64,000 nt of DNA from Rickettsiales bacterium (GCA_047627215.1 JBLHTM010000002.1:158-64157); one strand, 5' to 3'; shown: positions 1 through 64,000, counted from the first letter of the stretch. The notes: a model not told the origin generated them from the letters alone. Numbers and translations: made by a program.

Positions 1-9485: not shown

Positions 9486-9585
9486 AATAATAGTAATTAA
9501 ATTAAATCAGAAACTGCTTCCTATGAACGATATCAAGAATAATAGTTTAAAATAACGCCATTTAGTAGGATAAATTATTATTTTT

Positions 9586-10278
9586 CTACAACAAATCAAA
9601 CTTTGAATGCTTAATTTTTCCGCCCAAAGCATATTTTGGTTGGTGTTTCGATTTGCTTTTCACATCAAAATCACGACTAAAAAAAATCGATGTCACTGCT
9701 GCATTTGGTTTTGAAGGGCGAAGTCCATAAAAATCAACTTGAATGAAATTAAGTTTTTCTTTCAAAAACCCAGCACTATTAGGGAACCAATCCGAATTAT
9801 CCAGAATCATCAAGCCATTTTCTTTTATTTTAGTGATTGCTTTTTTAGCGCATAAATAACGACTGAATGATCCATCAATGATAATCACATCAAAATAACC
9901 ATCCGGAAACTGCAAAATAGAATCAGCATATTCACATTGATTGTCTGCTAAAATATGTCGGTGGTGAGGAAATTTTTTCAAATCTTCCGCCAACTTGCCC
10001 ATCCATTTGTAATTATTTTCAACCGAAACAACTTCAGCACCCTGATTTAACCAATAAAGAGTTGATTGACCTGACCCAAACTCAAAAACTCTTTTACCTT
10101 TAAAATCAAGTGAAGACAAATATTCAATCGCTGGGTAGGTGTAGAGAGGAAAAGGATTTCCATCTTTATCCACTGGTACCCCAAGTTCTTCGGATTTTAT
10201 AAATCCATATTCATCAACAAGAATTTTATTTACTTTTTCTAAGTAGTTTTTAGTCATTTTATAAAGAATTTTATCCAT
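9586..10278 (-). CDS. Class I SAM-dependent methyltransferase-like protein
   Basis: Motif I-like VFEFGSGQSTLYW and post-I/II-like VIIIDG. Confidence 0.5.
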   Translation of the reverse strand: MDKILYKMTKNYLEKVNKILVDEYGFIKSEELGVPVDKDGNPFPLYTYPAIEYLSSLDFKGKRVFEFGSGQSTLYWLNQGAEVVSVENNYKWMGKLAEDLKKFPHHRHILADNQCEYADSILQFPDGYFDVIIIDGSFSRYLCAKKAITKIKENGLMILDNSDWFPNSAGFLKEKLNFIQVDFYGLRPSKPNAAVTSIFFSRDFDVKSKSKHQPKYALGGKIKHSKFDLL

Positions 10279-10316
10279 AAAAAAACACCGAAGATTAAAA
10301 AATCTTCGGTGTTTTT
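10279..10316 (-). terminator. Rho-independent terminator after pal
   Basis: Perfect 11-bp stem CACCGAAGATT/AATCTTCGGTG flanked by an A-run and a T-run. Confidence 0.7.
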
Positions 10317-10364
10317 AATTTATCTTAACTTATTAACTTAAGCACGCTCAAAGAAGTAGAAATA

Positions 10365-10841
10365 TTATTTTTTAATCAAAATTGTCACAGCACGACGATT
10401 TTTTGACCAAGATTCTTCATTGCTACCAAATGCAACTGGCTGAACTTCACCAAAACCTATCGCTTTGATTTTAGAATTCTGTACACCGTTATTAGCCAAA
10501 TAATCTTTAACGGCATTTGCTCTTCTTTCGCTCAATTTTTGATTGTAGCCACGAGCACCTCTTTCGTCGGCATGAGCTTCAACAACAACTCTTTTAGTGT
10601 TTGAGTTTTTTGCCTGATCAAGAACTCTATCTTTCAAAGTAGAAATTGCCTTTCTATCCAATTTTGAACTATCAGTGTCAAAATAAACTACAGCAGCTTT
10701 TTGTGCTTTTGGAGTCTGATCTACTAAAATTCTCTTAGGAGATTCATTAATGGAGGTTATGGTCTCAACATCTTTTTGATTTGAGCTACAAGAAGCAACA
10801 GCAAAAGAAACTAATAATATTGCAAAAATTTTATTTAACAT
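10365..10841 (-). CDS. pal: Peptidoglycan-associated lipoprotein (OmpA C-terminal domain)
   Basis: Lipobox FAVASC followed by OmpA-C blocks (VYFDTDSS, HADERG...YNQKLSERRA, NRRAV). Confidence 0.75.
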   Translation of the reverse strand: MLNKIFAILLVSFAVASCSSNQKDVETITSINESPKRILVDQTPKAQKAAVVYFDTDSSKLDRKAISTLKDRVLDQAKNSNTKRVVVEAHADERGARGYNQKLSERRANAVKDYLANNGVQNSKIKAIGFGEVQPVAFGSNEESWSKNRRAVTILIKK

Positions 10842-10952
10842 GACTTTGAATATTTTATTGGTTAAAAAATAGGGTAAATTAAGTTGCTACAAAATCTAAC
10901 AGCCTTAATCAATTATTTCAACAACATAAACTGCAATCCCTTTAAAAAAACC

Positions 10953-12044
10953 ATGGATAGTTTTTCCAAATTTTTTACTCTTGTTATTACCCTGATCATG
11001 ATCCCATCAATTGTGATTGCTAAACAATGCCCAGAGAAATATCAAATCGACATTCAAATGTCTGATCATTGGCATAAGAAAGAGGAAAAAAGACTAAAAA
11101 TAGAAAATAGCCTACTCAAAGAATACTCGAAATACATTATCAGAAGAAACAAAAGGTTGATTCCTGAGAAGTTTTATTGTGAAAAAGAAATAAAATCCAC
11201 ATGCGCTGTCAACAAAAAAAAGGGAATTATTCATAAGCCTGATAATGAAGATTGCTTCATTGAAAATGATTGTGACCCGCTCAAAAATTGTCAAATGGTC
11301 ACCAAAAAAGAAAACCTCAAAAGCCTCCAAGAAATAGAATATCTAATGAAAACCGATGCCGGATTCACTATTGCCAAAAGCTACTGCACCAAAATTGGAA
11401 AATGCATCGGGTATAATGAATTTTTTCACGACACAAAAATCACTGCCCAAGAAGATCGTTTGATAGACATAAAAAATGATAATGCCATCTTCTATCATTA
11501 TTTCTACTCAGCACATAGTCAGAGCTACGAACCCCCTTATAACATCACAAATCTCAAAAGTGGTAATGAACTTTATTTGAACGATAAACCTCATTTTTCT
11601 CCCAACGGAAAAATTATGGTCGAAATTCGCTCAATTCCCAAACAAGATATAAAAATTGGTGATTCGGAAGGAAATTTCCCGACCGGATTTAGTATTAACC
11701 TTTATGAATTAGGCGAAAACGGTGAATACCAAAAAATCACCCCACCACAAGATAATCCACTAGGGCCAATAGACACATCTCTGCCATTTTTATCTACAAA
11801 TCCAAAATGTGGAAAAACTCCACATTTTCATTCTTGGAAGAATAATCAAGAAATACGCCTTTCCAGCCTTCATCCAGAAAAATCAGATAATGGCGATCGA
11901 ACAATATTAAGTTATGATAAAAAAGCTAAAAAATGGGGATGTAGGAAGAATTTTTTTCCAGAACCAAAATGTGAATCATTTACACCAGATGAAATCGATT
12001 TTGTTTCCAATTTGAGCATGGAGCAGCTTAGAAATTGTAGATAA
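10953..12044 (+). CDS. Secreted Cys-rich hypothetical protein
   Basis: The signal-peptide-like start MDSFSKFFTLVITLIMIPSIVIAKQ was chosen over the upstream TTG. There are many Cys residues and no recognised domain. Confidence 0.5.
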   Translation: MDSFSKFFTLVITLIMIPSIVIAKQCPEKYQIDIQMSDHWHKKEEKRLKIENSLLKEYSKYIIRRNKRLIPEKFYCEKEIKSTCAVNKKKGIIHKPDNEDCFIENDCDPLKNCQMVTKKENLKSLQEIEYLMKTDAGFTIAKSYCTKIGKCIGYNEFFHDTKITAQEDRLIDIKNDNAIFYHYFYSAHSQSYEPPYNITNLKSGNELYLNDKPHFSPNGKIMVEIRSIPKQDIKIGDSEGNFPTGFSINLYELGENGEYQKITPPQDNPLGPIDTSLPFLSTNPKCGKTPHFHSWKNNQEIRLSSLHPEKSDNGDRTILSYDKKAKKWGCRKNFFPEPKCESFTPDEIDFVSNLSMEQLRNCR

Positions 12045-12056
12045 TAAATAAATTTT

Positions 12057-12523
12057 GGCTCTTTTTCAAAATGAGTGGGTAAATTAATTGCCACCTTAGG
12101 CAATGTTAGCTAATTAATTAATTAACATTGCCTAAGGTGCAAATCATGAATTGTCAAAAGTTACTGCCATAAGTTACTACAGTTAGTTACAATAAGAAGT
12201 TTCCACTATGAGTTGCCGTCATGCCGGACACAGATTTTCTTAGGTAGCTTTGCTGCCTTAGAAACTCTTGATCCGGTACCTCATGAGGAAAAATATCCGT
12301 CTACAATTCTTGATCAATCTATTCTTCTAAAAGATCCTCGATCCTGACTCCCAAGATATTAACTTTCGCGAGGACGTCGATTATGTGAGTATGGAGGCTA
12401 TGTGAGGATGTAAAAATGGAAAATAAGATGACGATAAATAAAATTCTACCACTCAAATTAGGTTCTTTTATAAAGAAGCTAGGGGTCAATCTTCAAGTGG
12501 ATAGTTCATTTTGAAAAAGAGTC
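12057..12523 (+). mobile_element. MITE-like dispersed repeat, copy B (full length, 467 bp)
   Basis: 18-bp terminal inverted repeats: GGCTCTTTTTCAAAATGA at 12057 and TCATTTTGAAAAAGAGTC at 12506..12523. It has the core palindrome at ~12215..12290 and no ORF. The flanks TAAATTTT / AAAATTTT may be a target-site duplication. Confidence 0.8.
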
Positions 12524-12571
12524 AAAATTTTATTATTCCATTGATATTTTTCATTAAAATAAAAATACAAA

Positions 12572-13297
12572 CTAATATTTATTACCAAAATCTTTATATT
12601 GATGAACACCCTTCATCACTACGTCAAAAGTTACAATTTTAGTAGATTTTGAATTAAATATGTCAGTTAACCTGACTTTTGATGTAAGCAGCTCTCTATC
12701 ATCCTCTTCATAGGATAAATACTGATAATCGGTTGCATTTCTAGGATGATTCTGAAAATACATTTCAGTTTCCAATTTACCAAAAATTTCATGATAGACA
12801 TTCATGTTTATGTGAGGGGATCGGTTCAAATAAAACCCAGGAACGATGGTGATGAAAAAATATTTACCCAAATTGTCGGTACTAGTTCTTCCTGACATAT
12901 TGAAATGCTTATCTATTAAATCACTACCGCGATCAAGTAAAGTGTGGTATTTTCCCGCTGAATTTGTTTGCCAGATCTCCACCACCGCACCAGAAATAGG
13001 GAGGTTAAATGAATCAGTTATCGTTCCTTGTAAAAACATAACTTCCCCAAAAGACGCATAAAAAGATCCTGTTTTCTGAACTAAATTATTAGTGCTATTA
13101 AATTTCTCCGGCATAGAAAGATTAGCGGAAAATAAACGTGATGGGGTTGGTAATTTGGACTCAAAAAGCTCGTTACTATATTTTTCCAAAATCTTTTTAC
13201 TTGACTCAGGATTGGCAAAAGCATTGCCACTTAATAAAAACAGAGTGGCAATAAAAAGACTGGTTATGTGGATAATTCTATTTTCCAACTTACTCAC
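12572..13297 (-). CDS. Secreted intradiol dioxygenase-like protein (protocatechuate 3,4-dioxygenase beta-subunit fold)
   Basis: Signal peptide ...LSGNAFA, then GTITDSFNLPISGAVVEIWQTNSAGKYH and GRTSTDNLGKYFFITIVPG blocks. Confidence 0.65.
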   Translation of the reverse strand: MSKLENRIIHITSLFIATLFLLSGNAFANPESSKKILEKYSNELFESKLPTPSRLFSANLSMPEKFNSTNNLVQKTGSFYASFGEVMFLQGTITDSFNLPISGAVVEIWQTNSAGKYHTLLDRGSDLIDKHFNMSGRTSTDNLGKYFFITIVPGFYLNRSPHINMNVYHEIFGKLETEMYFQNHPRNATDYQYLSYEEDDRELLTSKVRLTDIFNSKSTKIVTFDVVMKGVHQYKDFGNKY

Positions 13298-13485
13298 GTG
13301 GTTATAATCTTAAAAAATTATTTAAAAGCCTCTAGTAAATGTCAGCTAATTAATTGAACCTGAAGGTTTTTTCATAAAATATTTTCTAAAATAAAACAAA
13401 TTTTATTAAAAAATAAGAAAATATATGAAAAGTTTTCAGTTTAATTAATTGGATAACAACGCCTAATTCAGGTTATAAAACGAAC

Positions 13486-14031
13486 TTAGGAAGTTTTATA
13501 TTCCATCATCAGTTCAACATAATTTGTCGCCGAAGTTTCAATGTAATCTCTTTCTTTTTGAGTCAAATCTCTAAAATATCTCGCTGGATTTCCCGCCCAA
13601 ATTTGCCCTGATTTTATAATTTTTCCTGGCGTCAGGACGGCTCCAGCAGCCAACATTCCATATTTCTCAATTCTTGCTAAATCCATCACAATAGATCCCA
13701 TGCCAACAAAAGAATAATCTTCAATTGTGCAGGCATGAATAATGGCCCCATGTCCGATAGTTACACCCTTCCCAATAATTGTTGGTCCTCCAGCATCGCC
13801 AGTTTTATTCTGAACGTGATTAGCGCGAGTGACATGAATAACACTATTATCTTGGATGTTAGTATCGTCTCCAATTCTTATTTTGGACACATCACCACGA
13901 ATAGAGCAGCCAAACCAAATCCCTACATTCTTACCAATTACAACATCTCCAGATACAATGGCGTTAGGGGCGACCCATGCAGAAGATTCAATTTTAGGAA
14001 TAATCCCTCGGTACGTTAAAATGTTCTTCAT
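13486..14031 (-). CDS. Gamma-class carbonic anhydrase / hexapeptide-repeat family protein
   Basis: Left-handed beta-helix repeats and the typical N-terminus (...IPKIESSAWVAPNAIVSGDVVIG..., IHV..., IGHGAIIH). Confidence 0.8.
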   Translation of the reverse strand: MKNILTYRGIIPKIESSAWVAPNAIVSGDVVIGKNVGIWFGCSIRGDVSKIRIGDDTNIQDNSVIHVTRANHVQNKTGDAGGPTIIGKGVTIGHGAIIHACTIEDYSFVGMGSIVMDLARIEKYGMLAAGAVLTPGKIIKSGQIWAGNPARYFRDLTQKERDYIETSATNYVELMMEYKTS

Positions 14032-14422
14032 GTGAATTAATTTTTAATTATGATCTTAGGCCTCTTTAATTTAAAAAAGAAGAGACGGGCGGGATGTAAT
14101 CAAGTCGACCCATAATGGATATTGTCTTTGAAGCAATAAAACAGTCAAAAAGATATCCTAAATAACTTTTTTAGGTGCTATCAGCATTTTACATAAGAAA
14201 AATCTCAAGGACTAAGATTGAAAATAGATCCCTTTATGCACAACGAAGAAAGCAGATTTTATTCTTAAAATAAATCATATAATTATAATTACAAAACCTA
14301 AAAATAGATACCTAAATGTCTTTTAGTGATCTTATCAAGGATAATGAAAAAATATATTAAAACGCTAGAGAAAAAAGGTCCTCAAGAATATTTTTGGATT
14401 TTTTATTAAACAGAAATGGAAT

Positions 14423-14498
14423 TGGTAGCGGAGGAGGGACTCGAACCCCCGACACACGGATTATGATCCCGTTGCTCTACCACCTGAGCTACACCGCC
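14423..14498 (-). tRNA. tRNA with CAU anticodon (elongator tRNA-Met, or tRNA-Ile2 if lysidine-modified)
   Basis: The reverse complement GGCGGTGTAGCTCAGGTGGTAGAGC...ACGGG-ATCATAA-TCCGT...GGTTCGAGTCC...CGCTACCA folds as a cloverleaf with encoded CCA. Confidence 0.85.
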
Positions 14499-14578
14499 AT
14501 GTTTGGGAATAATTTGATAGATAATATTATAGCAGAACTATTTTATAAGCCCTGCTAATATAAAATCATTTTCATCAT

Positions 14579-15151
14579 TTAAGCACCTAGAGCGGCACTC
14601 AATTGATCTTGCTGGTCTTTCTCTTCAGCAGAGAAAGATTTTGTGGTTTTTTCTGACTTTTTATCTTCTTTAGATTTAGCAATCATGATTTCAGACTCTG
14701 ACTCACTTCTACTAACAACAACATTAATTTGAGCGATAACATCTGAATATAAATCAACTTTAACATCAAAAACACCAAGATCTTTAATTGGGCTTTTCAA
14801 TGATATATCAACTCTAGAAACGGTTTTTTCACCAATAATATCGTTAATTTTATTTGCAATTGTTGCAGTTGTAATCGAACCATAAAGACGTCCGTCATCA
14901 GATGCATTTTCTATTATGATGATATTTTTACCATCTAATTTTCCTTTATTATCTTTTGCAGCATCAAAATGTACTTTATTTTCAGCTTCAAAATACTGTT
15001 TTTTCTCTTCATATACTTTGTAGTTAGATACACTGTAAAAAATTGCTTTTTTCTCAGGAATCAAAAAGTTTTTTCCATAACCATCTTTAACATTGATTAT
15101 ATCGCCCACTACACCGAGTTTTGCAACTCTTGAAATTAAAATAACCTTCAT
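14579..15151 (-). CDS. rplI: 50S ribosomal protein L9
   Basis: MKVILISRVAKLGVVGDIINVKDGYGKNFLIP plus the rpsF-rpsR-rplI context. Confidence 0.9.
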   Translation of the reverse strand: MKVILISRVAKLGVVGDIINVKDGYGKNFLIPEKKAIFYSVSNYKVYEEKKQYFEAENKVHFDAAKDNKGKLDGKNIIIIENASDDGRLYGSITTATIANKINDIIGEKTVSRVDISLKSPIKDLGVFDVKVDLYSDVIAQINVVVSRSESESEIMIAKSKEDKKSEKTTKSFSAEEKDQQDQLSAALGA

Positions 15152-15170
15152 AAATTCTTTAAATAATTGT

Positions 15171-15482
15171 TTAAGATTCTTTTTTATCGATAGGAGAAAT
15201 CAACGCTAATTGACGAGCAACTTTAATTGCATTTGAAATAGCTCTTTGCTTTTTCATAGAAACATTAGTAGCTCTAGCAGGAATTATTTTTCCCCTTTCT
15301 GTGATAAATTTATTTATAAGCTTCAAATTCTTATAAGTTATTTGACTTAGGTCAACATCCTTAAGTGGACATTTTCTTCTTTTTCTAACAAAAACAGCTT
15401 GGTTAACTAATGATATTTTTAAAAAAACGTCATCACCTTCAGTTTTATTATTCGTATTTTGTGCGTTAGTTTTAACAACCAT
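15171..15482 (-). CDS. rpsR: 30S ribosomal protein S18
   Basis: RKRRKCPL...YKNLKLINKFITERGKIIPARATN block. The start may be internal. Confidence 0.85.
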   Translation of the reverse strand: MVVKTNAQNTNNKTEGDDVFLKISLVNQAVFVRKRRKCPLKDVDLSQITYKNLKLINKFITERGKIIPARATNVSMKKQRAISNAIKVARQLALISPIDKKES

Positions 15483-15491
15483 GTGAAATTT

Positions 15492-15905
15492 TTAGATTAA
15501 ATTATTAATAACGATTTTATCGATCTTATCATCAATCTCTGATGGCTCTTGAGCGATAATGTTTCCAGCTTTATATTCTTTTGCATCCTTAGAAACTTTT
15601 AAAAGAGATCCTGTAGAATGTTGCTTAACTTTAAATATATTGCTTCTGATAATATTTTCATCAAAACCAATAACTCTTTTTAGCTCTTCAATTGCTTCGA
15701 ATTCCGATTCTATGTTCAGAAGAACATAGTGGCCGCGATTATTTTTGTTGATTTTGTAAGCCAGATCTCTCAACCCCCAATATTCTTTAGAAATAACTTT
15801 TCCTTTATTATCAGTGATGATTTTGGAAAATTTGTCACTTAGATTATCCACGTCTTCAGCAGAAAAATCTTGTCTAGCAATAGAAACTACTTCATAGAGA
15901 GCCAT
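15492..15905 (-). CDS. rpsF: 30S ribosomal protein S6
   Basis: MALYEVVSIARQD...WGLRDLAYKINK...GHYVLLN. Confidence 0.9.
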   Translation of the reverse strand: MALYEVVSIARQDFSAEDVDNLSDKFSKIITDNKGKVISKEYWGLRDLAYKINKNNRGHYVLLNIESEFEAIEELKRVIGFDENIIRSNIFKVKQHSTGSLLKVSKDAKEYKAGNIIAQEPSEIDDKIDKIVINNLI

Positions 15906-16034
15906 AATATAGCATATTTAAATTAGATTGAACACCAGCTTGAGTTCGCCAGCAAAAATGAACCGAGCAATATAGAAGATCGTTTTTTATTTGCAACCAC
16001 AAAACTGAAATTATTGTGATATAAGGACCTTATT

Positions 16035-17918
16035 TTAAGAAGAAGAAGGAATGACGCTTTTTAACGTTCTTTTTCCAGCGTCAGCGGCCCTACGTATTTC
16101 TTTCCCGGACAATAAATCTTTGATCTCATTTCCACTCAAGGTTTCAAACTTTAGTAATCCTTGAGCCAGAGTTTCCAAATCATCTTTCTTATCAGTTAAA
16201 ATTTGATTAGCTTTTTGCAAAGCTTCGTCAACTATTCTTCTTACTTCGGAATCAATCAACTTCGAAGTTTCATCAGAAAACTCTTTATGAAATTGCTGTC
16301 CAGAATTTGATTCTGGCTCATAATCTATTGTACCAACCTTGTCACTAAGACCCCACTTAATAACCATTGCTTTGGCCATTCTGGTAGCATACTCAATGTC
16401 TGAAGATGCCCCTGTTGTCACTTTATCATAACCAAAAATAAGCTCTTCAGCGGCCCTTCCTGCCATCGCAACAGCTAAATCATCATGAAGCTTGGCGCGC
16501 GATACTGAAAAACGATCTACTTCAGGGAGCCTCATAACCAAACCAAGCGCCCTTCCCCTAGGAATTATTGTTGCTTTATGAATAGGATCGGAGTTGGGGC
16601 AGTTAATTGACACAATAGCATGACCGCCCTCATGATAGGCAGTTAGAGTCTTCTCATCATCTTGCATCACCATGGACTTTCTCTCGCTTCCCATCATGAT
16701 TCTATCTTTTGCGTCTTCCAAATTTTGCATTGTAACAAGCAGTTGATTTGATCTGGCCGCAAGCAAAGCCCCCTCATTAACCAAATTAGCTAGATCTGCA
16801 CCAGAAAATCCCGGCGTCCCTTTCGCAATAGTCTTCACATCAACATCAGGCGCAGTTTTTACCTTTTTAATATGAACATTAATAATTTGTTCACGACCAA
16901 TAATATCGGGGCTTGGGACGGTGATTTGACGATCAAATCTTCCAGGGCGAAGCAAAGCCTTGTCCAAAACATCAGGACGGTTAGTTGCGGCGATAATTAT
17001 AACACCCTCATTATCAGAAAAACCATCCATTTCAACTAAAAGCTGATTTAAGGTTTGTTCCCGCTCGTCATTTCCACCACCAACCCCAGAACCTCTATGT
17101 CTTCCAACTGCATCAATTTCATCAATAAAAATTATGCAAGGCGCAGATTTTTTTCCCTGCTCGAACATATCACGAACACGGCTAGCACCAACGCCCACGA
17201 ACATTTCTACAAAATCTGATCCAGAAATTGAAAAGAATGGAACTTCCGCTTCACCAGCAATAGCTCTTGCAAGCAAAGTTTTTCCAGTACCAGGAGAACC
17301 AACCAACAAGCACCCTCGAGGAATTCGAGCGCCAAGCTTAATATATTTTTGCGAATCTTTTAGAAAATCCACCAATTCTGATAATTCGCCTTTTGCCTCA
17401 TCAATACCCGCAACATCAGCGAAAGTTACTTTTCCTTTGGCTTGTTGCAATAATTTGGCTTTCGATTTTCCAAAACTAAAAGCTTTACCAGCTCCACCGC
17501 CTCCGCCCATATTTTTCATGAATCCAAACCACAAAAAAATCATGATTATAAATGGCAGCCAACCCAAAATTGCACCAATAAACTTTTCTGACTTTGAAAC
17601 CAAAGGAGCAGCACTAACTTCAACTTTTTGCTCTTGTAATTTTTCTACCAAATTAGGATATTCTGGCAAAAAAGTATAAAATTTCTCTCCGTCATTTAAA
17701 GTTCCAATCAAATCTTTTCCCTTTATATCAACCTTAGTGACGTCCCCTGCGTCAACTTTTTCAATAAATTGTGAAAAAGAAATTTTATTAGCGTTAATCC
17801 CACCTTCTCCCCCAAATATACTGGATACGTACATGACAATGAAGAAAACTCCTAACCAAATCAGGAAATTTTTCTTAACATTATTAGGCTTTTTTTTGTT
17901 TGGATCGATCGTATTCAT
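16035..17918 (-). CDS. ftsH: ATP-dependent zinc metalloprotease FtsH
   Basis: Walker A GSPGTGKT, Walker [13 protein letters not shown] region, and HEGGHA zinc motif. Confidence 0.95.
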
Positions 17919-17989
17919 TGTTTTTAGATAAAGTTTTAAACGGGTAATTATTATTATTTTATTTTTTGTAAAAAACGATAAGTAAAAAA

Positions 17990-19588
17990 TTAAAGTTTTT
18001 CTCTCATTAACTTGAAAGTGATAGAATCGTGCAATGCTCGATAAGAAGCATCAACAATATTTTCTGAAACACCAATTGTTTGCCATTTATTTCCATGAAT
18101 ATCTTTGGTCTCAATTTGAACTCGAGTGATTGCTTCCGTTCCGTCTGAAGGAGTTAAGATTCTCACATTGTAATCACTTAGAGAAACATCTTCTAGGGTT
18201 GGATATTTTTTTGAAAGAGCCTTACGAAGAGCCTTATCCAAAGCATTTACAGGCCCATTTCCATCCGAAACCGCCATTACAATTTGTCCATCAATTTTTA
18301 TCTTTATTGTCGCCTCAGCAATCAATTCTGTAGTTCCACCATCATTAACCCTTCTCTCATCCAAAACTCTAAAAGAAATTAATTCGAAATAATTAGGCAC
18401 GACACTTAAAGATCTTTTGGCCAAAAGCTCAAAACTAGCATCCGCACCATCGTAAGCGTAACCTTCAGCTTCCAACTCTTTTACTTTTTTTACTAAATAG
18501 GAGATTTGGCTAAATTTGATTTCTTCACTTTCCTCGTCAAGACCGATTTCCTTCAATCTAGCAATAATGTTTGACCTTCCTGCTTGGTCAGAAACCATAA
18601 TTTTTCTTTTATTTCCAACCAAATACGGTTCGATATGTTCATATGATTTTGGATTTTTAGAAATCGCAGAAACATGAAGACCACCTTTATGAGCAAAGGC
18701 AAATTCACCAACAAAAGGAGCAAAGCGATCTTTTGGTTTTGCCAATAAATCATCCAAAAAATGGGAAGATTTTACTAGATTTTTTAGGCCAATATTGGAA
18801 ATTCCGGCGTCAAAGCCCATTTTAAGCATCAATATTGGAATGATACTAATCAAATTAGCATTTCCACATCTTTCACCAAGACCGTTAATAGTTCCTTGAA
18901 TTTGACGAACCCCAGCTTCAACTGCGCAGATTGAATTCGCTACCGCATTTCCAGTGTCATTGTGACAATGAATCCCAAGGTTATCACCAGGAATAACTTT
19001 CACAACCTCACTGATAATTCTGGAAATTTCACTTGGCAACGTTCCGCCGTTTGTATCACAAAGAACGATCCAGCGCGCACCATTTTCATAGGCAGCTTTA
19101 ATTACTTTAATAGAAAATTCTGGGTTCTCTTTATAACCATCAAAGAAATGTTCAGCATCGAACATTGGCTCTTTTTGTGATTTTTTTATATGAGCTATTG
19201 ATTCACCAATCATCCGCAAATTCTCTTCCTCGGAAATATTCAGAGCGTTAGTTAAATGGAAATCCCAAGCCTTACCAACAATACAAACAGATCCAACGGA
19301 GCTGTTGATTAATGCATTTAATCCAGGGTCATTTTGCACGGAAGAAGATGGTCTTCTAGTCATTCCAAAAGCCGTAAATTTCGAGTTATTTAGTTTTGGT
19401 AAATCAGAAAAAAATTCATCATCAGTTGGGTTCGCTCCAGGCCATCCGCCTTCAATATAATCAATTCCCAGACTATCTATCATCAGGGCTATTTCCTTTT
19501 TATCACGGACATTGAAATTCACCGTACTAGTTTGTGCTCCATCGCGCAAAGTTGAATCGTATAAATAAACTCGTTCTTTTTTAGTCAT
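17990..19588 (-). CDS. cimA: Citramalate synthase / LeuA-related synthase
   Basis: MTKKERVYLYDSTLRDGAQ..., HCHNDTGNAVAN, and a long C-terminal regulatory domain. ATG at 19588 is preferred over the upstream GTG. Confidence 0.8.
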   Translation of the reverse strand: MTKKERVYLYDSTLRDGAQTSTVNFNVRDKKEIALMIDSLGIDYIEGGWPGANPTDDEFFSDLPKLNNSKFTAFGMTRRPSSSVQNDPGLNALINSSVGSVCIVGKAWDFHLTNALNISEEENLRMIGESIAHIKKSQKEPMFDAEHFFDGYKENPEFSIKVIKAAYENGARWIVLCDTNGGTLPSEISRIISEVVKVIPGDNLGIHCHNDTGNAVANSICAVEAGVRQIQGTINGLGERCGNANLISIIPILMLKMGFDAGISNIGLKNLVKSSHFLDDLLAKPKDRFAPFVGEFAFAHKGGLHVSAISKNPKSYEHIEPYLVGNKRKIMVSDQAGRSNIIARLKEIGLDEESEEIKFSQISYLVKKVKELEAEGYAYDGADASFELLAKRSLSVVPNYFELISFRVLDERRVNDGGTTELIAEATIKIKIDGQIVMAVSDGNGPVNALDKALRKALSKKYPTLEDVSLSDYNVRILTPSDGTEAITRVQIETKDIHGNKWQTIGVSENIVDASYRALHDSITFKLMREKL

Positions 19589-19648
19589 TTTATTATTTTT
19601 TAAAAAAATCACTCACGCGAAAGGAGGTACGCATCATCATATATATTT

Positions 19649-20728
19649 TTATACAAAAAAACTTAACATCCCAAAACTAGAGAATAAAGAAGAAGATAGC
19701 CAAAAGAATCTTACAACTTTTTTTTCAGGCCATCCTAGCTTCTCAAAATGATGATGTATTGGAGCCATTAAAAATATTCTTTTTTTACGAATTTTATAAG
19801 ATCCAACTTGCAATATCACTGAAAGAGCTTCAATTACAAAAATCAATCCAATGATTCCAAACAATATTTCTTGCTTTAATATTATCGCCAAAACACCTAA
19901 AGAAGCACCTATGGATAGACTACCAACATCCCCCATAAAAATTTTAGCTGGCTTTAAATTGAATTTCAAAAATGCCAAAATCGACCCGATCATCGCCACA
20001 CAGAATATTATCAGTTGAGCGGTATCTGAGATATTTAAAATTCCTAATTGTTTCGAAATCTGTGGATGGGAAGTGGCATAAATTATTCCCACAAAGCAAC
20101 ATAGTACAATAATTACTGGTACACTGACCAAACCATCTAAACCATCTGTAAGGTTGACCGCATTAGCCGCCCCAACAATAATAAAAGCGGCAAAGAGAAT
20201 ATAAAGTGATCCAAAGTCAAAAGTAATATCAAAGAATGGGATTTCAACCACACCATTAAAATAAATATCATTGGTCATCTTTAAAAAAAACATCACCAAG
20301 CTAACGATCGCAAATTGGATGATTATTTTTACACTGCCCTTAAAACCCTTGGTGTTTTTCTGGGTAATTTTCAAAAAATCATCAACAAAGCCAATCAGTG
20401 AAAAACAAAACATCACAAAAAGGGTAATAAGAACGTAATTATTTTCTAAATTAGAAAATAATAATGAGGAAATCAAAGCTCCCAAAATAATAAACATTCC
20501 TCCCATTGTTGGGGTGTGCTTTTTTTCATTAGAGTGATTTTTAAGACCAATTTCGCGAATTGGTTGATAAAGATTACGCTTCTTGTGAATAAAGAGAATG
20601 AAATATTTAATGCCTACATAAGATATTGAAAATGAAGCAAGAAGAGTTATGAATAGGCGAAAAACCACCTGAAGAAAATAAGAAGTGAACAAATCAGAAG
20701 ATAGATTTGTCAAAAAGACATAGAACAT
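19649..20728 (-). CDS. mraY: Phospho-N-acetylmuramoyl-pentapeptide transferase
   Basis: Ten-TM protein with KxxTPTMGG, NAVNLTDGLDGL and PIHHHFE blocks. Confidence 0.95.
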   Translation of the reverse strand: MFYVFLTNLSSDLFTSYFLQVVFRLFITLLASFSISYVGIKYFILFIHKKRNLYQPIREIGLKNHSNEKKHTPTMGGMFIILGALISSLLFSNLENNYVLITLFVMFCFSLIGFVDDFLKITQKNTKGFKGSVKIIIQFAIVSLVMFFLKMTNDIYFNGVVEIPFFDITFDFGSLYILFAAFIIVGAANAVNLTDGLDGLVSVPVIIVLCCFVGIIYATSHPQISKQLGILNISDTAQLIIFCVAMIGSILAFLKFNLKPAKIFMGDVGSLSIGASLGVLAIILKQEILFGIIGLIFVIEALSVILQVGSYKIRKKRIFLMAPIHHHFEKLGWPEKKVVRFFWLSSSLFSSFGMLSFFV

Positions 20729-20815
20729 GATTTTTTAATTATGGGTTATGAATTAATGGCTCATGAAAAAATAATTTAATTAATTTTTTTACATCCAGCG
20801 ATTCATGAAACACAG

Positions 20816-22240
20816 TTATTTCAATATTTTTTCAATTAGTTTTTCCATCCCAATTCCCCTAGATCCTTTCACAAAAATTATATCACCATTCTGAGGTATA
20901 AAATCTATATCTTCACAAGCTTCTGAGGAATTAGCAAAATTACCAATTAATTTTTTTGAATTTAAGTGAGTAGTCAATTTTTGCATCTCCTCTCCAACCA
21001 ATAAAACCAAATCTATGTTAAGATCTATAACATGATCAACGATTTCTCTGTGTTCTTTGTCACTAAATTTTCCAAGTTCCAACATGTCGCCGATGAAAGC
21101 AATTGATCTTGATTTATTTTGATGATTTTTTAAATCGCATAGATATTGCAATCCAGCTTTCATTGAAGATGAATTAGCATTGTAGCTATCATCAATAATG
21201 GTAAATTTTATATTATTCTTTTCAACGTGAATGGTATTTCCACGACCTTTAGGGGTTTCTAGGTTTTTAAAAACTTTCAGTCCTCGCAAAAAATATTTTC
21301 CAATTAGATTTAAGCAAGATATAGCAATCAGGGAATTAGCTATAGTCGTGCGACTTATACTATTAACTACGTAATTAATTTTTTTATCTTTTTTTGTTAG
21401 CAAAATATCAACTTCAGAACAAAAATTTTCTGCCTCACTGATAGATAATAATTTGACATCACTTATTGCATTTGATCCAAAACTAATAATATTTTCGGTT
21501 GGAATTTTTACTTCTAAAGCTTGTTTTTTTAAGAATTCAAAATGGATATTATCAGCGTTGATCAACGCAAATCCGCCCTCAACTAATCCAACAAAAATTT
21601 CTGATTTTGCAAGAGCTATACCTTCTTCATTCTCAAAATTTCCAATATGAGCGGCACAAACATTGGTAATAATTGCAATATGAGGTCTAGCAATTTTGGA
21701 TAATTTTGTTAATTCTCCAGCATAGCTCATTCCCATTTCAAGAACGCCAAAATCAACATCTCTTGGCATGTTGCAAAGTGAAACTGGAAGGCCAAATCGA
21801 TTGTTAAAATTTCCAACAGTTCCAAAGGTTTTTCCTTGGGATGAGAAAACTTTTTTGAGCATCTCTTTAACACTGGTTTTTCCAGCAGATCCTGTGACAG
21901 CAATAATTTTCCCAGAAATTCTATTTCGAGAAAAGATCGCTAATTGATCTAATGCTTCAAGTGAGTTTTTTACTAGAATGAGCCTTTGATCGCCCGCAAA
22001 TTGCTCGGGAATTTTGTCAACTATTGCCGCAACACAGCCATTATCAAAAGCACTATGTAGATAATCGTGACCATCATTGAATTCACCCTCAAAAGCGACA
22101 AATAAACCATTATCAGTTTTTGATCTGCTATCAATCACAACTTGATTGATAGCAGATTCAATTTTTCCAACTGAAATGATTTGATCTTTCAGAGCTAGCT
22201 TAATTTCCGATATTGACCAAAGAGATTCTTGTGATGCCAT
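20816..22240 (-). CDS. murF: UDP-N-acetylmuramoyl-tripeptide--D-alanyl-D-alanine ligase
   Basis: Mur ligase P-loop VTGSAGKTS, DDSYNAN block, and position upstream of mraY. Confidence 0.9.
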   Translation of the reverse strand: MASQESLWSISEIKLALKDQIISVGKIESAINQVVIDSRSKTDNGLFVAFEGEFNDGHDYLHSAFDNGCVAAIVDKIPEQFAGDQRLILVKNSLEALDQLAIFSRNRISGKIIAVTGSAGKTSVKEMLKKVFSSQGKTFGTVGNFNNRFGLPVSLCNMPRDVDFGVLEMGMSYAGELTKLSKIARPHIAIITNVCAAHIGNFENEEGIALAKSEIFVGLVEGGFALINADNIHFEFLKKQALEVKIPTENIISFGSNAISDVKLLSISEAENFCSEVDILLTKKDKKINYVVNSISRTTIANSLIAISCLNLIGKYFLRGLKVFKNLETPKGRGNTIHVEKNNIKFTIIDDSYNANSSSMKAGLQYLCDLKNHQNKSRSIAFIGDMLELGKFSDKEHREIVDHVIDLNIDLVLLVGEEMQKLTTHLNSKKLIGNFANSSEACEDIDFIPQNGDIIFVKGSRGIGMEKLIEKILK

Positions 22241-22243
22241 GTC

Positions 22244-23233
22244 TTAATTAACTAATTTCAACAATTCTTCCTGATTTAGCCTAGCGCCAACTTTACTTAT
22301 AACCCCGCCGGCTATAACATTACCAAGCATAGCAGCTTCCTGAGCGCTAAAACCATTACTGATTCCATATAAAAATCCAGCAGCAAAAGAATCTCCGGCC
22401 CCAGTTGTATCAACAACTTTTTCGCATTTTTCCGTTGGAATATTATGAAGATCTTCGCCAGAGAATATCATCACGCCCCTTTCTCCCATAGTCATAGCGA
22501 TGATTATCTCGGGATTACGAGCCATAATCTCGCATTTAACTTTTTGATAATCGTTTTGCGCAAAATCTTTTCCAATCAAGAATTCCATTTCGACTTCATT
22601 GGAAAATAAAATATCAATATCATTAAACATATTAAGAAACCCACTATGATGTCTTTCAACACAAAAGGCATCGGAAAGTGAAAACGCTACTTTTGTTTTA
22701 CTATCCTTAGCAACTTGAATTGCGTGACGAAGAGCCATTATGGTTTCGTGCTCGTCCCACAGATAACCTTCTAAATATAAAATTTTAGAATCCGCAATTG
22801 CCTCATCATCGATTTCGTCATTAATTTGAGAAGCAAGACCCAGATAAGTGCACATGGTTCTTTCTCCATCAGGAGTTACCAAAACATAAGATCGCGCAGT
22901 TGATCCTGATTTAGCTTTCTTTTTACAAAGAAAGTCGCAACCGATATATTTTAAATCTTCGACAAAGATATCTCCAAATTTATCTTTACCAACTTTTCCA
23001 ATCAAAGCAGTTTTTGAACCAAGCATTGTCATGGTGGCGATTGAATTTGCCACTGAACCACCTGATTTTATTTCTTCATACTTTAATGGCTCAAGCCTCT
23101 TGGCATTTTCCTCATCAATTAAAAACATTCCACCTTTAGTGAGATTGTAATCTGGAAGAATATGATCTTCTACCAAGCAAATAGTGTCTACAACGGCGTT
23201 ACCGATACCTACAATATTATATTTTTTTTCCAT
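22244..23233 (-). CDS. PfkB-family carbohydrate/adenosine kinase
   Basis: GIGNAVVD..., GGSVANS, and the C-terminal DTTGAGDSFAAGF signature. Confidence 0.8.
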   Translation of the reverse strand: MEKKYNIVGIGNAVVDTICLVEDHILPDYNLTKGGMFLIDEENAKRLEPLKYEEIKSGGSVANSIATMTMLGSKTALIGKVGKDKFGDIFVEDLKYIGCDFLCKKKAKSGSTARSYVLVTPDGERTMCTYLGLASQINDEIDDEAIADSKILYLEGYLWDEHETIMALRHAIQVAKDSKTKVAFSLSDAFCVERHHSGFLNMFNDIDILFSNEVEMEFLIGKDFAQNDYQKVKCEIMARNPEIIIAMTMGERGVMIFSGEDLHNIPTEKCEKVVDTTGAGDSFAAGFLYGISNGFSAQEAAMLGNVIAGGVISKVGARLNQEELLKLVN

Positions 23234-23334
23234 ATAATTTGGGCAATTAAAGATTGAGATTGTGTTTTAAAATTGGAACGAATGCTCCGGTAACAATTTG
23301 ATTTTAGAATTGAACTTCTAAATCAAAAAATGGA

Positions 23335-23411
23335 TGGTGGGTCTGGGTGGACTCGAACCACCGACCTCGCACTTATCAGGCGCGCGCTCTAACCAGCTGA
23401 GCTACAAACCC
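23335..23411 (-). tRNA. tRNA-Ile (GAU)
   Basis: The reverse complement GGGTTTGTAGCTCAGCTGGTTAGAGC..CGCGC-CTGATAA-GTGCG...GGTTCGAGTCC..CAGACCCACCA. There is no rRNA nearby. Confidence 0.9.
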
Positions 23412-23502
23412 CCATAAAGGAATAGAAGCGAAGTAACATACGAATTGATCTTTTATTTGTCAATAAATTTTACAGAAAAGCTTTGTAAAAAAAATTTAAC
23501 AC

Positions 23503-24237
23503 TTAGCTTTTATTCTCAAAAAGCATAACATAATTGATCTTAACATCGTCACTTCTTTTCCATTCATCTTTCAATAAATTAAAAGAAAATCCGCTTATTT
23601 CCAATAATTCCAAATTATTTTTAATGGCAATGGCGTTAATTTCTGATGGTTTTAAAAACTTTTTCCAATCATGAGTTCCAATCGGCATCCAACGCAAAAC
23701 ATATTCCGCGCCTATAATGGCATTTAAGTAAGATTTTGCGGTACGATTCAATGTTGCAACAAACATCAATCCATTCGGCTTTAAACATCCTTTAATGGCA
23801 GTTAAGAACTTCTCGACGTCAGCAACATGCTCAACGATTTCCATTGCTAAAACCACATCAAATTTTTCATCTGTTTTTGCTAATTCTTCAACATCTAAAA
23901 ATCGATAATCAATTTCTATTCCGCTTTTTTGCGCATGTATTTTCGCAATTTTAATATTCTTTTCTCCGGCATCAATTCCAACAACCTCACCGCCAAGATT
24001 CGCAAGAGGTTCACAAAGCAAACCTCCCCCACAACCAACGTCCAGAATCTTTAAATCTTTTAAAGGATATTTTGATGAGCCATCAATATCAAAATGATTG
24101 ATCAGTTTTTCTTTAATAAATTTTATTCGACAAGGATTGAACTTGTGCAAAGGCTTGAACTTGCCAGTCGCAGACCACCATTCATCGGCCATTGCCTCAA
24201 ATTTTTCTATCTCTTTTTGATCAATTGTAGTTTTCAT
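23503..24237 (-). CDS. ubiG: Ubiquinone biosynthesis O-methyltransferase
   Basis: EKFEAMADEWW..., FKPLHKFNP, and SAM motif ILDVGCGGGLL. The start is set at MKTTIDQ. Confidence 0.85.
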   Translation of the reverse strand: MKTTIDQKEIEKFEAMADEWWSATGKFKPLHKFNPCRIKFIKEKLINHFDIDGSSKYPLKDLKILDVGCGGGLLCEPLANLGGEVVGIDAGEKNIKIAKIHAQKSGIEIDYRFLDVEELAKTDEKFDVVLAMEIVEHVADVEKFLTAIKGCLKPNGLMFVATLNRTAKSYLNAIIGAEYVLRWMPIGTHDWKKFLKPSEINAIAIKNNLELLEISGFSFNLLKDEWKRSDDVKINYVMLFENKS

Positions 24238-25111
24238 AATATTCCTTTTTATTAACCCAATCAGGCTCAACTTTTACAAACAAAAATAAATGAACTTTAG
24301 TTCCAAGAAGCTCAGCAATATCTAGGCGAGATTCTTCGCCAATTTTTCTAATCATTGATCCACCCTTCCCCAAAACGATCATTTTCTGACTTTCTTTCAA
24401 AACATAAATCGTTTGTTTGATTTTTACTTGGTGGTTTTTTAGATCTTCCCATGAATCAGTTTTTACATGAACAGAATATGGCAAATCCTGATTCAAATGC
24501 GTGAAAAGTTTCTCACGAGTGATTTCTGAGGCAACGAATTTCATGGGAGCATCAGTAATTTCGTCGTCATTGAACTGCCAAGGAGCTTCACAAGCGACTG
24601 AAATTAAATGCTTCTTAAGTTCCTTCGTTCCGTCACCATCCAAAGCAGAAATTAGGAAAATATTCTCAAAACCTCGGCTAATCAAATCAGCCATAATTGC
24701 CAACATTTTTTCTTTTTTAACCACATCAACCTTGTTTATGACGATAATTGGAGTGATTTCATGAAATTTCAAATCTACCAAAATTTGTTCGTTATTTTCA
24801 CCCAAACTTCCATCTTTAACTTTATCAGCATCGATCAGCAAGCAAACATGGTCCGCTTCTTTAATTGCCTGCCAAGCAGAACGAACAATTGCTCTTTCCA
24901 ATGGACGGGTAGTTCTGGGGATAAAAACTCCCGGAGTATCAAGAAAAACTATTTGCGTTTCACCCTCCACCATAATGGCTTTTATGGTGTTTCTAGTGGT
25001 TTGAACTTTTGATGAGACAATAGATATTTTTTGACCAACTAAATGATTTGCTAAAGTTGACTTGCCGGCATTTGGCGCGCCGATAAGAGCGATGGAGGAG
25101 AATTTTTTCAT
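24221..25111 (-). CDS. era: GTPase Era
   Basis: G1 GAPNAGKST, G3 DTPG, G4 NKVD, and a C-terminal KH domain. Confidence 0.9.
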   Translation of the reverse strand: MKKFSSIALIGAPNAGKSTLANHLVGQKISIVSSKVQTTRNTIKAIMVEGETQIVFLDTPGVFIPRTTRPLERAIVRSAWQAIKEADHVCLLIDADKVKDGSLGENNEQILVDLKFHEITPIIVINKVDVVKKEKMLAIMADLISRGFENIFLISALDGDGTKELKKHLISVACEAPWQFNDDEITDAPMKFVASEITREKLFTHLNQDLPYSVHVKTDSWEDLKNHQVKIKQTIYVLKESQKMIVLGKGGSMIRKIGEESRLDIAELLGTKVHLFLFVKVEPDWVNKKEYYENYN

Positions 25112-25600
25112 TTATTTAATTATGTTTTTTAGTGAAGTTCGATATTGAGACACAACAATCAAGGTAAGTCCGATGATGTTGAGTAGGTTTGCGATATTTT
25201 TTAAAATGTCGTTCTTCGAGACCAGATGATCAATTTTTTCTAAAACGCTAATTCTAGCAATAAAAATTTCATCTATTTTATTTTGTAATTCTTTTTGCAA
25301 AACAGATTCTTTCAAAATCAGATCTTCTAGAGATTTGATATTATGGTCAACATTAAAAGCATTTCTGATTAAATTATTATTAATAATATCAGGATTATTT
25401 TGTGAAGTTAATGCGATATTTTGCACCGACAACCAACGAAACTGACTATTTTTCCAAGATGAGTCAATTTTCATATCTATTTTTCTAACGTCTCCTTCAA
25501 AGCCAGAAATAGCAATGTCATTTTTACTGATAGCAAAATTAAAAATAATTGCCGAAACAACAGTAAAAATTACCCCAATTATTAAAAATATTTTTCTCAT
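25112..25600 (-). CDS. Hypothetical membrane protein (N- and C-terminal TM helices)
   Basis: ORF packed between the DAHP synthase and era genes with gaps of 0 to 3 nt. No motif was recognised. Confidence 0.5.
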   Translation of the reverse strand: MRKIFLIIGVIFTVVSAIIFNFAISKNDIAISGFEGDVRKIDMKIDSSWKNSQFRWLSVQNIALTSQNNPDIINNNLIRNAFNVDHNIKSLEDLILKESVLQKELQNKIDEIFIARISVLEKIDHLVSKNDILKNIANLLNIIGLTLIVVSQYRTSLKNIIK

Positions 25601-25603
25601 ATT

Positions 25604-26950
25604 TTATATTGAGTCTTGCAATTGCTCAGCAATTAAGAAAGCCAACTCCAAGCTCTGAGAAGAATTTAAGCGCGGATCACAATGAGTGTGGTAGCGGTTT
25701 TTGAGATCTAGTTCAGATATTTCTTGATTTCCACCCAAACATTCTGTGACATCTTGACCGGTCATTTCAAAGTGAATTCCCCCAGCAAAAGTTCCAATAG
25801 ATTTATGAATTTGTAGGAATGATTTTATCTCTGACAAAATATCGTCAAATTTTCTAGTTTTATATCCATTTGATGATTTAACCGTATTGCCATGCATTGG
25901 GTCACAAGACCAAATAACATTTCTGCCTTCGTCTTTTACTCTTTTGACCAATTTCGGCAACAAATCTTCCACTTTTCCAGCTCCCATTCGAGAGATTAGA
26001 GTGATTTTACCGGCTTGGTTTTTGGGATTTAAAATATCTAGCAATTGAATAAGATCATCAGGATTCATTGATGGTCCGACTTTGAAAGCGACAGGATTTT
26101 CAATTCCACGCATGAATTCCACATGGGCAGAATCAACATTTCTGGTTCTATCGCCAATCCAAAGCAAATGAGCAGAAAGATCGTAATGACCGTTATTTTT
26201 GAAATTACGAGTAAATTGCTCTTCGTAATTCAACAATAAAGCTTCGTGAGAAGTATAAAATTTAGCGCTATTTAACTGCAAAAATTCGTCAGAATTGAGT
26301 CCACAAGATTCAATAAAGTTGATAGATTTATTGATACTACCAATAACTTTCTCAATATGCTCTTTTTGCTTCAAGCCTGAAGCAAACTCTTCATTCCAAT
26401 TATTAACATTTTTCAAGGAAGAGAATCCACCAACAGCCAATGATCGAACGTAGTTCAGGGTTGCCGCAGAATGAAAATATCCTTCAATTAGACGATTTGG
26501 ATCACATTTTCTGGAATCCTCGTCAAATCCAATACTATTTATAATATCACCGCGATAACTCGGATGTGAAATACCGTCAATAGTCTCGGTATCTCCAGAT
26601 CTTGGTTTAGCGTATTGACCAGCAACTCTTCCGACCTTAACTACCGGTTTTTTCATGCCATACATCAAAGCGATGGTCATCTGCAAAATGGTTTTGAAAT
26701 AGTTTTTGATATTACCTTGGCTAAATTCCGCAAAGCTTTCAGCGCAATCTCCGCCCTGAAGTAAGAATGCCTCTCCTTTTGAAACTTTCGCTAAATCAGA
26801 TTTCAGATCTTCAATTTCGTTAAAAGAGACTAGGCCCGGAAATTGGCTTAGTTTTTTCTCAACTTTTTTGAGTTCATTTTGGTTTTCGTAGATTGGTTGT
26901 TGCTTAATCGGATGGTTGCGCCAAGAATCAATTTGCCAGTTTTTTTGCAT
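25604..26950 (-). CDS. Class II (plant-type) 3-deoxy-7-phosphoheptulonate synthase
   Basis: WRNHPIKQQPIY..., LLQGGDCAESF, KPRS, and HGNT blocks of the DAHP_synth_2 family. The start is set at MQKNWQ. Confidence 0.85.
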   Translation of the reverse strand: MQKNWQIDSWRNHPIKQQPIYENQNELKKVEKKLSQFPGLVSFNEIEDLKSDLAKVSKGEAFLLQGGDCAESFAEFSQGNIKNYFKTILQMTIALMYGMKKPVVKVGRVAGQYAKPRSGDTETIDGISHPSYRGDIINSIGFDEDSRKCDPNRLIEGYFHSAATLNYVRSLAVGGFSSLKNVNNWNEEFASGLKQKEHIEKVIGSINKSINFIESCGLNSDEFLQLNSAKFYTSHEALLLNYEEQFTRNFKNNGHYDLSAHLLWIGDRTRNVDSAHVEFMRGIENPVAFKVGPSMNPDDLIQLLDILNPKNQAGKITLISRMGAGKVEDLLPKLVKRVKDEGRNVIWSCDPMHGNTVKSSNGYKTRKFDDILSEIKSFLQIHKSIGTFAGGIHFEMTGQDVTECLGGNQEISELDLKNRYHTHCDPRLNSSQSLELAFLIAEQLQDSI

Positions 26951-27035
26951 AATTTTAAAAAATACTTTGTAAAAAATGAGGCGCGGATTATCTTCTAGCC
27001 CCATTTCAATGTCAAATCATAATCTACCTATAAAA

Positions 27036-27887
27036 ATGACCGATAAATTAGCTAAAAAAATAGCATTCCAAGGAATTCCGGGTGCAAATTCCGACATTGC
27101 TTGCATAGAATTTTATCCTGATTGCCAAGCCGTTCCATATGGCTCATTCGCAGATGTTTTTAAAGCGGTAGAAAATGATGAGGTTGAATATGGTATGCTT
27201 CCCATTGAAAATTCCTACGCTGGACGTGTTTCAGAAATTCACAATTTGCTGCAAGATGGCAACAATTCAATCATCGCCGAACATTTTATTCGCATCGAAC
27301 ATCATTTGGTGGGAATCAAGGGCGCAAAAATAGAAGACATTAAGGATGTTTATTCTCACCCCCAGGCTTTGATGCAGTGCCGTAAACATTTGGGAGAGTT
27401 TGATTTTAATCAAGTTGAACACACAAACACAGCCAAAGCAGCGCAATTTGTTGCCAAAAAACAAGATAAAAGCAAAGCGGCTATTTGTTCAAAATTGGCT
27501 GCTGAAATTCACGGCCTAGAAATCATCAAAAACAATTTGGAAGATTCTGGTGACGATAATTTCACAATTTTTATTGTTATCGCCAAAAACCCAGTTGACA
27601 TTGAACCTGAGAAAGGAAAAGTTATTACCACAATGCTCTTCACCGTTAGAAACATTCCGGGTGCTGTTTATAAAGCCTTGGGTGGTTTTGCAACCAACGG
27701 AGTTAATTTGGTTAAATGGGAAAGTTACATTCCAAGCGGAAAATCTTCACAGGCAAAATTCTTTATTTCAATTGAAGGCCACCCATCCCAGAGAAACGTC
27801 GCTTTAGCTTTGGAAGAAGTTGGATTTTTCTCAAAATCAATCAAATTACTCGGAGTTTATTACGCCGATAAAACTAGATATGAATAA
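27036..27887 (+). CDS. pheA: Prephenate dehydratase
   Basis: IAFQGIPGANSD..., PIENSYAGRV, the TIF motif region, and a C-terminal ACT-like domain. Confidence 0.85.
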   Translation: MTDKLAKKIAFQGIPGANSDIACIEFYPDCQAVPYGSFADVFKAVENDEVEYGMLPIENSYAGRVSEIHNLLQDGNNSIIAEHFIRIEHHLVGIKGAKIEDIKDVYSHPQALMQCRKHLGEFDFNQVEHTNTAKAAQFVAKKQDKSKAAICSKLAAEIHGLEIIKNNLEDSGDDNFTIFIVIAKNPVDIEPEKGKVITTMLFTVRNIPGAVYKALGGFATNGVNLVKWESYIPSGKSSQAKFFISIEGHPSQRNVALALEEVGFFSKSIKLLGVYYADKTRYE

Positions 27888-27972
27888 AATATCCACAAGG
27901 AAGCGCGCGCCTTTAAAATTTACCTCCTAAAATTTATTTCCTTGCAGCCTCACCTTAACTTAAAACTAATAT

Positions 27973-28560
27973 ATGAGAATAATTTCTGGAAAACATCGCG
28001 GTAGAAAATTGTTGGATTGCAGAGAGTTTAAAGATTTGCGCCCAACTTCGGATAAAAATCGCGAGAATTTATTCAACGTCTTACTATCTTCCAGAAAAAT
28101 TCAAGAAATTGATTTTGATATTTCTAATTGTGATTTGCTGGATGTTTTTTCAGGATCTGGCGCAGTTGCCTTGGAAGCCTTGTCTCGAGGAATAAAATCA
28201 GCAGCTTTAATTGACAAAAACCGTGATCATTTGGATTTGGCAAAGCAAAATGCTGAATTATTTGGCAAGAATGATTTAGAATATCATTGTTTCGATCTAT
28301 CAAGATCATCCTTCCAATCTCAACGTAAATTCAATCTGATTTTTATCGATCCTCCATACAATAAAAATCTGGCATTGATTTCACTAAAAAATTTGGCCGA
28401 AACCGGATGGGTTGAGAATGGAGCGCTAATCATCATTGAACATTTCTTCGCTGAAAAACTAAGCGATGCACCAGAAAATGTCAGGCTTATAGAAAGCAGA
28501 AAATACAAAGATACAATTTTCAGCTTTTTTGTTTTTGAGGGTTCCCAGTTACCAAAGTAA
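27973..28560 (+). CDS. rsmD: 16S rRNA (guanine966-N2)-methyltransferase
   Basis: MRIISGKHRGRKL...LRPTSDKNRENLFN, DVFSGSGAVALEALSRG, and DPPY. Confidence 0.85.
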   Translation: MRIISGKHRGRKLLDCREFKDLRPTSDKNRENLFNVLLSSRKIQEIDFDISNCDLLDVFSGSGAVALEALSRGIKSAALIDKNRDHLDLAKQNAELFGKNDLEYHCFDLSRSSFQSQRKFNLIFIDPPYNKNLALISLKNLAETGWVENGALIIIEHFFAEKLSDAPENVRLIESRKYKDTIFSFFVFEGSQLPK

Positions 28561-28630
28561 TTTTTCTTAAATAAACCTTGCTTTTACAAGCAACATTCTG
28601 ATAATGACCGCTCTTACGCATTTCTTTTGT

Positions 28631-28707
<77 letters not shown>

Positions 28708-28947
28708 AATCATCTTCCAGTACAATCCAAAAACATCCATTCAGGCTTTATCTAGCAAACTTCTAAAGATTGCACTCTTTCAACAAGAATCAATAAAATC
28801 TAAAATTTTTGTATATACAAAATAATACCATTTTCCATCACGCTTTCTCTCCGCGAGCGCACTAAAATCAAAGATTTTAGCAATACCATTTACCATATAA
28901 AGATGGGAAATGGTATAATGTATAAATAAAACATACATTATGAATTT

Positions 28948-29203
28948 ATGACAAAATTAACCGATATAACAATCAAAAGACCTAATACCATTTCCACAAA
29001 TTAACTTCTCTCTTAACTTCATCTTTATGATTTTTAATTTTTAATTCTAAAGTTTGCGGTATCTAGATACAGCTTCACTTTAGAATTAAATTTAAAAATC
29101 AAAATATTTTGTTAAGAGAGAAGTTAATTTATGGAAATGGTATAAGACTAAAGATAAGGACTATTTATTGTTTGATGATGGTGATTTTCGTTTACTAATT
29201 TAA
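28948..29203 (+). pseudogene. Remnant (about 31 codons) of a P4-type tyrosine integrase N-terminus, interrupted by a 157-bp palindromic element
   Basis: Removing 28986..29142 plus one TAA copy restores MTKLTDITIKRPKTKDKDYLLFDDGDFRLLI*. This resembles the Arm-DNA-binding consensus LTDxxIKxxKPxxKxYKLxDGxGLxLxV. It lies 240 nt downstream of tRNA-fMet. Confidence 0.6.
28986..29142. mobile_element. 157-bp near-perfect palindromic MITE-like element with a TAA target-site duplication
   Basis: The arm TACCATTTCCACAAATTAACTTCTCTCTTAAC... mirrors ...GTTAAGAGAGAAGTTAATTTATGGAAATGGTA. The centre is GTATCTAGATAC, and TAA flanks both ends (28983..28985 and 29143..29145). Confidence 0.7.
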
Positions 29204-29233
29204 TTCTGCCCTAGTTTCTGCTTCGTTCATTTG

Positions 29234-37944: not shown

Positions 37945-38496
37945 TTAACGTTGATAAAGGGAAGTGATGGAAGATTTCTCAATCATATTAGCGTTGAGAT
38001 TGTAGCCAATCATTGCAGATGAGGCGGCTGCCGGAACTGATAATTTGGAAACACTTAAAGCATAAACTGTTAATACATAGCGATGCTCTCCGTGTCCTTT
38101 TGGCGGGCAAGGACCTCCATATCCGAAGGTCCCGTAATCATTTTTTCCAAACAAAGCTTTGTCCGTAAAATCTTTCATTTTATAGATCTTGGCATCTGCA
38201 TAATCTGATGATCCAATAGAAGAGGGAATATTATAAGCCAGCCAATGCCACCAGCCACTTCCGGTTGGAGCGTCTGGATCATGGATTGTTATGGCCAGGC
38301 TTTTTGCTGTTTTTGGAATGTTTTTAATATCAATTTTTGGAAAAACATTTTCTCCGAAGCACCCAAAACCGTTAAATACATTAAGGTTGGAAATAGTTTC
38401 TCCTTCTTTGAAATCAGGGCTAGAAATTGTCATTTGAGCATTCGCCAAATTAGGCAGAACAAATAGAAAAATTAAAGAAACGAGGATTTTATTCAT
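37945..38496 (-). CDS. YbhB/YbcL (PEBP/Raf kinase inhibitor-like) family protein, secreted
   Basis: Signal peptide, HDPDAP, and GGPCPPKGHGEHRYVLTVYAL. Confidence 0.8.
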   Translation of the reverse strand: MNKILVSLIFLFVLPNLANAQMTISSPDFKEGETISNLNVFNGFGCFGENVFPKIDIKNIPKTAKSLAITIHDPDAPTGSGWWHWLAYNIPSSIGSSDYADAKIYKMKDFTDKALFGKNDYGTFGYGGPCPPKGHGEHRYVLTVYALSVSKLSVPAAASSAMIGYNLNANMIEKSSITSLYQR

Positions 38497-38572
38497 TTGA
38501 AAAAATAATATTCTGAGGGATTAAATTATGCGCGAAATTAAAAAACAATAAACCTTTAATTGCAACATCAAA

Positions 38573-40540
38573 TCAAAGAGGATCAATGTCAATTTTTACC
38601 CGAACTTTGGATGGAGCTTTGCAGGATTTTAGAACTTGAGAAATCAATTTTTGTAAATTTATTTTTCGATCAACTTTGACATTCAAACAATGATGATAGC
38701 TGTTTTTGACCCTAGATATTGGCATTGGAGCTGGACCAAAAACTTCAATTGCTTTATCAAAAGGGAATTTTCCACGCACAAATTTCGCAAAATCGATCAC
38801 CAAAGCCTCATCCATTCCACTGAATATTAGTGTCGCCATTTTTGAGAAAGGTGGAAAATTCATTGATTTTCGATTCTTTATTTCACTTTCTAAAAACTCA
38901 TCACGCTTATTTTCAATGATACTTTTGAAAACCGAATTTTCTGTATTGTAGGTTTGTAAAACCACTCTTCCGGCATATCGCTCTCTTCCCGCCCTGCCAA
39001 TCACTTGCGTTAGAAGTTGGAATGAGCGTTCCAAAGTGCGTAAATTTCCACTCAAAAAACTTCCGTCGCCATCAACAATTCCCACCAAAGCAAGCGAGGG
39101 GAAATGATGCCCTTTGGCGATCATTTGAGTGCCAATAATGATATCGATTTCATTATCCAAAATTTTCTCAATCAACTCGCCAGCATCTTCATTGCTTTTT
39201 ATATTGTCACTGGTCATTAAGCCAATTCTCGCACTTGGGAAATATTCCAGAACCTCTTCTTGCAACCTCTCAACACCAACCCCGATATTCATCAAACAAT
39301 CTTCTTTGCCACATTCTGGGCATAGATTTTTCATCCGCTGATAATCTCCACAATGATGGCAAGTGAGGCGATTTGTTCTTTGGTGAAAAGTCAGATATGA
39401 ACTACAATTTTTACAAGAAATTTTTGTTCCGCATTCTTTACATAAAGTGATTGGCGCATATCCACGACGATTCAAAAAAAGCAGAGATTGGCGATTATTG
39501 ATTAGATTTTCTTCAAGAAGATTTTTGAGGTGATCGGAAATGAAGTGATTTTTTGGCAATTTTTGCGGGCGCATATCCAGCAAATCGATCGTGGTTTTAT
39601 CTTGATCTCCAAACCTTTGTGTCAATTTTATTAATTCATATTTACCATTTTTTGCATTCAAATAACTTTCCAATGAAGGAGTTGCGGTTGAAAGAATTAT
39701 TGGCAAATTTTCAATTTTTGTCCGAACAATTGCCATGTCACGAGCGTTATAATTGACAACATCCTCCTGTTTGAAACTTGGGTCATGTTCTTCATCGATT
39801 ACAATCAGTCTTAAATTTAAAAAAGGCAAAAATAAAGCCGATCTTGCACCAATTAAAACTCGACATTGGCCACTTGCAATTCTAAAAAATAAATTCCGTT
39901 TTTTACTAGGGCTGATTTTTGAATGCCACAAATCTGGCTCAAAACCAAATTGATCTTTAAATCTTTTACAAAGTTGTGAGGTTAGGGCAATTTCAGGGAG
40001 AAGGATGACGATTTGCGAGTTATCATTTTTCTCCATAATTTTAGCAATTGCCGAGAAATATATTTCTGTTTTTCCAGACCCTGTAACTCCATCAAGTAAA
40101 ATTGTTTGGAATTTATCTGCAGAAATTTTTGCAAGCAACAAATCAGCAGCATCTTTTTGGTCGCCTTCAAGATGTTTCAAATCAATATTTATTTCTTGCT
40201 CCAGATCCTTTGCCTTTCTTTTAGAGTCTTTACTGCTGTTCAAAATAGACAGGCTGAGCTTCAAAACTAAGCCCTTTGGAATCAAATTGTAGGAAGCCAC
40301 AAAATCAATAAATTCCAGCAATTTTGAGTTAAAATTTAATCTTTCTTCCTTCTCAATAACATTTTTTATTTTTTTGACATCAATCTGATTTTCTTGATCA
40401 AAACCAACCACAACTCCAAAAACTTCTTTATTGCGAAAAGGAACTTTTACCACATCCCCAATTTGCAGATTTAAATCTTCAGCAAAGAAATAGCTAAAGC
40501 CATAATCGAACGGAATTGGTAATAAAACTTGGCAAATCAT
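38573..40540 (-). CDS. priA: Primosomal protein N' (replication restart helicase)
   Basis: Walker A GVTGSGKT, DEEHD, and Cys-rich zinc-binding region (CKECG...CKNC...CHHCG...CPECG). Confidence 0.9.
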   Translation of the reverse strand: MICQVLLPIPFDYGFSYFFAEDLNLQIGDVVKVPFRNKEVFGVVVGFDQENQIDVKKIKNVIEKEERLNFNSKLLEFIDFVASYNLIPKGLVLKLSLSILNSSKDSKRKAKDLEQEINIDLKHLEGDQKDAADLLLAKISADKFQTILLDGVTGSGKTEIYFSAIAKIMEKNDNSQIVILLPEIALTSQLCKRFKDQFGFEPDLWHSKISPSKKRNLFFRIASGQCRVLIGARSALFLPFLNLRLIVIDEEHDPSFKQEDVVNYNARDMAIVRTKIENLPIILSTATPSLESYLNAKNGKYELIKLTQRFGDQDKTTIDLLDMRPQKLPKNHFISDHLKNLLEENLINNRQSLLFLNRRGYAPITLCKECGTKISCKNCSSYLTFHQRTNRLTCHHCGDYQRMKNLCPECGKEDCLMNIGVGVERLQEEVLEYFPSARIGLMTSDNIKSNEDAGELIEKILDNEIDIIIGTQMIAKGHHFPSLALVGIVDGDGSFLSGNLRTLERSFQLLTQVIGRAGRERYAGRVVLQTYNTENSVFKSIIENKRDEFLESEIKNRKSMNFPPFSKMATLIFSGMDEALVIDFAKFVRGKFPFDKAIEVFGPAPMPISRVKNSYHHCLNVKVDRKINLQKLISQVLKSCKAPSKVRVKIDIDPL

Positions 40541-40727
40541 TTTAAGAATATCTTAATTTAATATGTTCCTCCCTATTTGGGGGGAGCGAGTTGTTGCGCT
40601 AGCACAACGGTGGGGGAAAATAATGAAAGATGTGCATATTTTCCTTCATTTATCTTGATTTAAAGAGAGTTTGGGGTTAAAAAATGCGGCTCTTTTTATC
40701 CTCACTCTAAATCTAACTAATCATAAT

Positions 40728-41384
40728 ATGAAGTTTTTTATTGACTCTGCCGACACTGATGTGATCAAAAAATTATCTAGCTACGGCTTGATTGATGGCG
40801 TGACTACAAACCCGTCAATAATCGCTAAATCTGGTCGCGATTTTATTGAAGTTATTAAAGAAATTTGCTCAATTGTTGAAGGTCCTGTGAGCGCAGAAGT
40901 AGCGTCAACCAATTACGAAGGAATGGTTCGTGAAGGAGAAATCTTGGCCAAACTAGCTAAAAATGTTTGCATTAAACTTCCCCTAACTATGGATGGATTG
41001 AAAGCTTGTAAATATTTTTCTGATCAAGGAGTTAAAACAAATGTTACTCTTTGCTTTTCTGCCGCTCAAGCAATTCTAGCTGCCAAAGCTGGCGCTACTT
41101 ACGTGTCTCCATTTGTTGGAAGATTGGATGATATCGGACAAGATGGAATGGAATTGATCGCTGAAATTTGCGACATTTACAGCAATTATCCAGACTTTAA
41201 AACTGAAGTTTTGGTTGCGTCAATTAGAAATCCAATCCACATAACCGCCGCTGCCAGAATGGGAGCTGATGTTGCGACTATTCCAGCAAAAGTTTTAGAA
41301 CAATTGGTTTCTCATCCATTAACTACTTCTGGTTTAGAAACTTTCGTAAAAGATTGGGCAGCTACAGGGCAAAAAATTGTTTAA
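40728..41384 (+). CDS. tal: Transaldolase (short, fructose-6-phosphate aldolase-like type)
   Basis: [15 protein letters not shown]...GVTTNPS, KLP, and SPFVGRLDD. Confidence 0.9.
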
Positions 41385-41387
41385 TTA

Positions 41388-42152
41388 ATGCCAAAAAAGA
41401 AAAAAAGACCAAGTTGGTTTGACATAAAAACCAAATTTAAAAAAATTATCCGCAGCATTTTCTACACCAAAATCGGACAAGATTTTGTTTGTTTTGCTGT
41501 TGCGGGTTATGTTAAAGCGGTTTATTACAGCAGTAAGGTCAAAATTGTCCACAATGAATCTGTCGTACAAAGATTCAAAGATGGAAAATCCGTTATCATA
41601 TCTTCTTGGCACAACCAGATAATGATGACACCTTTTGTGGCAATTCACGCAAAAAAAGTTAATTCGAAAAAAAAACTTGCCGCCCTCGCCTCAAAACATG
41701 GCGATGGTAAATTTGTTGGCAAGGTGATGGGGAAATTCGGAATCATTAATATTGCCGGATCAACAAAAGATGGAAGAAAATCGAGCAGAGGAATTGACAT
41801 GCATGGTTTGAAGGAAATTTTTAGAGCCTTAAAAAACCAACTAGGAATCGCCATAACTCCAGATGGACCAAGAGGTCCGGCGCAAAAAATAAATGGTGAG
41901 GTGATAAAAATTGCCAGATTATCTGGATCACCAATTGTTCCAATTGGGGTTGCTTGCTCTGGAGTTATTGAGCTTCGAACTTGGGATAAATTCAAAATTC
42001 CGCTGCCTTTTAGTGTGGTCACTTATTATTACGGAGAAGAATTTTTTATCGATAAAGATGTTAAAGATGATGAAATTCCAGCTTTGAATTTGCTTCTAGA
42101 AGCAAAAATGAATTTTGCTGTCGAACAAGCTAATAAAAAAATTAAAAACTAA
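41388..42152 (+). CDS. DUF374 (lysophospholipid acyltransferase-like) family protein
   Basis: SKHGDG..., and ITPDGPRGPAQK....IARLSGSPIVPIG. Confidence 0.7.
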   Translation: MPKKKKRPSWFDIKTKFKKIIRSIFYTKIGQDFVCFAVAGYVKAVYYSSKVKIVHNESVVQRFKDGKSVIISSWHNQIMMTPFVAIHAKKVNSKKKLAALASKHGDGKFVGKVMGKFGIINIAGSTKDGRKSSRGIDMHGLKEIFRALKNQLGIAITPDGPRGPAQKINGEVIKIARLSGSPIVPIGVACSGVIELRTWDKFKIPLPFSVVTYYYGEEFFIDKDVKDDEIPALNLLLEAKMNFAVEQANKKIKN

Positions 42153-42164
42153 CTAAAAACTACA

Positions 42165-43346
42165 ATGCAAAAACAAGTAGATTTAAAAAACATGACCATC
42201 AATTTTGGCCCTCAGCATCCTGCTGCTCACGGGGTTTTGAGATTGGTTTTGGAAATGGATGGCGAAGTGATTGAAAGAGCTGATCCACATATTGGCTTGT
42301 TGCATCGCGGAACTGAAAAGTTGATGGAGAACAAAACATATTTACAGGCTTTACCATATTTGGATCGCCTTGATTATGTTGCTCCAATGTGTCAAGAACA
42401 CGCTTATTCTTTGGCTGTTGAAAAGCTCCTTAACGTTCAAATACCACTTCGCGGTCAATATATAAGGGTTTTATTTTCTGAAATCACCAGAGTTCTAAAT
42501 CACATAATGGCAATCACCACCCAAGCTTTGGATGTTGGTGCGATGACCCCACTTTTGTGGCTCTTTGAAGAAAGAGAAAAAATGCTTGGTTTTTATGAAA
42601 GAGTTTCAGGATCCAGAATGCACGCCGCCTATATTCGCCCAGGAGGAGTTCATCAAGATTTACCAAAAGGATTGCTTGAAGATATTTCTGAGTTCGCCAA
42701 TGGTTTTATAAAATATCTCGATGATTTAGAAAATCTTTTGACAGACAACAGAATTTTCAAACAAAGAATGGTTGGAGTTGGGGTGGTGACACCTGAAGAA
42801 GCTTTGGATTGGGGTTTCACTGGACCAATGATCCGTGGATCAGGAATTGCTTGGGATCTTAGAAAATCACAGCCTTATGAAGTTTATGACAAAATGGAAT
42901 TTGATGTTCCTGTTGGCAAAAACGGCGATTCTTACGACCGATATTTGATTCGCGTTGAAGAAATGCGCCAATCAATTGGAATTATCAAACAATGTGTGGC
43001 ACAAATGCCAGAAGGTGCGTTTTCAACTACTGACAAAAAAATCACTCCACCGAAAAGATCAGACATGAAATCTTCAATGGAAGCGATGATTCATCATTTC
43101 AAGCTTTATACTGAAGGATATCACGTTCCAAAAGGTGAATCCTATGGATGTGTTGAGGCGCCGAAAGGTGAATTCGGAGTATACATCATGGCTGATGGTA
43201 GCAATAAACCATACCGTTCTCGCCTTCGAGCTCCGGGATTTGTTCATCTTCAAGCATTAGATTTTATGGTTAAAGGTCACTATTTAGCTGATGTAGTAAC
43301 TATAATTTCTACTCAAGACATCGTATTTGGCGAAGTTGATCGCTGA
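42165..43346 (+). CDS. nuoD: NADH-quinone oxidoreductase subunit D
   Basis: [28 protein letters not shown], and the C-terminal DIVFGEVDR. Confidence 0.95.
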
Positions 43347-43383
43347 TTTTAACTAAAATTTAAAAACTTTTAAAACTCAAAAA

Positions 43384-44331
43384 ATGAAAAAAATACTCGT
43401 AACCGGAGCAATTGGACAGATTGGCTCAGAATTAGTTGACGCACTTCGTGCAAAATTTGGCGCGGAAAATGTTGTTGCTTCCGATCTTCGTGAGCCGGCA
43501 AATATTGAAGTATTTAAGCCTTTTGAAATATTGGATGTTTTGGACAAAAGAGGTTTAGAAAATGTCGTTAAAAAACACAATATTAACATAATTTATCACC
43601 TTGCTGCGATTCTTTCTGCCGCTGGCGAAAAAAATCCATTCCTTTGCTGGGATGTCAACATGAACGGACTTTACAATGTTTTGGAAGTTGCTCGCGAAAT
43701 GAATTTGGATCAAATAATTTGCCCAAGCTCAATTGCAGTTTTTGGCCCTGAAACTCCTCGCCAAAACACTCCCCAAGAAACTGTAATGTTGCCAAAAACA
43801 ATTTATGGTGTGACCAAAGCTTCTGGTGAACTTTTGTGTGAATATTATGTTGCTAAATTCGGTGTTGATGTTCGCGGAATAAGATATCCTGGTTTGATTA
43901 GTCACACAGCTCTTCCAGGTGGAGGAACTACAGATTATGCGGTTGATATTTTTTATGAAGCAATTAGAAACAAAAAATATACTTGTTTTTTGAGTGAAGA
44001 CACAATGATGCCATTGATGTATATGCCTGATGCAATTCGCGGAACTATGGATTTATCTGACGCTCCTTTTGAATCTTTAAAACATCATTCAAATTTCAAC
44101 TTTGCGGCAATGAGTTTTTCATGCAAAGAGCTTTTTGAAGAAATTAAAAAACATATTCCTGAATTTGAAATTGAATATAAACCAGATTTCAGACAAGCAA
44201 TTGCTGATACTTGGCCACAATCAATTGACGATGCTGCATCAAGATCTGAGTGGAATTGGAAACCAGAATATGATTTACCAAGAATGGTTGCCGATATGCT
44301 TGAAAATTTGACAAAAAAATTAACTAACTAA
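43384..44331 (+). CDS. tdh: SDR-type (epimerase-fold) L-threonine 3-dehydrogenase
   Basis: ILVTGAIGQIGSEL...FGAENVVASDLREP and YGVTK. It lies adjacent to kbl. Confidence 0.7.
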   Translation: MKKILVTGAIGQIGSELVDALRAKFGAENVVASDLREPANIEVFKPFEILDVLDKRGLENVVKKHNINIIYHLAAILSAAGEKNPFLCWDVNMNGLYNVLEVAREMNLDQIICPSSIAVFGPETPRQNTPQETVMLPKTIYGVTKASGELLCEYYVAKFGVDVRGIRYPGLISHTALPGGGTTDYAVDIFYEAIRNKKYTCFLSEDTMMPLMYMPDAIRGTMDLSDAPFESLKHHSNFNFAAMSFSCKELFEEIKKHIPEFEIEYKPDFRQAIADTWPQSIDDAASRSEWNWKPEYDLPRMVADMLENLTKKLTN

Positions 44332-44340
44332 ATTAAAACA

Positions 44341-44479
44341 TCTTCTCACAATATCAGATTCTTGTCTTCCCGTGCTTGACACGGGATCTCGTGAGAAGGA
44401 GCACAACTCATGAGTTACCGGATGAAGATTTTTTAAGTCAGCAAAGCTGACTAACAAAATCTAGCTCCGGCATGACGGA
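44341..44479 (-). repeat. Short derivative of the MITE family (copy E) between tdh and kbl
   Basis: Nested hairpin TCTTCTCAC..CCCGTG-CTTGA-CACGGG..GTGAGAAGG, then the core CATGAGTTACCGGATGAAGATTTTTTAAGTCAGCAAAGCTGACT..CCGGCATGACGG. Confidence 0.7.
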
Positions 44480-44503
44480 TTTAACAATTAAACAAACAAC
44501 AAA

Positions 44504-45715
44504 ATGATCAAAAAAGAATTCATCAGTAACATCGCATCTGAATTAGAAAATCTAAAATCAGAAGGTCTTTACAAAGCAGAATATGCCATCACCTCTTCAC
44601 AGGGCCCTGAAGTTGATATTATTGATCAAAATGGAGATAAAAAATCTGTACTCAATTTTTGTGCTAACAATTATTTGGGTTTGGCAGATGATTTACAGCT
44701 TCGTGAGGTTGCCAAAAAAGCTATCGATAAATATGGATTTGGTACCGCTTCAGTTCGCTTTATTTGTGGAACAATTGACATCAACCAAGAGTTTGAAAAA
44801 AAGATGGCAGAATTTTTGGGTTATGAGGATGTTATCACTTACAGCTCTTGTTTTGCTGCCAATAACGGTGTTTTTGCTGCATTGTTTGACAAAGAAGACG
44901 CAATCATTTCCGCAGATTTGAACCACGCTAGTTTGATTGATGGAATCAGACTTTCAAAAGCGCAAAGATTTTTCTACAAATTTGATAGCATGTCTGATTT
45001 GGAAGAAAAAATCAAAGATGCACTACCTACTTCAAAGAATAGAATCATTGTTACTGACGGAGTTTTTTCAATGGATGGGGATATTGCTAAATTAAAAGAA
45101 ATTTGTGACTTAGCTGAAAAATATGATTGTATGGTTTTGGTTGACGATTGCCACGCAACCGGTTTTATTGGTGAAAATGGTCTTGGCACAATTGAACATT
45201 GTGAAGTTTTAGGAAGGGTTGATATTTTGACCAGCACACTCGGAAAAGCTCTTGGCGGCGCTAGTGGAGGATTTATAGCTTCGCGCAAGGAAATAATCGA
45301 CAAACTTCGCAACAAAAGCCGTCCTTACTTATTTTCTAACAACACTATTGCTTGTGTTTCTGCGGTCTCTTTGGAAATATTGAATCGACTCAAAACTTCA
45401 AAAGATTTGATTCAGAAACTCGCTGACAATACTGCTTATTTTAGATCAAAAATGGTTGAAGCAGGATTTGATGTTCGCAAAGGAGTTCATCCTGTTGCGC
45501 CAATAATGCTTTATGATGCCAAAATTGCCTCAGCCATGGCAAAAGATTTGACAGAAAATGAAGGAATTTATGTTGTTGCCTTCTCGTTTCCTGTGGTTCC
45601 AAAAGGTGAAGCTCGAATCAGAGTTCAAATTTCCGCCGCCCACACAAAAGATCATTTGGATCTTGCAATTGCTGCATTTATTAGGGTTGGCAAAAAGCAC
45701 AAAGTGATTAGTTAG
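44504..45715 (+). CDS. kbl: Glycine C-acetyltransferase (2-amino-3-ketobutyrate CoA ligase)
   Basis: NFCANNYLGL, DDCHATGF, and TSTLGKALGG (PLP-binding lysine). Confidence 0.9.
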   Translation: MIKKEFISNIASELENLKSEGLYKAEYAITSSQGPEVDIIDQNGDKKSVLNFCANNYLGLADDLQLREVAKKAIDKYGFGTASVRFICGTIDINQEFEKKMAEFLGYEDVITYSSCFAANNGVFAALFDKEDAIISADLNHASLIDGIRLSKAQRFFYKFDSMSDLEEKIKDALPTSKNRIIVTDGVFSMDGDIAKLKEICDLAEKYDCMVLVDDCHATGFIGENGLGTIEHCEVLGRVDILTSTLGKALGGASGGFIASRKEIIDKLRNKSRPYLFSNNTIACVSAVSLEILNRLKTSKDLIQKLADNTAYFRSKMVEAGFDVRKGVHPVAPIMLYDAKIASAMAKDLTENEGIYVVAFSFPVVPKGEARIRVQISAAHTKDHLDLAIAAFIRVGKKHKVIS

Positions 45716-45728
45716 TTTTAAAAATTTA

Positions 45729-46922
45729 ATGAAATCATTTGATGTAATAATAATTGGCGGTGGAGCTGCAGGATTAATGTGCGCTGCCGCTGCCAAAGAT
45801 CGCGGAAGAAAAGTTTTGCTTCTAGAACATGCTGATTCGGTTGGGAAAAAAATTCGTATCTCTGGGGGAGGTAGGTGCAATTTTACCAACATTCACAATT
45901 CACCAAAAAATTTCCTTTCTGAAAATCCTCATTTCTGCGTTTCAGCTTTAAAAAGATTCACTTCGCAAGATTTTATTGATTTGGTCAAAAAACACCAAAT
46001 CGACTTTCATGAAAAAACTCTGGGACAACTTTTTTGCGACGGTTCGTCAAAGCAAATCATCGAAATGCTCTTAAAGATGTGTGATGATGAGAATTCATCA
46101 AAAAAAGTTGCAATTTGGACGGAAGCAAAAATTGAAGGAATTAATAAAAACAGTGAAGAATTATTTGAAATAAAAACGAGCTTAGGAATTGTAAATTGTG
46201 AATCTCTTATTATTGCAACGGGAGCTCCTTCAATTCCAAAGATGGGCGCTACTAGTTTTGGATATGAAATTGCTAGACAGTTTGGATTAAAAATCACCCA
46301 AACCATTCCCGCCCTTGTTCCACTGACATTCACTGAAGATCTTTTAAATAAAACTAAGCTTCTATCAGGTGTCTCCTTGGAATGCTTTGTTTCGGTAAGG
46401 AAAGTAAAATTTCGAGAAGGGGTTTTGTTTACTCATCGCGGGATTAGTGGTCCTGCAATTTTGCAAATTTCCTCTTATTGGCAACCAAAAGAGGAAATTA
46501 CTATTAATTTTTCACCAGATATTGAGGTTTTTTCTTGGCTGAAAAAAGAAAAAGAAATCAAGGCCAAGCAAGAAATCAAGAGTGTTTTAGCAAAAATATT
46601 GCCACGTAGTTTTGTAAATTTTGCGGTTGATGAAATTGGTTTTTCAGGAAATTTGGCTGATTTTTCAAATTTAAAACTAAAGCAAATTGGTGATTTTGTT
46701 AATAGTTGGAAAGTTGTTCCAAGTGGAACGGAAGGTTTTGCCAAAGCGGAGGTAACTTTGGGAGGAGTTAGAACTGATGAAATTTCTTCAAAAACATTTG
46801 AAGCAAAGAAAGTTTCAGGATTGTTCTTTGTTGGAGAAGTTTTGGATGTGACTGGACATTTGGGTGGTCACAATTTCCAGTGGGCGTGGGCTTCTGGTTT
46901 TGCTGCTGGACAGGTAGCTTAG
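45729..46922 (+). CDS. HI0933/BaiN-family NAD(P)/FAD-dependent oxidoreductase
   Basis: FDVIIIGGGAAGLMCA, SGGGRCNFTN, and the C-terminal GGHNFQWAWASG. Confidence 0.8.
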   Translation: MKSFDVIIIGGGAAGLMCAAAAKDRGRKVLLLEHADSVGKKIRISGGGRCNFTNIHNSPKNFLSENPHFCVSALKRFTSQDFIDLVKKHQIDFHEKTLGQLFCDGSSKQIIEMLLKMCDDENSSKKVAIWTEAKIEGINKNSEELFEIKTSLGIVNCESLIIATGAPSIPKMGATSFGYEIARQFGLKITQTIPALVPLTFTEDLLNKTKLLSGVSLECFVSVRKVKFREGVLFTHRGISGPAILQISSYWQPKEEITINFSPDIEVFSWLKKEKEIKAKQEIKSVLAKILPRSFVNFAVDEIGFSGNLADFSNLKLKQIGDFVNSWKVVPSGTEGFAKAEVTLGGVRTDEISSKTFEAKKVSGLFFVGEVLDVTGHLGGHNFQWAWASGFAAGQVA

Positions 46923-46970
46923 GATATGGTGATGAGTGACTTTAAAAATCATCACTCACAAATCAAAATT

Positions 46971-47846
46971 CTAAATCAATCCCAATTTTAGCATTTCATT
47001 TCTGACTTTCTCTTGCGCTGCCTCCGAAGGATTGGTCAGAGGAAGGCGGATTTCTTGTTTGCAAATTCCCATTAAAGATGCGGCATATTTTACTGGAATT
47101 GGATTGGTTTCGCAGAACATTGCCAAATTCAATGCAGTCAATTGATCTTGGATTTCTAAGGCAGTTTTGTAATCTCCGCTTTTTGTCGCTTTTTGTAAAT
47201 CAACGCAAAGTTTTGGCGTAATATTTGCCACAACTGAAATCATTCCTGATCCACCCATAGCATTGAATCCGACTGCGGTTGTGTCATCCCCTGAAAAAAT
47301 TGAAAAATCTTTTGATACTAAAAGCCTTAGAGAAGCAACTCTTGCCAAGTCCCCAGTGGCATCTTTAACCCCAACGATATTTTTTAGTTTTGACAATTTA
47401 GCCAAATTTTCGTCAGAAATATTGACGATTGATCGACCCGGGATGTTGTAGATGATGATTGGAATGTCGCAATTATCATTAATTGCTTTGAAATGTTGGT
47501 AAATTCCTTCTGGCGTTGGCTTGTTGTAGTATGGGGCAACAACCAGAGCAGCGTCTGCGCCAGATTTTTTGGCGTACCTTGTGGTCATTATTGCCTCAGA
47601 AGTGGAGTTTGATCCGGTTCCTGCGATCACCTTGACTCTCTTGTTGGCGATTTTTACGGCCAGATCAATCACCAAATTATGTTCGGCGTGAGTCAGGGTT
47701 GGAGACTCTCCAGTTGTGCCGCAAGGGATGATTCCATCGGCGCCATTTTCGATTTGAAATTCGATCAATTTCTCAAAAGCAGCCTCATCGATTTTGTCAT
47801 TTTGAAAAGGAGTAATTAATGCTGTGTACAAACCTGAGAATAACAT
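46971..47846 (-). CDS. dapA: 4-hydroxy-tetrahydrodipicolinate synthase
   Basis: GTTGESPTL, YNKP, YNIPGR, and KDA. Confidence 0.9.
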   Translation of the reverse strand: MLFSGLYTALITPFQNDKIDEAAFEKLIEFQIENGADGIIPCGTTGESPTLTHAEHNLVIDLAVKIANKRVKVIAGTGSNSTSEAIMTTRYAKKSGADAALVVAPYYNKPTPEGIYQHFKAINDNCDIPIIIYNIPGRSIVNISDENLAKLSKLKNIVGVKDATGDLARVASLRLLVSKDFSIFSGDDTTAVGFNAMGGSGMISVVANITPKLCVDLQKATKSGDYKTALEIQDQLTALNLAMFCETNPIPVKYAASLMGICKQEIRLPLTNPSEAAQEKVRNEMLKLGLI

Positions 47847-47956
47847 TTTAAAAAACTTGATTTATTGATGGATAATTTATAAATTTGCCGATCATTATTG
47901 ATGGGCCTTTAGAGCCCAAATATTCTTAGATCCTAGTTAAATTACAACCCCTAAAA

Positions 47957-48322
47957 ATGGATAATCTACTTACCGAATACCTTCCAATCTTACTATTCTT
48001 CGGAGTTGCGTCCGGACTGTCTTTAACAATATTGGTCATTCCTTTTATTCTTGCTAAAAGAACTCCTGATGCTGAAAAAAACTCTCCGTATGAATGTGGA
48101 TTTGAAGGAGTTGGTCAGGCCCGTAATGAATTTGATGTGCAATTCTATTTGGTAGCAATTCTCTTCATAATTTTTGATTTGGAAATTGCATTTTTATTCC
48201 CTTTTGCAGTCTCTCTTGGAACGATTGGTGTTTTTGGTTTTTGGTCAATGATGGTTTTTTTAACATTATTGACTGTTGGATTTGTTTATGAATGGAAAAG
48301 AGGAGCTTTAGAATGGAGATAA
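47957..48322 (+). CDS. nuoA: NADH-quinone oxidoreductase subunit A
   Basis: Three TM helices, PYECGF, and [13 protein letters not shown]. Confidence 0.9.
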
Positions 48323-48858
48323 TTAACAACGTTAAAAATACCCAAATGATCAGCCCGCTCAATCAAGATGGAATCTTGAATAGTGCGATGGATGAAATGA
48401 AAGATCGAGGTTTTGTTTTGGCAAAATTGGATGATCTTTCCAATTGGGCAAGAACTGGATCTCTTTGGCCAATGACTTTTGGTCTGGCTTGTTGTGCGGT
48501 GGAAATGATGCAAACTGCTGCTAGCAAATATGATCTTGATCGCTTCGGAATGGTATTCAGACCTTCCCCACGTCAATCTGACGTGATGATCGTTGCGGGA
48601 ACTCTGACCAATAAAATGGCACCAGCAATGCGTAAGGTTTATGACCAGATGGCAGAGCCAAGATATGTGATTTCAATGGGATCTTGTGCCAATGGTGGTG
48701 GATATTATCATTATTCTTATTCAGTTGTTCGTGGTTGTGACCGTATTGTTCCAGTTGATATTTATGTTCCTGGATGCCCCCCAACCGCAGAGGCTTTGCT
48801 TTATGGAGTTTTACAACTTCAAAGAAAAATCAAAAGAACTGGAAAATTTAGACGTTAA
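48313..48858 (+). CDS. nuoB: NADH-quinone oxidoreductase subunit B
   Basis: [20 protein letters not shown], and PGCPP. The start is set at the ATG overlapping the nuoA stop, and the ATG at 48292 is an alternative. Confidence 0.9.
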
Positions 48859-48918
48859 TAATATTCCTCATTGCTAATGAGAATATTTGATTTTCCAGAG
48901 AAACAGAAAAATAAAATT

Positions 48919-49530
48919 ATGAGTGAAAAGTTAGAGCAGCAAGCAAAATATATTCAAGAAAAATTCAAAGGGTCAGTTAATATTCCGTCCATTCAAAATG
49001 ATAATCTGATAATTTTTGTCTCACGAGATGAAATTATTGATTTTTTGACATTTCTAAAAAACGACTCCGAACTCTCCTTCAAACTTCTTCTTGATATCTT
49101 TGGTGCTGATTTTCTTGGAATCAAGAATCCTAGATTTGAAGTCATTTACAACCTTTTGAGCCTTAAAGCAAATAACCGCATCACGGTTAAAGTTGAAATT
49201 GATGATCAGGTTTCCGTTCCAACCACAACAGAAATTTTTAGTTCCGCAGGATGGTTTGAAAGAGAAGCTTTTGATATGTACGGAATTGTTTTTGATGGTC
49301 ACCCTGATTTGAGAAGAATTCTCACTGATTATGGCTTTGAAGGACATCCGCTACGCAAAGATTTTCCACTAACAGGTTACAAAGAAGTTAGGTATGACGA
49401 AGTACAAAAAAAGGTTATTTATGAGCCAGTTAAGCTGATGCAGGAATTTCGCAATTTTGATTTTGAATCACCATGGGAGGGAATTTTACAAAATCCCAAC
49501 CTTGCGGGTGACGAAAAAGCAAAGCCTTAA
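48919..49530 (+). CDS. nuoC: NADH-quinone oxidoreductase subunit C
   Basis: RFEVIYNLLS, WFEREAFDMYGI.FDGHPDLRRIL, and PLRKDFPL. The start is uncertain (candidates 48871, 48877 and 48919). Confidence 0.85.
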   Translation: MSEKLEQQAKYIQEKFKGSVNIPSIQNDNLIIFVSRDEIIDFLTFLKNDSELSFKLLLDIFGADFLGIKNPRFEVIYNLLSLKANNRITVKVEIDDQVSVPTTTEIFSSAGWFEREAFDMYGIVFDGHPDLRRILTDYGFEGHPLRKDFPLTGYKEVRYDEVQKKVIYEPVKLMQEFRNFDFESPWEGILQNPNLAGDEKAKP

Positions 49531-49551
49531 ACAGTAAATAGTAGAATAAAT

Positions 49552-50001
49552 ATGAAAGAAGATAATTTAAACAAATCATTTTTCCAAAAAACTTGTTATA
49601 AAATAAAATCTGCACTTTGTAGAGCCAGAGATAGCTTCTTGTTAGCATCCAAAGGAAAAGAAGATTTACAAATAGTTTTATGGGGATGGGGAGTTGCGGC
49701 GTATGTGGCATCATTTTTTATCAATAAATTTATTTTGTTTGTTAATCTTCCAATAGCAAGTTGGGTGATCAGTATGTTGGTGATCGCTTATTTTATTTGG
49801 CATATTGTTGCTTTAAAAAGATGTACCCCGAAAAAAATACCCCTAACTAAAGAAGAAAAAATACAACTAAAGAAGGATCGTTTAAAAAGGATCTCTAATA
49901 AATTATTACTCAGGGAACCAATATCAAAATGGAACCCGTCTTACGCAGAAATCGCATTTGATCTCTACCTCATAGTTTGTTTCGCTGAATATTTAATGTA
50001 A
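49552..50001 (+). CDS. Hypothetical membrane protein occupying the position where nuoD is normally found
   Basis: ORF with two or three TM helices and no recognised motif. Confidence 0.45.
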   Translation: MKEDNLNKSFFQKTCYKIKSALCRARDSFLLASKGKEDLQIVLWGWGVAAYVASFFINKFILFVNLPIASWVISMLVIAYFIWHIVALKRCTPKKIPLTKEEKIQLKKDRLKRISNKLLLREPISKWNPSYAEIAFDLYLIVCFAEYLM

Positions 50002-50059
50002 ATATTAAGCTGCACTTGAAAATCATTGATTTTCAATTTTATTAACTACAAAATTTATC

Positions 50060-50995
50060 ATGGAAGACCATCCCAAAGTAAAGAAAAAGAATACTTTACG
50101 CCCGAAAAATAAAAAAAAATCTTACCAAGCAATTTTCAAAAAAATTACTAAAATCAGCAATTCTTTCAGCACTATTTTTCAAAATAACAAAAAGCCCTAC
50201 CTCCTAAAATCTCTCAACAAGACAATTAATAGTTGCCAAAAAAGTGGCCTTCTCTCTTCGGAAACAAAAAAAATGATCAAGAATATCCTGAATATTGAGG
50301 ATATTAGAGTTGAAAATGTCATGACCCCGAGAACGGATGTTATTGCCATTCAACACAATTCTAGTTTGGAGGACATAAAAAAATTAATAATTGAAAATGA
50401 ACACACCAGAATACCAATCTTTAAACGTAATTTAGATAGTATTATTGGATTTATTCACAGTAAGGATTTGGCAAAATTCATCGGCTGTGAGGATGCTTCG
50501 CAAGCAGAGAACTTCAAGATCAATGATGTAATTCGTAAAATTTTATACGTTCCACACTCAATGAGAATCATTGATCTGCTGCTTAAAATGCGCTCTTCAA
50601 GGGTTCATATTGCTATTGTTCTTGATGAATATGGCGGAACTGATGGATTGGTTTCGATTGAAGATATTGTTGAGGAAATAGTTGGTGAAATTGAAGATGA
50701 ACATGATATTCCTGATGACAATGTTTATTTGAGAATCAAAAATATGAATGAAAGCATAATTCAAGTTGGCGGCAGAGTTGAGATTGAAAAAATTTCAGAG
50801 TTTCTAACATCTAATCTTGTGATTGAGGATATTGGTAGTGATTTTGACACTGTTGGTGGCTTAATGTTTGCAATATTCAAGAAAGTTCCTGAAATTGGTG
50901 AAGTTCACGACAATTCTGGATTAAGATTCAAAATTCTTGCGGCTGACGCAAGGTCGGTGAAGTTGGTTGAGATATCTAAGATGGAAGATAATTAA
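50060..50995 (+). CDS. CBS-pair plus CorC_HlyC domain protein (CorC/TlyC family)
   Basis: VMTPRTD..., IPIF, a second CBS motif with HIAIVLDEYGGTDGLVSIEDIVEEIVGEIEDE, and the C-terminal transporter-associated domain. Confidence 0.85.
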   Translation: MEDHPKVKKKNTLRPKNKKKSYQAIFKKITKISNSFSTIFQNNKKPYLLKSLNKTINSCQKSGLLSSETKKMIKNILNIEDIRVENVMTPRTDVIAIQHNSSLEDIKKLIIENEHTRIPIFKRNLDSIIGFIHSKDLAKFIGCEDASQAENFKINDVIRKILYVPHSMRIIDLLLKMRSSRVHIAIVLDEYGGTDGLVSIEDIVEEIVGEIEDEHDIPDDNVYLRIKNMNESIIQVGGRVEIEKISEFLTSNLVIEDIGSDFDTVGGLMFAIFKKVPEIGEVHDNSGLRFKILAADARSVKLVEISKMEDN

Positions 50996-51021
50996 TATTA
51001 TCGACCCGAAAAAAGATTAAT

Positions 51022-51061
51022 AAAAAACCCTCTACATATTAAATGTGCAGAGGGTTTTTTA
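51022..51061 (+). terminator. Rho-independent terminator after the corC-like gene
   Basis: AAAAAACCCTCTACAT-ATTAA-ATGT(GC)AGAGGGTTTTTT, with a G/C-rich stem base and a T-run. Confidence 0.75.
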
Positions 51062-51111
51062 TTGTCTAGATTTTGGAGGATGCTGACAGGTACCCAAATA
51101 AATAGATTTAT

Positions 51112-51295
51112 TAAGAATTGCAGATGGATGTTTTTCCTCATGAGGTACCGAATCAAGATTTTCTAAGGCCGCAAAGCCACCTAAGAAACTCTATGTCCGG
51201 CATGAAGTTAACTCTCGTGATATACATCATGGTGATGACTCATGATGGTAATTTGGCTATTTTAACTAATTATGGTGACTCACGATTAGTGATAT
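51112..51295 (-). mobile_element. MITE-like dispersed repeat, copy F (partial)
   Basis: AAGAATTGCAGATGGATGTTTTTCCTCATGAGGTACCGAATCAAGATTTTCTAAGGCCGCAAAGCCACCTAAGAAACTCTATGTCCGGCATGA is collinear with copies C and D. The copy abuts the dps stop codon. Confidence 0.7.
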
Positions 51296-51301
51296 TTATT
51301 A

Positions 51302-51739
51302 CTACAGGCTGCTTTTTAGCATCCAAGCATTCTTTTGGTGAGCTTCAATTCTGTCAGTTACCATTCCCGCCGTCACCTCATCGCCAACATTTTGAGCTTC
51401 TTTCAAAACATTAGTTAGGGTTTTAACGATAATATCTTGGCTATCAGACAAATCTTTGACCATGGAATTGGCATCCAATTCTTCATTACCTTCCTGAATA
51501 TTCGTAAGCTCCATGTATTTTGCATAAGTTCCAGGAGCTTTTTCTCCTAAAGCTCTGATTCTCTCAGCAATCAAATCTACAGCCGCGAACAAGTCATTAT
51601 ATTGACCTTCGAACATTGTATGGAAAGATTGAAAATTTGGACCAGTGACATTCCAGTGATAATTCTGAGTTTTTAAATATAAAACATAGCTGTCAGCCAA
51701 GGCTACTTTTAGATAATCTGATACATTCTTATTTGTCAT
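51302..51739 (-). CDS. dps: Dps (DNA protection during starvation) ferritin-like protein
   Basis: LADSYVLYLKTQNYHWNVTGPNF..LH..FE, plus the C-terminal HQKNAWMLKS. Confidence 0.85.
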   Translation of the reverse strand: MTNKNVSDYLKVALADSYVLYLKTQNYHWNVTGPNFQSFHTMFEGQYNDLFAAVDLIAERIRALGEKAPGTYAKYMELTNIQEGNEELDANSMVKDLSDSQDIIVKTLTNVLKEAQNVGDEVTAGMVTDRIEAHQKNAWMLKSSL

Positions 51740-51752
51740 TTTTCTGATTAAT

Positions 51753-52271
51753 TTAATTAATAAAAATAGTCTGCGCTACCGCATTTATTACACTAGAAAT
51801 TCTGATACTATGCGCAATGGTTGATTTGTCTATTTTGGAATTTACTAATGTTTTGACATGAGAATCAATGCACAATCCACAACCATTAATTGCGGAGACA
51901 GCAAGGGAATAAAGCTCAAAATCAACTTTCCCAACCCCCGGATTGCCGATAATGTTCATACGCAATTTTGCTGGCATTTGTAAATAATCTTTATCGCTAA
52001 CCAAATGCGTAAAACGATAATAAATGTTATTCATCGCCATGATTGAAGCTGCGGCTTTTGCGGCATTGACTTCCTCGCTAGAAATCTTTTCTTGCGATTT
52101 TTCTAAAATAAATTCCACCAAGTCAGAATTTTTGGTCGCATATCCGCAAGAAAGTGCAATTGCGTAAATCTGATTTTCTTGCAAAGATGATTCTGGATCA
52201 ATTTTTAGAACGCTAGATAAATTTAATTTTATGTCGCGAGCGTAATCTTGAAATTCTATGTTTTTTGTCAT
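51753..52271 (-). CDS. ahpD: Alkyl hydroperoxide reductase AhpD (carboxymuconolactone decarboxylase family)
   Basis: The INGCGLCIDSH CxxC motif, and position downstream of ahpC. Confidence 0.8.
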   Translation of the reverse strand: MTKNIEFQDYARDIKLNLSSVLKIDPESSLQENQIYAIALSCGYATKNSDLVEFILEKSQEKISSEEVNAAKAAASIMAMNNIYYRFTHLVSDKDYLQMPAKLRMNIIGNPGVGKVDFELYSLAVSAINGCGLCIDSHVKTLVNSKIDKSTIAHSIRISSVINAVAQTIFIN

Positions 52272-52325
52272 TTTATTTTCTCTTTTAGATTTGAGGGCTT
52301 GTAAAATCACAAGCCCAATTTTTGA

Positions 52326-52874
52326 TTAAACGTCAATCGTATCTTCACCTTTCTTCCAGTTGCATGGACAAAGCTCATCAGTTTGTAGGGCGTCTAAAAC
52401 CCTTAAAACCTCATCTGGGTTTCTGCCGACATTAAGGTCATTAACTGAAACAAAACGGATGACTCCATCAGGATCAACCACAAAAGTTGCACGATTAGCA
52501 ACCGCTTCTTCCTTGTTTAAAATTCCAAGATCAGCAGATAATTTTCCACCGATATCAGCCAGCATTGGAACTGGAAGATCTGATAATTCTTCATTATCTC
52601 TTTTCCAAGCCAAATGAACAAATTCACTATCCGTGCTTGCGCCCATCAAAACAGTGTCTCGATCAGCAAATTCTTCATTTAATTTTCCAAAAGCAGCAAT
52701 TTCAGTTGGGCAAACAAAAGTGAAATCTTTTGGCCAGAAAAATAGCACCTGCCATTTTCCTTTGTTAGTTTCACTACTGATATTGATGAAAGCGTCATTT
52801 GGGCTTTCGGGGTATTGTCCCGATTTAACAGCTTTTAGATTGAAAGCTGGAAACTTGTCGCCGATAGTTAACAT
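52326..52874 (-). CDS. ahpC: Peroxiredoxin AhpC
   Basis: FFWPKDFTFVCPTE peroxidatic Cys block and the resolving Cys region ELCPCNW. Confidence 0.9.
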   Translation of the reverse strand: MLTIGDKFPAFNLKAVKSGQYPESPNDAFINISSETNKGKWQVLFFWPKDFTFVCPTEIAAFGKLNEEFADRDTVLMGASTDSEFVHLAWKRDNEELSDLPVPMLADIGGKLSADLGILNKEEAVANRATFVVDPDGVIRFVSVNDLNVGRNPDEVLRVLDALQTDELCPCNWKKGEDTIDV

Positions 52875-53154
52875 GATTTTTATTTATTTAAGGTTAAAAA
52901 ATTACGACCCAATTGATCGTTATACCAAACCTCATCTTTAATCACTTTTTTAAACTGCATCTTTTTGGTCTAAAATTGAAAATAAAAACCTTTTTTATGC
53001 ACCGATAAAGGCGGTTTTTCTCTTCAATTTTATCCTCAAAAATATTTTGTTTAAAAACGCAATTAAAGATAAGACTTGGTATTAGTTAAATGTAGACAAA
53101 TCTATTCATAAGGATAATATATTATAATTATCTTAATAATAACTTTTACTTATC

Positions 53155-54021
53155 ATGAATATTAGGGATTTCGAATATCTAATTGCTGTCAGCGAGCTAA
53201 AAAATTTCAGCAGAGCCGCAGAAAAATGCTTTATTTCCCAACCAGCACTGAGTCAACAAGTCAAAAAGATTGAAGATCAGTTGGGTTTTAACATCTTTGA
53301 AAGATCGAAGAAAAGCATCATTACAACTAGCAATGGCCAGAAAGTGATCAAACACGCCAAATCAATTATTTCTTACTACACTCAAATAAAAGAAATAGGT
53401 AATGAACAAATCAACATTAAAATTGGATTGATTCCCACGATATGTCCGTATCTATTGCCGCTTATTGTTGATAAATTGCATCAGGAATTTCCTGAAATTA
53501 GATTTTATTTTTTGGAATTAAAAACCGAAGACCTATTTAAAAAGCTCAAAGATGGAGAAATTGATTTTGGGGTAATTGCTTATTTTGACAATTTAATTGA
53601 CGAAAAAACGCAATATTCCAAATCATATGACGAGGAATTCCTGCTTACTTTGCCAAAGACATCTAAATTATCTCAAAAGGATTTTCCAAAAATAATGGAA
53701 GAAAAGAAGTTGATTCTGTTAGAAGAAGGAAATTGCATGTCGGACAATATCAAGAAAATCTGCGATATTTACCACCAAAATTCTTTTAGTGAATTTTACG
53801 CAACTAATATTGAGACGGTAAAAAACATGGTGAGGATCAACAATGGTGCCGCTTTGTTGCCAAAATTATCCTGCTTAGATGAAAAAAATTTAAAGACTTT
53901 TTCTTTTGTCCCTAAAAAATCACGAGAAGTTGGAATGGTGTGGCGAAAAAGTTTTGAAGATGAAGGATTGGCAAAATCGGTAGGAGATATTATTACCCAA
54001 AATTCCAAATCAAAACTTTAG
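53155..54021 (+). CDS. LysR-family transcriptional regulator (OxyR-like by context)
   Basis: N-terminal HTH FEYLIAVSELKNFSRAAEKCFISQPALSQQVKKIE. It is divergent from ahpC-ahpD-dps. Confidence 0.75.
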   Translation: MNIRDFEYLIAVSELKNFSRAAEKCFISQPALSQQVKKIEDQLGFNIFERSKKSIITTSNGQKVIKHAKSIISYYTQIKEIGNEQINIKIGLIPTICPYLLPLIVDKLHQEFPEIRFYFLELKTEDLFKKLKDGEIDFGVIAYFDNLIDEKTQYSKSYDEEFLLTLPKTSKLSQKDFPKIMEEKKLILLEEGNCMSDNIKKICDIYHQNSFSEFYATNIETVKNMVRINNGAALLPKLSCLDEKNLKTFSFVPKKSREVGMVWRKSFEDEGLAKSVGDIITQNSKSKL

Positions 54022-54602
54022 GGATAAATCCTAGACATTACCCAAGAATCACCGGATTTTTGGTAAATTGTTCTGTTATGCAATCTAAAATCACCATCTT
54101 CCCAAAATTCAATTCTAGTTGGTTTACATCTGAATCCCGACCAAAATGGAGGGCGAGAAACTTCTTTTCCATCAAATTTTTGTTCAACATCTTTGATTCT
54201 ATCCGCAAATTCTTGATCATTTTTCATATCTTGAGATTGTTTGGACGCCCAGGCTCCAATCTGACTTTCTCTTCTTCTGGAGGCGAAATAATCGTCAGCC
54301 TCTTTCTTGGTGACATCTTCAACCTCACCTTCAATTCTAACCTGCCTACCTAGAGCTCCCCAATAAAAACAAAGGGCAACATTTTTGTTATTAGCCAATT
54401 CACCACCTTTTCTGCTGGTTAGGTTGGTAAAAAAACAAAAACCCGTTTCATCGAATTTTTTTAGCAAAACCATTCGCGATGAAGGTTTGTTTTTTTCATT
54501 AACAGTCGTCAAGCACATTGCGGTTGGCTCAATGATTTTGGGGTTATTTTGCGCTTCTTTTAACCAGAGGTCGAATGTTTCAAATAATTTATGATGTGCC
54601 AT
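54018..54602 (-). CDS. pdxH: Pyridoxamine 5'-phosphate oxidase
   Basis: PSSRMVLLK, FFTN..SRKG, RQVRIEG, and IEFW....RLH.R. Confidence 0.9.
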   Translation of the reverse strand: MAHHKLFETFDLWLKEAQNNPKIIEPTAMCLTTVNEKNKPSSRMVLLKKFDETGFCFFTNLTSRKGGELANNKNVALCFYWGALGRQVRIEGEVEDVTKKEADDYFASRRRESQIGAWASKQSQDMKNDQEFADRIKDVEQKFDGKEVSRPPFWSGFRCKPTRIEFWEDGDFRLHNRTIYQKSGDSWVMSRIYP

Positions 54603-54604
54603 AT

Positions 54605-55582
54605 TTATTTTTTAATTAGTTTGTTTAAATGATTTTTAACTTTTCCACTTTTAATGGCGTCTCTTGCCATGATTATTCCCTTTTGAACATCTTGAACTTT
54701 GTTTGCAACAAGTAATGCAAATGCGCAATTCAAAACCACAATGTCCTGATATGAAGAATCAACTCCATCAAAAAGTTCTATTATTTTTGCAGCGTTGTAT
54801 TTTGCGTCACCGCCTTTGATAGATTCAATTGGTGATTTTTTAAACCCAAAATCTTCAGGATTGATTGTTTGGACTTCGCTTATTTTACCATTTTCTAGTT
54901 TTGCTATTAATGAATTATCGCAAATGGTGATTTCGTCCATTCCATCTTTTCCGTGAACAATAAATACTTTTTCACTTCCCGATGCCTTCAAAGCCTCAAG
55001 CATTGGAATCATGGTTTCAACTTTTGAAGTTCCAATTAATTGAAAAGCAGTATTGGCAGGATTTAAAAGTGGGCCTAGGAAATTAAAAATTGTCGGAACC
55101 CCTAATTTGGCACGAACTTTGGCAATTGACTTGAATGAGTTGTGGTAAAGAGGTGCATACATGAAACATAAATTATCCTTCTCTAAAGATTTTTCAATTT
55201 CATCTTGCTCTGCCAAAATATTTATCCCGAGCATCGATAAAACATCTGCCGAGCCAGATTTTGAAGAAATTGCTTTATTTCCATGTTTTGCAACCGGAAC
55301 TCCACAGGATGAAACCAACAAAGCAACGGCCGTCGAAACATTTAAAGTATTCAATTTGTCGCCACCAGTTCCACAAACATCAATGGAATTTTTTGGAGCA
55401 GATATTTTTTTACAAAGAGGTCTAAAGGTTTCAATCGCACCAATAAAGGCAGAGGTAGAGAATTTAGATTTATTTAGATGACGCAGAAATTCTTCGATTT
55501 TTTCATCATCTAATTTCCCCGAAGTGATATTGGAGAAAATTTTTACATAATCGTCCTTACTAAATAGTCTTAATTCCATCAC
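54605..55582 (-). CDS. trpD: Anthranilate phosphoribosyltransferase
   Basis: [13 protein letters not shown]...[10 protein letters not shown], and NPA blocks. Confidence 0.9.
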
Positions 55583-56145
55583 AACATATCAATAAAATTC
55601 TTAATCAATTGGTGACCATGCTCAGAAGCAATGGATTCGGGGTGAAATTGCACGCCGTGAATGTTAAAATTTTTGTGTTTAATGCCCATGATAATTCCAT
55701 CCTTGGTTTTGGCGGTTATTTCCAAATCTTCAGGAAAATTTTCAGGTTCGATAGTCAGTGAGTGGTATCTAGTAGCTTTGAACGGAGAAGGGATATCTTT
55801 AAATACACTTTCTCCAGAATGAAAAATTTCACTGACTTTTCCGTGCATTGGATAGGTTTTTACCACTTTTCCACCAAAAGACTGACCAATTGATTGGTGA
55901 CCAAGACATACACCTAGAATTGGATATTGCCCTTTTAGATCATTAATCACATCTAGACAAATTCCTGCTTCATTTGGTGAGCAAGGACCTGGGGAGAGAA
56001 TTATTGCTTGAGGATTAAGCTCTTTAATTTCGTCAATTGAAATTTGATCATTGCGCTTGACCAAAACTTCTTTTTGTCCAGCCTCAAGAACGTAATGGTA
56101 GAGGTTGTAGGTAAAGCTGTCGTAATTATCAATGAGGAGAATCAT
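55579..56145 (-). CDS. trpG: Glutamine amidotransferase component II of anthranilate/aminodeoxychorismate synthase
   Basis: [21 protein letters not shown], and GVQFHPES. TrpG cannot be distinguished from PabA by sequence alone. Confidence 0.85.
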
Positions 56146-56492
56146 GTTCTATTTTTAGTTTGAGTGATTGAGAATGAATCAACAAAATCATAAACCCCAG
56201 TTTTGTCGACTTCCAATGTACAGCTTTTTATTCGCTGATCTTTCATGATCAATTCTAAGAGTTCTCCAACCATTTTTTCAATCAAATGACAATAATTGTT
56301 TTTGGTGTAATCACGAATTTGGTTGGTGATTTTGTCGTAATCCAAAGTGTCTTCAATTTTGTCACTGACGATTGATTTTTCAAAATCTCCGTCAATTTGG
56401 ACATTAAAAATTAAAGTTCTTGGATGAGTTTTTTCCCATTCATAAATTCCCAAGAAAGTTTCGATACGCAGGTTTTTTATTCTAATGATCAT
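56142..56492 (-). CDS. folB: Dihydroneopterin aldolase
   Basis: [17 protein letters not shown]...DTLDY...L.E, with a typical FolB length of 116 aa. Confidence 0.75.
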
Positions 56493-57463
56493 TGGTTAAA
56501 TCCATTTGGAGACATTGGAGAAGAAGGTGGCATGCTGCTGTAATCTTGTGATTTTGGAATTTGCGAACTCCTATTTCTTGACGAGCTTTTTAGTGACATT
56601 GATCCGGCATATGGCGTTGACCCGACGGGTCTTCCGCTGCGAAGCATGTTATTATTGTAGACACAAGCAATTTGATTTCCATTTCTCAAAGTGAATTGAG
56701 CCCCAGTTCTTTCTACTATGATGTATTCTCCAGCCACCCTGAAGTTGACCAAAGATTCATATCCGTCAGCGTCAACCGCAAAAATTGCCGGCAATTCTGC
56801 GCTTTTTGCAGCAAATTGAAAATAGGTAAATTCACCATTATCGAACACTTTCATCGGAGAAATTGTTGGTGCTCCGGTGTATTCGTAATTGAAATTGTAG
56901 ATACTTAAATTCCTCATATCAGGCTCGTCAGAAACTGGAGTTTTTGGAAATTCAAAAATATTCTTATCAGAATCATCCGGATAAACGAATTTAACCGCAT
57001 AAATCAGATTTTCATCGTCTGGGCCGGTTGGAGTTCTGGCTATCAATTCAAAATTATAGATTCTTCCCAAATTAGTTTTAACTGTCATGTTGGTATTGGC
57101 ATTGTCTGAAACTGGCTTTAGATAAAGACGTTTTTTGCTTTCAGATATTTTCCAAAGCCACGCATCAGAATTTCCAATTGCAACTTCAGAAATTTGTTCG
57201 GCCTGACCACTTTCGGATCTAGGTTCGTTGATCGCATTGATTCCAGAGGCGGTAGCACCTCTATTTGATTTACCTTGGAACTCAATAAAACCATGGTAAT
57301 TGTAGTTTCCAATGTATCGATAAACGTCGTATGGATTGTAGATGAACATGCGGAATTTTTTCTCTTTACCCAAATATCTTGGCAATTGAGATGCGTTTGC
57401 ATGTTCAGAATTATGGGTAAAAAAAGCTGATATTAAGAGAAAAATTAATGCTAATTTCTTCAT
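56489..57463 (-). CDS. virB9: VirB9/TrbG/CagX-family type IV secretion protein
   Basis: Signal peptide, N-domain AIGNSDAWLWKI...LYLKP...NTNMTVKTNLGRIYNFEL, and C-domain VFDNGEFTYFQF...PAIFAVDADGYESLVNFRV...FTLRNGNQIACVYN. Confidence 0.75.
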   Translation of the reverse strand: MKKLALIFLLISAFFTHNSEHANASQLPRYLGKEKKFRMFIYNPYDVYRYIGNYNYHGFIEFQGKSNRGATASGINAINEPRSESGQAEQISEVAIGNSDAWLWKISESKKRLYLKPVSDNANTNMTVKTNLGRIYNFELIARTPTGPDDENLIYAVKFVYPDDSDKNIFEFPKTPVSDEPDMRNLSIYNFNYEYTGAPTISPMKVFDNGEFTYFQFAAKSAELPAIFAVDADGYESLVNFRVAGEYIIVERTGAQFTLRNGNQIACVYNNNMLRSGRPVGSTPYAGSMSLKSSSRNRSSQIPKSQDYSSMPPSSPMSPNGFNQ

Positions 57464-58242
57464 TTTATTTTATAAATTTTGTAGGAAGTGATCATGAAAT
57501 CCAATCTTGATCCTGGAGGTAGATCGGCATCTACACCAGAAAATTTGAAGTTTATTTTTGCCAAATATTTTTGGGTTGATTTAGTTTTTGAATTAGCTTT
57601 GATGGTGATCGTGTGATAAATATCAGCTCGATTGGGGATATCACGAACAACAAAATTTTTTGCCCTACTAATAAAGCCAACATCCTTTTCTTTAGGAAAA
57701 AGCACCAAACCAATATCAACTATTCTTTGATAATCGCGACCGAAATAAATGATCGGACTGTTGGGATTTTTCTTACTTAAAAAGCTTTGAAAATTTCGAT
57801 ATTCCTTCAAGGACGAATTATTCTTGATGTAGTTCATTTGATCATTCAAGGCCTGAATGTCAGTCTCTCTTAAATCGTAATTTTCTCTTTTTTCAACATA
57901 TTTGATAAGTAAATACTTCAAGACCGCCTCATCAACACCACTAACCTCAATTGAGTCTTTAAGGCTTTTAATGACCGGAAAATAGCGCGATTGATCTTTT
58001 GGGCGAATTGAAATTCCAACTTTTTCTTTAATAGGAAAAGAAGATTGAATGGTCATTACTAAAACGTAGGTCACAAAACCAATGATCAGAACCATGAAGA
58101 ACAGAATGGTTCTGTGGCAAACTGGCTGCACGTAGCGAAACAAGTACCAAGCCTTAGCATCCCCAAAAAAACTCCCATCATAGACCGAGGCTTTAATGAA
58201 TTTATTGTATTCTTCTTTTTCTAAATCAGTTGATTTGTCCAT
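57460..58242 (-). CDS. virB8: VirB8-family type IV secretion protein
   Basis: Cytoplasmic N-terminus, a single TM helix (ILFFMVLIIGFVTYVLV), then an NTF2-like region with YVEKRENYD and KNPNSPIIYFG blocks. It has a 4-nt overlap with virB9. Confidence 0.6.
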   Translation of the reverse strand: MDKSTDLEKEEYNKFIKASVYDGSFFGDAKAWYLFRYVQPVCHRTILFFMVLIIGFVTYVLVMTIQSSFPIKEKVGISIRPKDQSRYFPVIKSLKDSIEVSGVDEAVLKYLLIKYVEKRENYDLRETDIQALNDQMNYIKNNSSLKEYRNFQSFLSKKNPNSPIIYFGRDYQRIVDIGLVLFPKEKDVGFISRAKNFVVRDIPNRADIYHTITIKANSKTKSTQKYLAKINFKFSGVDADLPPGSRLDFMITSYKIYKIK

Positions 58243-58945
58243 TCAAATTTTTGATTATTTGAGTCATTTTTTGCGATGCCAAATCAATTCTTTCAGCATC
58301 AACACCCCTAAAAACTAACGCCGTTCCTCCAACAAAGGGGTAGCTTCCCATAGAAATATCGGCAAATTCTTTTTGCAAAATCTCCAAATCACTCGCCACC
58401 AGACTCTCGGTTAAATTTAACCTAATTTCTTTTGAAATAATTTTATCCCCACCAGTCAAATTTATTGATGCAGCAAAAAACATTTCCTGCATGATTTTAG
58501 GAACTCCAGCCATGACAATAACGTTTTCAATAATAAATCCAGGAGCTGAGCTGATTGGATTATCGAGCAGGCTTGCATTTCTTGGAACAAAAGCCATTTT
58601 CAAGCGAGCATCATTGACATTTTCCGCACCGTAATGATCAATCAATATTTGCTCAGCTTCTTCATTTTTGATCAAATCTTCACCAAATGCCTTGGCAATG
58701 GATGCGGAAGTGATATCATCGTGAGTCGGCCCAATACCTCCTGAGGTAAAGACATAATGGAATTTTTTGCGCAAATAATTGACCGCCAAAATAATTTCAG
58801 ACTCATCGTCAGCAATCACCCTGACCTCTTTGAGGTTAATACCTCTCAAGGTGAGTTCTGCTGCTAGAAAATTCAAATTTTTATCAGCAGTTCTTCCTGA
58901 CAAAACTTCATCCCCAATAATAATAAAAGCGGCTGTTACTAGCAT
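58226..58945 (-). CDS. CinA-like / MoCF-biosynthesis (molybdopterin-binding) domain protein
   Basis: AAFIIIGDEVLSGRTADKN, TSGGIGPTHDDIT, and PGVP-like blocks. Confidence 0.75.
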   Translation of the reverse strand: MLVTAAFIIIGDEVLSGRTADKNLNFLAAELTLRGINLKEVRVIADDESEIILAVNYLRKKFHYVFTSGGIGPTHDDITSASIAKAFGEDLIKNEEAEQILIDHYGAENVNDARLKMAFVPRNASLLDNPISSAPGFIIENVIVMAGVPKIMQEMFFAASINLTGGDKIISKEIRLNLTESLVASDLEILQKEFADISMGSYPFVGGTALVFRGVDAERIDLASQKMTQIIKNLNGQIN

Positions 58946-59017
58946 AAAAGAAATTTAAGTAGTTAAATTAAAGTTGTAAGTCAAAGAAATAGGACTCTTA
59001 AATTCTTACTACAATGT

Positions 59018-59094
59018 TGGTGCACTTGAGGGGATTCGAACCTCCAACCTTCGCCTTCGGAGGGCGATGCTCTATCCAGTTGAGCTACAAATGC
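59018..59094 (-). tRNA. tRNA-Arg (CCG)
   Basis: The reverse complement GCATTTGTAGCTCAACTGGATAGAGC..TCGCC-CTCCGAA-GGCGA..GGTTCGAATCC..CAAGTGCACCA. Confidence 0.9.
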
Positions 59095-59266
59095 AAAAAA
59101 TCCTTCAAGGATTCAAAACTCTAAATTTTATCTTATTAAGGTTTAGATGCTCTGCCGGTTCGAGCGGCATAGCCTTCGACCGTTTTTACTTTAAAACGCT
59201 TTCGCGTTTTATGAGCTAAAACTCAACACTCAAAACCCAGTTGAGCTAGAAATACGAAAGTAATTA

Positions 59267-59827
59267 TTAATCGTTATCACTAATCTGCTCAACAGATTCA
59301 ACTTCTGGAATGTAGTGTTTGAGCATGCTTTCAATTCCACTTTTCAAAGTGATGGTTGAGCTTGGACATCCAGAACAAGATCCTTTCAATTCTAATTTTA
59401 CTATTCCATCCTCAAACCCACGAAACACAATGTCTCCGCCGTCCATTGCAACAGCGGGACGAACTTTCATCTCGATCAATTCTTTGATTTGAGCCACAAC
59501 TTCACTGTCCTCTTCTTCATTTTCAACTGCCTTTAAAGGCTCCAAAGCTGGTTTCTCTGACAAGCAGAAATCCATTATTGTTGACAAAATTTCAGTTTTG
59601 GCATCTTGCCATTCCTGATTTTCAACTTTAGTGATGGTGACAAAATCTTTTCCTAAAAAAACCGACTCAACAGAATCAAGTAGAAAAAGCCTCTCAGCCA
59701 GTATTGACTTTCCCTTAGCCTGCTCTTTAGTTTTAAATTCAGTTGGATTTGCACCAGCAATTTCAACGTCCTCAGGAATGAATTTTAGAGTGGCTGGATT
59801 TGGTGTGTTCTCGGTTTGGATAAACAT
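59267..59827 (-). CDS. NifU/Nfu-type Fe-S cluster scaffold protein (Nfu_N plus NifU C-terminal domain)
   Basis: MFIQTENTPNPATLKF..., and GSCSGCPSS. Confidence 0.85.
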   Translation of the reverse strand: MFIQTENTPNPATLKFIPEDVEIAGANPTEFKTKEQAKGKSILAERLFLLDSVESVFLGKDFVTITKVENQEWQDAKTEILSTIMDFCLSEKPALEPLKAVENEEEDSEVVAQIKELIEMKVRPAVAMDGGDIVFRGFEDGIVKLELKGSCSGCPSSTITLKSGIESMLKHYIPEVESVEQISDND

Positions 59828-59957
59828 GATTTTTTTCTTTGATTTAATGAAGCCGGACACAATAAAACATATCAAAAATTTATCAATTAATAACCTTGGT
59901 TTTTACTATTATTGTTGGAAATTACTCATCGCACCGAAGAATACAGAATTCTGGTTT

Positions 59958-59987
59958 AACAAACGCGCTACCGGTAGCGCGTTTGTT
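59958..59987. repeat. Perfect 30-bp GC-cored palindrome
   Basis: AACAAACGCGCTA-CCGG-TAGCGCGTTTGTT. It has no flanking T-run and sits next to MITE copy D. Confidence 0.8.
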
Positions 59988-60034
59988 AGAAAATAGAAAT
60001 CGCAAATACAATGGGTGACATATTTTAGTCTTCA

Positions 60035-60390
60035 GATTGTGAAAATAACCTAATTTGATCGGCAGAATCTTATTTTCCATTTTTACATACTCAAATAATC
60101 GTCACCCTCGCTAAAGTGAGGATCTTGCGAGTCTGGATCTAGGATTTTTTAAAAGGAATGGATCGGATCAATAATTGCATACGGATGTTTTTCCTCATGA
60201 GGTACCGGATCAAGATTTTCTAAGGTAGTAAAGCTACCTAAGAAACTCTATGTCCGGCATGACGGTAACTTGTGAACGATGGCAAATTGTGATGACAACT
60301 GATTGTAGTGACTGATGGTGGTGAATTTTTTACAATTTATGATTGGTGCTAAGTTGGAGATTGATTTACCTGTTTTTTTAAAAAAAGGTC
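60035..60390 (-). mobile_element. MITE-like dispersed repeat, copy D (one end degenerate or deleted)
   Basis: It is collinear with copy C from AATAACCTAATTTGATCGGCAGAATCTT through the core palindrome to TTTTTTACAATTTATGA and a degenerate TIR ...AAAAAAAGGTC. Confidence 0.75.
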
Positions 60391-60418
60391 ATATTTTTTA
60401 TGTTTTTAATTGTCGGAT

Positions 60419-61195
60419 TTAAAAATTCTTGGTTCCGAAGTGAATTGCAACCACTCCAAAATTTAAACTCTTAAAACCCACATTCTCAAACCCAGAAATT
60501 TCAATCATTTTTTTGAAATTATCTTGATTGGGGAATTTGCGGATTGATTCCACTAAATATTGGTAAGAATCTTCATCTCCAGCAACCATCTTGCCAAGTT
60601 TTGGGATGACATTGAAAGAGTAAAGATCATAAAGTTTAGCTAGGGGGAAATTATTTACCGTTGAGAATTCCAAACACACAAATTTTCCTCCCGGCTTAAG
60701 AACTCTAAATGCCTCATTCAAACCCTGTTGAACATTGGTAAAATTGCGGATTCCAAAGGCAATGGTGTAAAAATCGAATGAATTGTCAGAGTAAGGAAGA
60801 TTCTCTCCGTCGGCTGCTTGAAAGTTAAAATCGGAAAATAAATTTTTGTCAATCGCCCTAGCCTTTCCAACTTCTAACATTTCCTCATTAATGTCAGAAA
60901 CTTCAATATTTATTTTTGCATTTGTTTTTTGCGCTTTTTTTAGAATTCGAAAAGCAATGTCCCCAGTTCCCCCTGCAACATCGATTGAGCTATATTCCTG
61001 ATTTGGCATGAGTGCAATTTGATCGATCATTTTATCTTTCCAAATTCGATGCAATCCAGCGCTCATAAAATCATTCATCACATCATATTTTGAAGCAACT
61101 GATGAAAAAACATGTCCAACAAGCGAGGCTTTTTTACTCGCCTCAACTTGCTTAAAACCAAAATGAGTTTGACTTTGAGAATCGTTATTTTCCAT
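60419..61195 (-). CDS. ubiE: Ubiquinone/menaquinone biosynthesis C-methyltransferase
   Basis: THFGF..V....K...V..VF..VA..YD.MND, DVAGGTGD, and LKPGG. Confidence 0.9.
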   Translation of the reverse strand: MENNDSQSQTHFGFKQVEASKKASLVGHVFSSVASKYDVMNDFMSAGLHRIWKDKMIDQIALMPNQEYSSIDVAGGTGDIAFRILKKAQKTNAKINIEVSDINEEMLEVGKARAIDKNLFSDFNFQAADGENLPYSDNSFDFYTIAFGIRNFTNVQQGLNEAFRVLKPGGKFVCLEFSTVNNFPLAKLYDLYSFNVIPKLGKMVAGDEDSYQYLVESIRKFPNQDNFKKMIEISGFENVGFKSLNFGVVAIHFGTKNF

Positions 61196-61261
61196 TTTTT
61201 GTTTTTATTGGGATTTAAATTTGTGTTTAATTTTGTTGATATTCTGATAAGAAATTAAGCG

Positions 61262-61708
61262 CTAAAAGAAATATTTATCTTCCAAATTATCAGGAACAAT
61301 AAGAACTGGGAATTTGATTTTACTTCCGATTTGACTGGATAGTTTGGCCAAAACATTTTCAACCTGCTTGCCAGATTTTCCAAAAACCATCATCGCATAA
61401 TTTGGATTTTCTTTAACTTCCTTTAAAACCTCTCTTGAAACTTCTCCTTCTCGAATCGAAATAACAGGAATTATTCCAGTTTCACTAAAAACACTATCAA
61501 TCATTTTTTGTAGCCTGGTTTCCACTTCATCTCGACGGCACTTGCCAATAGCTTTTGAAACAAAGAGCATGCTTTGGGAAGGTTCTATCACCACAAGAAT
61601 TTGTATCGAAAAATCAAATTTTTTTACCAAATTCAAAACATACCGTAGTGAAGTATCGGTATTTCGAGCCACATCGAGGCAAACTAAGATACTTGGTTTT
61701 TGTCGCAT
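61262..61708 (-). CDS. Universal stress protein-like (adenine nucleotide alpha-hydrolase fold)
   Basis: ILVCLD..., MMVFGKSGK, and FPVLIVP. The start is set at MRQKPS, immediately after the upstream stop. Confidence 0.55.
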   Translation of the reverse strand: MRQKPSILVCLDVARNTDTSLRYVLNLVKKFDFSIQILVVIEPSQSMLFVSKAIGKCRRDEVETRLQKMIDSVFSETGIIPVISIREGEVSREVLKEVKENPNYAMMVFGKSGKQVENVLAKLSSQIGSKIKFPVLIVPDNLEDKYFF

Positions 61709-61709
61709 A

Positions 61710-62450
61710 TTATTTATTGAATAGTTTAACAAATACAAAATTAGCAAAAAACCCAGCGCTAACCGCAATTAAAATGGCAACAATTGCGTATAGAACAGAA
61801 TTATTGTGGGCAAATTGGTTAATATCAGAGCTCAATCCAACTTGATTAACGTAGATTGGAATTGACTGAAAGGATGACAATTCACTATCGTCGATCAAAT
61901 ATATATCGACAACATAGGTTCCTTGGGAAATATTTTTAGGAAATCTCAGCATCACCTTAAATAGAGTCTCATCAAGAAACTCAATTGACTCTGGATGACT
62001 TAAATAAAGATTTTTATTCTCCATATTATCAACGAATTCCACCTTAAATTCTGATTCAGGAACATTTTTATTTTCTTCAATGTCAAATTGAATACGATCC
62101 TTTCCAATTTCTAATTTTGACAATATTCTCTCGTCACCGACTTCATTTTCGTTACTGGAGAAAAAAGAATAATAACTGTGAGAATCTTTGAAAAGGGTTC
62201 GATCCTTATTATACCAAACTCCGAGCAATTTATCCTTCTTACTAACCACATAATCTTTCTTTGGCCCGCGAATCACCACGATAATATTACCAGCATTTCC
62301 CTTGGCCCCAAACAATAAAACTTCTGCACCAGTAAATTTGGTGTCAATGTTGATTTGATTGGTGGAAATTCCTGAAATAATCGGTCGGGAATGGGCTTTG
62401 TTTATGCTTGTGAACGACAAACAAAGTAAAATCATTAAAATAATTTTCAT
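61710..62450 (-). CDS. TIGR02186 / Alph_Pro_TM-family protein
   Basis: Signal peptide, IDTKFTGAEVLLFGA...IIVVIRGP...LGVWYN, and a C-terminal TM helix. The family assignment is from memory. Confidence 0.6.
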   Translation of the reverse strand: MKIILMILLCLSFTSINKAHSRPIISGISTNQINIDTKFTGAEVLLFGAKGNAGNIIVVIRGPKKDYVVSKKDKLLGVWYNKDRTLFKDSHSYYSFFSSNENEVGDERILSKLEIGKDRIQFDIEENKNVPESEFKVEFVDNMENKNLYLSHPESIEFLDETLFKVMLRFPKNISQGTYVVDIYLIDDSELSSFQSIPIYVNQVGLSSDINQFAHNNSVLYAIVAILIAVSAGFFANFVFVKLFNK

Positions 62451-63379
62451 TTGATAACCTCAATAACAAAAAGACTGGCGGGCTGTGCAAAAAGCTGCAG
62501 AAGCATTTTACTGCAAATCACCAAAATTATTACCGCCAAAACTGAACGCAAAGCCTCAGTGTCAACCTTGTAGGAAACTTTAGTACCAATTTGGGCGCCA
62601 ATAACTGAGCTGACAATCATCAAAAAAGCTAATACAATATCAACATTGTGATTGGTTACCGCCTGCAAAAATGTGGTATTTCCAGCGATGAATATGGTTT
62701 GAAAAAGCGCAGTTCCAACGATCACTGCAGAAGGCATTCTTAAAATATAAACCATGGCAGGAATCAAAATAAATCCGCCGCCAATTCCCATAATCGCCAC
62801 CAAAATTCCTACCAAAAATCCAATCATTACAGGAACCAAAACACTAACTTCGATATTTGATTTTGGAAAACTTATTTTGTAAGGCAAGTTTCCAAGCTTG
62901 ATCATAATTGACGCCATTAAGTTATCGCGCTTTTTATTTTCCCAAATGATATCGTATTTCCGCTCCAGAATGATTTTGCAACTTTCAATCAACATAATCA
63001 CGCCAATTGACCCCAAAACAACCACATATGAAATTGCGACCGCTACATCAATTTGACCAGTTTTTTGCAAAATTTTAAAAATCCAAACACCTAAAGACGA
63101 GCCAAAAAATCCTCCTATCAGCAACATCGACCCCATCTTAATATCCACATTGCCCCGCCGCAGATGCGCCAAAACTCCAGAAACTGAAGACGCCATGATT
63201 TGATTTGCCGCCGTTGAAACTGCAATTGCCGGGGGGATTCCATTAAAAATCAAAAGTGGAGTTGACAAAAATCCACCACCTATTCCGAACATTCCTGCCA
63301 AAAACCCAGTCAAAAGACCGAGGCCAAGAATGAGGAAAATATTTACCGGAATTTCCGCTATAGGAAGATAAAGTTGCAC
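62447..63379 (-). CDS. TauE/SafE (DUF81) family membrane transporter
   Basis: Polytopic protein with duplicated FGIGGGF / MGIGGGF motifs. Confidence 0.8.
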   Translation of the reverse strand: MQLYLPIAEIPVNIFLILGLGLLTGFLAGMFGIGGGFLSTPLLIFNGIPPAIAVSTAANQIMASSVSGVLAHLRRGNVDIKMGSMLLIGGFFGSSLGVWIFKILQKTGQIDVAVAISYVVVLGSIGVIMLIESCKIILERKYDIIWENKKRDNLMASIMIKLGNLPYKISFPKSNIEVSVLVPVMIGFLVGILVAIMGIGGGFILIPAMVYILRMPSAVIVGTALFQTIFIAGNTTFLQAVTNHNVDIVLAFLMIVSSVIGAQIGTKVSYKVDTEALRSVLAVIILVICSKMLLQLFAQPASLFVIEVIK

Positions 63380-63382
63380 TTT

Positions 63383-64000
63383 TTAACTATTGGTTTGAAT
63401 TATTTTTATGACTAGATTTGATTGTGTCTTTAATTCACCAAACTTAATTTCTTTACCTTCATTATCAAGATTTTTAATCAAGGTAAGAGCTAGTAGCTTA
63501 TCTTTATGTAAAATTGATGATAAAATTAAACCGATCTTTTTTTCACCAGATTCAATAGCAGTTCCTTTTTCGATTTTTTCTCCATCCACTTCAACTAAAA
63601 ATATTCTTTTACGAATAGTTCCTTTGTAGTGCATTCTTGCGGTCGTTTCTTGTCCGACATAACAACCTTTTTTGTAGTCGACGGCAGAAAAATCATCAAA
63701 ACCAAATTCGAGTGGAAATGATTTATCAACAGTTAAATCTGAATCGTCAGGTATTTTTAGATTTATCCGACGAAGATTATATTCATCGCTTTTATTCTCC
63801 TGGAGAAGGTGAAGATCAGTCTTTTTAACAAAAGCACGATAACCCATTTTTTCATCCCTTGGGTCGACAAAAACAATATCCTGATCATCAAAAACTTCTT
63901 TATCCAAAGCAGTCAAAACCAGTAAACCTTCTTCTTTGCCGATTTCAACTTTTGAACGAAATTTGAAAAAAGAAAATTTCTTCACAATTTCATCCACTTT
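63383..64000 (-). CDS. ygfZ: YgfZ-type folate-binding protein, C-terminal part (gene continues beyond the window)
   Basis: KGCYVGQETTARMHYKG signature. The apparent start is a GTG three nt from the window edge, so it is probably an internal codon. Confidence 0.75.
   Translation of the reverse strand, partial: KVDEIVKKFSFFKFRSKVEIGKEEGLLVLTALDKEVFDDQDIVFVDPRDEKMGYRAFVKKTDLHLLQENKSDEYNLRRINLKIPDDSDLTVDKSFPLEFGFDDFSAVDYKKGCYVGQETTARMHYKGTIRKRIFLVEVDGEKIEKGTAIESGEKKIGLILSSILHKDKLLALTLIKNLDNEGKEIKFGELKTQSNLVIKIIQTNS

Follow-up and report, generated by a model that had tools for sequence, protein, structure and literature searches.

The locus lies within a 64,000-nt window (the whole stretch of DNA analyzed here, G000:C2:158-64157) of a Rickettsiales draft genome, G000, whose assembly of 1.30 Mb in 98 contigs is 87% complete. 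An initiator tRNA-Met gene with a CAT anticodon (28631-28707, plus strand) was predicted by ARAGORN and scored 64.5 bits against the Rfam tRNA model; nothing else exceeded threshold in the Rfam search. Direct reading of its sequence revealed two features of initiator tRNAs, a C1xA72 mismatch and an A11:U24 pair, together with only two of the three usual initiator G:C pairs in the anticodon stem. This gene is the integration target of a former island. Downstream of it, a spacer on the attL side (28708-28822, plus strand), which is also found in the same-genus genome G005, leads past a 90-bp MITE to a putative integrase relic that is split by a 157-bp hairpin MITE. Two genes follow on the minus strand: a RhuM/Fic-DOC gene (29234-30211; Pfam Virulence_RhuM, 1e-25, and Fic, 6e-12), with which the cargo of the remnant island begins, and a gene for a pentapeptide-repeat membrane protein (30285-31613; Pfam Pentapeptide_3), which is probably cargo as well. 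Farther along the window, a 388-aa open reading frame (35290-36456, plus strand) begins 2 nt after uppP/BacA (34380-35288) and matches only the HHH_6 domain of DNA polymerase III alpha, i.e., it is a C-terminal fragment. The core domain of that polymerase (DNA_pol3_alpha, PF07733) had no match in the 87%-complete assembly, and the fragment may stem from a split gene, from a rearrangement or from a chimeric join.

The 157-bp element (28986-29142) runs from TACC to GGTA around the center GTATCTAGATAC and forms a single long hairpin when folded as DNA (-50 kcal/mol; z = -15.4 relative to shuffled sequences). It had been described, in an earlier reading made from the sequence only, as a near-perfect palindrome of this size. 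The hairpin, its length and its borders all stand, while "near-perfect" was an overstatement because the arms are 81-86% complementary and the element is 84.5% identical to its own reverse complement. Plant miRNA precursor models in Rfam scored far below threshold on this hairpin and were rejected as generic hairpin artefacts. A TAA lies on either side exactly as that reading had it, base for base, at 28983-28985 and 29143-29145, and the left copy spans the codons CCT AAG of the uninterrupted gene.

The same reading expected more copies of the palindrome with TAA-type flanks, and the 1.3-Mb genome indeed holds about 11, with matched TNA flanks. Every copy that could be aligned in register has TACC...GGTA termini. 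Four copies are full length (C2, which is the one at this locus, C7, C11 and C19) and differ by 0-3 bases: those on C2 and C7 are identical, the one on C11 has one different base and the one on C19 has two. This near-identity indicates that the 157-bp MITE spread recently. Flanks are TAA/TAA in five copies, TGA on two partial copies, and TTA on two contig-end halves (probably of one copy) as well as on one further copy. Neither the 157-bp nor the 90-bp element contains an open reading frame, and both have the terminal inverted repeats TACCATTTCC...GGAAATGGTA. Copies of the 157-bp element are mostly intergenic and often sit at the ends of genes. At two of them (G000:C7:9326-9328 and G000:C32:13125-13127) the TAA duplication doubles as the stop codon of the adjacent gene; we take the gene on C7 to resemble a uracil-DNA glycosylase, judging from its N-terminal sequence only. 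Insertion at a TAA or TGA stop codon regenerates the stop, which may provide a neutral niche for an element that targets TNA.

The 90-bp element (28826-28915; TACCATTTTCC...GGGAAATGGTA) shares its 11-12 terminal bases with the 157-bp MITE and is likewise bordered by TAA on the left (28823-28825) and on the right (28916-28918). Seven copies are present in the genome. Four are full copies of exactly 90 bp each, and their flanks are TAA/TAA, TTA/TTA, TGA/TGA and TAA/TAA. The ATACCATTT motifs found here are the ends and the internal hairpin of this complete MITE; as parts of it, they were rejected as candidates for solo ends or arm-type sites. A promoter-like TTACCA-18-TATAAT with an upstream TG (28890-28919, plus strand; 10 of 12 matches) points toward the ATG of the integrase stub at 28948 and is built from the 90-bp MITE's right end together with the adjoining TAA duplication. 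It is a consensus match only, of a kind less frequent here than in shuffled sequence.

G005 has the same locus, lacks both MITEs, and carries a single TAA at each place: ...ACAAAG-TAA-TATATAAATA... where the 90-bp element would lie and ...AGAGTCC-TAA-GACTCAAGATAAGG... (GTCC-TAA-GACT at the junction) where the 157-bp element would lie. The clean empty site that the sequence-only reading had constructed by deleting the longer element with one TAA (160 bp) therefore exists in nature, and the comparison of the tRNA-fMet locus with relatives that it had suggested uncovered not one empty MITE site but two. Across both families, all nine intact young copies have matched flanks (TAA six times, TTA, TGA and another TAA). 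More family copies occur in G004, G006, G014 and G007. Among older copies, in G004, G014 and G007, 8 of 13 have matched flanks, TCA/TCA among them, and the middle base is unmatched in several old copies. The middle base differs from copy to copy and is the same on the two sides of any one copy, and TGA and TCA copies have no TA at their ends; the duplication is thus a 3-bp TNA and not TA. A TA-only duplication with one extra base at the element's end was rejected on the same TGA/TGA and TCA/TCA copies, which have no TA beside their ends. The repetition lies far outside what chance would give: the genome has its ~11 copies, and a 24-nt word from the terminus was found in only 2 of 301 sampled genomes of the order (G000 and G027), with almost no matches for a reversed control.

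Long hairpins that are mostly intergenic, that often adjoin gene ends and for which the host assembly yielded no transposase could also be REP-like or RPE-like repeats, i.e., structural or regulatory sequences that spread by recombination or gene conversion, with the flanking TAA a mere sequence preference. We regard this as highly improbable. A sequence preference is at odds with a middle base that agrees left and right in each young copy (the TGA/TGA and TTA/TTA copies among them) and with an empty site holding exactly one TAA, and spread by recombination is at odds with termini equal to those of an autonomous insertion sequence (IS), described below. The 157-bp hairpin is a real MITE: it is short and non-coding, has terminal inverted repeats, a target-site duplication, an empty site and dispersed copies, and shares its ends with an IS. 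As a family it is new, within an already known kind of element.

The integrase relic is in two parts. The first (28948-28982, plus strand) encodes MTKLTDITIKR and contributes the first two bases of a Pro codon; the second (29146-29203, plus strand) ends in ..KTKDKDYLLFDDGDFRLLI and a stop codon at 29201-29203. At present the frame from the ATG at 28948 reads MTKLTDITIKRPNTISTN*, as the inserted MITE adds a stop after 6 codons, i.e., the host frame is not kept open. When the flanks are joined through one TAA, the frame becomes MTKLTDITIKRPKTKDKDYLLFDDGDFRLLI*, the exact fusion of reading frames that had been predicted for removal of the element plus one TAA. Pfam, including PF13356, gave no match to this 31-aa peptide. 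A search with PF13356 across the family recovered P4-like integrases in 20 of 61 genomes, and in 14 of these 20 integrase loci the rebuilt peptide aligned by tblastn at the exact start (the first ~30 positions) of Arm-DNA-bind_3. The best two matches (KLTDREIKEAKPKDKKYFLFDDGNLRLLV and KLTDRQVKEAKAKDKNYFLFDDGRLRLLI) are 65.5% identical over 29 residues, and each of these two integrases follows a co-oriented 77-nt tRNA-Met(CAT) at a distance of ~190 bp.

Since PF13356 gives no match on 31 residues, we built a custom profile from the integrase N-termini of the 14 relatives. The peptide scored 32.7 bits against it, and the best of 5000 composition-preserving shuffles reached 14.5; when the three closest sequences were left out of the profile, the peptide scored 20.9 against a shuffle maximum of 11.1. 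Of the two checks that had been proposed for the peptide, PF13356 and TBLASTN, the first was therefore negative, and the second, joined by the profile, was positive; the match of the peptide to the N-termini of P4-type integrases exceeds chance by far. A stub of only 31 residues with no PF13356 match, in a genome with no P4-like integrase of its own, might instead be a chance open frame whose likeness to integrases is an accident of Lys/Asp/Leu-rich, AT-rich sequence. This would have to explain both margins over the shuffles, 65.5% identity to two integrases at the same place beside tRNA-fMet, and the correct position and orientation of the stub, and we find it scarcely credible.

The deletion junction with the rest of the integrase gene falls directly after 29203, and G005 has the same junction. 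There the stub bears further deletions of 13 nt and 2 nt, which argues for decaying DNA and not for a conserved small gene. The catalytic Phage_integrase domain is absent from the locus, and it is for this reason that we call the feature a relic rather than a gene. Elsewhere in the G000 assembly, PF00589 matched only on C9 and C21, whose recombinases are presumed to be of Xer type, and searches with PF13356 and PF00589 found no P4-like integrase. These data suggest that the 31-codon stub is a genuine relic of a P4-like integrase, a case of ordinary genome decay.

An intact homologue of the lost island is present at tRNA-fMet in G015 (G015:C7:30000-48200). It comprises the tRNA gene, a 401-aa integrase (Arm-DNA-bind_3, Phage_int_M and Phage_integrase), PrimPol/DUF3987, Hachiman (HamA plus a helicase) and hipBA, and its far border, ~15 kb from the tRNA, is a 23-bp attR that repeats the tRNA 3' end perfectly (TTCAAATCCAGCCCCCGCAACCA). 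This supports the earlier proposal that an island integrated at tRNA-fMet lost most of its integrase. In the window under study, no repeat of the tRNA 3' end longer than 12 nt was found in direct orientation as a candidate attR. Nor did synteny fix the right border of the island: in G001 and G002 it is lost immediately past the tRNA, and in G000 fabD is on a different contig. The cargo after the same tRNA in G001 and G002 is different (hipBA, a HigB-like gene, HTH-M78 and Mrr), and neither genome has a counterpart of the pentapeptide-repeat gene downstream of tRNA-fMet. The tRNA-fMet gene is a recurrent island hotspot in this family, and the cargo of relatives there includes Hachiman, hipBA, Mrr and Fic. 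A 41-nt copy of the 5' half of tRNA-Met (88% identical) also lies in G001, 2.2 kb downstream of the real tRNA and between hipA and the higB-like gene (3407-3447 of locus L062, on G001:C6); it may be the scar of an older integration or rearrangement.

The RhuM/Fic gene is 93-98% identical to those of G005 and G006, set beside 64-70% amino-acid identity for RsmD. In G006 the RhuM/Fic cassette begins at the same base (29231) and follows a different spacer. At tRNA-fMet, RhuM/Fic behaves like a mobile cassette.

To what do the MITEs owe their mobility? In a species-representative collection, the same ends occur at contig ends of two Rickettsiales MAGs (JABJNB01 and CAJQHT01) with flanks of TAA or TTA, and from these termini the contigs continue into coding sequence. 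The right-arm end of the 157-bp MITE agrees with the IS end in CAJQHT01 (G077) at 31 of 32 bases. A full IS is present in the metagenome contig Ga0209264_1017457 (L110): it measures 1112 bp, reads TAA|TACCATTTCCATAAATTAACTTCT...GGAATTGGTA|TAA, and agrees with the end of the 157-bp MITE at 24 of 24 bases. It is the only full-length element with the MITE termini that was recovered. Its two reading frames together encode a transposase of ~330 aa, with HTH_32, HTH_33 and HTH_29 in the N-terminal part and DDE_3 (PF13358, 3.7e-25) in the C-terminal part. Against the IS630 model NF033545 the two parts scored 81.7 and 141.7 bits (positions 4-133 and 133-298), and among named elements the Wolbachia IS630-like element ISWpi10 family comes closest, at 45% identity. 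The parent of the MITEs is thus an IS630-family IS closest to Wolbachia ISWpi10.

A 3-bp TNA duplication is a hallmark of the IS5 group (IS1031/IS427) and of PIF/Harbinger, and it was on this basis that the sequence-only reading pointed to elements of that type. For PIF/Harbinger, PMC2213677 is one example of a published account of the 3-bp target-site duplication. The TNA duplication is confirmed here, and as a pointer to the transposase it was misleading, as the full element with these ends encodes an IS630 (DDE_3) transposase. That the hairpins were mobilized by an IS5-group or PIF/Harbinger-like transposase is also opposed by related IS630 copies elsewhere that share TAC(C/T)A..TCC ends and TNA flanks, and no IS5-type gene (DDE_Tnp_1 or DDE_Tnp_4) was seen between such ends. 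We consider mobilization by such a transposase largely refuted and very unlikely.

The two transposase frames of the IS630-family parent meet at a conserved ..FKK(N).. motif on a run of A8-A9. This split is present in every related IS examined, from five sources (L110, L159, L170, L172 and L173), and the relatives with this arrangement span four other genera, one complete genome alone contributing 11 copies. Because the split is kept across related ISs, it looks like conserved programmed slippage and not like damage or pseudogenization. A two-frame transposase gene is a known arrangement in the IS630 family. No intact transposase of the parent IS was found in the 87%-complete G000 assembly, and a DDE_3 search of G000, G004, G014, G027 and G077 had no match; the IS interiors are unassembled in these MAGs. 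The sole trace of the IS in the G000 assembly is an 82-nt relic (G000:C23:11209-11310) with 79% nucleotide identity to the L110 IS and 62% identity over 34 aa; the relic has an internal stop.

IS630, ISY100 and Tc1/mariner elements insert at TA and produce a 2-bp duplication (Feng & Colloms 2007, PMC2170065). Neither the MITEs nor the autonomous copies follow this rule; both have a 3-bp TNA. A related IS (TACCAATCTCC...GGTTGGTA) has 10 full copies in the complete genome G268; nine of them have matched TNA flanks (TAA five times, TTA twice, TCA and TGA), and the tenth has an unmatched middle base. Related IS copies in G298 and G162 are flanked by TTA/TTA. Two copies of the ISWpi10 family in Wolbachia CP114181 have TAA/TAA and, in a rearranged context, TGA/TTA, the latter possibly the product of recombination between copies. 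These results suggest that the 3-bp TNA duplication, as opposed to the canonical TA, is a property of the whole IS clade. A literature search outside ISfinder found no report of an IS630 element with a 3-bp or TNA duplication, and the ISWpi10 paper gives no duplication data.

A further hairpin element, of ~162 bp, lies at G000:C1:27155-27316 and has other copies on C45, C17, C88 and C42. Its interior is dissimilar to those of the 157-bp and 90-bp MITEs; in its ends (TACCAAGTCC...GGAACTTGGTA) and its TTA/TTA flanks it conforms to the ISWpi10-like IS type. Going by these ends and flanks only, this is probably one more MITE family, the third, that belongs to the same transposase clade. We tentatively propose, at somewhat less than even odds, that an ISWpi10-like IS630/Tc1-mariner clade, widespread in Rickettsiales and marked by TAC(C/T)A..TCC ends and by ORFA/ORFB joined at the A8-9 run, uses T-N-A sites with a 3-nt stagger for integration and has given rise to at least three hairpin MITE families in this small genome; if it is absent from ISfinder, this would be an undescribed target-site rule in the most thoroughly studied of the cut-and-paste superfamilies, whose hallmark is a 2-bp TA duplication. 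The 3-bp TNA duplication in IS630 relatives is the noteworthy twist in an otherwise mostly ordinary story of mobile DNA. An IS630/Tc1-mariner lineage with a natural TNA duplication offers a comparison for what sets the stagger and the TA requirement. For annotation, uncultured Rickettsiales gain a name, exact borders, a TNA rule and a parent transposase for two or three repeat families that had no annotation.

One joint explanation accounts for the locus, and we give it a probability of roughly 0.85: a P4-like island at tRNA-fMet decayed and was later hit by two IS630-derived MITEs at TAA. A P4-like integrative island would once have been inserted at the initiator tRNA-Met gene, in its 3' end. 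Everything past integrase codon 31 would then have been lost to a deletion that fused the dead stub to the RhuM/Fic and pentapeptide-repeat cargo. Later, and in this lineage only, the 90-bp MITE would have entered the spacer and the 157-bp MITE the stub, each duplicating a TAA. For both insertions, an IS630-family transposase, its two frames joined at the A8-9 slippery run, would have been supplied in trans, bound the MITE ends and excised the element. The excised MITE would have been rejoined at T-N-A with a 3-nt stagger, the repair of which would leave the 3-bp TNA duplication; the transposase may still be active at present.

Between deletion and insertion, the already-decayed stub with its RhuM/Fic segment may have been exchanged laterally or swept through the genus. 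Window positions 28708-28827 are 94% identical to G005:C8, and over stub, spacer and RhuM/Fic the two genomes are 93-94% identical, but the core flanks (rsmD and the tRNA flank) are only ~79% identical, which points to lateral exchange or a sweep of the decayed segment. More specifically, homologous recombination anchored on one side by the tRNA may have brought in the already truncated stub and RhuM/Fic from a congener. This variant draws on the high identity of the segment and the shared deletion junction, on the ~79% identity of the adjacent rsmD region (70% amino-acid identity for RsmD), and on the G006 cassette that starts at the same base after another spacer. The comparison, however, comprises three genomes whose contigs end inside the region, and slower divergence of the stub-RhuM/Fic segment would fit as well; we see the import as evenly balanced. 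It is compatible with decay of a P4-like island followed by two MITE insertions, and it does not replace that explanation.

The stub resembles P4-like (CP4-57/IntS-type) integrases in its N-terminal arm-binding motif (LTDxxIKxxKxKDKxYxLxDxxxLxLLI) and in its place, ~150 bp downstream of a tRNA (with the MITE removed) and in the same orientation. Unlike intact members, it retains only 31 codons and lacks the catalytic domain, and the window yielded no attR. Rickettsia palindromic elements (RPEs) are likewise palindromic repeats of Rickettsiales genomes and are alike in size (~100-160 bp). RPEs are noted for inserting in frame within coding genes, and we know of none with a recognized terminal inverted repeat, target-site duplication or parent IS. 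The MITEs described here differ in that all three are defined, and in that the copy in the stub brings a stop codon and the others are mostly intergenic.

IS5-group elements (IS1031) and PIF/Harbinger with its Tourist MITEs are similar in their 3-bp TNA (TWA) duplication, but their transposases fall in another superfamily than the DDE_3/IS630 enzyme of the autonomous partner found here. Among IS630-derived bacterial MITEs, RUP (Streptococcus pneumoniae) and Nezha (cyanobacteria) have TA duplications. Like them, the elements in G000 are short, non-coding, hairpin-forming, multi-copy and mostly intergenic, with IS630-type ends; unlike them, they duplicate TNA, share no sequence similarity with either, and reside in an uncultured Rickettsiales host. 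The parent IS, in turn, resembles the IS630 family (IS630, ISY100 and ISWpi10) and Tc1/mariner in its size of ~1.1 kb, its terminal inverted repeats and its HTH plus DDE_3 transposase. Canonical IS630 members duplicate the 2-bp TA, whereas the clade described here appears to duplicate a 3-bp TNA in which the middle base is free.
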